Shown piece by piece: positions 1 through 64,000 of a DNA stretch of 64,000 nt. The position numbers and the translations under genes were made by a program. How positions within the stretch are numbered: position 1 is the first letter of the stretch; each line of letters begins with the position of its first letter. The stretch comes from an uncultured Marinobacter sp. (GTDB taxonomy: Bacteria > Pseudomonadota > Gammaproteobacteria > Pseudomonadales > Oleiphilaceae). The DNA is taken from positions 57,469 through 121,468 of the forward strand of contig NZ_CAMYMK010000003.1 in the NCBI RefSeq assembly GCF_947259545.1, given 5' to 3'. The notes beneath the pieces were generated by a model that had not been told where the DNA came from, did not search any database, and was given only the letters and a program-made list of their open reading frames with translations.

Positions 1-832
1 CCTGGAACTTGCCGATGGGTGTGCCGAACTGCTTGCGGGTTTTGATGTATTCGAGGGTGGCGGCGTTCATCGCCTCCATGGCGCCGACAGCTTCGGCACA
101 CAGCGCGGCAATGCCCAGATCCACGGCTTTTTCGATGGCCGGGAAGGCCTCATCGACGGTGCCAATCAGGTTGTCAGCGCTGACGGTGACGTTGCTGAGA
201 CTGATCTCGGCGGTGCGGTGGCCATCGTGAGTGGCGAAGTCATCAACGGTGATGCCTTTGGCGTTGCGATCCACCAGAAACAGGGACAATCCGGATTCGT
301 CGTTCACGTTACCGCTGGTGCGTGCGGAGACGATCAGCTGGTTCGCCTGACCGCCATGGAGTACGGCGGTTTTCTGGCCGCTGATCAGGAAATCGGCGCC
401 GTCCTTGCAGGCGGTGGTCTTTACTTGGCTGAGGTTGTAGCGTGCGCCCGGCTCATTGTGGGCCAGGGCCAGCAGCCGCTCACCACTGGCGATGCCCGGC
501 AGGATATCGGCTTTCTGGGCCTCGTTACCGGCATCGCGGATCAGCCCGCCGGCCAGCACTACCGTGGCGAGGTAGGGTTCCACTACCAGGCCGCGGCCAA
601 AGTTTTCCATCACCACCATGGTGTCGATGGCGTTGCCACCCAGGCCGTCATAGTCTTCGGGGAAGGTGAACCCGAGCAGGCCCATCTCGGCGAAGTTCGC
701 CCAGGTGGCTTTGTCGATACCCGCTCCGGAGCTGATAATCTCCCCACGCTTTTCAAAGCCGTATTCGTTGGTCACGAAGCGGCGCAGGGAATCGTTCAGC
801 ATTTGCTGTTCTTCGGTCAGATCAAAATTCAT
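1..832 (-). CDS. Acyl-CoA dehydrogenase, PimD-like small subunit (3' end runs off the window)
   Basis: Absent from the ORF track; hand translation from ATG at 832 gives MNFDLTEEQQMLNDSLRRFV...EMGLLG...GAMEAMNAATLEYIKTRKQFGTPIGKFQ, a typical ACAD; lies directly after a PimC-like ACAD. Confidence 0.9.
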   Translation of the reverse strand, partial: MNFDLTEEQQMLNDSLRRFVTNEYGFEKRGEIISSGAGIDKATWANFAEMGLLGFTFPEDYDGLGGNAIDTMVVMENFGRGLVVEPYLATVVLAGGLIRDAGNEAQKADILPGIASGERLLALAHNEPGARYNLSQVKTTACKDGADFLISGQKTAVLHGGQANQLIVSARTSGNVNDESGLSLFLVDRNAKGITVDDFATHDGHRTAEISLSNVTVSADNLIGTVDEAFPAIEKAVDLGIAALCAEAVGAMEAMNAATLEYIKTRKQFGTPIGKFQ

Positions 833-868
833 AACGTTTCTCTCCAAACTTCCAGGCTGCCGAATGGG

Positions 869-2056
869 TTACAGACCAAGCACGAGCTGGGCAATGATAT
901 TGCGCTGGATCTCGTTGGACCCGCCGAAGATCGACAGCTTGCGCATGTTGAAGTAGTCGCCGGCAGACGGCGTGGCATCGATAGAACCCGCACGTGGCCC
1001 GTTGTAATCCAGCTCCAGCGCTTCCGGAATATGGGCAATGGCGTCCTGGCCGCCCGCTTCCATCAACATCTCGAACAGCTGCTGACCGATTTCGGTACCG
1101 CGGATTTTAAGGATCGACGCCTGGGGACCGGGGCCACGCTTGTCGGTGAGCACCCGCAAAACTGTCAGCTCAAGAGCACGCAGCTCGGCATCCAGCTGCG
1201 CCAGCCGGTCACGGAAACGGGTGTTCTCAATCAGCGGTCGCTGGCCGTCCTGTTCCTGGTACGCCACCTCTTTCAGGCGCTTCATCATGGCCTTCCACTG
1301 CCCCACGTTGGCGAGGCCGGTGCGCTCATGGCCCAGCAGGAACTTGGCGTAGGTCCAGCCCTGGTTTTCCTCGCCGATCAGGTTCTCGGCCGGCACCTTC
1401 ACGTTGTCGAAGTAGACCTCGTTAATCTCATGCTCGCCGTCCAGCATGATGATGGGCCGAACCTCGATGCCCGGGGTGTTCATGTCGATCAGCAGGAATG
1501 AAATGCCCTGCTGCGGTTTGCCCTCGGTGCTGGTCCGCACCAGACAGAAAATCCAGTCCGCATGCTGGCCCAGAGTGGTCCAGGTTTTCTGGCCGTTGAC
1601 GACATAGTGGTCGCCCTCGCGTTTTGCGGAAGTACGCAGCGACGCCAGATCAGAACCGGCGCCCGGCTCGGAGTAACCCTGGCACCACCAGTCTTCACCG
1701 CTGAGAATGCCCGGCAGAAAGCGTTGTTTCTGCACGTCATTGCCAAAGGTCATGATCACGGGTGCAACCATACGCAGCCCGAAATCCAGCTGGCGGGGCG
1801 CACCGGCAAGGGCACACTCTTCCTCGAAGATAATCTGCTGAATCGGATCCCACCCGGTTCCGCCAAATTCTTCCGGCCAGGTGGATGCACCCCAGCCCTT
1901 ATCAAACAGAATCTTCTGCCAGCGCTCGGTCATCGCCTTATCCGGGCGAAGCCGTTTTTGCACCCGTTCGCGGATGTCGTCCGGCAGGTTGTCGTCAAGA
2001 AACTGGCGAACTTCAGCGCGGAACGCCTCTTGCTCCGGGGTATAATTCAGGTCCAT
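869..2056 (-). CDS. Acyl-CoA dehydrogenase, PimC-like large subunit
   Basis: MDLNYTPEQEAFRAEVR start; WCQGYSEPGAGSDLASL, VNGQKTWTT, IFGGSNEIQRNII motifs. The ORF-track extension to 2344 reads through a repeat element. Confidence 0.92.
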   Translation of the reverse strand: MDLNYTPEQEAFRAEVRQFLDDNLPDDIRERVQKRLRPDKAMTERWQKILFDKGWGASTWPEEFGGTGWDPIQQIIFEEECALAGAPRQLDFGLRMVAPVIMTFGNDVQKQRFLPGILSGEDWWCQGYSEPGAGSDLASLRTSAKREGDHYVVNGQKTWTTLGQHADWIFCLVRTSTEGKPQQGISFLLIDMNTPGIEVRPIIMLDGEHEINEVYFDNVKVPAENLIGEENQGWTYAKFLLGHERTGLANVGQWKAMMKRLKEVAYQEQDGQRPLIENTRFRDRLAQLDAELRALELTVLRVLTDKRGPGPQASILKIRGTEIGQQLFEMLMEAGGQDAIAHIPEALELDYNGPRAGSIDATPSAGDYFNMRKLSIFGGSNEIQRNIIAQLVLGL

Positions 2057-2154
2057 GTTGCACCTCTTGTCTGGTGGCTCAGGTAAATGGTTTTTGGCTT
2101 TTGGAGCTGCCTGTTGGTTCTTAATGCCGCGCCTTCGGAATTGGGTGTTTGCAC

Positions 2155-2259
2155 CGGACGGGTATCCCCTTTCAAAACACGCTCCTTCGGCCCATCCATG
2201 GGGCGCTTGGGCTCCGCCATCCATGGCTCCGCACAGTTTTGAAAGGGGATACCCATCCG
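2155..2259 (+). repeat. Variable-stem cloverleaf repeat, copy 1
   Basis: 24-bp inverted arms (CGGACGGGTATCCCCTTTCAAAAC, 1 mismatch) around core ACGCTCCTTCGGCCCATCCATGGGGCGCTTGGGCTCCGCCATCCATGGCTCCGCACA. Confidence 0.9.
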
Positions 2260-2357
2260 ACGCTTCGAGCCTGTGCGTGCCTGCTCTAATAAATTGACTT
2301 TTTCGGGCCCAGCCCAGCGTTCTAACACTGCACCTGTTGGCCATTGCACAAAGCTCG

Positions 2358-2475
2358 GGGCGCCTGTCAGGTATAGGTGTCCAAAACCGTGCGGAGCCAT
2401 GGATGGCGGAGCCCGAGCGTCACAGGGATGTGCCGTAAGGAGCGTGTTTTGGACACCTATACCTGACAGGTGCCC
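2358..2475 (-). repeat. Variable-stem cloverleaf repeat, copy 2 (opposite orientation to copy 1)
   Basis: About 30-bp arms GGGCGCCTGTCAGGTATAGGTGTCCAAAAC / GTTTTGGACACCTATACCTGACAGGTGCCC; same core in reverse complement. Confidence 0.9.
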
Positions 2476-2503
2476 TCCACCCAGGTTTCAGGCAATCACA
2501 GCT

Positions 2504-3685
2504 TTAGGCAACTTCGAACAATCCCGCAGCACCCATACCAGTGCCTACGCACATAGTCACGACGACGTATTTAACGCCACGGCGCTTGCCTTCGATCAGG
2601 GCGTGGCCAACGAGGCGTGAGCCGGTAGTGCCGTAGGGGTGGCCGACTGCGATGGCGCCGCCGTTGACGTTGAGGCGGTCCATCGGGATGCCGAGTTTGC
2701 GCTGGCAGTAGAGCACCTGAACGGCGAAGGCTTCGTTGAGTTCCCACAGGCCGATGTCGTCGACGGTCAGGCCGGCGCGCTTGAGCAGTTTGGGAACGGC
2801 GAAGACCGGGCCGATGCCCATTTCGTCGGGCTCACAACCGGCAACCGCGAAACCACGGAAGATACCCAGCGGGGTAGCGCCGCGCTGTTCGGCCACCTTG
2901 CTGTCCATCAGCACACAGGCCGAAGCACCGTCGGAGAACTGGCTGGCGTTGCCGGCGGTGACCACGCCGCCTTCCATTGCCGAGCGGATCTTGGTGACGC
3001 CTTCCAGGTTGGTGCCCGGGCGGATGCCTTCGTCCTGGCTGACGGTGACTTCCTGGCTGCTGAGCTGGCCGGTGGCCTTGTCGGCGACGCCCATGGTGGT
3101 GGTGATGGGCACGATTTCGTCGTCGAACTTGCCGTCTTCCCGGGCTTTGGCGGCCAGGGTCTGACTGCGAACGCCGTACTCGTCCATGTCTTCTTTCTTG
3201 ATGTCGTAACGCTTGGCGACCGTCTCAGCGGTATCCAGCATCGACCAGTAGAGTTCCGGCTTGTTCTTGGCCAGCCAGGGTTCCATGAAGTAGTTCTGGT
3301 TGACGTTGGCTTGCACGGTGGAGATGGATTCAACACCACCTGCGACCATCACCGGCACTCGGTCCACGGCAATGTGGTGGGCCGCCATGGCAATCGCCTG
3401 CAGGCCGGACGAGCAGAAGCGGTTGATGGTGGCGCCGGCCACGGACACTGGCAGACCGGCACGGATGGCGCCCATGCGGGCCACGTCGTTACCGGTGGAG
3501 CCTTCGGGCAGGGCGCAGCCCATCAGCACGTCTTCGATTTCGTTGGGGTCGACTTTCGAGCGCTCGACCGCGTGCTGGATGGCGTGACCGGCCAAGGTGG
3601 CGCCGTGGGTCATGTTCAGGCCGCCGCGCCAAGATTTGGCCAGGGGCGTGCGGGCGGTGGATACGATGACAACATCATTGGACAT
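2504..3685 (-). CDS. Acetyl-CoA C-acyltransferase (thiolase), PimB-like
   Basis: [36 protein letters not shown] thiolase motifs. Confidence 0.95.
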
Positions 3686-3758
3686 AACAATTCTCCTCAG
3701 GTCGGGGCTGCGGGCCTTCGATAAGGGATAGGCAGCCCCGGATCAATTCGTGGACCGG

Positions 3759-5855
3759 TTATTTAGCGTCGAAACCCTTGCCTTCTTCAGCGCGCTTGGC
3801 CAGCAGCGCCGCCGGCTTCCAGAAGCCTGGCTGGGTGTGGCGGTCTTCGGTGAAGGCCTGCATGGCGCGAACCACGTTGGGCAGGCCAACCTCTTCCGCG
3901 TAATGCATGGGGCCGCCACGGAATACCGGGAAGCCGTAACCGGTCAGGTACACCATGTCGATGTCGGAGGCGCGCTGGGCGATGCCTTCGTCCAGAATCT
4001 GGGCGCCTTCGTTGACCAGGGCGTAGACACAGCGCTCAACGATTTCCTGGTTGCTGATCTTGCGGGGGGTGATGCCCAGTTCGGCACGCACGTCGTCCAC
4101 CACCTTGTCCACTTCTGGATCGTGCAGGGCGTTGCGGTTGCCTGGCTCGTAGCGGTAGAAACCAGCGCCGGTCTTCTGGCCGTAACGGCCCATTTCGCAC
4201 AGGCGGTCAGCGACGACCATCTTCACCATGTCCGGGTTTTCTTCATACTGGCGCTTGCGGATGGCCCAGCCGATGTCGCCGCCGGCCAGGTCGGCCATGC
4301 GCAGCGGGCCCATGGCAAAGCCGAACTTCTCGATGGCCTTGTCGATCTGCTGAACGCTGGCGCCTTCTTCCAGCATCAGCAGAGCTTCGCGCTGATACTG
4401 GTTGATCATGCGGTTGCCAATAAAACCGTCACACACGCCGGACACCACGGCGGTCTTTTTGATCGCCTTGGCCAGCTTCATGGCGGTGGCCAGTACGTCC
4501 TTGGCGGTCTTCTCGCCGCGCACCACTTCCAGCAGCTTCATGATGTTGGCGGGGCTGAAGAAGTGCAGGCCGATGACGTCTTCCGGGCGCTTGGTGAAGC
4601 TGGCGATCTTGTTCAGATCGAGGGTGGAGGTGTTGGAGGCCAGGATGGCGCCCTGTTTGCAGACTTCGTCCAGCTTCTCGAACACGGACTGCTTCACGCC
4701 CATTTCTTCAAATACCGCTTCGATCACCAGGTCGACGTCGCTCAGGTCGTCATAGGTGAGGGACGGGGTGAGCAGCGCCATCTTGGCCTTGGCGTCGTCC
4801 TCACTCATGCGGCCTTTCTTGACCCGGCCTTCGTAGACTTTCTGGATGGCTGCCACGCCGCGGTCCAGACCTTCCTGCTTCATCTCTACCAGTGTTACCG
4901 GGATGCCGGCGTTGAGGAAGTTGATGCTGATACCGGTACCCATGGTGCCACCGCCGATCACACCGACGGACTTGATGTCACGCACCGGAGTATCGGAGGG
5001 CACATCGGCAATCTTGCTGGTCAGGCGCTCGGAGAAAAACGCGTGGCGCAGGGCGCGGGATTCCGGGGTCTGCATCAGGTTCACAAAGGCTTCGCGTTCG
5101 ACCTCCATACCCTTGTCAAAAGGCATGGTCACAGCGGCCTTTACCGCGTCCACGCACTTCAGCGGGGCCGGGTAGTTCTTTGCCATGGCACCTACGGTGT
5201 TACGGGTGAACATGAAGAAGCCTTCCGGATTGGGGTGCTTGGCCTTCAGGTCCCGCACTTTCTTCAGTGGCAGGTTTTCATTGGCGACCTTGGTGGCGTA
5301 GGCAATGGCGGCATCCTGCAGCTCACCCTCCACCAGCTCATCAAACAGGACGCTGCCCTTGAACTGTTTGGCGGGCACGGCGCTGCCGGACACAATCATG
5401 TTCAGGGCGTGTTCGGCGCCGATCACCCGGGGCAGACGCTGGGTGCCGCCGGCGCCCGGCAGCAGGCCCAGTTTCACTTCCGGCAGGGCAATCTGGGCAT
5501 CGGGTTTGGCGATGCGGTAATGGCAACCCAGGGCGAGTTCCAGACCGCCACCCATGCAGGCCCCGCTGATGGCGGCAATGACCGGCTTGCGGCTGCTTTC
5601 CACATAGTTGATGACGGTGTTCAGGTTGGGTTCGGCGGTGGCTTTGGAGGTGCCGAACTCGCTGATGTCGGCGCCGCCGGAGAAAGCGCGGTCGGAGCCG
5701 ATCAGCACAACAGCCTTCACCGCGTCATCGGCTTCCGCCTGGCGGATGCCGTTCACAATGCCCTGGCGCAGGGCCAGGCCCAGGCCGTTGACGGGCGGGT
5801 TGTCGAGTCGGATAACGGCAATGGCGCCGTTGAGATCGTAATGGGCGGTACTCAT
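3759..5855 (-). CDS. Enoyl-CoA hydratase / 3-hydroxyacyl-CoA dehydrogenase multifunctional enzyme, PimF-like
   Basis: Crotonase N-terminus ([34 protein letters not shown]), GVIGGGTMG Rossmann motif, GLHFFSPA; start MSTAHYDL at 5855. Confidence 0.95.
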
Positions 5856-5919
5856 TTGGGCAGCTCCCTGATACTGGAATCGGGTTGATCGTTGGTATGA
5901 AGACGCGCGTTGAAATCTC

Positions 5920-5958
5920 CATACACTGGTGTATTGTTGTTCCATACACTAATGTATG
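5920..5958. promoter_or_regulatory. Two tandem palindromic operators, likely bound by the adjacent TetR regulator
   Basis: CATACACTGGTGTATT (5920-5935) and CATACACTAATGTATG (5943-5958) in the divergent pimF/tetR intergenic region. Confidence 0.7.
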
Positions 5959-6046
5959 TTTTTGGTGGGGTCAACGGTTTCAAATTTGTGGGCTCCGTTA
6001 ATGTAGAATGCACCCGACATCGCCAGCAGCAGGATCTGACTACCGA

Positions 6047-6667
6047 ATGACTGACACCCGACAGCCCCGACGCACCAGCCGCAAGACGCCGGAAAAAGCG
6101 CAACTGACCCGCGACGACTGGCTGGATGCCGCCGCTGGCGAAGTGGCCGCGGGCGGTTTCAGTCATTTGCGGGTGCTGACACTGTCGAAAAAACTGGGTG
6201 TTACCCGGGGCAGTTTCTATTGGCACTTCAAGGACCATGAGGATCTGGTGGTCAGCTTTCTCGACCGCTGGCGGGACCGGCGGCTTCACGAACTTCAGTA
6301 CTGGAAGCCGAAAGGCGGGGATGTGGAAACTGAACTGAAGCAGATTCTGGAACTTCTGCTCACCGATGCCTCCCGTAACATTCGCCGCCTGCAGGTAGAG
6401 CTGGCGGTGCGGGATTTTGCCCGCCGCAACGACTATGCCGCGGATGTGGTGACGGAGGTGGACGAAGCACGGATCAATCAGAACTGTGAACTGTATGAGC
6501 GTCTGAGCAGTGATCCCCAGCGAATCCGCGACCTGTCACTGCTGATGTACGTGGCCACCATAGGATCCCAGGTGGTGCTGACGGGCAAGAAGGGGGATGC
6601 CGAAACCATCCGCCGGGTGGAAGACCTGATGGCACGCCTGGCGCTGGGGCAGCGTGATGACGACTAG
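6047..6667 (+). CDS. TetR/AcrR family transcriptional regulator
   Basis: LTRDDWLDAA...LSKKLGVTRGSFYWHFKD helix-turn-helix. Confidence 0.93.
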   Translation: MTDTRQPRRTSRKTPEKAQLTRDDWLDAAAGEVAAGGFSHLRVLTLSKKLGVTRGSFYWHFKDHEDLVVSFLDRWRDRRLHELQYWKPKGGDVETELKQILELLLTDASRNIRRLQVELAVRDFARRNDYAADVVTEVDEARINQNCELYERLSSDPQRIRDLSLLMYVATIGSQVVLTGKKGDAETIRRVEDLMARLALGQRDDD

Positions 6668-7478
6668 ATGGCTGGCCCTGCTGATGCTTGGCGCCTGCAT
6701 TGGCTTTGTTCAGGCCGCCCCGGCAGCCGACAGTGCTTGCATGGACGGGGCGGAAACGGAGCTGGAGCGGCTTTACTGCCAGGTTGTCCGCGAAGGTGGA
6801 GGTGCCGGCTTGCCCTCCCCAGCGGATTTCAAGCGCAACGATCCGCAGATTCAGGCGTTGCTGTTGCGCCGCCCCGCCGGGCGTCTGGGGCTGGAGGTGC
6901 CAGAGGTCGGTGCTGCGGCAGCGCCAGAGCCACCACCTTCGCAGGCTGATCCCGAAACCGCCGGTTCAGAGCCTGAAGATGCATCGCAACCCCGGGGATA
7001 TTTGTCTGAGTGCCAACTTCAGGGCCAACGCATTACCTGCCCGCAACGCCGTTTCGATCTGGTGACAAACCAGCACAACAGCGAACTGACCGACGGTGTT
7101 CTGGCGCCGGACAACCGCCTCGGGCTTGGTCCGTTCAACGGCGACCGGAATGACGAGGAGGCAGTGCGGCGCTATCTGTCAGATGCCTACGATCGCTATA
7201 TCCCCAAAATGGTGGACATCGGCCTGGGCGCCAGCACCATGAGTTTCACCGCCTTCCATAACGCATTCCACACCATGGAAGACGGTGGTGTCGATTTTGC
7301 CCGGCGCATGGAGCAAACCTTTTCCCTGCTCAAACAGGACAAGAAAAACCTCGCGGTAGATACCCGTTATCACGATGAGCTGCCGGGTGATCTTTCCCTG
7401 TGCATGGTGATTAACCGCGACATCATTGTGTGCGATAACGTGGGCACCAACTGGGTGTTTGTCAGCCCGTCCCGCTAG
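6654..7478 (+). CDS. Hypothetical exported protein
   Basis: Signal-peptide-like N-terminus (WLALLMLGACIGFVQAAPA), Cys pairs, Pro/Ala/Glu linker; overlaps tetR stop. Confidence 0.75.
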   Translation: MMTTRWLALLMLGACIGFVQAAPAADSACMDGAETELERLYCQVVREGGGAGLPSPADFKRNDPQIQALLLRRPAGRLGLEVPEVGAAAAPEPPPSQADPETAGSEPEDASQPRGYLSECQLQGQRITCPQRRFDLVTNQHNSELTDGVLAPDNRLGLGPFNGDRNDEEAVRRYLSDAYDRYIPKMVDIGLGASTMSFTAFHNAFHTMEDGGVDFARRMEQTFSLLKQDKKNLAVDTRYHDELPGDLSLCMVINRDIIVCDNVGTNWVFVSPSR

Positions 7479-7482
7479 GGTT

Positions 7483-8355
7483 TCAGTCGGTTTGCAGGAA
7501 ATCGTTAAGGTAGCCTGCCACCGCGGCCGGCTGTTCCTCCTGCAGGAAGTGCCCCGCCTCCACCTGCTCCACCCGCAGGGACTCAAAACACGTCTCAATG
7601 TGATTGAGGTATTCCGGGATGATCACCTTGTCCTTGTTGCCGTAGACGTACATGGCTGGCATCGGCCAGCGATGCCCTACCGTGGTGGCCCAGCGTTTGG
7701 CGTCATCGCGAAAGGTGCGGTAGAAGTTGGAACTGGTGCCGGGGGTGCCCGGAATCCGGAAGGTGCGCAGGTATTCGTCGAACGCGTCCCGTGGAAAGGG
7801 TTCCCCGTTCCAGGTGCGCAGGAAATGCCCCAGCCAGGTTTCCTCGGCGCCGGGGATCATCGCCTCCGGCAGTCCCGGTGTTTGCATGAAGTGCTGGTAC
7901 CAGTAGGCGGCGCCACTGCCGGAACGGACCTTCTCGATGACTTCCTGATTGCCCTTCAGGTTGTTGATGATGGCAATGTTCATGATCACCATCCGCCGCA
8001 CCCGGTCGGGGATGGCCAGGGCCACTTCCTGGGCGACAATGCCACCCCAGTCATGGCCCACAAGTTGAAAGTCTCCTATGCCCAGGCTGTCCAGCAGGCT
8101 GATCACATCCTGCGCCATTTCCTGTTTGCGATAACGCTCCACTTCCGGGGACCGTTCACTGTCGCCCAACCCCCGCAGGTCCGGAGCAATGATCCGAAAG
8201 CCCGGTTTCAGGTGCGCGGCCACGTGCTCCCAGCAGTAGGAGCTTTCCGGCCAGCCGTGGATCATCACCAGTGGCTGGCCGTCCGGGTTGCCGCCCTCCC
8301 GCCAGGCGAATCGGCCACGGGGTGTCTGTTGCTGTTTCGCGTCGGACAGTTGCAT
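7483..8355 (-). CDS. Alpha/beta hydrolase, epoxide hydrolase / haloacetate dehalogenase-like
   Basis: HGWPE, APDLRGLGDS, GHDWGG (Asp nucleophile), GHFLQEEQP. Confidence 0.9.
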   Translation of the reverse strand: MQLSDAKQQQTPRGRFAWREGGNPDGQPLVMIHGWPESSYCWEHVAAHLKPGFRIIAPDLRGLGDSERSPEVERYRKQEMAQDVISLLDSLGIGDFQLVGHDWGGIVAQEVALAIPDRVRRMVIMNIAIINNLKGNQEVIEKVRSGSGAAYWYQHFMQTPGLPEAMIPGAEETWLGHFLRTWNGEPFPRDAFDEYLRTFRIPGTPGTSSNFYRTFRDDAKRWATTVGHRWPMPAMYVYGNKDKVIIPEYLNHIETCFESLRVEQVEAGHFLQEEQPAAVAGYLNDFLQTD

Positions 8356-8421
8356 TGCGGCACTCCATGTCAGTTAACGGTTCTGGCACGAAACCATAAA
8401 CGGCCCGTCGCGATGGCGCAA

Positions 8422-9333
8422 TCAGTTGGTGCCCACGGGCCGACCCAGCTCCCTGAGTACGGTGTCCACAACCATCGGGCTCCACAACAGACGGTTGTGA
8501 CCCAGACCGCTGGTGCGCAACACCTCCGACCGGGCCCAGTTGCCGGCCACTCGCTGGCTTTCTTCCGGTGAAACGGACGTATCGTCGTCATCGATGACAA
8601 TCAGACCCTGCTGGGTGAGCGACAGAGACAGCGCTTCCAGATCCAGCTTGTCCCAAACCGATGATCCAAACTGCTCTTCCATCAGTTGCAGGTGCACGGA
8701 GAGCGCCTCCGGACTCAGCCCGAATTGTCTGCCCAGGCTCTTCATTGTGGCAGCCAGGCTGACGGGGGGGGCCAGCATGGCCAGGTAGTTGGCCTGGAGC
8801 CCGTCTGCGATAGATCTGGCCACGGCGATGCAGCCGAGGGAGTGCGCCAGCACACCGTGAATCTGGCCAACGCTGGCGGCCACGTGGGTGGTGACGTCCG
8901 CCATTTCGAACAGATCGGTACTTTCGCCCTGGGCGCGACCATGGGCCGGTGCGTCGAACAGGACGACCCGGTAGCCGGCTTCCACCAGCGGGTCGACCCA
9001 GGCGCCGAACTGGATGCCGGCACCGGCCCAACCATGAACACCAAGAATCACCGGGCCCTGGCCCCAGGAATACACCGGGATGGTGCGTGATCCATGCTGG
9101 AGCTGGGTATAGCTGTCGGTGTTGTCCAGCAGGTGTTCGTAGCGGGTGGGCATCGGCAGTCGGGATGGCCTGAATGCCATGCGGTTAAACAGCTGCCCGG
9201 CATTCCGGGGGGATACCCGTGCATACAGTTGCAGTGCCAGCCGCGTGGCGGAGAGCCCGACATTGGTCGGCGCTTTCGCAGGAGTGGCGGAGGGGCGAAA
9301 GATCTCTGGCTGTGTATTCAGTTGTGAGGTCAT
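8422..9333 (-). CDS. Alpha/beta fold serine hydrolase
   Basis: VHGWAG, DAPAHG, AHSLG, GLGHNRLL. Confidence 0.88.
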   Translation of the reverse strand: MTSQLNTQPEIFRPSATPAKAPTNVGLSATRLALQLYARVSPRNAGQLFNRMAFRPSRLPMPTRYEHLLDNTDSYTQLQHGSRTIPVYSWGQGPVILGVHGWAGAGIQFGAWVDPLVEAGYRVVLFDAPAHGRAQGESTDLFEMADVTTHVAASVGQIHGVLAHSLGCIAVARSIADGLQANYLAMLAPPVSLAATMKSLGRQFGLSPEALSVHLQLMEEQFGSSVWDKLDLEALSLSLTQQGLIVIDDDDTSVSPEESQRVAGNWARSEVLRTSGLGHNRLLWSPMVVDTVLRELGRPVGTN

Positions 9334-9446
9334 GGAGAAATTCCTTCTTCGTGCTCTGGTGGATGACAGCTTCAGGTTAGGGCTTGCGGGTTGCTAGTAG
9401 GAGTGTCATATTTGACATATAAAATGCGGAAAGGGCCATTATCAAA

Positions 9447-10448
9447 ATGAACATTGCGATCGTTGCCTTGCCTAACTGCCATGCCTCTGGTGTGCATGGG
9501 GTAATGGATTTCTTTACCGTGGCCAACTACTGCGGTCGCGTGCCCGCCGGTGACCGTGAACCCCTGTTTGACTGTCAGGTGGTGACGGTGGATAACGAGC
9601 CGGTGCGTGCTTACAGCGGTGCCATGGTGACGCCAACGGTTCGTCGCGAAGACTTCCGGCCGGATCTCATCGTGGTGGGTTCCTCTGTGGAGGCTGCGGT
9701 CAGCACAGATCGATTGGAGCGCGCCCTGGCGCCGGCCATACCTCTGCACGGTTGGCTGCAACAGGCTTTTGAGCAGGGCGTTGTGCTGGCGAGTGTGTGC
9801 ACCGGCAGTTTTGTGCTGGCGGAGGCGGGTTTGCTGGACGATCAGGTTGCCACCACTCACTGGCGCGCCGGGCCGTTGTTTCGCAGCCGCTATCCACGCA
9901 TACGGCTGGAGGAAGAGCACCTGCTGGTGGATAACGGCCAGATTATCTGTGCCGGTGGGGCGACGGCGTTCATGGATCTGTGCGTCTACCTGGTGGAACG
10001 CTTTGCGTCACCGTCAGTGGCACTGGCCTGCAGCAAGATGCTGGTGCTGGACGGTCGTCGGGTGGAACAGACGCCCTACATGGCGTTCTACAGCCGCAAG
10101 GCCCATCAGGATGACGCTATCCGCAAGGCGCAAACCTGGCTGGAGCAGCATTACTCCGAGCCGGTCACCATCGATGAAGTCGCCGAGGTTGCCGGTTTAG
10201 GCACGCGAACCTTCAAGCGCCGGTTCAAGGAGGCGACTGGAGAGACACCCATTGGCTATCTCCAGCACCTGCGCATTGAAGCGGCCAAACACAAGCTGGA
10301 GTCGAGCCGCGAGCAGACCGCGCGGATTATCTGGGGTGTGGGTTATGAAGACGCCAGTTCTTTCCGGCGACTGTTCAAGCGGACCGTGGGTTGCACCATG
10401 GAGCAGTATCGAAAGCGCTTCAGCTACGTCACACCGATGGCAGTGTAA
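9447..10448 (+). CDS. GlxA-family AraC regulator with DJ-1/PfpI domain
   Basis: SVCTGSFVLAEAGLLD, ATTHW, C-terminal AraC double HTH (RTFKRRFK...VGYEDASSFRRLFKR). Confidence 0.93.
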   Translation: MNIAIVALPNCHASGVHGVMDFFTVANYCGRVPAGDREPLFDCQVVTVDNEPVRAYSGAMVTPTVRREDFRPDLIVVGSSVEAAVSTDRLERALAPAIPLHGWLQQAFEQGVVLASVCTGSFVLAEAGLLDDQVATTHWRAGPLFRSRYPRIRLEEEHLLVDNGQIICAGGATAFMDLCVYLVERFASPSVALACSKMLVLDGRRVEQTPYMAFYSRKAHQDDAIRKAQTWLEQHYSEPVTIDEVAEVAGLGTRTFKRRFKEATGETPIGYLQHLRIEAAKHKLESSREQTARIIWGVGYEDASSFRRLFKRTVGCTMEQYRKRFSYVTPMAV

Positions 10449-10551
10449 TCGGTCGGAGTTTCTAAGCGTTCATACGTTCACTTCCGTACGGCAGAAAACC
10501 CTTTGACAAGCTATGCTTACCGGCCTTTCATGAACCCTTGGAATACCCGGA

Positions 10552-11178
10552 ATGCTTGAGACGTTTTTCTCCACCTACATCAGCAGTACCATTCGTTTTC
10601 TGTTCCTGCTGGCGCCGTTCTTTGTGGTCACCATGTTCCTGGCGCTGACGCGGGGCCTGCCGGTGGCGGAAAAGAGCTCCATCATCCGTCGCTCCACGAT
10701 GTCGGCGCTGATTCTGGGGCTGATCCTGTTCTTTGCAGGGCCGCTGTTGTTCAACGCCATTGGCATCACCCTCAACTCGTTTCGCATCGGCGCCGGCAGC
10801 CTGCTGTTCCTGACCGCGATCAGCCTGGTTACCAGTGGTACCCGTAATCACGCCACCGGTTTGCCGGAGGAAGACCGCGATGATATCGCAGTGGTGCCGC
10901 TGGCGATTCCGGTGATGATCGGACCGGCTACCATTGGTGCGATCATGGTGTATGGCGCGGAACTGAAGGCCGTGCCGGAGCTTGCGGGTGGCTTGTTGGG
11001 ACTGGTGTCAGGGTTGCTGATCCTGGCGATCCTGTTGCGCCTGTCCGGTTATCTGGAGCGGGTGCTGGGCAAAACCGGCCTGAACATCCTGTCAAAAATC
11101 AGCGGCCTGATCCTGTCCGCCATGGCGGCCGAAATTGTACTCACGGGGATTGCCGGGTTTATGGTGTCCATGGGCTGA
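10552..11178 (+). CDS. MarC family inner membrane protein
   Basis: Six hydrophobic segments; VVPLAIPVMIGPATI and SKISGLILSAMAAE motifs. Confidence 0.9.
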   Translation: MLETFFSTYISSTIRFLFLLAPFFVVTMFLALTRGLPVAEKSSIIRRSTMSALILGLILFFAGPLLFNAIGITLNSFRIGAGSLLFLTAISLVTSGTRNHATGLPEEDRDDIAVVPLAIPVMIGPATIGAIMVYGAELKAVPELAGGLLGLVSGLLILAILLRLSGYLERVLGKTGLNILSKISGLILSAMAAEIVLTGIAGFMVSMG

Positions 11179-11220
11179 AGGCTCATCGTTTAAACCAGAG
11201 CGGAGTGGTAGATTCAACGA

Positions 11221-11805
11221 ATGAGCGTAAATACCATTGAGTACAATCGTACCCGGCAGAATTTTGAAGGTGTGGATTCCGTCTGGCTGTTTGGCTACGG
11301 ATCGCTCATCTACAAGGTGGACTTTCCTTTCCTGGAGAAGCGGCCCGCGACCATTCGCGGTTGGGAGAGACGATTCTGGCAAGGCTCCCATGACCACCGT
11401 GGTACCCCGGAAGCCCCGGGACGGGTGGTGACTCTGATCGAGAACCGGGAAGCCCGTTGCAAGGGCATAGCCTACCGGGTGTCGCCCAGTGTGTTCGAGC
11501 ATCTGGATGTGCGGGAAAAGAACGGTTACCTGCGGCTGACCATCCAGCTCACCTTTGAAGATGGAAGTCACGCCGAGGGTCTGGTTTACATTGCCACGGA
11601 AGACAATGAGGCCTTTCTGGGCCACGCATCCGAGGAAGCCATCGCCCGACAGATTACTTCTGCCAGCGGACCAAGCGGGCCCAATTCCGAGTATTTGTTG
11701 CGGCTGGCGGAGTCGCTGAGAGTGCTGGGCGAGGAGTGCCCACATACCTTCGCCATTGAATCGCACATGCAATCTGCCCATAACGTGGACACGAAGGGCG
11801 GTTAA
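11221..11805 (+). CDS. chaC: Gamma-glutamylcyclotransferase, ChaC family
   Basis: WLFGYGSLIYK, RRFWQGSHDHRGTPEAPGRVVTL, LDVREKNGY, GPSGPNSEYL. Confidence 0.9.
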   Translation: MSVNTIEYNRTRQNFEGVDSVWLFGYGSLIYKVDFPFLEKRPATIRGWERRFWQGSHDHRGTPEAPGRVVTLIENREARCKGIAYRVSPSVFEHLDVREKNGYLRLTIQLTFEDGSHAEGLVYIATEDNEAFLGHASEEAIARQITSASGPSGPNSEYLLRLAESLRVLGEECPHTFAIESHMQSAHNVDTKGG

Positions 11806-11959
11806 AACGTCAATCAGGGGCGGTTTTTCGTAAAGGTTATGCAAAGCTGTCTCTCACCCACTGACATCCAACTCCCAATCGATATCCTGAACTCAGGGTG
11901 TGCTTCCGACGATTAGAGAAGCGCGTTATCCAGGAACTGACAAGATCGGGAGAAGAACC

Positions 11960-12337
11960 ATGAAACGATGGCTGATAAGTACCTGTATCGTTGGCTTGCT
12001 GATGGCCACCTCACCCGCCATGGCCGACCATGGACATGGCCTTCCGCCGGGTATCCAGAAGCAGATGGAGCGGGGCAAGGCGATGCCGCCGGGTCTGCAG
12101 AAGAAGTTCCTGTCTGCCAACTACCGGGAGCACAGAAAACACCACCACAAAGACCACGATTACAGGGACCGTTACAAGTACCGTGATCGCCGGGATTATC
12201 GCGGGGGCTACCACGACAGGTACCGTTCCGGGTACCGGGATAGTTATCAGGGATACGATGACCACATTCCGACCGAGCATCGGGTGGTCCGTATCATCCG
12301 TGATGCTCAGGTGCTGATCGATTCCAACCGCCGCTGA
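11960..12337 (+). CDS. Small secreted His/Arg/Asp/Tyr-rich protein with PPG(L/I)QK motifs
   Basis: Signal peptide ending AMA; GLPPGIQKQ...AMPPGLQKK; low-complexity YRDRY tract. Confidence 0.75.
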   Translation: MKRWLISTCIVGLLMATSPAMADHGHGLPPGIQKQMERGKAMPPGLQKKFLSANYREHRKHHHKDHDYRDRYKYRDRRDYRGGYHDRYRSGYRDSYQGYDDHIPTEHRVVRIIRDAQVLIDSNRR

Positions 12338-13209
12338 GTGGCCGGATTGAATCCCCTGGCCGGCGTCTTGCGCCGGTGCTTCAGGCCGATCAGTATCAGC
12401 GGCACCACAATCATGGAGCTGCCGGCCAGGAACCAAAGGTCTGGCACTTCACCAAACCAGATCCAGCCGATGCCCACGGCCCAGATCAGTCCGGTGTATT
12501 CGGCACTGGTGACCTGGTTGGCGTCCACCTGCCGGTAGGCCAGCAACACGGTGATGTTGTAGCCCAGTATGAACAGGGATGACCCCAGGGCGCTGGCGAG
12601 AATCGAGCTGTCCCAGCTGGCGCCCTCCCACAGTGCCAGGCCCCCTGCGGCTGGCACAATCAGCAGGTAGTTCAGGAACAGCTTGTGGACGGTGGACTGT
12701 TGTTTTGGCAACTGGCGGACCATGACGGCGTTGATGGCCAGTGCGAACGCCGACCCCAGCGCCGCAATGGCCGCCCAGTTGAATTCAACGGGCCGCAGGA
12801 TTACCACAATGCCGGTAAACCCGCTGAAGACGGCGAATACGCTCAGCGGCGTCAGCTTTTCCCTGAACAGGAAGACGGACAGTACCATCACCAGGATCGG
12901 CGCTGCATAGAAAATGGCATTGGCGGTGGCCAGCGGAAGGTTGCCCAGTGCAACGACCATGCACAGGATGCCGAACAGGTGGATATGGGCCCGCATGGCG
13001 TGAACCCCGACGCCGGCGAACAGGGCTTTTCGGTTCAGCTGGCCGGTCAGTGGCAGCAACAGCAGCAGGGTGATTACGCAGCGCAGGAAGGCAAACTGGA
13101 AGATGGGGGCGCCGGGTTCCATCAGTTTGATGAAGACGTCGGATATGATGGCCATGGCGTTGCCGATCACCAGCAACAGGATTGCGCTGTTTACGGTTTT
13201 GCCTGACAT
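12307..13209 (-). CDS. DMT/EamA family transporter
   Basis: Ten hydrophobic segments; LPLATANAIFYAAPIL, AEYTGLIWA; start MSGKTVNS at 13209. Confidence 0.9.
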   Translation of the reverse strand: MSGKTVNSAILLLVIGNAMAIISDVFIKLMEPGAPIFQFAFLRCVITLLLLLPLTGQLNRKALFAGVGVHAMRAHIHLFGILCMVVALGNLPLATANAIFYAAPILVMVLSVFLFREKLTPLSVFAVFSGFTGIVVILRPVEFNWAAIAALGSAFALAINAVMVRQLPKQQSTVHKLFLNYLLIVPAAGGLALWEGASWDSSILASALGSSLFILGYNITVLLAYRQVDANQVTSAEYTGLIWAVGIGWIWFGEVPDLWFLAGSSMIVVPLILIGLKHRRKTPARGFNPATQRRLESIST

Positions 13210-13252
13210 ACGACTCCCCTTGAATTCTTTGATATCCAACTTCGGTGCATTC

Positions 13253-13358
13253 GCCGGGCGGGTAGGCCTCTCCGAAACACGCCTCAAGACGTCCCTGTTC
13301 GGCTCGGGCTCCGCCATCCCTGGCTCCGCACGGTTTCGGAGAGGCCTACCCGCCCGGC
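13253..13358 (+). repeat. Variable-stem cloverleaf repeat, copy 3
   Basis: Perfect 26-bp arms GCCGGGCGGGTAGGCCTCTCCGAAAC; core ...GGGCTCCGCCATCCCTGGCTCCGCACG. Confidence 0.9.
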
Positions 13359-13443
13359 TCCCTGAATCTTGTGTTGGCATTCTATGCGTGTGCTAATATC
13401 CGATAAAATGATCTTTAATCAATGGGTATTAGAAAAATAGATA

Positions 13444-14403
13444 ATGAAGCTGCCACCGCTGAAATCCCTGCCCGTCTTTGAAGCGGTTGCCCGTCTGAAC
13501 AGTTTTTCGCTGGCGGCGGACGAGTTGGCGGTCAGCCAGAGTGCGATCAGTCACCAGATCAAACAGCTGGAAACCTACCTTGGTGAAAAGCTGTTCTGGC
13601 GCAGTGGCCGCACGCTGACGCTGACCGACGAAGGCCGCCAGTATCTGGATGGCATCAGTTCGGCCTTGTTGCAGATTGAGCGGGTAAGTGAGCAGTTACT
13701 GGGTCACGAGGAATCGCGGTTGAGGCTGTCGGTGTTCAGTTCGTTTGCCGTGCGCTGGCTGGTGCCGCGGTTGCCGGATCTGCAGCGGGAACATCCACAA
13801 CTGGATCTGTCGCTGGAGATGAGCAGCGAAAACCCGGTGTTGTCCGACCGGGTGGCGGATTGTTTCATTACCATCAAGCCGAGCTCAGCGGCTTTCAGCT
13901 ATGAGCTGTTGTACACCGAGCGGCTGTTTCCGGTTTGTAGCCAGGATTATTGGCAGCGTATCCGCCGGGAATTGGGGCGGGATTCGGAGATTGAGGGGCG
14001 TGATGAGCCGGCTTTGTCACCGGAGGAGGTGTCCCGATTTCCGCTCCTTTCCACCCACAGCATTTTTGACAAAGCTGCCGGTGACTGGGAAGCATGGTAC
14101 CGGGCGGTGTCTCAGAGAATTCCGGGCACGGCTCGTCTCCAACATTTCAGTCATATGTTGTTGGCCCTGGAGGCGGCACGTTTCCATCAGGGCATCGCGT
14201 TGACCAACGATTACATGCTGAGTACACGGAAGGATTCGGGGGATTTTGTTCGGTTGCCCTGCCACCCGGTGATGACCGGTGACAAGTTCTATTTCGCCTG
14301 GAAAACCAGCCGCCGCCGCGAAAAGGGGATTCAGTTGTTGCGGCGTTGGCTGGTGGGTGAGGCCATTCAAGGTGGTTTAAGAAGCGAGGATGAAGACACC
14401 TGA
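13444..14403 (+). CDS. LysR family regulator, GcvA-like
   Basis: MKLPPLKSLPVFEAVARLNSFSLAADELAVSQSAISHQIKQLE. Confidence 0.93.
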   Translation: MKLPPLKSLPVFEAVARLNSFSLAADELAVSQSAISHQIKQLETYLGEKLFWRSGRTLTLTDEGRQYLDGISSALLQIERVSEQLLGHEESRLRLSVFSSFAVRWLVPRLPDLQREHPQLDLSLEMSSENPVLSDRVADCFITIKPSSAAFSYELLYTERLFPVCSQDYWQRIRRELGRDSEIEGRDEPALSPEEVSRFPLLSTHSIFDKAAGDWEAWYRAVSQRIPGTARLQHFSHMLLALEAARFHQGIALTNDYMLSTRKDSGDFVRLPCHPVMTGDKFYFAWKTSRRREKGIQLLRRWLVGEAIQGGLRSEDEDT

Positions 14404-14481
14404 TCTTACAGGGCGCCACCTGGGGAAGAATGGGAAATTTCCCAGGTGGCGACGGATCCGCATGTCAGAATGGTTTCCTGA

Positions 14482-16989
14482 TCAGTCCTCTTCCTTGGGT
14501 GGCCGCTCGACGACCTTGCGTTTGCCTTTGGCGCAGCGTGCCAGGGCTTTCAGGCCCTCGCCCTCAAAGGCATCCACCCGGATTACGTCGTACAGTGCCT
14601 CAAGTGCCTCAAGCAGCTTGTCACACTCTTCCTCTTTGACAACGCCCTGCTCACAGGCCCAGTCCACCAGCTCCTTGCGTTCGTGGCCCATCAACAGAGC
14701 AATACCATCGACTTCATCTTCGTCCCGGTTGCGAATGGCCTGGTGCAGCCGATGGCGCATGTCGGCGGTTTCGTTGGCCAGGCGATAAGCGTTCAGTACC
14801 CGTCCCAGTGGATCTTCCGGATCGGTGTTGATGTAGGCGCCGCGGCTGACACGCTTGCGCACCGGAGTATCCTCCACGATGGTGTTGGCGACTGTGGCGC
14901 CGAGCTTGTCATCGGGGCCGTTCAGGCCGGTGGCGCCGAGCGGGAAGACTAGCAGTCGCAGTGGCCAGCGCAGTGCCGGCACCGGGAAGTTGATGATAGC
15001 TTCGCGCATGGAGTCCTGCAGGTCACGCAGGGAGGTTTTCAGACCCCATTCCACCAGTGGTCGCTGGTCGTCCGGGTAGCCTTCTTCGTGCCATTGTTTG
15101 ATCACCGCGGTGGCGTAATACAGGTGCACCAGGCAATCCGCCATGCGTCCGGACAGGCGTTGACGGGCTTTCAGGCCGCCACCGACGGTCAGCAGGGTGA
15201 CGTCGGTCATCAGGGCAAAGGCAGCGGAGAAACGGGCCAGCTGGCGGTAGCAGGGCTTGATATCGCCCTGGCGCGGCACCGGCTCCAACCAGCCGCGGGT
15301 CAATCCCAGTACAAGCGCCCGCAGGGCATTGCGGGTGGTGTGGGCGATGTGGCGGTAGAAGATACCATCGAACTTCTTCGCGGCCTTGTCTTCGTCCTCC
15401 ATGCCGGCGGCTTCAATCTCCTCCACGATGAAGGGATGACAGCGTATTGAGCCCTGGCCGAAGATCATCAGGCTGCGGGTAAGGATATTGGCGCCTTCCA
15501 CCGTGATACCAATGGGCACGGCCTGGTAGGCCCGCGCCAGGAAGTTGCGGGGTCCGGTAATCACACCACGGCCGGCAACCACGTCCATGGCGTGGTTGAT
15601 CACTTCCCGCATCAGATCGGTGTTGCGGTATTTCAGCACAGCCGATGGCACGGATGGGCGTACACCCCGGTCCAGCATGCCTGAGGTGAGCAGCCGTGCC
15701 GCGTCCATCATGTAGGTGTAGCCTGCAATGGGTTCCAGGGCCTCCTGTACCCCCTCAAACTGGCTGATGGAACGGCCAAACTGTTCCCGCGTCAGTGCGT
15801 AGGAGCCGGTCGCAAGGCTGGCGACCTTGCCGGCGCCGGTGCCCAGGGCCGGCAGGGAAATCGAGCGACCGATGGACAGGCATTCCAGCAGCATGGTCCA
15901 GCCCTTGCCGAGCATGTCCTGGCCGCCGATAACCTGTTCCATGGGAATGAATACCTCGTGGCCCCAGGTGGGCCCGTTCATGAACACTGTATTCATCGGC
16001 AGGTGGCGGGCGCCGGCGTTGACGCCCTCAGTCTCCCGGGGCACCAGCACGCAGGTGACACCGATGTCGTCCTGGCCACCCAGCAGTTTGTCCGGGTCAT
16101 AGACCTTGATGGCCAGGCCGATCAGTGTCGCCACCGGTGCCAGGGTTATGTAACGCTTGTTCCAGGTAACTTTCAGTCCCACTACTTCCTTGCCCTTCCA
16201 CTGTCCCTTGCAGACGATGCCCTTGTCGGGAATAGCGCCGGCGTCCGAGCCTGCCACGGGAGAGGTCAGTGCGAAACAGGGAATTTCCTCGCCACCGGCC
16301 AGTCGTGGCAGGTAATGGTGTTTCTGCTCGTCAGTGCCGTAATGCATCAGCAGTTCGCCGGGGCCCAGCGAGTTGGGCACCATCACTGTGACGGCAGTGG
16401 ATACGCTGCGGGTCGAAATCTTCATCACGATTTCGGAGTGGGCGGTATTGGAAAAGCCCAGCCCCCCATCTTCTTTCGGAATCACCAGCCCAAAGAAACC
16501 TTTCTCGCGAATGAACTTCCACACCTTATCCGGTAAGTCATAGTTTTCGTGAGTGATTTTCCAGTCGTCCAGCATGGCGCAGAGTTTTTCCACTGGGCCA
16601 TCCAGGAAAGCCTGCTCCTCACTGGTGAGGTGAGCGGGTTTGGCGTCCAGCAGCTTTGACCATTCCGGCTGACCGGAGAACAGTTCGCCGTCCCAATCCA
16701 CGGAACCGGATTTGAGTGCCTCGGCTTCGGTCTCCGAGAGCTGGGGCAGGCGGTTGCGAACCCAGCCCAGCAGGGGGCGGCTCAGCTTGTCGAGGCGTAG
16801 ATCACCGGGGAAGACCAGCAGCAGGGCCAGGGCGAGCAAACCGCCGCCAAACAGAATGCTGAGCAGGTGCCAGCCATCCTGAAATAAACCGACGACAGTG
16901 GCAATGATCATCACTGTCGCGGCGGTTTGGCCGCCAATGCCAAGATAAATCAGGACCAGTGCACTGATCAGAAGGAGCAGGACGCTCAT
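14482..16989 (-). CDS. fadE: FadE-type acyl-CoA dehydrogenase
   Basis: 835 aa; N-terminal TM segments, VMVPNSLGPGELL, CFALTSPVAGSDAG, ITVEGANILTR. Confidence 0.92.
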   Translation of the reverse strand: MSVLLLLISALVLIYLGIGGQTAATVMIIATVVGLFQDGWHLLSILFGGGLLALALLLVFPGDLRLDKLSRPLLGWVRNRLPQLSETEAEALKSGSVDWDGELFSGQPEWSKLLDAKPAHLTSEEQAFLDGPVEKLCAMLDDWKITHENYDLPDKVWKFIREKGFFGLVIPKEDGGLGFSNTAHSEIVMKISTRSVSTAVTVMVPNSLGPGELLMHYGTDEQKHHYLPRLAGGEEIPCFALTSPVAGSDAGAIPDKGIVCKGQWKGKEVVGLKVTWNKRYITLAPVATLIGLAIKVYDPDKLLGGQDDIGVTCVLVPRETEGVNAGARHLPMNTVFMNGPTWGHEVFIPMEQVIGGQDMLGKGWTMLLECLSIGRSISLPALGTGAGKVASLATGSYALTREQFGRSISQFEGVQEALEPIAGYTYMMDAARLLTSGMLDRGVRPSVPSAVLKYRNTDLMREVINHAMDVVAGRGVITGPRNFLARAYQAVPIGITVEGANILTRSLMIFGQGSIRCHPFIVEEIEAAGMEDEDKAAKKFDGIFYRHIAHTTRNALRALVLGLTRGWLEPVPRQGDIKPCYRQLARFSAAFALMTDVTLLTVGGGLKARQRLSGRMADCLVHLYYATAVIKQWHEEGYPDDQRPLVEWGLKTSLRDLQDSMREAIINFPVPALRWPLRLLVFPLGATGLNGPDDKLGATVANTIVEDTPVRKRVSRGAYINTDPEDPLGRVLNAYRLANETADMRHRLHQAIRNRDEDEVDGIALLMGHERKELVDWACEQGVVKEEECDKLLEALEALYDVIRVDAFEGEGLKALARCAKGKRKVVERPPKEED

Positions 16990-17016
16990 GGGCAGACCTC
17001 CGTATCACGAATGAAA

Positions 17017-17030
17017 TCAAACAGATTTGA
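17017..17030. promoter_or_regulatory. Possible PsrA-type operator upstream of fadE
   Basis: Imperfect palindrome TCAAACAGATTTGA resembling CAAAC-Nx-GTTTG. Confidence 0.35.
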
Positions 17031-17110
17031 GAAGTTATTACGAAGCTTCCTTTACCATCGATCAAAGACTGGGCAGTTGCAAGCAACAAACACGGATTAT
17101 GGCCTGAAGA

Positions 17111-17998
17111 TCATACGTAGCCGGCCGCAAAAACCAGCCCCAGTACAATGGGCATCACCACCAGACTGCCAAGGTTGCTGAGCAGGACCAGTGACGCCAC
17201 TTTGTGGGGCTCCTGCTGGTACTGCTCTGCCACCATGTAATTGAGAACCGCTGGCGGAAGGGCCGCGAACACCCACAGGGCGGCCACCTGCAGGCCCGGA
17301 AGGTCCAGTATGGCGATCATCGGCCAGGCGAGAATCAGCCCCGAGACCGGACAGGCAACGGCGCCCAGCATGCCCAGCTTCCAGTCGCTGAAGTCCACGT
17401 CCAGCATGCGCACGCCGAGGGTAAAGAGCATCAGCGGGATACACACACCGCCCAGCATGTTCAGGGTCTCCAGTAGCCATTCCGGCATCGGGACCCCGCC
17501 GATATTGACGGTCAGACCGGCAATGCTGGCAAAAACCACCGGCAGCCGCAGCCGCCTGATGATCGAGGTGTGCGGATCCAGCATGTAGAGGCCGACAGTA
17601 AAGTGCAGCAGCATTTCAACGACAAACAGCACGATGGCGGCGGGCAGGGCCGCCTCACCGAAGGCGAACACCAGCACCGGGATGCCCATGTTGCCGGAAT
17701 TGTTGAACATCATCGGCGGCAGGAAGGTTTTCAGGTCCAGCTTCAGAACCCGGGCGAGGGGGTAGAGGACAACGCCGGAGCCCAGCACCACGACCGTTGC
17801 CGCAAAGGCCAGGCTGGTGTATTCCTGCAGCGGTGCCTGCTGGTCTGCCAGTACCGCAAACACCAGCATGGGGACGAACAGCTCCATGTTCAGAGTGTTC
17901 AAACCCTGGATATCGGGTGTGCGATACCGGCCATACAGTGCGCCACACCCGGCAATCAGGAAAACCGGCAACATCGTGGACAGAATCTGACCAATCAT
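17111..17998 (-). CDS. AEC (auxin efflux carrier) family transporter
   Basis: FNNSGNMGIPV motif and LPPAVLNYMVAEQY; multiple TM segments. Confidence 0.9.
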   Translation of the reverse strand: MIGQILSTMLPVFLIAGCGALYGRYRTPDIQGLNTLNMELFVPMLVFAVLADQQAPLQEYTSLAFAATVVVLGSGVVLYPLARVLKLDLKTFLPPMMFNNSGNMGIPVLVFAFGEAALPAAIVLFVVEMLLHFTVGLYMLDPHTSIIRRLRLPVVFASIAGLTVNIGGVPMPEWLLETLNMLGGVCIPLMLFTLGVRMLDVDFSDWKLGMLGAVACPVSGLILAWPMIAILDLPGLQVAALWVFAALPPAVLNYMVAEQYQQEPHKVASLVLLSNLGSLVVMPIVLGLVFAAGYV

Positions 17999-18207
17999 TC
18001 GAAGGCTCCGACGGGTTCATGGGTCAGCTGAAGGACAATAAACCGTTAGGTTCGCAAGCGTTGGCCGTGTTCGGCAAGGAAAACCTGAGAATCTTCGACC
18101 AAAGCCCTAACAGAGCTGGCGCAAGGGCATGCCGGGTTGCGGCTTTCGATGTTCCTGCCACAGAATGAGGGCCATCAATCCTTGTACATCACCGACCGGA
18201 GCGCCAC

Positions 18208-19389
18208 GTGCCCATAGATTTCGACAAGCCCGTTATCCGCGAACAGACCTGTTCGGTAAAGTTTGACGCCCGCCGGGCGGTGTTTGGTAAAGAGGACGTC
18301 ATTCCGTTATGGGTTGCGGATATGGACTTCCCGGCACCGGAAGCCGTTACCCGGGCACTGGAAGTCCGCGCACGTCACCCTGTGTACGGCTATACGCTGT
18401 TCCCGGAGTCTCTGTATCAGTCCATGATCGACTGGTTCCGGGAGCGTCACGGCTGGTCCATTGAGCGCGACTGGATACTGATGGCGCCCGGGGTGGTGCC
18501 GTCGCTGCACGCAGCATGCCTTGCGTTTGCGGAACCTGGCGAGGGGGTCATCATCCAGTCGCCGGTGTATCCGCCGTTCTTCAGCTCCGTCAAACAGACT
18601 GGCCGGACGGTGATCGAGAACCCGCTGGTCTGTGTGGACGGCCATTACCAGATGAATCTGGATCACCTGGAGGAGTGTGCCGCCCGCGACAATGCCCGCC
18701 TGCTGGTGCTCTGCTCTCCCCATAATCCCGTTGGCCGCGTATGGACCGATGAGGAACTGCGTGGAGTTCTGGACATTGCCCGCAGGCACGGTCTGGTGGT
18801 GTTGTCCGATGAAATTCACTGCGACCTGGTGTACCCGGATAAACCGGTGCATCGGGTGCTCGCCCGACTGGCGGGGCCTGAGGATGCATTGGTCACCGCT
18901 GTCGCGCCAAGCAAGACCTTCAATATGCCGGGCCTGGGTCTGTCGGCGCTGGTGATTTCAGATGCAGCCCGCCGCCAGGCGATGAAAACCGTCTTCGATT
19001 CCCTTCACATGGGGCAGTGTAACCCGTTCAGTATCGCCGGATTCGAGGCGGGATATCGACACGGTGGCCCCTGGCTTGATGAACTAATGGCCTATCTTCA
19101 GCAGAACCGGGACTATGTCGCCGATTACCTGAAGCAGCGTTTGCCGGAGATCACCGTGTCGATACCTGAAGGCACTTATCTTTTGTGGTTGGATTGTCGG
19201 GAACTGACACTGGGTGATAAGGATCTGAAACAGTTTTTTGTGCGGGACGCCGGCATCGGGATGAATCCGGGCCTCACGTTCGGCGACTGTGGCAGCGGGT
19301 TTATGCGGATGAATATTGGCTGCCCCCGGGCGACTCTCGAGCAGGCGCTGGAGAAAATTGAGGCGGCGGTTGTCCGGCGTTTCCGCTAA
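18208..19389 (+). CDS. PLP-dependent C-S lyase, MalY/PatB family
   Basis: IPLWVADMDF, LCSPHNPVGRVW, SDEIHCDL, APSKTFN, EGTYLLWLD; GTG start. Confidence 0.93.
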   Translation: MPIDFDKPVIREQTCSVKFDARRAVFGKEDVIPLWVADMDFPAPEAVTRALEVRARHPVYGYTLFPESLYQSMIDWFRERHGWSIERDWILMAPGVVPSLHAACLAFAEPGEGVIIQSPVYPPFFSSVKQTGRTVIENPLVCVDGHYQMNLDHLEECAARDNARLLVLCSPHNPVGRVWTDEELRGVLDIARRHGLVVLSDEIHCDLVYPDKPVHRVLARLAGPEDALVTAVAPSKTFNMPGLGLSALVISDAARRQAMKTVFDSLHMGQCNPFSIAGFEAGYRHGGPWLDELMAYLQQNRDYVADYLKQRLPEITVSIPEGTYLLWLDCRELTLGDKDLKQFFVRDAGIGMNPGLTFGDCGSGFMRMNIGCPRATLEQALEKIEAAVVRRFR

Positions 19390-19415
19390 CGCTTATCCGG
19401 TGGCTTCTAATGGCG

Positions 19416-19432
19416 TGTCAGCTTTTTTTACG
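19416..19432 (+). promoter_or_regulatory. Enhancer-like site typical of PEP-CTERM gene promoters (putative PrsR-type site)
   Basis: TGTCAGCTTTTTTTACG about 65 bp upstream of a sigma54 box; matches my recollection of the consensus, not verified. Confidence 0.5.
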
Positions 19433-19497
19433 GACCTAACCGGAACCCATTTCAGGGAAGTATCCAGGTATCTGCTTTTACAGTGAAATACTGGTTC

Positions 19498-19513
19498 TGG
19501 CACTGCGGATGCT
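19498..19513 (+). promoter_or_regulatory. Sigma-54 (-24/-12) promoter
   Basis: TGGCACTGCGGATGCT with correctly spaced GG and GC. Confidence 0.7.
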
Positions 19514-19568
19514 TTTATCTCAGGGCATTACTCATAAATGGATTATGGGGAAACCCAGGGAGGCAAGT

Positions 19569-20186
19569 ATGCCGCGATATACACTGGTCACGTTGTTGGC
19601 CGCCGTATTGTTTTTCCCAACACTGGCGAGTTCGGGGCAGATTTCTGCGAGCTATCAGGTGAACCTCAATTCATCGGATCCAGGGCTGGTAGTAAATTTT
19701 TCGGACGTTGCCGATAACCCGTTCACGTTCGATCTGAACGAGGGTGATAGTGAATACTTCACGCTCTTCAAGATCTGGACCGAGGAAAGCACAGTCAATG
19801 AAGATGATCAGGTGTCGAAGCCGATCTCCGTCGACTTCAGCTTTACCTTGCCAGAGGTGATCGCCGGTACGGTGAATGGCGAGACTGTCGGTGTGAAAGA
19901 TGACCTGTTGGGTCTCTACCACGCCGGTGAGCTGACCTGGGATGGTCCTCTGGACCTGGTCTTTGGCGCCCTTGGGGATGGGCTTTTGCGGGTGACCCTG
20001 TTTGATGCTGTGTTCAATAAGGGTTATCTCTTTGGTCTGCACGATGGTGAGTACTACGGAGACAAGGTCAAGGCGAAAATCGAGCTGATCTCCGATGCTT
20101 CCCAGGTTCCCGAGCCGGGTACCCTGGCACTGCTTGGTCTGGGTCTGCTTGGCCTGGCTCTGCGTACCCGTCGCCGCAACAGTTGA
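19569..20186 (+). CDS. PEP-CTERM sorting domain protein
   Basis: Signal peptide, acidic beta-rich body, C-terminal VPEPGTLALLGLGLLGLALRTRRR. Confidence 0.93.
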   Translation: MPRYTLVTLLAAVLFFPTLASSGQISASYQVNLNSSDPGLVVNFSDVADNPFTFDLNEGDSEYFTLFKIWTEESTVNEDDQVSKPISVDFSFTLPEVIAGTVNGETVGVKDDLLGLYHAGELTWDGPLDLVFGALGDGLLRVTLFDAVFNKGYLFGLHDGEYYGDKVKAKIELISDASQVPEPGTLALLGLGLLGLALRTRRRNS

Positions 20187-20213
20187 GCGAAAGCATCTTC
20201 CAGATGTTCTGTC

Positions 20214-20250
20214 GGAACCCAGGAGAGGGAGCTCCTGGGTTCCGTCTTTT
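20214..20250 (+). terminator. Intrinsic terminator hairpin
   Basis: GGAACCCAGGAG/CTCCTGGGTTCC 12-bp stem followed by GTCTTTT, between convergent genes. Confidence 0.7.
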
Positions 20251-20256
20251 CATGTG

Positions 20257-21171
20257 TTAATGCCTGGCCGGCGCTCTGCGCGTTGCCAGGAACAGCCCCG
20301 CCAGTATCAACACCCCCCCAACAATGTGGAATATTCCAAGGCGTTCGCCAAGGAAAAAGCCAGCCAGTATTGATGCAAACACCGGTGTCAGGTACATGAA
20401 CATGGCAGCTCGCGCTGGTCCTACCTGATGGACGCCGTGGTTCCAGAACCCGTAGGCCAGAATGCCGGGGAACAATGCGAAATAGAGTAACGGCATGATG
20501 GTGGCGCGACCGACCTCAAAACCACCCTTGAAGAACATCAGTTCGATCAGGTAGAACGGCAAAATCACCAGCGCGCCAAGGGCTATCTGGGTGGTCAGGA
20601 AGGTCAGGGCCGGCAAGGGCACTGCCTGTCTTCTGAGCAGCACTGAAAACAGCCCCCAACTGAATACCGCAGTCACCATGATCAGGTCTCCGGGTTGTGC
20701 CTCGAGTTGCGTGAGCACTGCCAGACGTCCCCGGGCAATGACGATCAGGATACCCAGCACGGCCAACAGAATACCCAGTATCTGGAGCGGACGGGTGCGG
20801 TCGCCCAGCAGGAGCCAGGCCAGCAAGGCCACAAAGATGGGGATAGTGGCGTTGATCAGGGCAATGTTGGTGGCAGTGGTGGTAATGGCCGCGTAGTAGA
20901 GCAGGGAATTGAACGCCGCAACGCTGAAGGTGGCCAGTGCCAGCATCGAGCCCAGGTACTGTCGAATGACTTGGCGGTGGCGCAGGATGCCCGGCAGCCC
21001 AAACGGCAGGATGACCGCCAGGGCAATCACCCAACGCCAGAATGACATGGACAGGGGCGGGATGCTCTCAATCGAACCCTTGGCAACAACCGCATTACCG
21101 GCCCAGAACAGCGGCGTGAGTACCAGCCCGACATAGGCCAGCCATAATGGTTTCGGGGAGTGAAAAGACAT
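20257..21171 (-). CDS. DMT/EamA family transporter
   Basis: WAGNAVVAK, NIALINATIP, FMYLTPVFASIL; ten TM segments. Confidence 0.9.
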   Translation of the reverse strand: MSFHSPKPLWLAYVGLVLTPLFWAGNAVVAKGSIESIPPLSMSFWRWVIALAVILPFGLPGILRHRQVIRQYLGSMLALATFSVAAFNSLLYYAAITTTATNIALINATIPIFVALLAWLLLGDRTRPLQILGILLAVLGILIVIARGRLAVLTQLEAQPGDLIMVTAVFSWGLFSVLLRRQAVPLPALTFLTTQIALGALVILPFYLIELMFFKGGFEVGRATIMPLLYFALFPGILAYGFWNHGVHQVGPARAAMFMYLTPVFASILAGFFLGERLGIFHIVGGVLILAGLFLATRRAPARH

Positions 21172-21216
21172 GCCGGCTCCTGTGATCGTCCATAAACATC
21201 GGGAGCCGGTAGCATA

Positions 21217-22557
21217 CTATTCGCCGGGCACTTCTGCCTCCGTACCAACGTGGTAGGCGGCAAAGCCGGCCATCACCACCTGGTCCACGGCCATGCCGAT
21301 AATCCGGCCCTTGCTGCTCGCGCGGATCGGGTGCTGGGCGTTAGTAATGGGATCCGCCACGTAGCCCAACACTTCCCCTTCCGACACCCGGGCGCCCAGG
21401 TCCACTTCGCTGAACAGGATGCCGCCGTGGTCCACGCGAATCCAGTTGGAATCGTAGTAAACCGGTTCGGGATCGCCCCAGACGAACATCCGCGAGATCA
21501 TCCCTTCCTTTTCCATCAGACTGGTCAGGCTGTTTACCCCGGCGTCTATCTGCTGCTCCTGAATGCGGTGGGACTCACCTGCCTCCATGGTCACCGTACG
21601 AATACCAGCCTCCACCGCTGCAGTACGAAGCATGCCCGGGGAGCCCGAACTGTGAACGACTGCCATGCGGTCGAAGCCCCGTGTCAGCGCGGCGACATCC
21701 GGATTGTTCATGTCGGCCCGCAGCTGGGGCAGGTTGGTACGTTTCTGGGAGCCGGTGTGGATATCGACCAGCATGTCGCATTTGCGGATCACGTTCTCAA
21801 ACAGCGAATGGGCAATACGATCAGCCAGACTGCCGTTCGGACTGCCCGGGAAGTGACGGTTCAGGTCCCTGCGGTCGGGAAGGTAGCGGCTGCCTTGCTG
21901 GAAGCCCGGCAGGTTGACGATGGGAATACCGACGACCCGCCCGGAGACTTTCTCGGGGTTGAGGTCGTACATGGTACGCCGGACGATTTCGATCCCGTTC
22001 AGCTCATCGCCATGAACGGCACCGGTCAGGCACAGTGTCGGCCCCTGGTTGACACCATTCACCACCAGAACGGGGGTGGGCTGCGACAGTCCCGCGATCT
22101 GGATATTGGGAGACCAGGCCAGACGCGTGGACGTACCGGGACGCACTTCGGAACCTAGCAACGAGAAGTTTGTGGCTTTTTCGGGCTCAGAAGTTTCTGC
22201 CTGGGTTTCATCCTGGTCCGGAGATTCGGCAACCGGAGCGACTTCCTTGAGGTCGATATTGGGTGCGACTTTTTGCGTCTTTTTACTTTCCACCGTTGCC
22301 GAATCCGGCTGGTCAGTGGTGGGCGACTCTTCCTTTTGAGCACTGTCTTTGCTCGCTTTGCCCGCAGGCTTTACCTGTGCACTCTTGCGGGGTTCGGAAT
22401 TCTCTACGTCTTCAACGCTCTCATCCTCAGCCAGCTCGGCGATCAGAACTTCCGAGGTTTTTTTGGCCTGATCTGCAAGAGCGGGATGGACAGTGATCAA
22501 AGCACTGAGCGTCAACCCTGTTAGAAGGGCTGGATTTTTCAGCCATTTCAATAGCAT
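21217..22557 (-). CDS. Succinylglutamate desuccinylase/aspartoacylase (M14) family exported protein
   Basis: GAVHGDELNG, RDLNRHFPG, DIHTG, MEAG; signal peptide and acidic low-complexity N-terminal region. Confidence 0.88.
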   Translation of the reverse strand: MLLKWLKNPALLTGLTLSALITVHPALADQAKKTSEVLIAELAEDESVEDVENSEPRKSAQVKPAGKASKDSAQKEESPTTDQPDSATVESKKTQKVAPNIDLKEVAPVAESPDQDETQAETSEPEKATNFSLLGSEVRPGTSTRLAWSPNIQIAGLSQPTPVLVVNGVNQGPTLCLTGAVHGDELNGIEIVRRTMYDLNPEKVSGRVVGIPIVNLPGFQQGSRYLPDRRDLNRHFPGSPNGSLADRIAHSLFENVIRKCDMLVDIHTGSQKRTNLPQLRADMNNPDVAALTRGFDRMAVVHSSGSPGMLRTAAVEAGIRTVTMEAGESHRIQEQQIDAGVNSLTSLMEKEGMISRMFVWGDPEPVYYDSNWIRVDHGGILFSEVDLGARVSEGEVLGYVADPITNAQHPIRASSKGRIIGMAVDQVVMAGFAAYHVGTEAEVPGE

Positions 22558-22782
22558 AGTTCCTCACAAGTCGTCAGCCGGTCGGAGCGAATCACCCGGT
22601 TCCGGCGGCGAAAACGGAGTCTAGGATAAAGCGCCACTGGGCCTGTGAATACGGCTGTGACAAAGGTTTAATGCCACCTTCATAATATCTTTGTGTATTT
22701 TTAAAACGGACCTGGAAAGCAGGTTTAGAGCTATAGTTTCATGTATATGTGACAGTTATACGCAGCGAAGGGAGTAAACTGT

Positions 22783-22941
22783 ATGGATCTTTTGCGAATT
22801 CTGATTGCAATTTTGTTACCGCCTTTGGGCGTTTTCTTACAGGTAGGCATTGGCAAGCACTTCTGGATCAACATCCTGTTGACCCTTCTGGGCTACATTC
22901 CGGGTATTGTTCATGCGGTTTACATCATCGCCAAGAAATAG
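22783..22941 (+). CDS. YqaE/Pmp3 family small membrane protein (not in ORF track)
   Basis: Hand translation MDLLRILIAILLPPLGVFLQVGIGKHFWINILLTLLGYIPGIVHAVYIIAKK; GGAG RBS upstream. Confidence 0.93.
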   Translation: MDLLRILIAILLPPLGVFLQVGIGKHFWINILLTLLGYIPGIVHAVYIIAKK

Positions 22942-22952
22942 CCCCCGGCGAT

Positions 22953-22973
22953 AAGCCCGGAGTATCCGGGCTT
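22953..22973. terminator. Terminator-like hairpin
   Basis: AAGCCCGGA-GTA-TCCGGGCTT between convergent genes. Confidence 0.6.
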
Positions 22974-22978
22974 TCTGA

Positions 22979-24616
22979 TCATATCCTGTCGGTTGTAGAC
23001 CAGTATTCGCCTTGCTGGATGGCCCTGCCGTCCGCTTCCAGCTTTAATAGATGAGCCAGTGCCGAGCGCGCTGCGACTCCATGAATAGCAGCAGGCACAT
23101 CGTCGTAAGCCTTCGCAGTCAGATCGGCGAGCGTCACCGGGGCAAGCCCTTTCAGCGCCTTGGCCACCTTGTGTTCCCGCGCCAGCCGATGGGTGATCAG
23201 GTAATCAATCACCGCCTCCGGGTGCCCCATCAGGAAACCATGCGCCGGCGCAATGTAGCGAATGGGCTCGGCCAGCAAATCGTACAATGCCTCCAGATAC
23301 GCCTTCATATCGCCATCTGGCGGGTTAATCACCACCGTTGAGCCCTGCATGATGTGATCACCCGAAAACAGCAGTTGCTGCTCGGTCAGCAGATAGCATA
23401 TGTGGTTCGAGGCGTGGCCGGGAGTGTGAAGCACCTTCAGGGTACCGGCCTCGCAATGAATCCGATCGCCGTGTGCCGGTTCGCTATCCGGGGCGAAGGT
23501 CTGATCCTGGGAAACACCGGCGGGGGCTGTCAGCCCATAAACCCGGCAACCGGTCCGGGCTTTCAGGGCCGCAGTGGCCGGTGAATGGTCCCGGTGGGTG
23601 TGGGTGACCACCACTTGCTCGATCTCCCCACCTGTGAACTCCAGAATACGCTCAATGTGGACGTCATCGTCCGGCCCCGGGTCCAGTACCGTGAACCGTT
23701 CATGGCCCAGAATATAGGTATTGGTGCCCGGTCCCGTCATCATGCCTGGATTCGGTGCAGTCAGCCGGACCACACCTGCGGCCACCTCCACCGGTTCTCC
23801 GGGGATAATCTCTGCCCGGGTGGTGCCTTCACCCTCCGGATCCAGCTTGGCGGCCTCATCATAGGCCGGAGCGCCCGGCTCCAGCATAACCGGCTCGTTT
23901 TTCTTTAGCGCCGGCCAGGGCTGATCAGGGTAGCTCTCCGGTGGGTTGGCATGAGCATAGCGCATCAGCGCCTCGGCGGTGTTAAAGCTGCTTAACACCC
24001 GCAGGGTCCGAATGGTGGGCAGCCCCAGTAAACGCTGACCGTTACGGTGTTCCTCCAAAGCCGTGGCGGGACTGATCCACAGGTGATCGATCGTCTCTAC
24101 CCCATCGTGACTCGCTATCTGCCCTTCCGGCGCCACGGTAACGAAAAACCGGGTATCAAACCGCCGCGGTGGTCCCGGAGGCGTAACCCAATGACCCAGA
24201 TAGGCCAGTCGATCCAGCGGAATTGATAAACGGTGTTTCTGGCAAAGATCCGCCAGCGACATATCGCCCCGAAACACGGCCTCACGATCGCCATGGGCCG
24301 GATGGTTGTTGCCGAGTGGCTGCCCATGCTCATCGAGAGCAAGCAGAACACCGGCCTCCTCAAAACATTCCCGAACCGCCGCCAGCATATAATCGGCACC
24401 GCCTTCGTCGACGCTCATGGTCTGACTGATCTCGGTATCAGCAGGGCCAAGGGCGTGTTCGCGCCCGAGCGGCTCCTGTTCATCCACAGCGCCGCCGGGG
24501 AACACAAAGTAACCGGGCATGAAAACCGCCTCCCAGGTGCGCTGTAAAAGCAGAACCTGAAGGCCTTCAGAAGTGTCGCGTGTCAGAACCAGTGTGGCAG
24601 CAGGGCGAATATCCAT
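22979..24616 (-). CDS. NUDIX-MBL fold fusion hydrolase
   Basis: N-terminal IRPAATLVL...VFPGG...AAVRECFEEAG...RFDTRFF; C-terminal APNPGMMTGPGTNTY, THTHRDH, TPGHASNH, PAHG. Confidence 0.88.
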   Translation of the reverse strand: MDIRPAATLVLTRDTSEGLQVLLLQRTWEAVFMPGYFVFPGGAVDEQEPLGREHALGPADTEISQTMSVDEGGADYMLAAVRECFEEAGVLLALDEHGQPLGNNHPAHGDREAVFRGDMSLADLCQKHRLSIPLDRLAYLGHWVTPPGPPRRFDTRFFVTVAPEGQIASHDGVETIDHLWISPATALEEHRNGQRLLGLPTIRTLRVLSSFNTAEALMRYAHANPPESYPDQPWPALKKNEPVMLEPGAPAYDEAAKLDPEGEGTTRAEIIPGEPVEVAAGVVRLTAPNPGMMTGPGTNTYILGHERFTVLDPGPDDDVHIERILEFTGGEIEQVVVTHTHRDHSPATAALKARTGCRVYGLTAPAGVSQDQTFAPDSEPAHGDRIHCEAGTLKVLHTPGHASNHICYLLTEQQLLFSGDHIMQGSTVVINPPDGDMKAYLEALYDLLAEPIRYIAPAHGFLMGHPEAVIDYLITHRLAREHKVAKALKGLAPVTLADLTAKAYDDVPAAIHGVAARSALAHLLKLEADGRAIQQGEYWSTTDRI

Positions 24617-24657
24617 AGCATTTCCGTTTGTGTTCCGTTTGTCAGGCCCGGGTGCGG

Positions 24658-24772
24658 GAAAGAGGTTGGGAGGCTGCTGTCAAAACACGCTCCTTCGGCA
24701 CATCCATGTGGCGCTTGGGCTCCGCCATCCATGGCTCCGCACAGTTTTGACAGCAGCCTCCCAACCTCTTTC
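24658..24772 (+). repeat. Variable-stem cloverleaf repeat, copy 4
   Basis: Perfect 29-bp arms GAAAGAGGTTGGGAGGCTGCTGTCAAAAC; core nearly identical to copy 1. Confidence 0.9.
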
Positions 24773-24907
24773 ATCCAGCGTTGGTGCGGGCCGCCAGTAA
24801 CAAATCCAAGATAACCAATGTTCGACTCGCTGTCTTGGGGTGATAGGGAGGCTGCAACCAAGTATCATGGCGTCTCCCCGAAACTTTCTCCCAGCAGGAT
24901 CTTGAAC

Positions 24908-25333
24908 TTGGCCCGTATAAAGCTCTCTTTCCCGGATGATGTCTTCTGCTTTGAAACCAGAATGCCCGTCAGAATCACCGACATCAACGGAGCCAATCAC
25001 TTGGGCAACGACGCCCTGATCTCCATGCTCTCGGAAGCTCGGGCCCAGTTCCTGGTGAAATACGGCATTCAGGAAGCCGATCAGAACGGTGTGGGCATTA
25101 TCGTTACCGACCTGGCCACCATGTACCAGTCTGAATCCTTCTTCCCGGAAATGCTGCGGTTCGAAGTCGGGCTGATGGACTTCAACAAGTACGGGGGCGA
25201 TTTCGTGTTCCGTGTCAGCAAAGCCGAGAGCGGCCAACCGGTAGCACTGGCCAAGTACGGCTTCGTGTTCTTCAATTATCAGCGCAAGGCTGTCGTGCCG
25301 ATGCCGGAAGACTTCCGCTCACGCTTCGCCTGA
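24908..25333 (+). CDS. Hotdog-fold thioesterase
   Basis: TTG start after AGGA; VRITDINGANHLGND motif. Confidence 0.85.
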   Translation: MARIKLSFPDDVFCFETRMPVRITDINGANHLGNDALISMLSEARAQFLVKYGIQEADQNGVGIIVTDLATMYQSESFFPEMLRFEVGLMDFNKYGGDFVFRVSKAESGQPVALAKYGFVFFNYQRKAVVPMPEDFRSRFA

Positions 25334-26647
25334 TTGCCGCAGTCTTGTCATGCCGGCGCGGTAGAAGGTGTAGGCCATCGCGCCGGCCATCAGGTTCCCC
25401 ACCAGTGCACCGCTCATCAGGCCGGTAAGGCCGCTGATCTGCGAGCCAATCCACAGCAACGGCAGGAAGCAGACGAACAGTCGCAACGTGGAGACCAGTA
25501 GCGCTCTCAGTGACAGCCCAAGAGCATTGCATATCGACACCATCAGCATGCAGACGCCCAACCCGCTGTAACTGAGCGGCACCCGCACCAGATAGTTGCC
25601 CAGTACCTGCTGCACTTCGGCGTCGCTGGTAAACAGCTGAGCGACCAGGCCCGAGGCCAATACCCAGATCAGGCCGATGGCCAGCTGCCAGCCCACCACA
25701 AAGCGTACTGCCAGCCGTACCAGTTTGCGGATCTGGTCAATATCACCTGCCCCCAGCATGCGTCCGATCATTGGCGGCATCGACATGGTCAGCGCCAGCA
25801 CCACGACGATCGAGAAAAACTCCAGTCGGGTTCCCAGTCCCCACGCGGCAACCGCTGCAGAGCCGAATCCCGCCACCAGGGCTGTGGCCAGCATAGCCGA
25901 GGCCGGTGGCATCAGCTGGCTGACCATGGCCGGTGCCATGATGCCGTTGAGCTGTTTCAGTGCCTTGCCCAGGCTGAGTTGTCGCAACTGGAAGCTGATC
26001 CACTGGCGCCGAAACAGGGTCGGGTAGATCACCAGGGTGCCTATGCCAAAGGCGGTAATGGTGGCCCAGGCTGCCCCCGGAAGACCCCAGCCAAAGACGA
26101 AAATGTACAGAGGGTCCAGTGCGATGTTGAGCAGACTGGTGGCGATCATCAGGTAGCCTGGCAACTTGGTGTCGCCATGGGAACGGCAGATGCTGTATCC
26201 GAAATAGAGCATGGCCCCGGTCCAGGCGGATACCAGCCAGGGCGCCCAGAATTCGCTGATGACAGGCAGCAGGGTCGGTTCCGCGCCCAGCAGAGTAAGG
26301 ATGTGAGTTTGTAGCAGCCAGACGGAAGCACACAGCAGCAAGGCCAGGGATGCGCCCACCGTGATCACCAGCCCACCCAGTCGTTGCGCCCTGAGCTCGT
26401 CGTTCTGGCCGAGGGTGCGGGAAATGATCGCCGTGGTGGCAATGCCCAGGCCAACGTACATGCCGCTGACCAGCTGTTGCATGGGAACGGTAAAGCCAAG
26501 GGCGGCCAGTGGGTCACGTCCCAACTGACCCACAAAGGCACTGTCGGCAAGGTGGAAGGTCATCAGTGAGAGCACCCCGAACAGCATGGGCCAGGTCATG
26601 GAGAAGAGCTGGCGGGCCAGGGTGGTGTTGTCGGGTGCTGTACTCAC
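25319..26647 (-). CDS. MATE family efflux transporter
   Basis: LFSMTWPMLFG, ADSAFVGQLG, LNIALDPLYIF, GAAWAT; twelve TM segments. Confidence 0.92.
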   Translation of the reverse strand: MSTAPDNTTLARQLFSMTWPMLFGVLSLMTFHLADSAFVGQLGRDPLAALGFTVPMQQLVSGMYVGLGIATTAIISRTLGQNDELRAQRLGGLVITVGASLALLLCASVWLLQTHILTLLGAEPTLLPVISEFWAPWLVSAWTGAMLYFGYSICRSHGDTKLPGYLMIATSLLNIALDPLYIFVFGWGLPGAAWATITAFGIGTLVIYPTLFRRQWISFQLRQLSLGKALKQLNGIMAPAMVSQLMPPASAMLATALVAGFGSAAVAAWGLGTRLEFFSIVVVLALTMSMPPMIGRMLGAGDIDQIRKLVRLAVRFVVGWQLAIGLIWVLASGLVAQLFTSDAEVQQVLGNYLVRVPLSYSGLGVCMLMVSICNALGLSLRALLVSTLRLFVCFLPLLWIGSQISGLTGLMSGALVGNLMAGAMAYTFYRAGMTRLRQSGEA

Positions 26648-26726
26648 GGAATGACGGGTGCTCGGATCAGGACTTTGAAGTGATGGTAGGTCGGGTTAGC
26701 GAAGCGTAACCCGACACTGGACAGGA

Positions 26727-27224
26727 TCAAAGTACCTTCAGGGCCGCGTCATAATCCGGTTCGTTCTTGATTTCGCTGACCAGCTCGCTGTGCAGGACTT
26801 TGTTGCTTTCATCCAGCACGATGACCGCACGGGAGCAAAGGCCGGCCAGTGGGCCGCTCTGGATGGCAACGCCGTAATCCTGCTGGAAGCTGTAGTTGCG
26901 GAAGGTGGAGAGGGTTTCCACGTCTTTGATGCCTTCGGCTCCACAGAAACGTCCCGCTGCGAAGGGAAGGTCAGCGGAGATAACGAGTACGACGGTGTTG
27001 TCCAGCCCGCCGGCTTTTTCGTTGAATTTGCGGGTGGAGGCGGCACAGACACCGGTGTCGATGCTGGGGATGATGTTGAGGATCTTGCGCTTGCCGGCCC
27101 AGTTTTCGAGTTTGACTTCTTCCAGGCCGCTGTTGGTCAATGTGAAGGGTGCGGCGTTGTCGCCGGGGGTGGGGAATTTTCCGCTGACTTCTATGGGGTT
27201 GCCATCGAGGGTTACGTTGCTCAT
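26727..27224 (-). CDS. tpx: Thiol peroxidase (atypical 2-Cys peroxiredoxin)
   Basis: [38 protein letters not shown]. Confidence 0.96.
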
Positions 27225-27358
27225 TGCGATGCTCCTGTTGTCTGGATTCTGATAGAACAGCTTACTCTGTTTAGCTTAGATTGGATGACTTTGCATCCCC
27301 GACCTTGGTGCATGCGGTCAGGGTGGCACCGTCTATAACAGGCTTCAAGCTTGGGGCG

Positions 27359-27546
27359 ATCGGCCAGAGTGGCACTCCCCAAAACACGCTCAAGCTCCCG
27401 CAAGCGGGTCCGGCCAGCAATCGCAGATTGCTGTCGCTCAGCTGCACATGAAGCTACGCTTCATAAACGTTTGCTTCGCCCATGTGGCGCTTGGGCTCCG
27501 CCATCCCTGGCTCCGCACAGTTTTGGGGAGTGCCACTCTGGCCGAT
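27359..27546 (+). repeat. Variable-stem cloverleaf repeat, copy 5, with about 80-bp insert of mini-hairpins
   Basis: Perfect 27-bp arms ATCGGCCAGAGTGGCACTCCCCAAAAC; insert carries CCCGCAAGCGGG, CAGCAATC-GCA-GATTGCTG, ATGAAGC-TAC-GCTTCAT. Confidence 0.9.
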
Positions 27547-27588
27547 TCAGAACTATGGAGTTGCCCTCCGGTTCTTTTTTTCCTTTGC

Positions 27589-28809
27589 CTATCGGGTAGA
27601 TGCCGGTTGTGATTCGAATCCCGCCGCCGGGTGTCGCTGAACCAGAACCAGATAACTGGCCAGGGCAGCTGCGGCGCTGGCGGCGATGATGGTTGCCATG
27701 ACCAGAGAGGTGCCGTCGTGGAGGTGGCCAACAAGCATGCCGGCAATGGCTGCCACGGCCATTTGGCTAAAGCCGAACAGCGCCGAGGCGGAGCCGGCCA
27801 TGTGGGGGAAGTTGGCCATGGCGCCGGCCATGGTCTGGGGCAGCACCATGCCGACACCGACCATGAACAGGGCCTGGGGAAGGATGACTGCCCAAACGGT
27901 GTAGATTTCGGCTATGGCCAGTCCAGCCATGATTGAGCCACCAACCACAGCCACGGTCAGGCCTCGCACCAGAATCTGATCCGGTACCAGCCGGCTGCCA
28001 AGGCGGACCGCGGTCAGGTTGCCGGTGACGTAGCCCACCACGATGCAGGCGAAGAAAAGTCCGAAATGCTCAGGTTCAACGCCGAGGAAATCGATCAGAA
28101 CGAAGGACGATCCGGACAGGAAAGCGAACAGGCCGGAGAAGATCAGCGCGTTGGTCAGGGTGTAACCGAGAAAGCTGATGTCCGTTGCGATGGTGCGGTA
28201 GTTCCGCAACAAGCTGCACAATTGTAGGGGCTGGCGGTATTCCGGACGCATGGGCTCGGGAATACCGAAGGCCACCACCACGGACATGATCAGAGCATAG
28301 CCGGCCAGTACGATGAAAATAGAGGCCCAACCCAGGCCGGTCACCAGAAAACCGCCGATGGTTGGTGCAATTGCTGGCGCCAGGGCCATGATGCTGGCGA
28401 GGATGGCCATGATGCGGGCAGCCTCACGTGGCGTGTAGATGTCACGGATCGCGGCGCGACCCAATACGGGGCCAGCAGAGCCGCCGAGGGCCTGCAGGAA
28501 ACGGCAGAGCATCAGGGTTTCGATATTGGTGGCCAGGGCACAGCCGATGCTGGCGAGGGCAAACAGCAAGAAGCCGCCGATCATAAGGGGTTTGCGGCCA
28601 AAGCGGTCGGCCAGCGGTCCGCAAACCAATTGCGCCAGAGCAAAGCCCAGCATGTACAGGCTAAGGGTTAACTGGACCTGATCGGTTCCGGTACTGAAAT
28701 CGCTGCCAATCTGCGGCAATGCCGGCAGATACATATCGGTGGCCAAAGGCCCCAGGGCCACGGCGGCGGCAAGTAATATGGTCGTCCAGACGCTGGTAAG
28801 CGCAAGCAT
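27589..28809 (-). CDS. Bcr/CflA family MFS drug efflux transporter
   Basis: LATDMYLPALP, GPLADRFGRKP, RFLQALGG, RAAIRDIY. Confidence 0.93.
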   Translation of the reverse strand: MLALTSVWTTILLAAAVALGPLATDMYLPALPQIGSDFSTGTDQVQLTLSLYMLGFALAQLVCGPLADRFGRKPLMIGGFLLFALASIGCALATNIETLMLCRFLQALGGSAGPVLGRAAIRDIYTPREAARIMAILASIMALAPAIAPTIGGFLVTGLGWASIFIVLAGYALIMSVVVAFGIPEPMRPEYRQPLQLCSLLRNYRTIATDISFLGYTLTNALIFSGLFAFLSGSSFVLIDFLGVEPEHFGLFFACIVVGYVTGNLTAVRLGSRLVPDQILVRGLTVAVVGGSIMAGLAIAEIYTVWAVILPQALFMVGVGMVLPQTMAGAMANFPHMAGSASALFGFSQMAVAAIAGMLVGHLHDGTSLVMATIIAASAAAALASYLVLVQRHPAAGFESQPASTR

Positions 28810-28853
28810 ACTGTTTCCCGGTCTAATCGGAGGATGAGCAAACAGAGGGTGGC

Positions 28854-28917
28854 GTGGGGTAAGGGGTCACAAACGTTCAAGGAAGCCACGGTTCCTGTTT
28901 GTGACCCCTTACCCCAC
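28854..28917. repeat. Long perfect hairpin, possibly a short relative of the cloverleaf repeat
   Basis: 21-bp arms GTGGGGTAAGGGGTCACAAAC / GTTTGTGACCCCTTACCCCAC with the same inner AAAC...GTTT boundary. Confidence 0.7.
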
Positions 28918-29019
28918 CCCGCTCCCTGCGGCTCACTGAGAGTCAACAGAGTTTACGCCCCCAGTCGTTAGGGAATAACGACCCAACACTTCATACGATG
29001 TATGAACAAAATCGATTGA

Positions 29020-29931
29020 TTAATCGTTAAGACCGTTCATCGTCGCCGCCACGGCATTCACCTGGTTGCGAAGCCAGCGGTGGGCGGGGTCGTTCTGGTT
29101 GCGGCGGTGCCACAGCATCAGCAGGGTGAAAGGTTTGAAGTCAAAGGGCAGGGGAACCCAGGCGAAGCCCCTGAGTAAGTGATTACTCATGCGCTCCGGG
29201 GCGGTGGCCAGCATATCGGTACCGCGCAGAAATTCCGGCAAACCGGAGAAATTGGACACCGTAACCACATTGCGTCGGGTCAGCCCGCGGGCGTTCAGCG
29301 AGGTTTCAAGGGTGGGCTTCTCTCCGGTGGCGAAAAGTAGCGCGATATGATCGGCCTTGAGGTACTCCGCCATATCTTGGGGCGGCTCGCGATAGACGGA
29401 ATCGTAGAACACCACCATCCGGTCCGCCATCAATCCCCGTTGCATGATATCCGTCGCCTCTGGTGCGTGGGGCGAGATGATCAGGTCGCAGACGTCCTTG
29501 CGGAGCATATCGGCGGTGGGAATACCGGAAGGGATCACCTGCAGCCGAATGCCTGGCGCCTCCCGCCGCAGTGTGCTGACCAACCCGGGTAACAGGAGAT
29601 CACGCTGATAATCGTTGGCGGCGATGGTGAAGGTGAATTCCGCGGTCGCGGGCGTTAACGGCGGTCCGCTGGACAGCGACTGCAGGTCATCCAGAATCTG
29701 CCGGATATGAGGTCCCGCCCGCAGTGCATACTGTGTGGGTGTGATGCCGCGCCCGGATTTCACAAACAACGGATCCCCGAGTGCCTGGCGTAACCGGTCC
29801 AGGGTGTGGCTCACCGCCGACTGGCTGACCCCTAGACGAATGGCCGCGCGGGACACACTGCCCTCATCAAGCACCGTCAGAAAGGTGCTCAGGGAGCGAG
29901 TGTCGAGGTTTAATGTATCGATGCCGTTCAT
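29020..29931 (-). CDS. LysR family regulator
   Basis: LDTRSLSTF...SVSRAAIRLGVSQSAVSHTLDRLRQALGDPLFVK; DPAHRWLR. Confidence 0.93.
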   Translation of the reverse strand: MNGIDTLNLDTRSLSTFLTVLDEGSVSRAAIRLGVSQSAVSHTLDRLRQALGDPLFVKSGRGITPTQYALRAGPHIRQILDDLQSLSSGPPLTPATAEFTFTIAANDYQRDLLLPGLVSTLRREAPGIRLQVIPSGIPTADMLRKDVCDLIISPHAPEATDIMQRGLMADRMVVFYDSVYREPPQDMAEYLKADHIALLFATGEKPTLETSLNARGLTRRNVVTVSNFSGLPEFLRGTDMLATAPERMSNHLLRGFAWVPLPFDFKPFTLLMLWHRRNQNDPAHRWLRNQVNAVAATMNGLND

Positions 29932-30031
29932 GGATCGCAGTGTAATCCACTTACACCCTGGTCGCATACACAAAGTAGGATCCCTGAACTAGTGTGTGGT
30001 GAGTGATCGCTCAATAATTTCAGGAGGCACC

Positions 30032-30703
30032 ATGACGCTCAGACTCGCATTCGACGTATACGGCACACTGGTCGACCCGATGGGCATGGCGGAGCTGTTG
30101 GCGCAGGACGCCGGCGAAAGCGCACAGGCTGTTAGTGCCCTGTGGCGGGAGAAGCAGCTGGAGTTCTCCTTTCGCAAAGGCCTGATGCGGGTCTATGAGG
30201 ACTTCGGTGTTTGTACTCGTCAGGCCCTGCGGTATGCCATGGCCACTCACCAACTGCCGCTGGCCGGGGATCGTGAGGATGAGTTGATGGCCGCGTATCT
30301 GTCCCTGCCGGCGTTTGATGATGCGTTGCCTGCCCTGAAAGCACTGAAAGGCCGTTATCCGCTGTTCGCATTCTCTAACGGAAGCTACCCCGCCCTGGAA
30401 AAAGTGCTGGGTTATAACAATTTGCTGGACCAGTTCGAAGGCCTGGTTTCCGTTGATGATATCAAGAGTTTCAAACCCGACCCTGCCGTGTATGCCTATG
30501 CCAGAAGGGCAACGGGAGCCTGGGACGAGCCGTTGTGTCTGGTATCGAGTAATGCCTGGGACGTGATTGGCGCACGAGCCGCCGGTTTAAAAGCGGTTTG
30601 GGTGCAGAGAGATATCAGCAAAGTCTTTGAAGACTGGGGCATAGAACCGTCTGCGGTAATACACAGTCTCTCCGAGTTACGCGAGGCCCTAAAGCATCTC
30701 TAA
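30032..30703 (+). CDS. L-2-haloacid dehalogenase (HAD type II)
   Basis: AFDVYGTLVD, FSNG, SFKPDPAVY, VSSNAWDVIGA. Confidence 0.9.
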   Translation: MTLRLAFDVYGTLVDPMGMAELLAQDAGESAQAVSALWREKQLEFSFRKGLMRVYEDFGVCTRQALRYAMATHQLPLAGDREDELMAAYLSLPAFDDALPALKALKGRYPLFAFSNGSYPALEKVLGYNNLLDQFEGLVSVDDIKSFKPDPAVYAYARRATGAWDEPLCLVSSNAWDVIGARAAGLKAVWVQRDISKVFEDWGIEPSAVIHSLSELREALKHL

Positions 30704-30826
30704 CGCCAGTGGATGAATGCTACCTAATGGATGGAATTTGAGAGGCAATTGTGGGAGTTTGCCCTACCGCGACATCAGTTCGCGGTAGGGCTGAGAGGGG
30801 ACAGTGAATATCCCTTGGTTACTAAA

Positions 30827-32836
30827 TTAGCGGGTCACTTCGATAAGAACGGCGATACCCAGTTCGTCCGGATCACTGCTGTCACTAGGCTGCCAGTGCT
30901 CGGTGAATACGCCCAGACTCGCGTCTTCGTTAAAGAAGCCTTCGAGCACATTGACGCCGTCTCCGCTACCGTCGTTAAGTTCGATGGTGGCGGCTCCATT
31001 GTTGGCGATTGCGGCGGTGATGTCTCCGGTCACCTCCTCACGGGTGCCTTCCAGATTACCGCCCAGCCCCTGCTTGGCAACTGCCGAGATCTTGCCGCCA
31101 AACGAGCCCGCGGTTTCAGAGTCCATGGTAATGAAGCTGTTGAACTGGGTGGCGAACAGCTCAAATTCGCTGGTGCCATTGCTGGCACCGTCCATGTACA
31201 TGGACATCAGCATGACCCGGTAGGTCTTTCCGCTGACGCTCACGCCATTGGTCGGTAGCTTGACCATCAGGGTCTTTTCGAAGTCGGCAAAATTGTCGCT
31301 CTGGCCGTCAGATTCCGCGAAGGCGATAAAGTCGAAGGTGTCGTTCACGAAACCGTCCGACGCAGAGCCTCCGGCTGCTGTGATGTCGCCATCAGAACTG
31401 ACAGTGATGCTGAGGTTTGACTCGGCAATGACTTCCGGTGCGCTGTATGCGGTACCAGTGTCGCTCAGTAAAAGTTCGTGGCCGCTGCCTGCGTTATATT
31501 CAAACGTGCCGTCGCCGTTGAACGACAGGGTGTTGGTTTCGGTAGCGAGTGTGACCGGGCCAAGCATTTCAAGATTGCTGCTGATATAGACGCGGCCGAA
31601 GTTGCCATTGAGGTCCGCCGCAGTCATGTTGCTGGGTTTGCGGGCCAGCACTTCCAGGGCGCGATTGACTTCATCGCCGCGGGGGTCGTTGGGGTCCAAT
31701 GCGTCCTTATTGCCATCACCATCCGTGTCGACAGTGCCATATTCAACAGCTGCTTCCTGCGAAAGCAGGAAAAACAGGCCTTTGTCGCTGACTTGTTGGA
31801 AATTGAAGGTCAGGGGCGGTCGCCGCTGCCCCAGGTCGGGGTGGTCGTCGTAAATTTCTTCTTCGAATTCGCCTTCAATAGACAGGATGCCACTGTTTGT
31901 AAAAGTTGCGGGGAACGTCTCGTTCAATGTTTCACTGCCAACGAAGTACCAGAGACCGCTGGAATCCACAGTGGAGCCGTTCAGCCCCGCGTCAGCCAAG
32001 TCTTCGGTTCCCAATGTAATACTGACGGTTCCATCCCCGCCATCGGAGAGTTCAATTTGCGCGGCCCATATCTCGCCGAACAGGGTGCCAAAGCCGCTAC
32101 TATTGCTGTCATCCATGCTGATGCCGAACGCGGAGTTGGCGTAGGCTCCTGCAATTGTGGAAATATCCCCCGGGTCGGCAGAAATAACCGCAATTTCGCT
32201 TTCCACCAGTTCGCCCACTTCCGCTTCCAGAACTGCGAGCATTTCGTCCAGATTGGCCCCGGCGGTGAGATCAAACTCTTCGACCTTGCCGCCCAGCTTA
32301 ACGACGTCGGTGGCAACAAGCTGGTCCAGGTCGGTGCCTTGCTCAATAAACTTGCGCAGCACGAATTCGGATACCGGGCTGATGTCAACGGCCTGCTCGA
32401 CCACCTGGGCCCGCATTTGGGCGTTGTTGGTTCCGGTGATCCGTACAATCAGGTTGCCCGCCAGATTGACGCCCTGGGGCAGTATCAACTCGTAGTCCCC
32501 GGTTGTTGAGGTGACGGATTCGGCCAGAACGTCACCGATCTGGTTGCCATCATCATCCACACGGATCAGCTCAACGGTTGCTCCCCCTACCGGTTCGAGG
32601 CCAGTAATCGCCGCGGCAACGGGTGAGATGATGAAACTTAATGCGATGTCAAAGGGACTTGCAGGTTCCAGATAAGCGACCGCACCTGCAGGTGCTGAAG
32701 CGGATCCACTTATCGTGGTACCGGATGTGTCATCTGTCTGCGAATCGGATGATCCGCCACTACCGCCACTGCAACCGGTTATAGCCACAGTGGAAGTCAG
32801 CGCACCGATTAATGCCAGTGTTTTTAGATTGTGCAT
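30827..32836 (-). CDS. Large acidic lipoprotein of unknown function
   Basis: Lipobox VAITG-C followed by Gly/Ser linker; D/S/G/T-rich beta-type body; DTDGDGNKD motif. Confidence 0.8.
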   Translation of the reverse strand: MHNLKTLALIGALTSTVAITGCSGGSGGSSDSQTDDTSGTTISGSASAPAGAVAYLEPASPFDIALSFIISPVAAAITGLEPVGGATVELIRVDDDGNQIGDVLAESVTSTTGDYELILPQGVNLAGNLIVRITGTNNAQMRAQVVEQAVDISPVSEFVLRKFIEQGTDLDQLVATDVVKLGGKVEEFDLTAGANLDEMLAVLEAEVGELVESEIAVISADPGDISTIAGAYANSAFGISMDDSNSSGFGTLFGEIWAAQIELSDGGDGTVSITLGTEDLADAGLNGSTVDSSGLWYFVGSETLNETFPATFTNSGILSIEGEFEEEIYDDHPDLGQRRPPLTFNFQQVSDKGLFFLLSQEAAVEYGTVDTDGDGNKDALDPNDPRGDEVNRALEVLARKPSNMTAADLNGNFGRVYISSNLEMLGPVTLATETNTLSFNGDGTFEYNAGSGHELLLSDTGTAYSAPEVIAESNLSITVSSDGDITAAGGSASDGFVNDTFDFIAFAESDGQSDNFADFEKTLMVKLPTNGVSVSGKTYRVMLMSMYMDGASNGTSEFELFATQFNSFITMDSETAGSFGGKISAVAKQGLGGNLEGTREEVTGDITAAIANNGAATIELNDGSGDGVNVLEGFFNEDASLGVFTEHWQPSDSSDPDELGIAVLIEVTR

Positions 32837-32914
32837 GGGAGCTCCTCGTTACGATCAATGACCGAATAGCGATCAGGAGCCTAGATAAGTAGCAAACAGT
32901 GATACCTGAATTCT

Positions 32915-32930
32915 TCCCCCGTATGGGGGA
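32915..32930. promoter_or_regulatory. Palindromic operator, probable site for the divergent LuxR-type regulator
   Basis: TCCCCC-GTAT-GGGGGA about 80 bp upstream of the lipoprotein start. Confidence 0.55.
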
Positions 32931-33105
32931 GAGGGGCATTGCGTTTCTTGCAGGTCGTGTTCCGGGCAGTGACCATATGGGACCAGAGAGTGAAAAACAT
33001 TGTTAAATATGCCAGTCAGTTCAGGCCATCCCGGAATTGGTATGTTCAATAACCGTTATATTACCTGAGTCGATGACATTTGGTTGATTCGGGAGAGGTG
33101 GACCT

Positions 33106-34266
33106 TTGGACATAAACGCGGGCGAGTGTTTCTTTGAATCGGATCATCATGAACTGATCAGCCTGCTATATGATGGGATCACCAATAAGCAGGGGTTCTT
33201 TCCCTTTTTGCGAAAATTTGTGGAGGTGTTTGAAGGGCACAGTGCGAGTTTTTCCATTTACGATACCCTTGAAAACTCTCTTTTGGGGGCCTGGACTCTC
33301 AATATCCCCGACGAGGCTTTTGAGTTCTACGCTGAGCATGTATCTCATCGGGATGTGCTGGTTCAGAAGGCATTGGAAGTGCGCAAACAGGGGCAGCTGC
33401 GGTTTGTCGCCAGTAACCTGGATCTTGGTCCGGACATAAAACGAATTCGCAAGGAAACCCGGGTCGAGGAGTGGCTGGAAAGCTACGGTGCTGATGAGGC
33501 AGCCGGAGCGATCGCTTTTCTCGACGGTCACTATATGAACTTCTTTGGTATGCAGCGGTCTGCTGCCCAGCCGGCTTTTACACGGGAAGAGTTGAGTCTG
33601 TTCAACCGGTTTTTACCCCACGTTATTCGATCCGTAGATCTGTATACCCGCATGCTACGGGGTGGGGTGCAGCCAACTGCCGAACAGCTTGCTCTTAATC
33701 ATGTGGATCGTGGCCTTCTGGTAGTTGATACCACCTACCGGGTGGTCTTCAAGAATGCCCTGGCGGATGAAATACTGGAAAAATCTGTAGGGTTTAAACT
33801 CAATGAAAAAAGTGGCGTGGTGTCGTATCAGGATCCGGCCGGTGCCAATCAGTTCTCCTGTTTCCTGACCCGGGCGGTTAACGCGTCACTTGAAGGCAGG
33901 GATATTGAAGATGGGGTTTTCCACGTTCGACGGCGCAACATTAACCTGACGGTGGTTATCTCGGCCCTGCAAGGGGCAGACGACAGTGTCGCAGAGCGGG
34001 GTGGGGTGCTCATCAGCATTTATGACTGGAACCATCAGCCGGCGCTCAATACCCAACTGGTTAAGACTCTGTTTGGGTTAACCGAAGCGGAACTGCGAGT
34101 TGCTGAAGCGTTACTCTGTGGTAACAGTCTGGTGGAAATAGCAGATACTCTCAGTCGCTCCCGGGAAACGGTAAAAACACATTTGAACGCCCTTTTCCGT
34201 AAAACGGATACCCGTCGCCAAGGCGAATTGATTTCTTTGTTATCCCGCAGCAGTTTTTCATCCTGA
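33106..34266 (+). CDS. LuxR-type HTH regulator with GAF/PAS-like N-terminal regions
   Basis: C-terminal FGLTEAELRVAEALLCGNSLVEIADTLSRSRETVKTHLNALFRKTDTRRQGELI; TTG start with GGAGAGG RBS. Confidence 0.88.
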   Translation: MDINAGECFFESDHHELISLLYDGITNKQGFFPFLRKFVEVFEGHSASFSIYDTLENSLLGAWTLNIPDEAFEFYAEHVSHRDVLVQKALEVRKQGQLRFVASNLDLGPDIKRIRKETRVEEWLESYGADEAAGAIAFLDGHYMNFFGMQRSAAQPAFTREELSLFNRFLPHVIRSVDLYTRMLRGGVQPTAEQLALNHVDRGLLVVDTTYRVVFKNALADEILEKSVGFKLNEKSGVVSYQDPAGANQFSCFLTRAVNASLEGRDIEDGVFHVRRRNINLTVVISALQGADDSVAERGGVLISIYDWNHQPALNTQLVKTLFGLTEAELRVAEALLCGNSLVEIADTLSRSRETVKTHLNALFRKTDTRRQGELISLLSRSSFSS

Positions 34267-34866
34267 GCGCTGCAGCCCCCGCGTCATCAGGCTGATACTC
34301 TCATCCAGCATCCGTTTGCCCCTCAGCTCGTCGTATCCGCTGCAAATTTCCAGCAGAACGGCGCCATGCACCGCTCCCCAGAGGGTCCGGACAGTGGCAT
34401 CGGGGTCGGCGGTGACACGGAACCGGCGCTCCGCCATGCCCGTCTTGAGGAAGTTGGCAAACAGTTCGAAGGCGGTCGACCTGGACAAGACCCCGAACAG
34501 GTCGGCCTCAATGGCCATAGGGGTGCTGGCGGCCAGGAACAGGGCACGATCAGAGCAGGCCAGTTCACGGTAGATGTGGGCGGCCTGTCGCAGCATAGCC
34601 TCTGGCGGTGTCTCTGGCAGGGCGGCCATCAGCCGTCGTTGCCACTCCTCCACCCAGGCCTCGAAGAGCGCGCGGATCAGGCCGGGTTTGTCTTTGAACA
34701 GGTATTCGACGGTGGGCCGTGGCGTATTGCTCTTTTTCGCCAGAGTCTCCAGACTGAGTGCGGCCATCCCGTCATTACGGACAATGTCGCGGGCAATGGC
34801 AACGAGTTGTTTACGTTGGGCCTGAGGGCTAGCGTCGGTGTTTGTTTCCTCTGACTTCGGGGGCAT
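34258..34866 (-). CDS. TetR/AcrR family regulator (WHG-like C-terminus)
   Basis: RDIVRNDGMAALSLETLAKK HTH; LWGAVHG. Confidence 0.8.
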   Translation of the reverse strand: MPPKSEETNTDASPQAQRKQLVAIARDIVRNDGMAALSLETLAKKSNTPRPTVEYLFKDKPGLIRALFEAWVEEWQRRLMAALPETPPEAMLRQAAHIYRELACSDRALFLAASTPMAIEADLFGVLSRSTAFELFANFLKTGMAERRFRVTADPDATVRTLWGAVHGAVLLEICSGYDELRGKRMLDESISLMTRGLQRSG

Positions 34867-34951
34867 AGATTCCTTCCTTTTCGGTCAGGGTGCTTTCGGC
34901 TTTTCCTTCCTTAATAGTAGCACCCTGCCGGCCAGCCCGGTTGATGAAAAC

Positions 34952-36115
34952 TCAGTCAGATCGCTCGGCCAACCATTCCGCCAATTCCAGCCAGCTTTCC
35001 CGAGGTGCCTTGCTACCGGCCAGAATGCCCATATGCCCCCCCGGCACTACCCGGAATGTTCTGTCGGCTGAGCTGACGTGATCCATCACCCGCTTCGCCG
35101 CACCGGGTGTGGCCAAAGTGTCCTCCTGACCAGCGATGGCCAGTAAGTTGGCGTTCACATTCTCCAGGCGGGCAACATCTTCACCGATCTGAATCTCGCC
35201 CTTCGACAGCTGATTGTCGATCCAGATCCGCACCACGGTGTCCTGAATAATGCCGCCGGGGTAAGCCACCATCCGGTCCAGAAACGCCGACGTTGTAGCG
35301 TGGTTACTGACGAACTCCCGGTCACCCAGTCGTACAATCAACTCCCAGTAACCCATCACGCTGCCAATCGGATTGGTCAGCTTGAAACCAATCGTATTGG
35401 CCCAGCCCGGTGTGTGGAACCAGTGGGGTTTGACATTGTGGATGCGAAAACCGGTGCGTTTTCGCACAAAGTCCGCCACATCCGCGACACGCTGGTACAT
35501 CAGACCCATCAGACCGGACGCATGACTATCGATGGGCAAACCCAGAACCACGGCGTTGCGGATGTGCTGATCCTTGCTCAGAGCCGAGTAGAACAGCGTA
35601 AACATGCCGCCCATGCTCCAGCCATGCAGCGACAATTCCTGCTCTCCGCTGTGTTCCCGCACCCGGTTCAGATACGCTGGCAGCAACTCCGCCACGTAGG
35701 TGTGCAGATTGTAGTGACTGTGCTCGCGGGTCGGGATACCCCAGTCGATCAGGTACACCTCAAATCCCTTCGCTCGCAGGAAACGCACCAGACTGCGCTG
35801 GGGAAACAGGTCATAGATCAGCATATTCACCGCCAGCGGCGGCACTATGACAATCGGTGTTTTGTGTGCGGTGCGTTCCACCGTGATGGTTTCGCCATCC
35901 AGCTCGATAAAATCCTCCGCCAGCGGCGGATAATACCGCAGACTGACCAGGCCATCGGTGTGCAGTGTTTCAAACGGCGTTTGTCCCGCCTGCACCAGGC
36001 TGGCGGCGCGGAATACCCGGTCAAAGGCATTGCCCGCATAAAGAGCCGTTTGCCGGGTGAGTCCCGACGCTTTGTCAGCCGCGGATTTGAAGAGGTTTGG
36101 CATGGGAATGTCCAT
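34952..36115 (-). CDS. PHA synthase (PhaC class III)-like alpha/beta hydrolase with Ser in the lipase box
   Basis: TPIVIVPPL...IYDLFPQRSLVRFL..GFEVYLIDWG; HGWSMGG; EDTLA; GGHMG. Confidence 0.8.
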   Translation of the reverse strand: MDIPMPNLFKSAADKASGLTRQTALYAGNAFDRVFRAASLVQAGQTPFETLHTDGLVSLRYYPPLAEDFIELDGETITVERTAHKTPIVIVPPLAVNMLIYDLFPQRSLVRFLRAKGFEVYLIDWGIPTREHSHYNLHTYVAELLPAYLNRVREHSGEQELSLHGWSMGGMFTLFYSALSKDQHIRNAVVLGLPIDSHASGLMGLMYQRVADVADFVRKRTGFRIHNVKPHWFHTPGWANTIGFKLTNPIGSVMGYWELIVRLGDREFVSNHATTSAFLDRMVAYPGGIIQDTVVRIWIDNQLSKGEIQIGEDVARLENVNANLLAIAGQEDTLATPGAAKRVMDHVSSADRTFRVVPGGHMGILAGSKAPRESWLELAEWLAERSD

Positions 36116-36301
36116 AGTGGGATTCGAAACTCACTTTGATGCTTGGCGTTTGCGTGAAGGCTACCGCCGCATTCTGAATTGAGCTATGGCACCACCGTCA
36201 CAAAAATGGGGCACACCGGTCACTTCGGGCCACTGCCCAATCCGGTCTCTGATTGATATGATTGCTCCCCATTTGGAAACAACAACCAAAACAGGACAAC
36301 C

Positions 36302-37207
36302 ATGCTCAGCTTCCTGCCCGCTCCCGTTATCGGTGTACTCAATTCCATCCTGCTGGGAATCAACACACTGTTCTGGTGCCTGCTGCTCTACATTCCGGCG
36401 CTATTGAAACTCATCGTTCCCCACCAGGGCTTCCGCGTGCTCTGCACCCGAGCCATCATCTGGATCTCAGAATCCTGGGTGGCCTGTAACACCGGCTGGA
36501 TGAAACTCACCCATGGTACCCGTTGGGATGTGAAAGGCGCGGAGAACCTGCAGCGGGAAAGCTGGTACCTGGTGCTGAGCAATCATCAGAGCTGGGTTGA
36601 TATCTTCGCCATGCAGCGGGTCTTCAACCGTAGGGCACCGTTCCTGAAGTTCTTCCTGAAGCAACAGCTGATCTGGGTGCCGGTCATCGGCCTGGCGTGG
36701 TGGGGGCTGGATTTCCCGTTTATGAAACGCTACACGCGGGAATACCTGATCAAACATCCGGAGAAGCGTGGTGAAGATCTCAAGGCTACCCGCAGGGCCT
36801 GCGAAAAGTTCCGCTACACTCCGGTCAGTGTGATGAACTTCGTGGAAGGCACGCGCTTTACCCCGGCCAAGCACGACAAGCAAAAATCACCCTACACTCA
36901 TTTGCTCACCCCCAAAGCTGGCGGTGTCGCCTTTGTACTGGACGCCATGGGTGACTCTATCCAGACCCTGGTGGACGTCACCATTGCCTACCCGGGTGGC
37001 GCGCCCACCTTCTGGGATTTTATCTGCGGTCGGGTGAGTGAAGTGAAAATGGAGATTCACACCGTTGCTATCCCGGAGCATCTGAAGGGGCGGGATTACT
37101 CAACGGATGCGGAGCATCGCAGAAACGTCAAGGAGTGGCTGGCGGATCAGTGGCGGGCCAAGGATGAGCGCCTTTCTGCGATGCTGGGTGAATCCGTCAA
37201 AGTTTAA
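36302..37207 (+). CDS. Acyltransferase, YihG/PlsC family
   Basis: SNHQSWVDI, FFLKQQL, FVEGTRFT, LLTPKAGG. Confidence 0.92.
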   Translation: MLSFLPAPVIGVLNSILLGINTLFWCLLLYIPALLKLIVPHQGFRVLCTRAIIWISESWVACNTGWMKLTHGTRWDVKGAENLQRESWYLVLSNHQSWVDIFAMQRVFNRRAPFLKFFLKQQLIWVPVIGLAWWGLDFPFMKRYTREYLIKHPEKRGEDLKATRRACEKFRYTPVSVMNFVEGTRFTPAKHDKQKSPYTHLLTPKAGGVAFVLDAMGDSIQTLVDVTIAYPGGAPTFWDFICGRVSEVKMEIHTVAIPEHLKGRDYSTDAEHRRNVKEWLADQWRAKDERLSAMLGESVKV

Positions 37208-38344
37208 TCAGTTAACGAGGTCGGGATACACTTGCTTGGTCGCGGTGAAGACCTCGTTGAAATTCTTGTCGTTGCCGTGCTTCAGCCTGAGGTATCGGGC
37301 CATGTCTGCAAGTGAGTTGAAGCTCATGTCGGATGTGGCTCTGATGTGCTCCCAGCCGCCAGAAGCTTCTATCGCAGCCCGGCGGCCAATAGCCTCGCCG
37401 ATTGCAGAGCCTGCCATACCCACCAGTGCAATAGCCGCGAAACTATCGGAAAATTGTTCTGCAACAACACTGGCCGTGGCAGCCCCGGCGACGGTGCCCA
37501 CCTGGGCTCCGATCCCTGCGTTGATGGCCTGGTTAACCCACTCGGCGGTGACACCGTCACTGGTGTAGGGCGACAGATATTCCCCTGAATTGTTATTGAT
37601 GACGGCCTCGCTGGCCTGTTCCAACCGGTTGTCGTCAATTGGGGGATATTGCCTGGCGATGAGCTCCTCATCAAAATCGCGCCGTTCCATGGCTGCAAGA
37701 ACCTTCTCCATCCGAATCGAAACATTTCGATAATGGTTTACTTGCTGGAATGAATGTCCCTCAGAAGCTGCTAACGCCTGTTTGTTAGAATCCCGTCTGA
37801 TAGTGACAGCCTTTATCGCTGACAGACCTTTATCATTCATTAAGGTTGGATCCGCTCCGCGGTTTATTAATAACCTGATGGCCGCGGGCGATTTAAAGAA
37901 AACGGGATGATGGAGTGCTGTGTCACCCTTGGCGTTTCTTTGGCTGATGTCCCCACCCGCATCAAGGACGGCTTTGACTGCCGGGTAGGAAGTTGCTGCG
38001 AACAAGGCCGGCATGTCCTCACCTTCCTTGAGGCTCAAAGATACGTCGGCGCCATAGGATACTAACAAGTCAAATAGCTTCTGGTTGAAATCGTTGTAGA
38101 GGACCGAGCTTCCAAAGGCTGCATAAAGTGGCCGGTCTCCTTTGTAATTCGTTGAGTTAGGATCGGCACCTTCTTTCAATGCCTGCTCCGCAGCATTGAG
38201 ATCTGGATCCGAAACAATCGCATCAATCAGAACGTTGTGGAGTTTATTGTTAGTGCGGGTGGCACACCCGGAAGTTAATAAAACCGAGACAACCAGCAGT
38301 GCCAGCAGGATTCGCTGATCAATATGTTTAAAAGAGAGTACCAT
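37208..38344 (-). CDS. Ankyrin-repeat lipoprotein with conserved SPYTSDGV C-terminal domain (paralog A)
   Basis: Lipobox LTSG-C; ankyrin motifs GADPN, GDRPLYAA, GDTALHH, LINRGADPT; YLSPYTSDGVTAEWV. Confidence 0.85.
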   Translation of the reverse strand: MVLSFKHIDQRILLALLVVSVLLTSGCATRTNNKLHNVLIDAIVSDPDLNAAEQALKEGADPNSTNYKGDRPLYAAFGSSVLYNDFNQKLFDLLVSYGADVSLSLKEGEDMPALFAATSYPAVKAVLDAGGDISQRNAKGDTALHHPVFFKSPAAIRLLINRGADPTLMNDKGLSAIKAVTIRRDSNKQALAASEGHSFQQVNHYRNVSIRMEKVLAAMERRDFDEELIARQYPPIDDNRLEQASEAVINNNSGEYLSPYTSDGVTAEWVNQAINAGIGAQVGTVAGAATASVVAEQFSDSFAAIALVGMAGSAIGEAIGRRAAIEASGGWEHIRATSDMSFNSLADMARYLRLKHGNDKNFNEVFTATKQVYPDLVN

Positions 38345-38397
38345 GAGCAATTTGTCCTCTGACCTGAAAGGAAGTAGGGAAGTTCCGGAGTAACGAA

Positions 38398-39531
38398 TTA
38401 ATCAGCGAGTTCGGGATATATCTTTGAAGTTGCATTAAAAACATCTTCATAGTTCTCGTCATTACCATGCCTCAATTCAAGATAGCGCCGCATATCCTCA
38501 ATTGAGTTAAAGCTCATGTCGGACGTTTCTCTGATGTGCTCCCAGCCCCCAGAGGTTTCTATTGCGGCACTGCGTCCAATAGCCTCGCCAATCGCGGAGC
38601 CAGCCATGCTCACGACAGCCACGACTGCAAAGCTTTCCCCCAGTTCTCTTGCGATGGATCCGGCGGTAGCTGCACCAGTCGTTGAGCCAATCTGGGCCCC
38701 TATTCCTGCGTTAATTGCCTGATTGACCCATTCTGCAGTGACTCCGTCGCTGGTATAGGGGGACAGAAACTTCCCTGAACTGTCCGGAATAATATTTTTG
38801 CTTGCCAGCTCCAGCCTATTGTCATCGATAGGAGGGTATTCTCTGGCTATAAGAGTCTCGTCGAAATCTCGCGATTCCATGAGTGCCAGAATCCTCTCCA
38901 GACGAATTGCACGTCTGCGTTGGCTTTGCGCGAAGGTGACTGAATTTTTTTCGATGAGATGGCCCAGACGCTCTTTTGACGAGTCACGGACGAAAATGAC
39001 GACGTCAATCGCGGAGACGCCACGCTTATCTTTAAGGTGAGGATCAGCGCCCAATTCCATCAGTCGTTCCACGGCAGCGGGCGTCATTGATGCCGAATGG
39101 TGAAGAACCGTCTCACCACTGGAGGTTCGCTGTTTGACGTCGGCGCCGGCGGAGACGAGGGCCTCCACGGATTCGAGGGTTTTGGCGAAGAAAATCGCGG
39201 GTAAGTCGCCTTTTTCTACGAGACTAATGGATAAATTTGCATTGTATGAGGTGAGAAGTTCGAAGAGGTCTTTATTAAAGCCGTCGTTATCAGTACCCCG
39301 GATGAAGGCTTTTTTGTCTGGGATGAAAGCTTTGTGTAGAGGACGAACGCCGTCGTACAAAACCATGTTGGGGTCAGCGCCTTCCGCAAGCGCTTGCCTT
39401 GCCAACCCAATATCCTGTTCGCCAATAAATGCATTTTGCAGTTTTGTATTTGGCGTGGCGCAGCCAGAGAGCCAAATCATTGTAAATGTAAGACAGAAAC
39501 ATGCCGCGGTCTTTATGTAGCGGTTAAACAT
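38398..39531 (-). CDS. Ankyrin-repeat lipoprotein with conserved SPYTSDGV C-terminal domain (paralog B)
   Basis: Start MFNRYIK; lipobox LSG-C; GADPN, GVRPLHKA, GETVLHH, LGADPH; FLSPYTSDGVTAEWV. Confidence 0.85.
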   Translation of the reverse strand: MFNRYIKTAACFCLTFTMIWLSGCATPNTKLQNAFIGEQDIGLARQALAEGADPNMVLYDGVRPLHKAFIPDKKAFIRGTDNDGFNKDLFELLTSYNANLSISLVEKGDLPAIFFAKTLESVEALVSAGADVKQRTSSGETVLHHSASMTPAAVERLMELGADPHLKDKRGVSAIDVVIFVRDSSKERLGHLIEKNSVTFAQSQRRRAIRLERILALMESRDFDETLIAREYPPIDDNRLELASKNIIPDSSGKFLSPYTSDGVTAEWVNQAINAGIGAQIGSTTGAATAGSIARELGESFAVVAVVSMAGSAIGEAIGRSAAIETSGGWEHIRETSDMSFNSIEDMRRYLELRHGNDENYEDVFNATSKIYPELAD

Positions 39532-39559
39532 AATAGCTGTTCTCGAAAGCACTTGGATT

Positions 39560-40375
39560 TTATAATTCCGCCAGAGTCTGCAGCGCCAATTCCTGCCCCA
39601 CATCCCGCATGGACACGCGCTTCTCGCGTTTCTCGAAACCGTTATCCGTGGCAATCCAGCGGCGGTCTTCCTCGGTCTCCGGCGGCATGCCGTTGGAGCT
39701 GACCATGGTGCGGACCGAGCCGTCCTTGACGTTCAGAACGCGGATCTGGAAGTCATCGGAGGCCACTTCGCTGAGTACCAGCAGGTAATCCGCGTGCTGG
39801 TCCAGGGCGCGCATTTCCAGCCGCGCCTGGTCCGGTGACAGGCGTTCGAAGGTGCCATCCTCCAGGGCGTTGTCGGTAATGCGCATGATGGCATCGCGGT
39901 CGACAACTTTGACCCCGGCGCGGTTCAGCTGGGAGACAAAACCGCTTTGCAGGTCAAAGGCCGGTGCCGCCGGGCCAGAGCTTCGGCCCGAGCGGGTTTC
40001 GCTTTGCACGGCAGAGCGGGAGTCGCCGTCCAGATTCACATCGCCTTCGGGAACCTCGCCGCGCAGGCTGCCGGTGCTGGAAACCACCACTCGGCGACGG
40101 CTGGCCCAGTCGCTGACCTGATCATTGAACGTCCGATTCCAGAAAATCGCGATCCGGGGATCGGTTTGCCCCATGCCCTTCGAGAACCGGTCCAGAATGG
40201 CCTGGGCCGATTCAGAACGCTGCGATGCGTTAGCCTCGTTGACCAGGTCGTCTTCCGTCAGAGGCTTCTGGGGTTCTGCTTTCATGGGTGCGGCCGCGTG
40301 ATCGTTAGCAGAATGCACTGAAAGCGGGTACAGGCTGGCTACACAGGCGGCGGCGACAAAAAATCGTTTCATCAT
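39560..40375 (-). CDS. Exported protein with CsgG/TolB-N-like alpha/beta features
   Basis: Sec signal; RIAIFW, GVKVVDRDAI, ADYLLVL, IRVLNVKDG pattern resembling the CsgG/LpoB clan. Confidence 0.6.
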   Translation of the reverse strand: MMKRFFVAAACVASLYPLSVHSANDHAAAPMKAEPQKPLTEDDLVNEANASQRSESAQAILDRFSKGMGQTDPRIAIFWNRTFNDQVSDWASRRRVVVSSTGSLRGEVPEGDVNLDGDSRSAVQSETRSGRSSGPAAPAFDLQSGFVSQLNRAGVKVVDRDAIMRITDNALEDGTFERLSPDQARLEMRALDQHADYLLVLSEVASDDFQIRVLNVKDGSVRTMVSSNGMPPETEEDRRWIATDNGFEKREKRVSMRDVGQELALQTLAEL

Positions 40376-40818
40376 TCAAGCCCCCTGACTTCTACCCGGT
40401 ACTGTAGTGGCTGTGTTCCGGTTGAAAGTTCTTTGTAGGAGCTGACGCTGTTGGCCGGGATGGTGGAACGCTGCCAGGTGGGTCTGGCGTCCACCGGCAC
40501 GCCATCCTGATCGAAAAACTGGGTGCGGGCTTCGATCTGGTAGTCGTGGTCGGTGTGGTTACGCAGCACCGCGTAGACTTCCGTGGTTCCGGTTTCGGTG
40601 CGACGGCGTCCGTGATTGATAACGGACAGGCGATAGGTCTTGCCGCTGCCCATAATGCCGCCTCCCCAGGTCCGGCTCAGGTCGTAGTCGGTAAAGACCA
40701 CTGTGTTGTATTCAACCGGTGCGGTACGTTCCGTCAGTTTGGTGGAGTCACTGGGTATCGAGGAGCATCCTGCAACCAACAGCCCTGCCGCTGCGGTCAT
40801 AGCGATCAGTGTTCTCAT
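40372..40818 (-). CDS. YcfL/DUF1425-like lipoprotein
   Basis: Lipobox LVAG-C; LRNHTDHDYQIEARTQFFDQDG...PTWQ pattern. Confidence 0.75.
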   Translation of the reverse strand: MRTLIAMTAAAGLLVAGCSSIPSDSTKLTERTAPVEYNTVVFTDYDLSRTWGGGIMGSGKTYRLSVINHGRRRTETGTTEVYAVLRNHTDHDYQIEARTQFFDQDGVPVDARPTWQRSTIPANSVSSYKELSTGTQPLQYRVEVRGLE

Positions 40819-40819
40819 T

Positions 40820-42067
40820 TCAAAGGTCTCCTTTCCAGTCTAGGGGGCGGCGGGACGTGGCCAGTGCCAGTCCGCGGCCGCGGCCGTCAAAGTTGAATTC
40901 AGTGGTATGAGTCATGCCGGGAATCGGATTGCCGTTCTTGTCCAGAAAACGTACGGTGACTTTTTCGCCGGGTTCGGCCGTGATGGGCATGATGTGGAGC
41001 GTGTCCGGCAACGCTTCCCAGTAACGGATGTCCGCGCGCACATTGGCGGACGCCGACATACCCTGGGCGGCAACGCTGACCAGGCTGATGGCCGCAAAGC
41101 CAGCTCCAAGCACGCCCCCGGTTGCGGCACTGACACCGGCGAGCATGTTGTTCTGGCTCACCGAGCTGAGAGTGGTGCCGACATCACGGGTGGTTGATTT
41201 GTACTGGACCTGGCCTTCAACAATGCGATCAATGGCGCGACCGCCCCGGGTTGAGGCTTGAAAAAAGACGTCTTCCATGGGGTAAACCGTTTCCCAGCCT
41301 TTGTCTGTTTTCAGCTCCGCGCCCACATCCCGGAAGTTTTTGCCCCGGCGGTAAACCAGCTGGTAGTGGCCAACGCCATCGCCCAGCTTGCGGGGGGAGT
41401 TGCCGGTTTCGACGATCAGCAGTGCGTTGTGCTCTTCCGACGGAATGGGGGCGTCAGGCCGGAAGGCCTTCAGTTCCTCAAAATGCTGTTCAGCGAGTTT
41501 GTTGCTTTCCATCTGGGTAGCCGCCCAGCCGGCGAGATAGATCAGTGCCGCGAAATCCGCGCTGTTCTGTTCCTCCTCGGCGAAGGCATCCTGCAACAGG
41601 CCACTGATAAAGCTGGCCCGCGCGTTGCCATAGTCGCCCTCTTCCAGAAAGATCAGGCCCAGGTACAGGTACACCATTGAGCGTTCGTAGGGTTCGCCTT
41701 TGAAGTCCTTCTCGGCTTCCTCGTACCAGACGCTGCGAGCCTTGCGGGCGGCTTCATCGTCGGCGTAGATGCTTTCGATGCCGACTCTGGCCTGGTTCAG
41801 CGCTTTTTTTGCCTCGTCTCTGTAGCCTGCCCGGTAAGCTTTGAGGCCAATCTCCATCAGGTTAAGAACCTCGTTGCGACGGCCTTCCTGGTAAAGATTG
41901 CGAAAATCCTCCTGCACCACGGCGGGTTTGCTGGCCACAACCTGTTGCTGTCCGTCGGACAGGGTGGCGCGGTCGTAAGTTTTGGGCCCGGTTGCACAGC
42001 CGGCCAGCGTTGCGGCGAGCACCGCGCTGGTCAGCAGAGCCGGGCGGTGATTAACGGTAAACCACAT
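40820..42067 (-). CDS. TPR-containing lipoprotein (COG3014-like)
   Basis: Lipobox LAG-C; FKGEPYERSMVYLYLGLIFL..GDYGNARA; exact start uncertain (42067 or a nearby GTG). Confidence 0.75.
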   Translation of the reverse strand: MWFTVNHRPALLTSAVLAATLAGCATGPKTYDRATLSDGQQQVVASKPAVVQEDFRNLYQEGRRNEVLNLMEIGLKAYRAGYRDEAKKALNQARVGIESIYADDEAARKARSVWYEEAEKDFKGEPYERSMVYLYLGLIFLEEGDYGNARASFISGLLQDAFAEEEQNSADFAALIYLAGWAATQMESNKLAEQHFEELKAFRPDAPIPSEEHNALLIVETGNSPRKLGDGVGHYQLVYRRGKNFRDVGAELKTDKGWETVYPMEDVFFQASTRGGRAIDRIVEGQVQYKSTTRDVGTTLSSVSQNNMLAGVSAATGGVLGAGFAAISLVSVAAQGMSASANVRADIRYWEALPDTLHIMPITAEPGEKVTVRFLDKNGNPIPGMTHTTEFNFDGRGRGLALATSRRPLDWKGDL

Positions 42068-42692
42068 CGTCACGGGCCGCCTTGCGCATTTCGTAGAGTC
42101 CGCTCCAGACGATAGTGCCCAGCTCCAGGTCCACCATTTCAAAGGTGATCTGGCTGTAGCGGGACTGGGTGCCATCGCTGCGGTCCGCCGCGTCCAGGGA
42201 GGTGATGCGGCCCGCCATACGGTAGTCGGCGCCGGCCTGGGCCGCGGTTTCGCGAATGGTGCCGCCATCGACGGCGCCGTCACGTTTCAGGTCACGTTCC
42301 TTCTGGACCATGCCCGCGTATTCTCGGCCTACAAACACCATGCGGCCGTTGGCGGCGCGGTTCAGTTCAATTCGCAGGCGGTCAGTCAGCATGTTGGTGT
42401 TGACCACCGATGAGCTTTCATTACGCAGGTATTCGTTGTCGATGATGATGCGCGGCGGGACATCACGACCCGCCAGCATGGGGTTGGCCAGCATGTCCCG
42501 CATCATCTCGTCGGTAACGGCGACAATGTCCTGGCTTTCAATACCAACGCCGCCGACCTTGCCGGTGGTGGAGGCATCTTCATACACCGTCGCCTCGCCA
42601 CGGGTGTTATCTATATTGCTGGCGCAACCCGCCGTCAGGGAAACCGACAATGCCAGGCCCGCTGCCTTGGCAAATGGGGAGATGGATCGCAT
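42051..42692 (-). CDS. LpoB-family (penicillin-binding protein activator-like) lipoprotein
   Basis: Lipobox TAG-C; NESSSVVNTNMLTD, GADYRMAGRI, VDLELGTIVWS. Confidence 0.8.
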   Translation of the reverse strand: MRSISPFAKAAGLALSVSLTAGCASNIDNTRGEATVYEDASTTGKVGGVGIESQDIVAVTDEMMRDMLANPMLAGRDVPPRIIIDNEYLRNESSSVVNTNMLTDRLRIELNRAANGRMVFVGREYAGMVQKERDLKRDGAVDGGTIRETAAQAGADYRMAGRITSLDAADRSDGTQSRYSQITFEMVDLELGTIVWSGLYEMRKAARDDVVYR

Positions 42693-42721
42693 AAATTAAC
42701 TCCGGTCAGATGAATCAGGGA

Positions 42722-42747
42722 ACCGGCGGAGCAGGAGCTCCGCCGGT
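42722..42747 (-). other. GC-rich intra-operon hairpin without U-tract
   Basis: ACCGGCGGAGC-AGGA-GCTCCGCCGGT just after the stop of the first operon gene. Confidence 0.7.
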
Positions 42748-42752
42748 GTTAA

Positions 42753-44108
42753 TCAGTAGGCAGTTGCCAGGGCGCCCTCGAGTTCCGGGTATACCTGCAG
42801 GGTCACTTGCATGGCGTCGCCATAAGTCGGCTCCCGACCGTATTTCTGCGTCAGGTACACGGCCATGTCCCGCAGGGAGTCAAAACTCATGTCAGAAGAC
42901 TCGCGGATGGTTTCCCAGCCGCCGGAAGCGGAAATGGCAGCTTCGCGACCGGCGTCCTTACCCATCTGGGAGCCGATCATGCCGCCTATCAGCCCGGCAA
43001 ACGGGACCGAGTCCAGTACCTGATTAGCGACCATGCTGCCGGCAGCCGCACCAACACCGGAGCCAACGGTACTGCCCATGCTGGCGTTGGTGCCGATATT
43101 CACCCATTCAGCCAGAACCCCATCGGAGGTGTACGGGCTCATATATTCACCCTGATTGTCGCGGCGCACCATTTTGGTCAGCAGGTCATCGGGCATTGGT
43201 TTAGCGGCGATAGCGGGCATGGTCATGCCGGAGCAGGCGCCGTCATCCACCATTTCGCCATACTGGAAACAGGTTCTGCGTTGGCCCTCGGGGAGCAGGT
43301 AGTTGGTCATCCAGCCGTGAGTGACATCATTTAGCATGCTTGTTGAGCTTGTGAGCCGGCTGCCCATGTAGCTGTCGACCCGGGCTTGCGGTCCCATGGC
43401 GGTTTGCTGGTTCCTGCGAACCAGGGTCGTCGTGGTGTTGGCTGCCGGGTTGGCGGTCAGGATAAGGTGGGTATCGGATTCGACGCCTTCCTTAAAGACG
43501 CCGGAGGTTGCTGTCAGGGTCTGGATGTTCACCGTCTGACCGTTATAGGAATTGGCCGAATTCTGGCGAGTCAGGAAACGCGCTTCACCCTCAAGTTCTC
43601 CGCTGTTGGCAGTGGCTTCAGTACGCACCTTTGCTTTGCTTGTCGAACTGCTGGCATCGGTGGTGACGGTCTGGGTGTAACTGCCAACGCCAACGAACGG
43701 TCCCTCAGGCATGCCATTGACGCACTCGCCCTCGAGAAGTTTTACAGACTCAATACGGGTGTCTTGTTCCATCTCAAACTGGACGCCGTGGCGGGCCTGT
43801 ATGGCTTTGATTTCGGCCTCGGATTTACCATGTGTCACCATCCATTGCCCGGCGGTGCTCAGTTCGCAATCAATGGCGCCAGTAGTATCAAAGTAACTGT
43901 CCGGAGACGCCCGGAACTGCTGAAAGCTGGTGCGCAGTTCGCTGTGTCGTTGCTGCAGTTCCTCATCGGTGAACTGAGGTGACGACTGCAGTTCCGCCTG
44001 ACTGACGGTTGCCATGGTCCCGCCCAAATAAGCCGGATTAGTCGCCAGACAGCCAGTGAGAGTGGTTGAAAGTATGAAAATACCGAGTAGTGAATTCTTC
44101 TTGGTCAT
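42753..44108 (-). CDS. Lipoprotein with beta-rich N-terminus and conserved SPYTSDGV C-terminal domain (paralog C)
   Basis: Start MTKKNSLLG; lipobox LTG-C; YMSPYTSDGVLAEWV...ASGGWETIRESSDMSF. Confidence 0.85.
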   Translation of the reverse strand: MTKKNSLLGIFILSTTLTGCLATNPAYLGGTMATVSQAELQSSPQFTDEELQQRHSELRTSFQQFRASPDSYFDTTGAIDCELSTAGQWMVTHGKSEAEIKAIQARHGVQFEMEQDTRIESVKLLEGECVNGMPEGPFVGVGSYTQTVTTDASSSTSKAKVRTEATANSGELEGEARFLTRQNSANSYNGQTVNIQTLTATSGVFKEGVESDTHLILTANPAANTTTTLVRRNQQTAMGPQARVDSYMGSRLTSSTSMLNDVTHGWMTNYLLPEGQRRTCFQYGEMVDDGACSGMTMPAIAAKPMPDDLLTKMVRRDNQGEYMSPYTSDGVLAEWVNIGTNASMGSTVGSGVGAAAGSMVANQVLDSVPFAGLIGGMIGSQMGKDAGREAAISASGGWETIRESSDMSFDSLRDMAVYLTQKYGREPTYGDAMQVTLQVYPELEGALATAY

Positions 44109-44388
44109 CGTTCCGTCCGCTGTGCTGCTGTTTATTCCGAGCGCGTCAAATTTCATGACGAGGTTCTCTTGTGGCATTACAGATACGTATGAATAGCGGT
44201 TACCGAATCCCCTAAATAGGGTATATGACCGGCTTGGCCTTAGAGGGCAGGAGGTTTACTTTCTGAATTTGATGGAGTTTTCTGAATTGGCGAAAAGGGA
44301 AAAGTGTGTGCTTAAGTGTCAAGCTTTGTAAAATCTGGGTGTGGCTGATGTTTGTCGCGAGGAAATGGGATAGGTGGGGCCGAAGTGA

Positions 44389-44592
44389 TCAGTCCTGATC
44401 GTCTTCTTCGACCTCGTCGGGGTGCTCCTGTTTGTAACGCTCCCACTCTTCCCAGTCGTGGGGCGTGCCAGCGTGGGGGCGCTTCAGGTGTTTTGCGTGC
44501 TCCATAGCGTTATGGCGCAAGCTGTGGTCCCGCTCCTCTTCGTCCGTGTCGAAACCGTATTTCTTGAGGAACTCGTCAGGACTGATGGGCAT
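44389..44592 (-). CDS. Small acidic His-containing hypothetical protein
   Basis: 67 aa; AGGAGG RBS upstream of ATG. Confidence 0.7.
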   Translation of the reverse strand: MPISPDEFLKKYGFDTDEEERDHSLRHNAMEHAKHLKRPHAGTPHDWEEWERYKQEHPDEVEEDDQD

Positions 44593-44652
44593 GGCGCACC
44601 TCCTTTTTAAGGTATTGCCTAGTTAATACGGTGCGCCTGTGCCTTTGGTTTT

Positions 44653-46638
44653 TCAACCCTTCTGTGGTTCGTCTGGCTTGATGATTTCTTCGGCGTCCAC
44701 CAGCCTGAAATTGATCTGCTTTCGTTCCTCGTCCACGTCCGCGAAAGTCACGGTGACCGGCTGCTCCAGCTGGAAAATGCGGCCGTTCTTGTTGTGGATA
44801 AGGCGCAGGGTGACCGGATCAAAGCTGAACTTGCCTTCAAGCGTGCGGCAGCTGACAAAGCCTTCCAGGCCGTTGGCGTCCAGGCGGACAAAGAATCCGG
44901 CGGGCACGGTGCGGCTGATGACGCCGGGCATGGGGTCAGCCCCGAGCGTCTTGGCGAAATCGCTCTTGAGCCAGCTTTCCAGACTGTTCGCGGCCTGACG
45001 TGCCCGGATCTGGGTGGCCTGCAGCTCCGCCAATTGTTCTTCGGTCAGGTCACTCATGGGCTCCTGCCACAGAATCGACTTGATCAGTCGATGCACATGG
45101 AAGTCGCTGTACTTACGAAGGGGTGAGGTGAACGTGGTGTAAGCCGGCAGCCCCATGCCCTGGTGAGCCGCTGCTTCGAACGCCAGTTCCGCCCGTGCCA
45201 GCTGGCGAGAGATGATGGCCTTGACCGGGACCTCGGCGTCCAGTTGTTCCGAGCGTTTCATCAGATCACGGAAGCCCTCGGCGGAGGCCGCATCGACACT
45301 GGCCAGCTCCGGAGCATAGCTTTCGAGCAGGGACCGGATATTGTCTGCTCGGTCGCCACGCAGGCCGGGGTGCTGGATAAACAGGCCCCTGGACTGCTGG
45401 CTGAGGAAATCCGCGGCACAGCGGTTGGCGGCCACCATGCATTCTTCCACCAGCCGATGGGCTTCGTTCTGTACCGAGGGTTCGATCAGTCGTACCCGTT
45501 TGTTCTCGTCCAGGCGCAGGCGGAATTCGGGGCGGTCCGCACTCAGCAGCGCGTGCTCGCCGCGCCATTTGCGCAGGGCGGTAGCAGTCTGGTGTAGCTG
45601 ATCGAGGCTGTTGGCAACCGCGTCGGGCAGAGCTTTGATGTCGTCGTCCTCGCGGCCTTCGATCAGGTTGGATACCAGCTCGTAGCTGAGCTTGCCCTTG
45701 GACTGGATCACCGCCTTGTGGAAACTGTAGTCGCCCAGGCTGCCATCGTTGTTAACCTGCAGGTCGCAGACCAGCGCCAGGCGCTTGACGTCGGGCATCA
45801 GTGAACACAGCCGGGTGCTGAGGCTGTCCGGCAACATCGGCAGGGGCTCACCGGGGAAATAGATCGCCGTGGCCCGGTTGAACGCTTCGGCTTCGGCAGC
45901 ACTGCCCGGTTCGATCACCGCGGTGGGATCGGCAATGGCGATGGACAGTTTCCAGCCGGTGGCATTGGGCTCGGCCAGCAGCGAGTCATCCATATCCTGG
46001 GTACCCGGGCTGTCAATGGTGACATACGGCTGTGAGGTGCGATCCTCACGATCACCGGACTGAGCTTCCACGGTGCCTTCGTCCAGGGCGTCAGCCTGTT
46101 TTTTTACCGCTTCCGGCCAGGTGTCCAGCAGGTCAAAAGTGGCCAGGGTAAAGGACCGTTCAATGCCCGGTTCCCCGGCCTTGCCAAGGACCTTCAGGAT
46201 TTTGGCCTGACCCTTGCCATCCTTGAACGGGTGTTTGTGGATGCGGCAGTAGATGAAGTCATCCTGCTCGGCATTCATCCGCTCTTTCGGTGGAATGAAA
46301 ATCCAGCGGTTGATGCCCGGGGTTTCCGGCACCACAAAGTGCCCTTTGCCCTTGATCAGATAGCGCCCGACGAACGTGGTCAGGTTGCTTTCCAGCAACT
46401 CATCCACCACACCCTGGAGTTTGCCCTTGTCCCCTTCCTGTTCGGTGATATTGACGCGGTCACCGGGCAGCACCTTCTGCATTTCCTCCGGTGGCAGGAA
46501 GACATCCCGGCCCTCGTCAAGCGCGACGAACCCGAAACGACCGTTAGTGGCTTTGACGGTGCCGGGGAAGACCACCTTGTTTTCTTCGATGTCAGTTTTC
46601 AGCTGGCGCAACTGGCTGAGAGCGTCGGCATTGAGCAT
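44653..46638 (-). CDS. RNase II/R (RNB) family 3'-5' exoribonuclease
   Basis: CSD-like RFGFV, TIDSPGTQDMDD, IADPT, HRLVEECMVAAN, TFTSPLRKYSDFHVHR, C-terminal S1. Confidence 0.92.
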   Translation of the reverse strand: MLNADALSQLRQLKTDIEENKVVFPGTVKATNGRFGFVALDEGRDVFLPPEEMQKVLPGDRVNITEQEGDKGKLQGVVDELLESNLTTFVGRYLIKGKGHFVVPETPGINRWIFIPPKERMNAEQDDFIYCRIHKHPFKDGKGQAKILKVLGKAGEPGIERSFTLATFDLLDTWPEAVKKQADALDEGTVEAQSGDREDRTSQPYVTIDSPGTQDMDDSLLAEPNATGWKLSIAIADPTAVIEPGSAAEAEAFNRATAIYFPGEPLPMLPDSLSTRLCSLMPDVKRLALVCDLQVNNDGSLGDYSFHKAVIQSKGKLSYELVSNLIEGREDDDIKALPDAVANSLDQLHQTATALRKWRGEHALLSADRPEFRLRLDENKRVRLIEPSVQNEAHRLVEECMVAANRCAADFLSQQSRGLFIQHPGLRGDRADNIRSLLESYAPELASVDAASAEGFRDLMKRSEQLDAEVPVKAIISRQLARAELAFEAAAHQGMGLPAYTTFTSPLRKYSDFHVHRLIKSILWQEPMSDLTEEQLAELQATQIRARQAANSLESWLKSDFAKTLGADPMPGVISRTVPAGFFVRLDANGLEGFVSCRTLEGKFSFDPVTLRLIHNKNGRIFQLEQPVTVTFADVDEERKQINFRLVDAEEIIKPDEPQKG

Positions 46639-46722
46639 GAACGGGACCTGGCTGGTAAAAATGAATGATGGGGCGGAGTATAACGGTTCTCGGTCCACGC
46701 GTCAGATAGCAGACTTCCGATA

Positions 46723-47397
46723 CTAGATCTCTGCCCAGAATCGCTGAAGGTTGGCAAGTGACTTGGTGAGCAGGTCGAATTCTGTGGACTTGCCCTCGCG
46801 CTCGAAAAGCTGGCGCCGGGCGGTATCAAGGTCAAACAGCACTTCCCTCTGGGCAGGATCCCGAATGGTGCTCTGAATCCAGCCAATGGCGACGCGGCGC
46901 TGACCTCGGGTTACCGGCTCAACCCGATGCAGGGTCGAGGAAGGGTAAATCACTACTGAGCCCGCGGGCAGTTTGTAGGACTGTTCGCCGGCAGTGGTGT
47001 CGGTCACCAGTTCGCCGCCATCGTAGCTGTCGGGATCGTCCAGAAACAGGGTAAAGGAGATATCGGTCCGTAGCCGTCCTGGCCCACGGCCCATCACCGG
47101 ATCGTCGACATGGTTACCGTAGGTCATGCCATCCCGATAGCGACTGAACAGGATGGAGGTCATCTTCGCGGGTCTCACCGCCATCTGGAAGACGGGATGC
47201 CCGGTCAGGGCATTTTCCACCTCGGTGCGAATCGATTGGCCGGCTTTGTCAGTGACCTGCATCTGTTCATTGTTCTTTACCAGGCGGGCATGCCAGCCTG
47301 CAGTGCTGCGCCCGTCCTCAAACTGGCCGCTATCCAGTGCGGAGCGGACGCGCTCCAGCTGGTTTCGGTTCAATACCTCACCAATGCAAAGAATCAT
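46723..47397 (-). CDS. PKHD-type Fe(II)/2-oxoglutarate dioxygenase, PiuC/YbiX family
   Basis: DGRSTAG, VKNNEQ, FSRY, YGNHVD, RTDISFTLFL, YDGGEL, YPSSTLHRVEPVTRGQR. Confidence 0.93.
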   Translation of the reverse strand: MILCIGEVLNRNQLERVRSALDSGQFEDGRSTAGWHARLVKNNEQMQVTDKAGQSIRTEVENALTGHPVFQMAVRPAKMTSILFSRYRDGMTYGNHVDDPVMGRGPGRLRTDISFTLFLDDPDSYDGGELVTDTTAGEQSYKLPAGSVVIYPSSTLHRVEPVTRGQRRVAIGWIQSTIRDPAQREVLFDLDTARRQLFEREGKSTEFDLLTKSLANLQRFWAEI

Positions 47398-47536
47398 GGT
47401 GTCTCCAATCGGTAATACGACTAATTTGCAATTACAGTCTTAATTGGAACATCATGCATCACCATGGAATAACCATCAATCTTCCCGGCATGGATGTGTT
47501 CCAGCCGGTGGTCTTTTGTTGTTTAAGGAGAGCTCG

Positions 47537-48586
47537 ATGAACAATCAGAAACTGAAGCTGTGGACTGGTATCGGTATGGCAACGTTGCTGGCCAGTTCCG
47601 GCGCCGTGGCCGATGATCATAAAAGCGGCCATCACGACGACATGATGACGTCCGGCTCCCATGGCGGAGAGGGAGGAGAACACCATGGTGGTGAAGGTGG
47701 AGAACGCCACGGTGGAGAGGGCGGTGAGCACCACGGAGGCGAAGGCGGAGAAAATCACGGTGGTGAAGGCGGCGAACAGCACGGTGGTGAAGGTGGTGAA
47801 CACCATGGCGGCGAAGGCGGTGAGCAGCATGGAGGAGAGGCTGGCGCCGCTTTTAGTTACTTCGCTGCTGGCGGCGAAGGTGGTGAAGGCGGAGAAGGCG
47901 GAGAAGGCGGCGAAGGCGGCGAAGCGGGTGGTTCCGTGTCAGCGGTTGAGTCCGACGGCGCCTATGTCGCGATGCTTAAGATGATGCAGGGGCATCTGAT
48001 GGCGGCGCGGGAGTTGATCAAGTCAGGCGAGGTCGCCGAGGGCCGGCCGCATCTGACCCATCCCTGGATTGAGGTTTACCCCATGGCCGAAGCGGGACTG
48101 AAACACCGCGGCCAGAAAGAGCTGGGCGGTCGCCTGCAGACCCTGGCGGAAAAAGCGGGGCAGGTTGAGAACTGGGGCGACATCAACCAGGAGTTTCAGG
48201 CGGCCTGGGTCGCGGCCGAGGAAGCATTGAACTCAGTCGGTGGTGGTGAGCCGAGCGCTGCAACCGTCTCAAAGGTTGCGTTGTCGCTCACCAAGCAGGC
48301 GGTGCTGGAGTATGACGAGGCACTCGACGGTGAGCAGTTTGTAGCGGTTCACGAATACCAGGACGGCCGTGGCTTCGTGCTTTCAGCCCGTGATTATCTG
48401 GATCGCCATAAGGCTGTTCTGAAGAAACAGAATAAGGAAGCCTGGCGTGACGTAGGCAAAGCCCTGGATGAATTGCAGAAGGCCTGGCCGACAGCGGTCC
48501 CACCGGAGCAGCCAGTGATTCCGGTCGCTGATCTGTACTCTGCCCAGGCGAGGCTGGAGCTTGCGTTGGCTCCTTACCTCTACTGA
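47537..48586 (+). CDS. Secreted His/Gly/Glu-repeat protein with helical C-terminal domain
   Basis: AAGGAG RBS; signal peptide; (HGGEGGEx) repeats; GHL...HPWIEVY and HEYQDGRGF motifs. Confidence 0.85.
   Translation: MNNQKLKLWTGIGMATLLASSGAVADDHKSGHHDDMMTSGSHGGEGGEHHGGEGGERHGGEGGEHHGGEGGENHGGEGGEQHGGEGGEHHGGEGGEQHGGEAGAAFSYFAAGGEGGEGGEGGEGGEGGEAGGSVSAVESDGAYVAMLKMMQGHLMAARELIKSGEVAEGRPHLTHPWIEVYPMAEAGLKHRGQKELGGRLQTLAEKAGQVENWGDINQEFQAAWVAAEEALNSVGGGEPSAATVSKVALSLTKQAVLEYDEALDGEQFVAVHEYQDGRGFVLSARDYLDRHKAVLKKQNKEAWRDVGKALDELQKAWPTAVPPEQPVIPVADLYSAQARLELALAPYLY
47660..47932 (+). repeat. Coding tandem repeats: 24-bp unit x about 8 (HGGEGGEx), then 9-bp unit (GGE) x about 6
   Basis: Units start at 47660 with 24-bp period to 47828; second tract at 47870-47932. 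Confidence 0.92.
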
Positions 48587-48596
48587 TCCTGATACG

Positions 48597-48622
48597 GGGC
48601 CGGGGCCTATAGGTCCCGGCCC
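48597..48622. terminator. Hairpin between convergent genes
   Basis: GGGCCGGGGCCT-AT-AGGTCCCGGCCC. Confidence 0.55.
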
Positions 48623-48632
48623 GGGGTTTCAG

Positions 48633-49094
48633 TTAATTATATTGCGAAAATACCCGAGTCTGACCGGTTTCGTTGAACAGGATGACCTTGTAGTGGTCTT
48701 TCCGGTCGCCCACTTCCATACCCGGTGAGCCAAGGGGCATGCCGGGCACGCTTAGCCCTGTGGCTTGCGGCGCTTCCGTGATGAGGCGCTGGATATCGCT
48801 GGCGGGCACATGACCTTCGATGACGTAGTCACCCACGAAAGCCGTGTGGCAACTGGCCAGCGCCGGGGTCAGGCCGGCGTCGATTTTGATTTGGTTGAGG
48901 TCGGTGGTCTCTGTAACGTCGACGTCAAAGCCGTTTTCTTCCAGGTGATCGACCCAGTCGCTGCAGCAGCCGCAGGAAGGGGATTTGTAGACGTGGATGT
49001 TTTCAGCGTCGCCTTCTGCCAGCAACGGGGTGCTGATCATGGTGCTGAGGCCGAAGGCCGCAGCAAGGCCGAAAGCTTTTTTGCGCAGGGTCAT
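48633..49094 (-). CDS. DUF411 (CopG-like) periplasmic metal-binding protein
   Basis: YKSPSCGCCSDW, SCHTA, IEGHVPA, VPGMPLGSPGME. Confidence 0.92.
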   Translation of the reverse strand: MTLRKKAFGLAAAFGLSTMISTPLLAEGDAENIHVYKSPSCGCCSDWVDHLEENGFDVDVTETTDLNQIKIDAGLTPALASCHTAFVGDYVIEGHVPASDIQRLITEAPQATGLSVPGMPLGSPGMEVGDRKDHYKVILFNETGQTRVFSQYN

Positions 49095-49223
49095 GTCTTT
49101 TTCCTCAGTGATGATGGCTGTGATCGTTGTTAGAGGCGCCGGTGGATGATGGCGACAGCCAGAACCACCAGACGATGGCAGCCATCAGTAACAGTCCTCC
49201 GGAATTGACCAGAAGTGTGCCCA

Positions 49224-51833
49224 TCAGTTCCGCTCCTCTTGCTGATTGTCGATGTTTTTGTGACTGCTCCGGAACAACCGCAGGCGGTTGGCGTTGGAGA
49301 CCACAGTGACCGATGACAGGGACATGGCGGCGCCGGCGAGGATCGGGCTCATCAGTATTCCCCAGACAGGGTAAAGCAGGCCGGCGGCCACCGGAATACC
49401 CATTGTGTTGTATACAAACGCCCCAAACAGGTTCTGGTGAATGTTTTTCACTGTTGCGCGGGAGATCTCGATGGCATCGGGCACGCCGTGCAGGGAGCCG
49501 CGCATCAGCGTAATGCCTGCACTTTCGATGGCCACGTCCGTGCCGGTACCAATGGCGAAGCCAACATCAGCGGCCGCCAGGGCCGGCGCATCGTTGATGC
49601 CGTCGCCGACCATGGCGACGGTATAGCCCTTGCCCCGCATTTCACTCACCACCTCGGCCTTGTCTTCCGGCAATACCTCCGCCCGGTAATCGTCGATCCC
49701 AGCCTTGTTAGCGATGGCTCTGGCGGTGGCGTCGACATCGCCGGTGACCATCATCACCCGGATGCCGGCATCGTGCAGGCGCTGTATCGCGGCCTGAGAA
49801 TCCGGTTTGATGGCGTCGGCAACACCAATGACACCGAGGACCTCGTCGCCCAATGCCAGGAACAGCGGGGTGCCCGCCTCTTCGGCAATGGAACCGGCGG
49901 CAGCGGTCAGCTCATCCAGAGCCAGGCCTTCATTTTCCAGCCAGCGCCGGTTGCCCAGGCGCAGGGGGTTGCCATTGAACTCGCCTTTGACGCCTTTGCC
50001 GTTCAGTGCTTCAAAGCCGGACACTTTTTCAGCCTCGACGCCTTCCTCCTTCGCCTTCGCCAGAATCGCTTCCGCGAGCGGGTGTTCCGAGTGCTGTTCC
50101 AGCCCGGCCGCCAGAGCCAACAGGCGCTGTTCATCACCATCGCTGGCATGCACCCGGGTCACCGCCGGATGACCTTCGGTAATGGTGCCGGTCTTGTCCA
50201 GAATCACCAGATCCAGCTTGCCGGCGGTCTGCAGGGCGTCACCCTGACGGATCAATGCCCCGTATTCTGCGGCTTTGCCAACCCCGACCATCACCGACAT
50301 GGGTGTGGCCAGACCCAGAGCACAGGGGCAGGCGATAATTAGCACTGTGGTAGCCGCTACCATCATGTGGACCACCGCAGGTTCCGGCCCGACGTTGTAC
50401 CAGACCAGTGCCGCCACCACGGCAATCAGCATGACCGTGGGCACGAACACCGATGAGATCTTGTCAGCCAGTCGGCCAATGGCGGGTTTGGAACCCTGGG
50501 CTTTTTTTACCAGCTTGATGATCTGGGCCAGCGCGGTTTCGCTGCCGACCCGGGTGGCTTCGTAAATGATTGAACCGTGGGTGTTCAGTGTGCCGGCGGA
50601 GACCTCGTCGCCCTCTGATTTGCTTACCGGCATGGGCTCACCGGTCAGCATGCTCTCATCAATGCGGGTCGAGCCTTCGGCAATCACCCCGTCCACCGGC
50701 AGTTTCTCCCCGGGCCGGACCCGGATGTGATCGCCCTTGCGGACCTCCTCGACGGGAATATCCCGCTCTTCGCCATCACGAATCACCCGGGCGGTTTTCG
50801 CCCGCAGATCCAGTAAGCGGCGCACCGCTTCCGACGTCTTACCCTTGGCCCTCAACTCCAGCGCCTGGCCCAGATTGATCAGGCCGATGATCATCGCTGA
50901 GGCTTCAAAGTACACATGCCGCGCCATCTCCGGCAGGGCGCCGGGTATACTGGCTACCACAATCGAGTAGAGCCAGGCGGTGCCGGTGCCCAGGGCAATC
51001 AGCGTATCCATGTTGGCGTTATGATGCCGAAACGCCTTCCAGGCCCCGGTATAGAAGTGCCCGCCGGTGGCGGCCATGACCACCAGAGTCAGCACCCCCA
51101 GCCCGAGCCAGATGCCCTGATTGGCATCGGTCACCATCATGGTGCCAAAGCCCATGCCCCAGACCATCAGGCCCAGGCCCAGACTCAGGCTGATCGCCAT
51201 CTTGATCAGCAGGGTTTTGTACTGCTTTCGGTCTGCTTCCTGCTTCCGATCGTCCGCCTCGTCCTCATCTTCAATCACACGGGCGCCATAGCCGGCGCTT
51301 TCCACGGCCTTCACCAGCGCCTGGGGGTCTGCGTCACCCGTGGCCGTCGCGGTGTTGTCCGCCAGATTCATATGGGCATGGCTGATACCACCCACCGACA
51401 TCAGCGCCTTCTCAATAGTATTCACGCAGGAGGCGCAGGTAGCACCGGTTACCGACAGATGAACCTGCCCATTTCCAGCAGCGGAAGGCTCAGCCTGAGC
51501 GCTATCAGAGACCGTCTCGGCCGCATCGTCGAAGGGATGATCCGAGTGATCATCGTCGTTTTTGCTATGTTCAGCTTTGGCGGCACAGCAACTGGCGGGC
51601 TCCGGAGTATCTTCGAATGGCTCCGCCGGATAACCCGTCTCGGTCACAATCCGCGCCGCTTCAGCGGCATCCACGCCCTCTGGCAGGGCCACGGTCTGCT
51701 GTTCGAGATCCACTTCCACCAGGTCTGAATCGCCGGTCAGCGGTTCCAGAGCAGCTCGGATCTTCTTTACACAGCCCTGGCACGAGGCCCCGGAAATACT
51801 GAGTGTGGTCTGTAGTACTGGTGCGTCTGTCAT
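49224..51833 (-). CDS. copA: Cu(I)-translocating P1B-1 ATPase
   Basis: Two HMA domains (GASCQGC, GATCASC), [31 protein letters not shown] and MSLSS. Confidence 0.95.
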
Positions 51834-51839
51834 GGGCGG

Positions 51840-52283
51840 TTACTCCTCAACCTCGTTGGCTGCCCCGGCAGAGGGCGCAGGGTCTTCCCAGTGTTCGATC
51901 AACCGGCAAATGGTGTGTCCATCGGGCGAACCATCCGGCATGTTCTGCCAGGCCGCCATAGCCGCCGTCATCCGCTGGCGCAGCTCCTGCAGCTCACGAA
52001 TTTCCCGTTCCACCTCCGCCAGCCGCTGCTGAAAGACATCCCGTACCATCGGACAGGGCGAATGATGATCATCCGCCTGCTCCAGAATCTGCCGGATCTC
52101 CGGCAGCGAAAAGCCCAGCTGACGGGCCTTGCGGGCAAACCGCAGCCGCCGAAGATCCTCGGCATTGAACTGCTGATAGTTGTTGTCCGGATTGCGGGTC
52201 GGCTTCAACAGATTTTCCCGGGTATAGAACCGCACGGTATCCGGATTCACGCCGGCGGCTTCTGCAATGTCTTTGACTTTCAT
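51840..52283 (-). CDS. MerR family metal-responsive regulator
   Basis: MKVKDIAEAAGVNPDTVRFY, NNYQQF, ARQLGFSLPEI, SPCPMV, GHTICRLIE. Confidence 0.92.
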   Translation of the reverse strand: MKVKDIAEAAGVNPDTVRFYTRENLLKPTRNPDNNYQQFNAEDLRRLRFARKARQLGFSLPEIRQILEQADDHHSPCPMVRDVFQQRLAEVEREIRELQELRQRMTAAMAAWQNMPDGSPDGHTICRLIEHWEDPAPSAGAANEVEE

Positions 52284-52344
52284 AGCCTGTTTCCCACCCC
52301 GAAGTGAATAATGGTCAAAGAAATCCACGACTGAAGTAAGCGGA

Positions 52345-52454
52345 GTGTCAAGGCAGTAACGACTTTCGAAAATGCTCGTAGCCATGGATGGCGGAGAGCA
52401 AGCGTACAGGGACGTATTCACAGCGGTTTTCGGAAGTCGTTACTGCCTTGACAC
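52345..52454 (-). repeat. Variable-stem cloverleaf repeat, copy 6 (more diverged core)
   Basis: 28-bp arms GTGTCAAGGCAGTAACGACTTTCGAAAA with one wobble; core contains GCCATGGATGGCGGAG and ACAGGGACGTATTCACAGCGG. Confidence 0.85.
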
Positions 52455-52478
52455 GGCAAACTCCAATAACTTGAGGAT

Positions 52479-52510
52479 AGCCTAAAACCTGTGAGTAACT
52501 CACAGGTCAA
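52479..52510 (-). promoter_or_regulatory. MerR-type promoter/operator
   Basis: -35 TTGACC, 20-bp spacer, -10-like TAGGCT; dyad ACCTGTGAGT-T-ACTCACAGGT spans the spacer. Confidence 0.8.
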
Positions 52511-52531
52511 AGGTTTTTTAAGAGGAGAGGA

Positions 52532-52846
52532 TTACTGGCTCTTGGCGCGAAGGAACGTACCGCAGGCCTTGCACTGGTCCGGCGCCATCAGCTTTGCCTG
52601 CCAGCCAATCTTGCGACCACAGGCCGGACACGCCAACCGCAGCTGAAGTACAATAATTGGCGTGATCAGCACCGCGATCAGAACTCCGAGCGGGCCCCAG
52701 CTTTCATCGCTGGACAGGCCCAACTGGCTGCTGAACACCAGAATGATCGTCAGGGCCACGAAGGCAAAAACAAAATAATTCCGATTCCAGCGTTCCCACT
52801 GGCGGATTTTCCGGTCTTGTTCAGGCGTCAGGTAGCGGCTTGTCAT
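52532..52846 (-). CDS. Small two-TM protein with C-terminal CxxC...CxxC zinc-ribbon-like motif
   Basis: Two hydrophobic helices; CPACG...CKACG. Confidence 0.7.
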   Translation of the reverse strand: MTSRYLTPEQDRKIRQWERWNRNYFVFAFVALTIILVFSSQLGLSSDESWGPLGVLIAVLITPIIVLQLRLACPACGRKIGWQAKLMAPDQCKACGTFLRAKSQ

Positions 52847-52898
52847 GGAGTCTTACCTTGCTGGGAATTGTCCGAAGTCGATGGTTAAAGGTAGCTGG

Positions 52899-55166
52899 TC
52901 AGATGCGGGAATCCGCCGGAATATCGGTAACCATGGTACCTTCGCGCAGGGCTTTTTCCAGAGAGGCCGCGGGAACGGGCCGGCTGATCAGGTAGCCTTG
53001 GGCCAGGTCGCAATGATGATCCTTGAGGAACGCCAGCTGCTCCATGGTCTCAACCCCTTCCGCCACAACACGGATACCGAGATTGTGGGCCAGATTGATC
53101 ACCGCCCGGGTGATCACTGCATCGTCGTGTCGCTCGGTGACCTCGGTAATGAACGAACGGTCAATCTTAAGCAGATCTACGGGGAAGTCCCGCAAATAGC
53201 CCAGTGATGAATAGCCAACCCCGAAGTCATCAATGGCAAGGTGCACACCAAGTTTGTGTAACCGGGACAACTGGTTGAGGTTGTGTTCGATGTTCTGGAT
53301 AAAAATTTCCTCGGTCAGCTCCACTTCCAATTGTCCCGGTGGCACATTGTGGGCTTCCAGTGCTTCCTGAATATGGTCCACCAGACCCTCATCATCCAGC
53401 TCACGCCCCGAGAGGTTGACGGCAATGCGCAGCTGTTCGAAAGCGGTGCCACGCCAGCGGGCAAGTTGCTCGCAGGCAGCCATCACAACCCAGCGCCCGA
53501 TCTCGGTGATGCGGCCACTTTCTTCCGCCAACGGAATAAAATCGATGGGTGGCAGTAATCCCCGTTGCGGGTGTTGCCATCGTATCAGCGCCTCCGCGCT
53601 ATGGATCTCGGCGCTTTCCAGGTCGACCTGCGGCTGGAAGTGAAGTACGAATTCGTTGTTGGCAAGGGCCTGGCTAAGGTCCTTGTCCAGCTCCAGGCGC
53701 ATGACTTCCCGCTCCTGCATGCCCTCGGTGTAGAACTGGTAGGTATTGCGTCCCTGGTCCTTGGCGCGATACAGGGCAATATCCGCGTTACGGAGCAGGG
53801 TGTCGGTATCCAGGCCGCTCTGCGGGTAGAGGGCAATGCCCATGGTGGCGGTGATGCCGTGGGCCTGGTTCTGCACCTCGAAAGGCTCTGCGAAACATTG
53901 CTTGATCTGACCCAACAGATAAATGACGTCGTCCAGACTGTCGACATGCTGCTGGCAGATCATGAACTCATCTCCGCCGGAGTACGCCACCAGGATCTTC
54001 TCGTTGCTCAGGCTGTTCAGGCGCTCTGAAACCTTGATCAGCAGCTCGTCCCCGAACTGATGGCCAAGGGTGTCGTTAAGTACCTGGAAGCGGTCGAGAT
54101 CCATCATCACCAGGGCCACCTGCCGCATCTGGCGGTCGGCGATACTGAGGGTATGGGTAAGGTCTTCCATGAAGAACCGGCGGTTCGCGAGACCAGTCAG
54201 GGCGTCAGTGGATTCCAGCCGGACCAGATCCTGCTGCACTGCCTTGCGCTGGTCTATTTCCAGTTCCAGCTCTTTGCGGGTCTTCAGCAGCGCGCGATTG
54301 CGTTTGAGTACGATCTGAACCAGCAGGGTGGTCAGGCTGATCATAATCCCCATGAACAGAATGGAGATAAACGTGACCCAGGGCCAGATGCTTTTCCGGT
54401 CGTTGACCCAGGTGGTCGACGGAGTAATGCTCAGCGACCAGTCCACTGTCGGCAGGTCGACCTCGACAGTGTGGGAGTAGTCAGTAGCGAATTCCCTGCC
54501 GGCGTTGAGCTCATAGGCAAGGGCGCCGCCTTCAAAAATACTGATATGGAAATCGTCCAGAACCCTGCTGGTCAGTAACTGGCGGGCCAGGGTTTCCATC
54601 AGGAAGACACCGGCAATGAACCCTTTGTTTTCATCACCAGAGTGGACCGGCACATAGATAACCAGGCCCGTGCCGCCCTGTCGAAGATCGACCACACCGG
54701 AAACATCGATGGTGCCGTTGGCTTGCGCGGCCTCCAGCGCTTTGCGGCGCTCCGGGGAAAATGCCACGTTGTAACCAATAACCTCTTCGTTGCCTGATAC
54801 GGGCTCCAGCCAGCGAATCACGAACTGAGGGTCAATCCACTCAAGGGCCTGGTAAACGCCGAAGTCGTCCAGGTAGTTTCTGGCGTCCTGGCTCCAAAGC
54901 TCTTCCGTCATGTCCGGGTTGGCTTCAAGGCGTTTTGCCATGCGGCGAATGGCCTGCACATGAGCCAGGAATTCCCGCTCCAGGTTAACGGCCACGGCCT
55001 GGGCCTCATTGGCCAGATTGTTCTCAAGCTGGTGCCGGTCCTGCCTGTCGATGCCGAATTTCAGAACGGAAGCGATTCCGAGAAAGAGGACAAGAATCAG
55101 TACTGGAAAAACAGGGTGCAGAAGTCCTTTGACGACTTTGTTTGTCTCTGATTCTCGTTTTTCCAC
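52899..55166 (-). CDS. CHASE-GGDEF-EAL membrane c-di-GMP enzyme
   Basis: TM-flanked periplasmic domain (IGYNVAFSPERRKAL), DALTGLANRR, SGGDEF, EALIRWQHP, IDDFGVGYSSL. Confidence 0.92.
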   Translation of the reverse strand: MEKRESETNKVVKGLLHPVFPVLILVLFLGIASVLKFGIDRQDRHQLENNLANEAQAVAVNLEREFLAHVQAIRRMAKRLEANPDMTEELWSQDARNYLDDFGVYQALEWIDPQFVIRWLEPVSGNEEVIGYNVAFSPERRKALEAAQANGTIDVSGVVDLRQGGTGLVIYVPVHSGDENKGFIAGVFLMETLARQLLTSRVLDDFHISIFEGGALAYELNAGREFATDYSHTVEVDLPTVDWSLSITPSTTWVNDRKSIWPWVTFISILFMGIMISLTTLLVQIVLKRNRALLKTRKELELEIDQRKAVQQDLVRLESTDALTGLANRRFFMEDLTHTLSIADRQMRQVALVMMDLDRFQVLNDTLGHQFGDELLIKVSERLNSLSNEKILVAYSGGDEFMICQQHVDSLDDVIYLLGQIKQCFAEPFEVQNQAHGITATMGIALYPQSGLDTDTLLRNADIALYRAKDQGRNTYQFYTEGMQEREVMRLELDKDLSQALANNEFVLHFQPQVDLESAEIHSAEALIRWQHPQRGLLPPIDFIPLAEESGRITEIGRWVVMAACEQLARWRGTAFEQLRIAVNLSGRELDDEGLVDHIQEALEAHNVPPGQLEVELTEEIFIQNIEHNLNQLSRLHKLGVHLAIDDFGVGYSSLGYLRDFPVDLLKIDRSFITEVTERHDDAVITRAVINLAHNLGIRVVAEGVETMEQLAFLKDHHCDLAQGYLISRPVPAASLEKALREGTMVTDIPADSRI

Positions 55167-55230
55167 ACATCACTCCGGTCTGGTGCACCAACAACAGTAT
55201 CTATCGGCAGGTTGTGCTCAATTATGGGGG

Positions 55231-56532
55231 TTACGGGCGGTCACCGGCCACTAATTGTTGTATGCGTCCCTGTAACGAGATGCCGAAAGCACCGTCGGGC
55301 AGGGGGCGTAAAATAACAGATTGTGTGTCGTCCGGACGCTGCGACAGATCCAGAACCCTGGGCGTGACCGGATTCTTGTCAGTATCCAGCAGTACCTCGA
55401 TTCGGGGTTTCAGTTTCTTGCCGGGATGAGTGGCGACAATCAGCGCGACTTCCCCCGACGACAGTTCTACCAAACTTCCCGGCGGATAAATACCGATCAT
55501 TCGAATAAAGGCCTCGACCATCTCCGTGTCGAATTGCTGCCCCCGGTTGCTGTACAGGATGCGCATGGCATCGGAGGTTGGCAGGCCATCGCGATAACAT
55601 CGGTCGCTGGTAATGGCATCGAATGCGTCGACGATGGAAACCAGCCGCGCAAAGCGACTGATCTGTGGTTCTTCCAGTTGATGGGGGTAGCCAAGCCCGT
55701 CAATGCGCTCATGGTGGTGAACGCTGACGTCACTGATGATGGTATCCACATCCGGGTCCTGCTTCAGCAGGTCATAGCCCAGGGTCGTGTGTTTCTGCAT
55801 AACACTGAATTCGTTGGGGCTGAGGGCACCTGGTTTGTTGAGTATTGATGCCGGTACCTTGAGTTTGCCGATGTCGTGGAGCAGGCCACACAGTCCTGCA
55901 ATCTCCAGATCCTCATCAGGCATGCCCAGAAAACGGGCAAAAGCAACGGTGAAGACGGCCACCCTCAGACAATGCTCGGCGGTGTAGGCGTTCCGGGACT
56001 TGATTCGGCTCATCCAGAACATGGCACTGGCGTTGGCCTTGATGCTGTCCACACAATGTCGAATGATGGGGCGGGCATGTTGAAAATGCAGGTTGTTGTT
56101 GCCCTGTTCAATATCACGGATTACCCGCTCGATAAACGTGCGGGTTTTGTGCCACGTTGCCTTGGCCCTGGGAATTTCTTCCAGCAGCGAACGGGTTTCT
56201 GCCATGGGCGCTGTCGTGCGTTTTCGCTGCCGCGCGAGCTTGTCGATGACAGGAGCCAGGCGCACCTCTTCATCTTCCACCATAACCCATTCACAGTAGT
56301 GCCTCAGAACCTGGGCCTGGCCTGGATCGGTAAGGATAAATCCCTGGAACAGAACGGGGACCTCCGTCCACGGTCGGTCCAGTTTCACGACCTTCATGCC
56401 GATTTCGAGCAGATCGACGGGCAGCTTGACGCGACGCAGGGAGGTAGCTGACCGCCCCGATGGCGCCGCCACCTTGTTGGCGATCGGTCGGGGTGTCGTC
56501 TGTGCCCTGTTGGTTTTGCGTCTGAACCACAT
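55231..56532 (-). CDS. HD-GYP c-di-GMP phosphodiesterase with DUF3391-like N-terminus
   Basis: LEIGMKVVKLDRPW, YTAEHC, LLHDIGK, HHERIDGLGYP, IVDAFDAITSDRCY. Confidence 0.92.
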   Translation of the reverse strand: MWFRRKTNRAQTTPRPIANKVAAPSGRSATSLRRVKLPVDLLEIGMKVVKLDRPWTEVPVLFQGFILTDPGQAQVLRHYCEWVMVEDEEVRLAPVIDKLARQRKRTTAPMAETRSLLEEIPRAKATWHKTRTFIERVIRDIEQGNNNLHFQHARPIIRHCVDSIKANASAMFWMSRIKSRNAYTAEHCLRVAVFTVAFARFLGMPDEDLEIAGLCGLLHDIGKLKVPASILNKPGALSPNEFSVMQKHTTLGYDLLKQDPDVDTIISDVSVHHHERIDGLGYPHQLEEPQISRFARLVSIVDAFDAITSDRCYRDGLPTSDAMRILYSNRGQQFDTEMVEAFIRMIGIYPPGSLVELSSGEVALIVATHPGKKLKPRIEVLLDTDKNPVTPRVLDLSQRPDDTQSVILRPLPDGAFGISLQGRIQQLVAGDRP

Positions 56533-56601
56533 GGCGTTGCCAGTTTCAGGATTGTTTAATCCGAGTATGGCAGAAGGCTGGGGGTTCGAACAGGTCGTGG
56601 G

Positions 56602-57045
56602 TCACGACAGGGAGGCGCCGGTTACCGGTGGTACGCCAAGACGCGGAATTTCCTGTTTGGGGCAGCGATCCATCACCACAGTCAGGCCGGCGGCCTCCGC
56701 TTTCTTCGCACCTTCTTCATTAATCACGCCAACCTGCATCCAAACCACAGGGATGTTGAGCTTTATCGCGGCGTTGATCACCGGTCCGGTGCGTTCCGGT
56801 GCCAGAAACAGTTCCACCATGTCTACCGGTTCAGGCAAGGCGTCGAGATCCGCGTAAACCGTTTCCCCGAGGAGCTGCTGGCCAGCCAGCTTCGGGTTGA
56901 CCGGGATGACGCGGTAACCCCGGCCCTGCATAAAGGCCATCACCTCGTGACTGGGGCGGTGGGTTTTGTCGCTGGCGCCCACAAGGGCAATGGTGCGAAT
57001 ACTGGTTAAAATGGCGCGGATCGCTTCCGGTGTCTGCGTTGGCAT
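56602..57045 (-). CDS. CoA-binding protein (YccU-like)
   Basis: IALVGASDK, VIPVNP, VWMQVGV, VVMDRC. Confidence 0.92.
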   Translation of the reverse strand: MPTQTPEAIRAILTSIRTIALVGASDKTHRPSHEVMAFMQGRGYRVIPVNPKLAGQQLLGETVYADLDALPEPVDMVELFLAPERTGPVINAAIKLNIPVVWMQVGVINEEGAKKAEAAGLTVVMDRCPKQEIPRLGVPPVTGASLS

Positions 57046-57211
57046 GGTTGTATAAGCCCTTTTCGCGGTGTGAGTTGCCGACTGTACCCCGGCTTGCCGG
57101 TGTCTGGAGATGATACTATAGGTCTTTGATCGTCAAGGCTTGCATGTAATAGGATCGCTGTTCAAGGTGCTCACCGGGGTGAGCCGCCTCTAAACTGAAA
57201 AGGACCAGAGT

Positions 57212-57940
57212 ATGGCAGTCTTGACCATGCTGGGAGTGGGCCACTCCGAAGCGATTGACCACTGGAATAACAACGCCATGGTAGAGGCCGGTGACAGGCG
57301 GTTGCTGATTGACGCCGGCTACACCATCAAATTTGCATTACGGGACCGCGGCCTGACTCTGGCCGATGTGGACGCCATTTTTATCACCCACGCCCATGCG
57401 GATCACTGTTTTGGTCTGGAGCGGCTGGGGTACGAGTGCCGATTCCGTTATGGCTTCAAGCCTGTGCTGTATTTACCCCCCGGAGTTTACGAAGAATTGT
57501 GGGAACACACCCTCAAGGGAGTGATGGGGCAAGTGGGCGAAGGGCCGGCGGAGCTGACGGACTTCTTTGATGTGGTGCTGCTGGACGACCGGCCCTTCGA
57601 GTTTGAAGGCGTCCGCTTGCAGCCGTTCCAGAACCGGCATACGCCGGAAAAACCGTCCTACGGCCTGATGCTCAACGATCACCTGCTGTTCAGTGGTGAT
57701 ACCCGCCCGATCCCTGAACTGGTGGCGCAATTCAATCCGCAGACGATTCTGCATGACGCCACCCTGTCGGACTGGAACCCGGTCCATGCTTCGGTTCGCG
57801 AGCTTCGTGAAAACTATCCGGACACCCAGCGTGAGCGAATGTACCTGATGAGCTATGAAGACACGTTCGAGCAACATCGGGCGGAAGTGGAGCAGGAGTT
57901 TGCCGGGTTTGCCCGTCAGGGACAGGAGTTTGCCCTTTGA
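57212..57940 (+). CDS. MBL-fold metallo-phosphodiesterase resembling the Apyc1/RNase Z group
   Basis: MLGVG..NNNA..LLIDAG..ITHAHADHCFGLE..LW..SY..FSGDT..LHDA..VHAS..FARQGQE. Confidence 0.85.
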   Translation: MAVLTMLGVGHSEAIDHWNNNAMVEAGDRRLLIDAGYTIKFALRDRGLTLADVDAIFITHAHADHCFGLERLGYECRFRYGFKPVLYLPPGVYEELWEHTLKGVMGQVGEGPAELTDFFDVVLLDDRPFEFEGVRLQPFQNRHTPEKPSYGLMLNDHLLFSGDTRPIPELVAQFNPQTILHDATLSDWNPVHASVRELRENYPDTQRERMYLMSYEDTFEQHRAEVEQEFAGFARQGQEFAL

Positions 57941-59634
57941 CCGAGGAAACCGTGTTTGCCCGGGTGATCCATTCCGATCTCGAAGCCGGTCGTTTTCTGG
58001 TGCTGGTGACCGAGGATCAGAGACTGGCCTACAGCCACTGGCGGCCTTTCCAGCAGGCGGGCTATCCGGCGGTGACCGCGGGTCAGGAGGTCCGGGTTCG
58101 GCTTGGCCGTGATCGCCGGGACAGTAAGACCCTGGTGGTGCGCGAGGTGCTGGATAATGACGAGGCTCGAGAGGTAGCGGTGATCAGCCACGGGTTGACG
58201 CTGTCGCCGGATGAGCCACGTCATATGGCCGAGGCGGAGTTCCTGGCGGCCATTGATCCCGCAGATGGTGTGGTGGTGATCGCCAATGCGGTGATTGACG
58301 GCTCGGAACGGTCTGACCTGGCTTTTGCCGGATCCGTGGTGCTGATCAATTGCGAGGTATTGGGCGATTTCCGCTGGCTCGGGGCCCGATTCCGGGGCAG
58401 TTTCTGGTGCCTCAACTGCCGCTTCAACAATCATTTCAGCCTGAAATCCGCGCATCTGGATGGCAGCGTTGTGATGTTTGGCTGTGACTTCAGCGGCGCC
58501 GGTGGCATTTCGTTCCGTGGCATTCAGGCCTGCTCCGTGCTGATGGAATTCGGTACCCGTGGCAGCGAGGACATGCTCTGGCTCAACGAAATGACCCTGA
58601 GCGGATGCCTGGCGCTGAACGGCAGTTTCCAGGCGCCTGTGCAACTGATGGCGGTCCAGGACGAGGCACCGGTGAACGATTCGCCGTCTCTGGGCCAGGT
58701 CTATATTGGCCGCCAGAGTTATCACGCCGAACAGCTGAGCAGAAACGGTTTTGAAGGCGGTTTGTTTGTTGACGGGTATACGGTGTCTGGCCGTCTGGAG
58801 ATTCGCCGCAGTCATCTGAACCAGTTGCGGTTGGGAGAGCTGACAGCGGAATCCATCCTGGTGGATAACTGTGAACTGGCCGCTGACCTCTGGCTGGATC
58901 GGGTTACCGTGACGGACGAAGAAGTGGGCATCAGCATCCAGGATACCCTGGTGGGGCGTCACCTGAGGATGACCGGACATCACTTCCGTGGCCGCTTGTG
59001 TCTGAACGGTTCATCCGTGGGTCAGGCGTGGATGCTGGAGCTGGAAGCGCCTGAGGAAGGCACACCGAAGGTGGAGATGATGCGCTTCCACGCTGAGCAG
59101 GCGTGGTTTGATCCGGTGTCCCTGGTCTACGGTGCCAAACCGGCCCGACGCTCGACAACGCCGCCGCCTTTCGGTCTGTTGGCGCGGGCCATGATGCCCC
59201 GCCCCAGCGGCGATGACCGTCGTCATCTGGCGGAAGCCTACACCCGGTTCAAGAACTGGATGTCCACCACCGGGCATCTGCGGGAGGAGGACCACGCCTT
59301 TTTCCACATGCGGCATCACAAGGAAACCAGCAGGGTGCGCCGTTTCCTGCTTGGGGGAGTGTTTGGATGGGGCATCCGGTTTCGGAATATTCTGGCGGCG
59401 GCGCTGATGATCTCAATCCTGTTTGCGGCGGCGTTCATGGCGGTCGGAATCCGCACCGGAGAAGCGGTGATGCTCAGCCTGCAGAGTTTTATCAGCAGTT
59501 TCTACGGTCAGTGGAGTGAGCCCGAACCCTCCGCCACCGGACTCCTGTCGGTGCTGGTCACACTGGAATCCATGATCGGTGTGCTGTTTGTGACCGTATT
59601 AGTGGGTGCATACATTCGCAAGCTACTGAGATAA
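57937..59634 (+). CDS. CSD-like + pentapeptide-like solenoid + ion-channel-like membrane protein
   Basis: N-terminal GYPAVTAGQEVRV; repeats such as ARFRGSFWCLNCRFNNHFSL; C-terminal AEAYTRFKN..G..EED..F, FGWGIR, TM-LSLQSFISSFYG-TM(ESMIGV); TTGA overlap with upstream gene. Confidence 0.75.
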   Translation: MTEETVFARVIHSDLEAGRFLVLVTEDQRLAYSHWRPFQQAGYPAVTAGQEVRVRLGRDRRDSKTLVVREVLDNDEAREVAVISHGLTLSPDEPRHMAEAEFLAAIDPADGVVVIANAVIDGSERSDLAFAGSVVLINCEVLGDFRWLGARFRGSFWCLNCRFNNHFSLKSAHLDGSVVMFGCDFSGAGGISFRGIQACSVLMEFGTRGSEDMLWLNEMTLSGCLALNGSFQAPVQLMAVQDEAPVNDSPSLGQVYIGRQSYHAEQLSRNGFEGGLFVDGYTVSGRLEIRRSHLNQLRLGELTAESILVDNCELAADLWLDRVTVTDEEVGISIQDTLVGRHLRMTGHHFRGRLCLNGSSVGQAWMLELEAPEEGTPKVEMMRFHAEQAWFDPVSLVYGAKPARRSTTPPPFGLLARAMMPRPSGDDRRHLAEAYTRFKNWMSTTGHLREEDHAFFHMRHHKETSRVRRFLLGGVFGWGIRFRNILAAALMISILFAAAFMAVGIRTGEAVMLSLQSFISSFYGQWSEPEPSATGLLSVLVTLESMIGVLFVTVLVGAYIRKLLR

Positions 59635-59641
59635 CACTGTC

Positions 59642-60181
59642 ATGTGGTACCTGTGTGGACTGGGAAGTAATATCGAACCGGAACAGAACCTGGTGAAGGT
59701 TGTCACTCGACTACTGGAAAAGCACGGGTCCCTGTGGCTGTCGCCGATCATTCACACTCGTCCCCAGGGTATCGAGACTGACCGTCCGTTTCTCAATGCG
59801 CTGGTGGTGGTGTTCAGTTCACTGTCTCCGGAGCGACTCAAGGCCCATTTCAATCAGTTGGAGGAATCTCTCGGACGGGACCGCTCGGATCCCCTCTGCA
59901 GTCTTAAGGATCGACCGATTGATGTGGACATCCTGGAGTACAGTGAGAACGGTCGTTTCCTGGGCGAAGGGATAGATGAACCCTACTATCAACGGCTTTT
60001 TCATGGGCAGACTGAAAACTCAGTCCGGGCTTCCCTGACCGTGGCGGGCCATACCCTGGGCCAGGCGTCGGCCACCATCCACCGGGATCTGCGCACCGGT
60101 GATGAAATCGTTGTCCACCAGGGCCAGCAACTGCATGACCACGCTGTGAAAGCCTCCCTCGCGGGCCAGCAGGGTCTCTGA
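59642..60181 (+). CDS. folK: FolK/HPPK-like pyrophosphokinase
   Basis: LGSNIE, PFLNAL, LEESLGR, DRPIDVDIL. Confidence 0.85.
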   Translation: MWYLCGLGSNIEPEQNLVKVVTRLLEKHGSLWLSPIIHTRPQGIETDRPFLNALVVVFSSLSPERLKAHFNQLEESLGRDRSDPLCSLKDRPIDVDILEYSENGRFLGEGIDEPYYQRLFHGQTENSVRASLTVAGHTLGQASATIHRDLRTGDEIVVHQGQQLHDHAVKASLAGQQGL

Positions 60182-60784
60182 CAATACCTGCTGTCTTTGG
60201 CTGTCGGTATGGCGCGGCAGGAATCCGATGGGGCCGGGCATAATGGCATTGACCCGCACATCGGGCGCCAGCAGCGCGGCATAGCTCAGGGTCAGGTTGG
60301 CCAGGGCTGCCTTGGACGCACAATAGGCTCCGTAAAGCGGGTTGGGGCGTTCCGTGAAGATGTCGGTAATGTTGACGATCAGTGACGGACGCCCGTACAC
60401 CCGCGCCGCTGCCTCCAGGGCAGGGCCGAGGCCGTGCATCAGCTGCATGGGAGCGGTGCTGTTGATCTGAAACAGGCGGGCAGCCTGGTCCGGGCGTTGC
60501 CGTGGATCCTGGGCGTCGGTTTCGAATGTGGAGGCGTTGTTGACCAACAGGCTGACGCTGCTGGTGTCGCGAATAATGTCGTCGATCCGGGCCTGCACCG
60601 CGTCCGGATCGGCCAGATCGACCTGCAGTGCCGTCGCACCCCGACCGATGAGGTGATCGACCTCATCGGTGTGAGTCCGGTACAGGGCGAACAAACGGTA
60701 GCCCCGCTCAATCAGAGCCAGACTCGATTCATAACCGAGCCGCCGACCGGCACCGGTGATCACGGCCACTGGAGCAGTCGACAT
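60020..60784 (-). CDS. Pteridine reductase / FolM-like SDR
   Basis: TGAGRRLG, LVNNASTF, NITDIF, YCASKAAL, VRVNAIMPG, IPVDGGRRL. Confidence 0.85.
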   Translation of the reverse strand: MSTAPVAVITGAGRRLGYESSLALIERGYRLFALYRTHTDEVDHLIGRGATALQVDLADPDAVQARIDDIIRDTSSVSLLVNNASTFETDAQDPRQRPDQAARLFQINSTAPMQLMHGLGPALEAAARVYGRPSLIVNITDIFTERPNPLYGAYCASKAALANLTLSYAALLAPDVRVNAIMPGPIGFLPRHTDSQRQQVLSETLLAREGGFHSVVMQLLALVDNDFITGAQIPVDGGRRLAQGMARHGQGSPD

Positions 60785-60788
60785 GGAA

Positions 60789-61358
60789 TCAGTCCCGGTG
60801 GCTGAGCAGCTGCAGGAATTCGGTTCGGGTCGCCTGGGATTTGCGGAACTGGCCCAGCATCACCGAGGTTTTCATGCGGGAGTTCTGTTTCTCCACACCC
60901 CGCATCATCATGCACATGTGCTGGGCTTCGATCACCACGGCCACACCCTTGGCGCCGGTGACTGATTCAATGGCTTCGGCGATTTCCCGGGTCAGGTTTT
61001 CCTGGATCTGCAGCCTTCGCGCGTACATGTCGACAATACGGGCAAACTTGGACAGCCCGAGAACCTTGCCCTGCGGCATGTAGGCAATATGGCACTTGCC
61101 GATAAACGGCAGCATATGGTGTTCGCACATGCTGTATAGCTCGATGTCCTGAATCATCACCATCTCGTCCATGGAGGACTCAAAGACAGCGTTATTGACC
61201 AGTTCACCCAGGTCCTGCTGATAGCCGTTTGTCAGGAACTGCATGGCCTTGGCCGCACGCATTGGCGTGTCCATCAGGCCCTCGCGGGAGGTGTCTTCCC
61301 CCAGACCATTAATGATGTCGCGGTAATGGCCGGCCAAATCTTCCAGGGAGTTGCTCAT
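60789..61358 (-). CDS. folE: GTP cyclohydrolase I
   Basis: [48 protein letters not shown]. Confidence 0.96.
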
Positions 61359-61556
61359 AATCGGTTCCGGTATTCAGTGTCTGATTCAGGGCGAAGCTTA
61401 AGGGAAATCGCCGGTTATCTCCATGGTTTACGTGGACAGGTCCACAAAAGACCACACGTGGCCGGAATGACTCCGGCAAATCCGGTGCACAGCTATGGCG
61501 GCACCCACTGGTTTGTTCTACAGTTCCAGTCTGCAAACTCTTTCCAGGAACAGGGC

Positions 61557-62471
61557 ATGGAACAGGTCATCGCCGGACACACAATGGCTTCCCGGAGTAC
61601 TCAACAGGTTGGAACGCTGGATTGGTGGCAACAAGGCGGCAAATGGTTCAGTTATGAAGGTCATGCCATTTTCAGCCGGATGGCAGGGCAGGGAGAGCCA
61701 CTGGTTCTGCTGCACGGATTTCCAACCGCCAGCTGGGACTGGAACCGCCTGTGGCCCATGCTGACCCAGCAATACAACGTGCTGGTACTGGATATGCTGG
61801 GCTTCGGTTTTTCCGACAAGCCGGTGGTATACGACTACAGCATTGAAGACCAGGCTGACCTGTTCGAAGGCTGGATTGCCGGCCTGGGCCTGAAGACCGT
61901 CCATCTGTTTGCCCATGACTACGGCTGCAGTGTGACCCAGGAGTTGCTGGCCAGGGACCAGGAAGGCACCTTGCCGTTTCGTATCGCCAGTGTCTGTTTC
62001 CTGAACGGAGCCCTGTTTCCAGAGGTGCACAACCCGCTGCTGATCCAGAAGCTGCTGTGCAGTCCCCTGGGAGGGCTGATCAGTCGTGGTCTGAATCGCC
62101 GGACCTTTGAGCGGAATTTCCGCCGATTGTTGGGGCCTGCCAATCCCCCGGATCGCGAGGATTTGGACAATTTCTGGCAATTACTCACTTACAACAATGG
62201 CCGCGGTATCCTTCATCGCCTGATTCATTTCATGGAAGAGCGGCGCTGTCACCGTAATCGATGGGTGGGTGCCTTGCAGAATGCCACGCAACCCATGCGA
62301 CTGGTGTCCGGTGTGGCCGACCCGGTGTCCGGAGCCTCCATGGCCAGGCGCTACCGGGAACTGGTTCCCAACGCCGATGTCGTCAGTTTGCGGAATGTGG
62401 GTCACTACCCGCATTTTGAAAGTCCGTGGGACGTTTTTTCTGCTTATCGGGAATTCCGCAAACAGTTGTAA
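61557..62471 (+). CDS. Alpha/beta hydrolase, MEST/epoxide hydrolase-like
   Basis: LHGFPTASWDW, DMLGFGFSDKP, AHDYG, GHYPHFE; start uncertain (61557 or 61584). Confidence 0.88.
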   Translation: MEQVIAGHTMASRSTQQVGTLDWWQQGGKWFSYEGHAIFSRMAGQGEPLVLLHGFPTASWDWNRLWPMLTQQYNVLVLDMLGFGFSDKPVVYDYSIEDQADLFEGWIAGLGLKTVHLFAHDYGCSVTQELLARDQEGTLPFRIASVCFLNGALFPEVHNPLLIQKLLCSPLGGLISRGLNRRTFERNFRRLLGPANPPDREDLDNFWQLLTYNNGRGILHRLIHFMEERRCHRNRWVGALQNATQPMRLVSGVADPVSGASMARRYRELVPNADVVSLRNVGHYPHFESPWDVFSAYREFRKQL

Positions 62472-62485
62472 TCCCGGGCCGCGGC

Positions 62486-63598
62486 TCAGGTGTCGGCAAT
62501 CAAATCTGTGCCGCCATCATCCATTGGGCTTGACGTGTCTGCAGTTCTCGGTGCGCTGACCACCTGGTTCCGGCCCCGGGATTTGGCCTGATACAGTGAT
62601 TGGTCAGCGCGATTCAGCCACACCGACCAGGTTTCGCCCTGGACAACTTCCGCCGCACTGGCACTGGCTGTGACCCGGATATCATCCAGAAAAGGGCGGG
62701 CACTGATGCAGATCAGCAGTTCCTGTGCAAGAGTTTCGGCATCCCGTTGACGGGTTTCCGGCAGCACCAGCATAAATTCCTCTCCGCCTATACGAAAAAG
62801 CTGGTCGCTTTCTCGCAGCCGTCGGCGAATTCTCATTGTGAGCTCCGTTAATACCTTGTCGCCAGCAAGGTGCCCCCACTGGTCGTTGATGGTCTTGAAG
62901 TAATCGAGATCCAGCAGGATCAGGCTGGATACCCGCTCATAGCGTTCACGCATCTGGATCTGACTGTTGAGGATATCGGCCAGTTGCGATCGGTTGAGAC
63001 AGCCGGTCAAGGGGTCCGTGGTCGCCAGACGTGTTAGTTCGTCTTGAAGCCGACCGACGAGCCAGGCAAAAACCATCGCAAAGACGCAGGTCAGGCCGAG
63101 GGAAAAGGTGATGCGCCAGAAGTCCGCTTCCGGGAACTGGAGAAACGACACCATTGCCATCACGGTGACAAAAAGGATGTTGCTGATGGTGGCTTCCCGT
63201 AGCGGAAGCAGGAAAAACACAGCGGTGGCGGCGGGGTACGCCCAGTACAGGCCGGCATAACCGTTAATGCTCGTGGAGTAGGCGGCACAGATCACCGCCA
63301 GCAACGGAAACAATCGCCCTTTGAGGAAATAGGTGCCACGGAACCTGAGAAACGCGATCACCAGCAGGGCATTAGTGCGGAAAAAGATCAGCAACGTCGA
63401 TAGCAGATAATTACCGTGACTCCACTGCACCAGGATCAATGGGGCGACGGCAATAAACGACCAGAAGTAAAGGTGGTAGACAATCTGGCGTTTGAAGCCC
63501 AGAACCGCAAGTGTAGGATTGGTGGCAACCTTATCTGTTGAGAGCGATGGACTCACAGCGCACTCCTGCTGTTCCTGTACTTTTGAACCCGCTTCCAT
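62486..63598 (-). CDS. Membrane-bound diguanylate cyclase
   Basis: About six TM segments; TDPLTGCLNR, DLDYFKTINDQWGH, RIGGEEF, ADQSLYQAKSRGRN. Confidence 0.92.
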   Translation of the reverse strand: MEAGSKVQEQQECAVSPSLSTDKVATNPTLAVLGFKRQIVYHLYFWSFIAVAPLILVQWSHGNYLLSTLLIFFRTNALLVIAFLRFRGTYFLKGRLFPLLAVICAAYSTSINGYAGLYWAYPAATAVFFLLPLREATISNILFVTVMAMVSFLQFPEADFWRITFSLGLTCVFAMVFAWLVGRLQDELTRLATTDPLTGCLNRSQLADILNSQIQMRERYERVSSLILLDLDYFKTINDQWGHLAGDKVLTELTMRIRRRLRESDQLFRIGGEEFMLVLPETRQRDAETLAQELLICISARPFLDDIRVTASASAAEVVQGETWSVWLNRADQSLYQAKSRGRNQVVSAPRTADTSSPMDDGGTDLIADT

Positions 63599-63731
63599 GA
63601 CGGGACTTCAGGAAGTCTAGCACGGTGTGTCGTCAGGTGATCCAGTTTTAGTTCAATGTAGGTTTTGGGTGCTCTCTGGTTGGGAACACGCCAGTTCGTT
63701 AAACTCCGGGGGTTTTCATAAGGGGATTATC

Positions 63732-64000
63732 ATGACAGCCATACATACCCGATCGCCCTCACTGACTATCCGGGCGGGTCGCCGTGCCCTCCAGCGGCTG
63801 CAAGCCAAACCGCTGTCAGCGGATGATGTCCATGTAATTCCCGGTGCCGCCGGCGGGCCCAAGGCTCTTGGTATTTCGGGGCTGGACAAGGCCATATTCG
63901 GTGACTGGTTGCCCTCCGTTCCACAGGAGCGATCGTTGATCGGTTCCTCGATTGGCAGCTGGCGCTTTGCGGCTGTTGCCTCGACGGATGATCCGAAGGC
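63732..64000 (+). CDS. Patatin-like phospholipase family protein (partial, runs off the window)
   Basis: Hand translation MTAIHTRSP...GAAGGPKALG...IGSSIGSWRF (G-rich loop plus GxSxG). Confidence 0.75.
   Translation, partial: MTAIHTRSPSLTIRAGRRALQRLQAKPLSADDVHVIPGAAGGPKALGISGLDKAIFGDWLPSVPQERSLIGSSIGSWRFAAVASTDDPK

Follow-up and report, generated by a model that had tools for sequence, protein, structure and literature searches.

The top PDB fold match of the protein analyzed here comes from Hailong, an anti-phage system. Its effector HalA is a homotetrameric channel gated by oligo-dA, which comes from the operon partner and binds the cytoplasmic crown of the channel, whereupon the cell is depolarized (PMC13434031). 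Channels combining a solenoid with a P-loop pore had been uncharacterized before HalA (2025) was recognized as a DNA-gated immune effector, and the family described below adds a cold-shock domain (CSD) as a putative ligand-binding module. Two other described groups are relevant, namely, bacterial Apyc1 homologs, which hydrolyze cNMPs (PMC9117128, PMC11724313), and small CSD proteins, which are known partners of retrons (PMC7736814).

Within the window, the whole stretch of 64,000 nucleotides of Marinobacter DNA that was analyzed, the open reading frame 57937..59634 (+ strand) is a real, conserved gene, which encodes a protein of 565 aa, denoted X. This protein consists of an OB barrel of the cold-shock type, a pentapeptide-type beta-solenoid, a conserved coupler of two helices, and a 2-TM P-loop pore, modeled by AlphaFold2 (AF2) as a monomer with pLDDT of 88 and pTM of 0.84. 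The TTG start codon of X shares 4 nt with the stop codon of the upstream MBL-fold gene (TTGA); homologs start at the matching site with TTG, GTG or ATG, preceded by a GGAG-like motif, and the NTGA overlap of stop and start was found in 17 of the 18 loci checked. Conservation was assessed in an alignment of 22 sequences, down to 31% identity, where S514, Q516, F518, G524, W526, T542, G548 and the stretch G557-R565 are invariant; some of the strongest conservation falls in the pore helix, loop and TM2. In a class-level search of 400 genomes, X was detected in a single one, that of the window itself. Literature searches for the architecture of X or its gene cassette returned nothing relevant.

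The original prediction likened the first ~70 aa of X to the CSD, and the AlphaFold monomer model and Foldseek comparison did find an OB fold at the N-terminus. Residues 1-75 (57937..58161, +) form a barrel with strands at 4-13, 20-25, 30-34, 51-58 and 66-74, which Foldseek matched to CspA (1mjc, 2l15), CspB (1csp), the CSD of YB-1, and IF1, with target-normalized TM-scores of ~0.76-0.80 and rmsd to the Csp structures of 1.9-2.4 A. At the sequence level, the top PDB match of the X family profile is the Csp of T. maritima, with a weak score (E 0.11). Pfam CSD (PF00313, gathering score 27 bits) does not match X itself and matches 6 of 10 distant family members, among which P0076 scores best (E 3.5e-8, 33.6 bits, above the cut-off), followed by five others with E 3e-5 to 4e-3; the CSD homology of X is, accordingly, supported through its relatives rather than directly. 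The RNP2-like motif is kept in X (A-Y-S-H-W, including Y32-S33-H34-W35), with H34 present in at least 90% of the sequences and W35 invariant. RNP1 is degenerate (AGRFLVL): F20 alone is kept, and R19 is invariant. Members of the deep clade carry canonical RNP1 and RNP2 (GFGY and FFHF), and P0076 also matches the PADLOC model of the retron type-V CSD (CSD_V).

The repeats of ~10-11 residues predicted in the middle of X correspond to short strands that recur each 10-11 residues over residues ~110-392, according to DSSP analysis of the AF2 model (pLDDT >90 from residue 112). This cytoplasmic beta-solenoid of ~280 residues (58264..59112, +) is of a distant Pentapeptide_3 type: PF13576 matches residues 130-172 of X with 17 bits (E 0.007), under its gathering score of 27 bits, and relatives of X with 31-38 bits, over the cut-off. 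The Foldseek matches of the solenoid to AlbG are of low probability. A helical coupler with an FGWG slide-helix-like segment, recognized from invariant columns, occupies residues 425-475 (59209..59361, +); its conserved residues are Y435, W441, G446, E451-D452, F456 and M458, and the coupler motif recurs in the wider pentapeptide-channel superfamily.

The C-terminal tail comprises the outer helix TM1 (residues 482-502; 59380..59442, +), located by AF2 and the inside-positive flanks in the sequence; the pore helix with a filter-equivalent loop (residues 507-526, with the helix at 507-518 in the AF2 model; 59455..59514, +), delineated by hhalign, the KirBac3.1 register and invariant columns; and the inner helix TM2 (residues 536-564; 59542..59628, +), supported by AF2, hhalign, Foldseek and conservation. 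TM2 includes T542, E544, the glycine hinge G548 and a basic end, G557-A-Y-I-R-K-L-L-R565. Basic residues beside both TM ends and an acidic loop, as read from the sequence, suggest that both ends of X are cytoplasmic. The order TM, TM, pore helix, TM that had been proposed for this region holds with respect to the pore-loop tail and fails with respect to the helix count: there are two TMs and a pore helix, not three TMs, and what had been read as the first TM (466-475, RRFLLGGVFG) is instead a short segment at the interface, resembling a slide helix. The monomer model has the pore-loop fold of TM1, pore helix and TM2, and Foldseek searches with the tail returned Kir6.2, KirBac3.1, MthK and KvAP.

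Pfam Ion_trans_2 (PF07885) does not match X itself. It does match the GYG-bearing tails of pentapeptide channels used as the reference (up to E 2.8e-13), to which the X tails align in hhalign with a probability of 99.1% and E of 5.3e-19; pentapeptide proteins with a two-TM channel tail, which the original prediction took as established, are indeed found, and X is homologous to them by this comparison. In the alignment, LSLQSFISSFYGQW of X is paired with FSVITFTTIGYGDY of the canonical filter tails, such that S520-S521-F522-Y523-G524 fall on the T-I-G-Y-G positions. SSFYG was thus correctly predicted to be a degenerate filter, being placed by the profile alignment on the filter of the TVGYG type; a T-[VI]-G-[YF]-G filter is absent, and the consensus of the X family is S-S-F-F-G. 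Judging from these profile alignments, the X pore is homologous to K+-channel pores, and canonical K+ selectivity is unlikely because, given the established K+-channel structure, Phe replaces the first filter glycine. The bulky F522 and Y523 at the filter positions might occlude the pore rather than widen it.

The degenerate filter with its bulky aromatics leads to the question of whether X conducts at all. The 2-TM tail could be an anchor for a scaffold made of solenoid and CSD, by which the MBL protein, and perhaps the HPPK-like enzyme encoded downstream, would be kept at the membrane, as solenoids are common scaffolds and the translational coupling of X with the MBL suggests a stoichiometric complex. 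We nevertheless favor a functional pore because homologs with as little as 31% identity keep an invariant pore helix, loop and glycine hinge, a constraint needless in a simple anchor; with the homology of X to genuine channels (HalA and the GYG-bearing relatives) also counting against it, a non-conducting anchor is distinctly unlikely.

The upstream partner of X is a 242 aa MBL-fold phosphodiesterase of the Apyc1 family (57212..57940, +; Pfam PF23023, E 4.6e-38), which matches the solved Apyc1 structures 7u2r and 7u2s with E ~1e-40, carries the metal motif HAHADH in its sequence and shows weak similarity to RNase Z. Among 121 Marinobacter genomes, the MBL and X occur in an identical set of 10 and are adjacent in every one; across independent lineages, the MBL is upstream of X in 11 of the 14 looked up. 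A deletion relic of X beside the HPPK-like gene in genome G412 indicates joint loss of the two genes. Thus, the MBL and X have been gained and lost together. P0045, considered as a Rosetta-stone fusion of the MBL and X, was rejected as a decayed remnant, given that the initial CSD strands are missing from it, as is all of X past ~residue 243. Because, in several genomes, the MBL gene lies between FolB and the HPPK-like gene, the enzyme may act on a pterin phosphate instead of a cNMP; the same position makes the MBL a candidate for the long-missing dihydroneopterin-triphosphate phosphohydrolase step, a gap described in PMC1971073.

Downstream of X, the third gene of the operon encodes a divergent HPPK-like protein of 179 aa (59642..60181, +; Pfam HPPK E 1.8e-15, positions 3-93 of 116), the weakest of the three HPPK homologs in the genome. 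It keeps the motifs GSN, FLNA, GRDR and D-x-D-I-L, with PHP...R altered, and follows X even in lineages with only 30% identity. The final 162 nt of this gene overlap a convergent gene (60020..60784, -) for a FolM-like SDR of the dihydromonapterin or pteridine reductase type, as assigned with NCBIfam (PRK06483, E 7e-52; PRK09135, E 8e-45; both under their cut-offs). Next to it is the gene for GTP cyclohydrolase I (FolE; 60789..61358, -; Pfam E 1e-74; TIGR00063, 254.8 bits, over the cut-off). The convergent position of the SDR gene is repeated in L019, L033 and L046-48, the HPPK-like and convergent SDR genes accompany X at 30-33% identity, and FolB is encoded upstream in L024 and L050; more broadly, the cassette is frequently accompanied by FolB or FolE. 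The SDR is present in 13 of the 121 genomes of the genus, and the HPPK-like gene in all 13 of these. Pseudogenization of the SDR in genomes without the MBL and X was also considered and discarded, as the apparent internal stops turned out to be the natural stop codon located a few codons earlier. Taken together, these arrangements show that X is an optional insertion in a pterin cassette of the form (FolB)-MBL-[X]-HPPK-like, with the convergent FolM-like reductase and, in this genome, adjoining FolE.

This deep and conserved association with pterin genes, along with the resemblance of the SDR to pteridine reductases, could be taken to imply that X is a membrane conduit or regulator of the pterin pathway, which exports or takes up pterins handled by the FolB, MBL, HPPK-like and FolM-like enzymes, and is not a signaling channel. 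In pterin salvage elsewhere, a reductase is paired with a membrane transporter, which also speaks for this interpretation. However, P-loop pores pass ions, not solutes of ~250 Da. Moreover, the cassette of FolB, MBL and HPPK-like/SDR genes occurs without X in 3 of 400 genomes of the class, so X is dispensable for the cassette chemistry; the losses of X in genomes of the genus took the MBL as well but spared the HPPK-like and SDR genes; and relatives of X are paired with a retron reverse transcriptase (RT) or stand alone. A pterin conduit is therefore very unlikely.

The original prediction further suggested that single-stranded nucleic acid may be sensed by the OB domain, which would then gate the pore. 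Under the fuller form of this explanation, the OB/CSD binds ssDNA or ssRNA, X is an abortive-infection effector akin to those of Hailong and retrons, and the MBL, consistent with its weak RNase Z similarity, is a nuclease that controls oligonucleotides. HalA, gated by oligo-dA, is the best PDB fold match of X (Foldseek, 9nyi_A, E 1.8e-3, prob 1.00, 343 columns), with a weak superposition (TM-scores 0.22 and 0.32, rmsd 10.9 A). The HalA HMM (NCBIfam NF051894) reaches 13.1 bits on X (E 0.041) versus its cut-off of 250 bits, with a match that spans only residues 470-565 of X and positions 243-338 of HalA, and it weakly matches the 2-TM tails of X relatives as well. Neither a phmmer search of the PDB with P0135 nor the tail profile A2 recovered HalA, so the link to it comes from Foldseek and these weak NCBIfam matches.

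The relatives of X provide further arguments for nucleic acid sensing. P0066, encoded in L025, is RT-linked and sister to the MBL-linked P0064 (support 100/97). The RT is of the retron type (PADLOC E 1e-117 to 1e-124) and is encoded directly upstream of P0066, with a perfect 14-nt inverted repeat, resembling a1/a2, upstream of the RT; Rfam detected no retron ncRNA family near it. In one sister lineage, a retron RT has taken the place of the enzymes. P0076, the relative that matches the retron type-V CSD model, is encoded next to an extensive CRISPR array and a HipA/Fic region. The known partnership of small CSD proteins with retrons, the conserved RNP2-like Y32-S33-H34-W35 of X, and the canonical RNP1 and RNP2 of the deep clade point in the same direction.

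The locus of X itself is less accommodating. The tree shows the MBL/HPPK context on both sides of its root, with linkage to an RT and the stand-alone arrangement as derived states; the ancestral context is the pterin cassette (FolB, MBL, HPPK-like and FolM-like SDR), which exists also without X. No retron RT or ncRNA was found beside X in the window, and there is no HalB nucleotidyltransferase next to X, the neighbors being the MBL and the HPPK-like gene; the partner of X is a phosphodiesterase, not a polymerase or nucleotidyltransferase. No defense-island context was seen in the window, and the flanking genes, with metabolic and c-di-GMP functions, are conserved across the genus. RNP1 is lost in the X clade, PADLOC yielded no match to X, and tblastn of X against plasmid and phage collections identified no homologs. 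Sensing of single-stranded nucleic acid by X at its own locus is, then, only partly supported, and a nucleic acid-gated abortive-infection effector appears rather unlikely.

The interpretation that we prefer, with a probability of roughly 0.4, is that X is a cytoplasm-facing, HalA-like, non-K+-selective ligand-gated ion channel, with the level of the ligand set by partner enzymes. Four X subunits would form a cation pore without K+ selectivity, and the CSD together with the solenoid would make up a cytoplasmic sensor "crown" that binds a phosphorylated, base-like ligand. This ligand could be a GTP-derived pterin phosphate (for example, dihydroneopterin triphosphate, a cyclic phosphate or a pyrophosphate) or, alternatively, a cyclic nucleotide or an oligonucleotide. 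Its level would be set by the co-translated MBL phosphodiesterase, with the neighboring enzymes as its probable makers, and either binding or loss of the ligand would open the pore and shift the membrane potential. In the sister lineage, the same type of chassis would be driven by the retron RT, with msDNA as the ligand.

A more specific version of the enzyme-controlled channel hypothesis is that X reads a GTP-derived pterin phosphate through a remodeled CSD, with the HPPK-like protein as maker or modifier of the ligand and the MBL as its hydrolase, and that the retron re-used the chassis in an msDNA-gated form. This proposal is speculative and quite improbable as a whole; to our knowledge, no small-molecule ligands of CSDs are known. 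If it is true, X would be the first pterin-gated (or pterin-nucleotide-gated) channel and would form a direct tie between metabolic sensing and immunity of the Hailong type. More generally, the X chassis appears to have been plugged into two very different ligand-supply modules, the pterin/phosphodiesterase cassette and the retron, so the family makes it possible to test which small molecule or nucleic acid gates these channels and whether control of its level by a partner enzyme is a general rule.

Compared with the known systems, X combines familiar modules in a distinct setting. With CspA, CspB and other PF00313 proteins, it shares the five-stranded OB barrel and the RNP2-like aromatic/His motif, and differs in that this domain is part of a larger membrane protein and RNP1 is degenerate in the X clade; the likeness to the CSD partners of type V retrons is seen in deep family members, through the CSD_V matches. 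The partner MBL resembles Apyc1 and the class II MBL cNMP phosphodiesterases in the HxHxDH motif and at E ~1e-40, but in several genomes, its gene lies between those of FolB and the HPPK-like protein. The fold of slide helix, TM1, pore helix and TM2 is common to X, KirBac3.1, Kir6.2 and MthK, KirBac3.1 being 24-27% identical to X over ~90-110 columns and also showing a sequence match in register; the E-values for this group are weak (0.3-1), and X lacks both the GYG filter and the Kir cytoplasmic domain. The pentapeptide plus Ion_trans_2 proteins of uncharacterized architecture (such as P0151, P0161 and P0190) possess a homologous coupler/pore module in the same layout, that is, solenoid, Y..LK.W...ED.AFF.M coupler, FGWG, TM1, pore helix, TM2 and RK(L/M)LR end, but have a T-[IL]-G-Y-G-D filter and no CSD, whereas X has S-S-F-Y-G-Q and the N-terminal CSD. 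Finally, in the Foldseek alignment, essentially all 333 residues of HalA are paired with the solenoid, coupler and pore of X; X is 230 residues longer, with an added CSD and a longer solenoid, is partnered with an Apyc1-like MBL hydrolase and pterin enzymes instead of HalB, and resides outside a defense island.

The window gene at 57937-59634 on the + strand (hereafter X) is the single long ORF of its region and encodes a protein of 565 aa. Its start codon, TTG, overlaps the stop codon of the upstream gene (TTGA). The N-terminus of the product aligns with 44 database homologs of the same length, end to end; the homologs come from Marinobacter, Billgrantia, a Marinobacteraceae isolate, and many metagenomes. 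In 17 of the 18 X loci checked, the start codon (TTG, GTG or ATG) forms the same NTGA overlap, preceded by a conserved GGAG-like motif. Thus, both the gene and its start are real, and translation of X is probably coupled to that of the upstream gene.

An AlphaFold2 model of X, built from an alignment of 22 sequences, was confident (pLDDT 88, pTM 0.84), and comprises a small beta-barrel (residues 4-74), a long series of short strands typical of beta-solenoids (about 112-392), helices at 425-445, 448-462 and 466-475, a hydrophobic helix (482-502), a short helix (507-518), and a long helix (536-564). The best Foldseek match in PDB was HalA, the effector channel of the Hailong anti-phage system, in complex with oligodeoxyadenylate (9nyi_A; E 1.8e-3, probability 1.0 over 343 columns, with a low TM-score); at the sequence level, the similarity to HalA is weak (13 bits). 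The next matches, many cold-shock proteins and IF1, cover the N-terminal barrel, with a TM-score of about 0.8 and an rmsd of about 2 A. The N-terminal domain of X is a true relative of the cold-shock domain (CSD), although the direct sequence evidence is weak: the Pfam CSD profile does not match X itself, and TmCsp topped the PDB profile search, but only with an E-value of 0.11. Deeper full-length members of the X family, recovered by exhaustive profile search, carry textbook CSD motifs, for example, P0076 (GIILHFNDHLGYGYIL...LIFFHFSDI), which is also matched by the PADLOC model for retron type-V CSD proteins; the Pfam CSD profile matches 6 of 10 such members, the best at 33.6 bits against a cut-off of 27 bits. 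In the Marinobacter clade, the RNP2-like motif is retained as Y32-S33-H34-W35, with W35 invariant, whereas RNP1 is degraded to A-G-R19-F20-L-V, in which R19 is invariant, so that the predicted ligand-binding face of the CSD appears to be partly preserved and remodelled. The Pentapeptide_3 profile scores only 17 bits on the solenoid of X, and 31-38 bits, above the cut-off, in relatives.

A profile search found the region from about residue 420 to 565 of X again at the C-terminal end of hundreds of solenoid proteins, 180-1600 aa in length. Pfam Ion_trans_2 matches some of them (P0151, P0190, P0109), with E-values down to 2.8e-13, and so, weakly, does the HalA HMM; the tails of these proteins contain a canonical filter, FSVITFTTIGYGDY. 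When the tails of the X family (26 aligned sequences) were compared, profile against profile, with nine tails that bear GYG, the probability was 99.1% (E 5.3e-19) and LSLQSFISSFYGQW aligned to FSVITFTTIGYGDY, which places S520-S521-F522-Y523-G524 exactly at the positions of T-I-G-Y-G, as expected from the original prediction that SSFYG is a degenerate filter. The same prediction counted three transmembrane segments in this tail, where the model contains two transmembrane helices and a pore helix. The last 150 residues, modelled on their own (pLDDT 86.5), retrieved Kir6.2, KirBac3.1 (24-27% identity), MthK and KvAP with weak E-values, and a PDB profile search matched KirBac3.1 in the same register (E 0.8). 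Together, these results show that X combines a CSD, a solenoid, and a tail that is homologous to P-loop pores and has a degenerate filter. Judging from established channel structure, phenylalanine in place of the first filter glycine would not fit the conformation of a canonical K+ filter, so that K+ selectivity is unlikely. Down to 31% identity, the invariant residues include S514, Q516 and F518 of the pore helix, G524 and W526, T542 and G548 of the second transmembrane helix, and the terminal G-A-Y-x-R-K-L-L-R, a pattern that favours a functional pore over a simple membrane anchor.

Directly upstream of X is a gene for an Apyc1-family MBL phosphodiesterase (57212-57940; Pfam E 4.6e-38; solved Apyc1 structure 7u2r, E 2.4e-40). 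Bacterial Apyc1 homologs are widespread chromosomal cNMP phosphodiesterases (PMC9117128, PMC11724313). Downstream lie genes for a divergent HPPK-like protein (59642-60181) and, in convergent orientation, a FolM-like SDR (60020-60784), followed by FolE. The HPPK-like protein retains the GSN, FLNA, GRDR and DxDIL motifs, with the PHP...R region altered, and is the weakest of three HPPK homologs in the genome, the other two being canonical and encoded only about 4 kb apart on contig C11 (32378-36806). The HPPK-like (+) and SDR (-) genes overlap by 162 nt (60020-60181), the 3' end of the former; the overlap recurs in distant lineages (L019, L033, L047), so coding constraint from the opposite strand may be all that the conservation of the HPPK-like C-terminal tail reflects.

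Of 121 genomes of the genus, 10 carry X, and these 10 and no others carry MBL, next to X in every case; HPPK-like is present in 14, and SDR in 13, every one of which also encodes HPPK-like. Six of the 121 genomes have HPPK-like and SDR without the MBL-X pair. In one of these six Marinobacter genomes (L028:5985-6116), the final 47 codons of X survive as a relic, 57% identical, between the HPPK-like and CoA-binding genes, which shows that MBL and most of X were deleted jointly. MBL is immediately upstream of X in 11 of the 14 independent lineages looked up, and in lineages whose X shares only 30-33% identity, it is still followed by HPPK-like and the convergent SDR; FolB precedes MBL in L024 (58-3459) and L050 (1173-3943). 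In a sample of 400 gammaproteobacterial genomes, X was found only in the genome of the window, and three genomes encode FolB-MBL-HPPK-like with the convergent SDR and without X (L046:5006-7322, L047:5640-8016, L048:5188-7483). The larger unit is thus a cassette of pterin-type enzymes, in which the MBL-coupled X is an optional insertion between the MBL and HPPK-like genes; within this cassette, X forms an obligate, probably translationally coupled pair with the Apyc1-family hydrolase. No description of the X architecture or of the cassette was found in the literature searched. A 'missing' dihydroneopterin triphosphate phosphohydrolase has been described as a gap in the pterin branch (PMC1971073), and MBL, encoded between FolB and HPPK-like, is a candidate for this dihydroneopterin triphosphate, or a cyclic phosphate, phosphohydrolase. 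The cassette is flanked by c-di-GMP genes (GGDEF-EAL, DUF3391 HD-GYP and GGDEF; 52899-56532 and 62486-63598). Several of these flanking genes are found again around related X loci (HD-GYP in L002 and a number of loci from Marinobacter, GGDEF in L002), which suggests conserved synteny and not membership of the module. In L049, a locus of one other genome, a gene for an EAL protein follows the related MBL gene.

Relatives of X occur in other contexts. P0066 is encoded directly behind a retron-type reverse transcriptase (RT) of 434 aa (L025:3518-6746; PADLOC RT_other, E 7.5e-124; retron RT_outgroup, E 1.3e-117), the stop of which overlaps the P0066 start, and the arrangement is identical in a second, independent metagenome (L026). 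A short distance before the RT gene, 131 nt are enclosed by a perfect 14-nt inverted repeat (3518-3531, 3663-3676), consistent with msr-msd boundaries, and the locus resembles a retron whose type is unclassified and whose effector is a channel. P0069 and P0076 are stand-alone; the latter, with its canonical CSD (L023:35-6644), is separated by about 1 kb from a CRISPR array that has more than 50 repeats, with Y1 transposase, HipA-type toxin and Fic genes nearby. In a 437-aa ORF (L003:6001-7314; also L004, L005), an Apyc1-like MBL is joined to an incomplete X that lacks the first CSD strands and stops in the solenoid, with no pore; the ORF adjoins RloB/AAA_21 and split HipA genes and is probably a decayed copy.

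Subunits of X would form a tetramer with a pore conducting cations non-selectively, and the CSD and solenoid would act as the sensor of a phosphorylated, base-like ligand, possibly a GTP-derived pterin phosphate produced via FolE and FolB, a cyclic nucleotide, or an oligonucleotide. Two other readings, X as a conduit for pterins and X as an anchor that holds the enzymes at the membrane but does not conduct, are both disfavoured by the invariance of the pore residues and by the occurrence of relatives outside pterin contexts. The original proposal that the CSD senses single-stranded DNA or RNA is a live alternative and probably holds for the relatives linked to retrons. At the window locus, the partners indicate a small-molecule ligand at least as strongly. 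In the maximum-likelihood tree, the MBL/HPPK context is found on both sides of the root, and the RT-linked protein is the sister (support 100/97) of one linked to MBL, HPPK and SDR. It follows that the association with the enzymes is the ancestral state, which was later exchanged for the retron coupling. No other observation hints as strongly as this exchange that the partner module supplies or controls the ligand of the channel, as the nucleotidyltransferase HalB does for its operon partner HalA in the Hailong system (PMC13434031).
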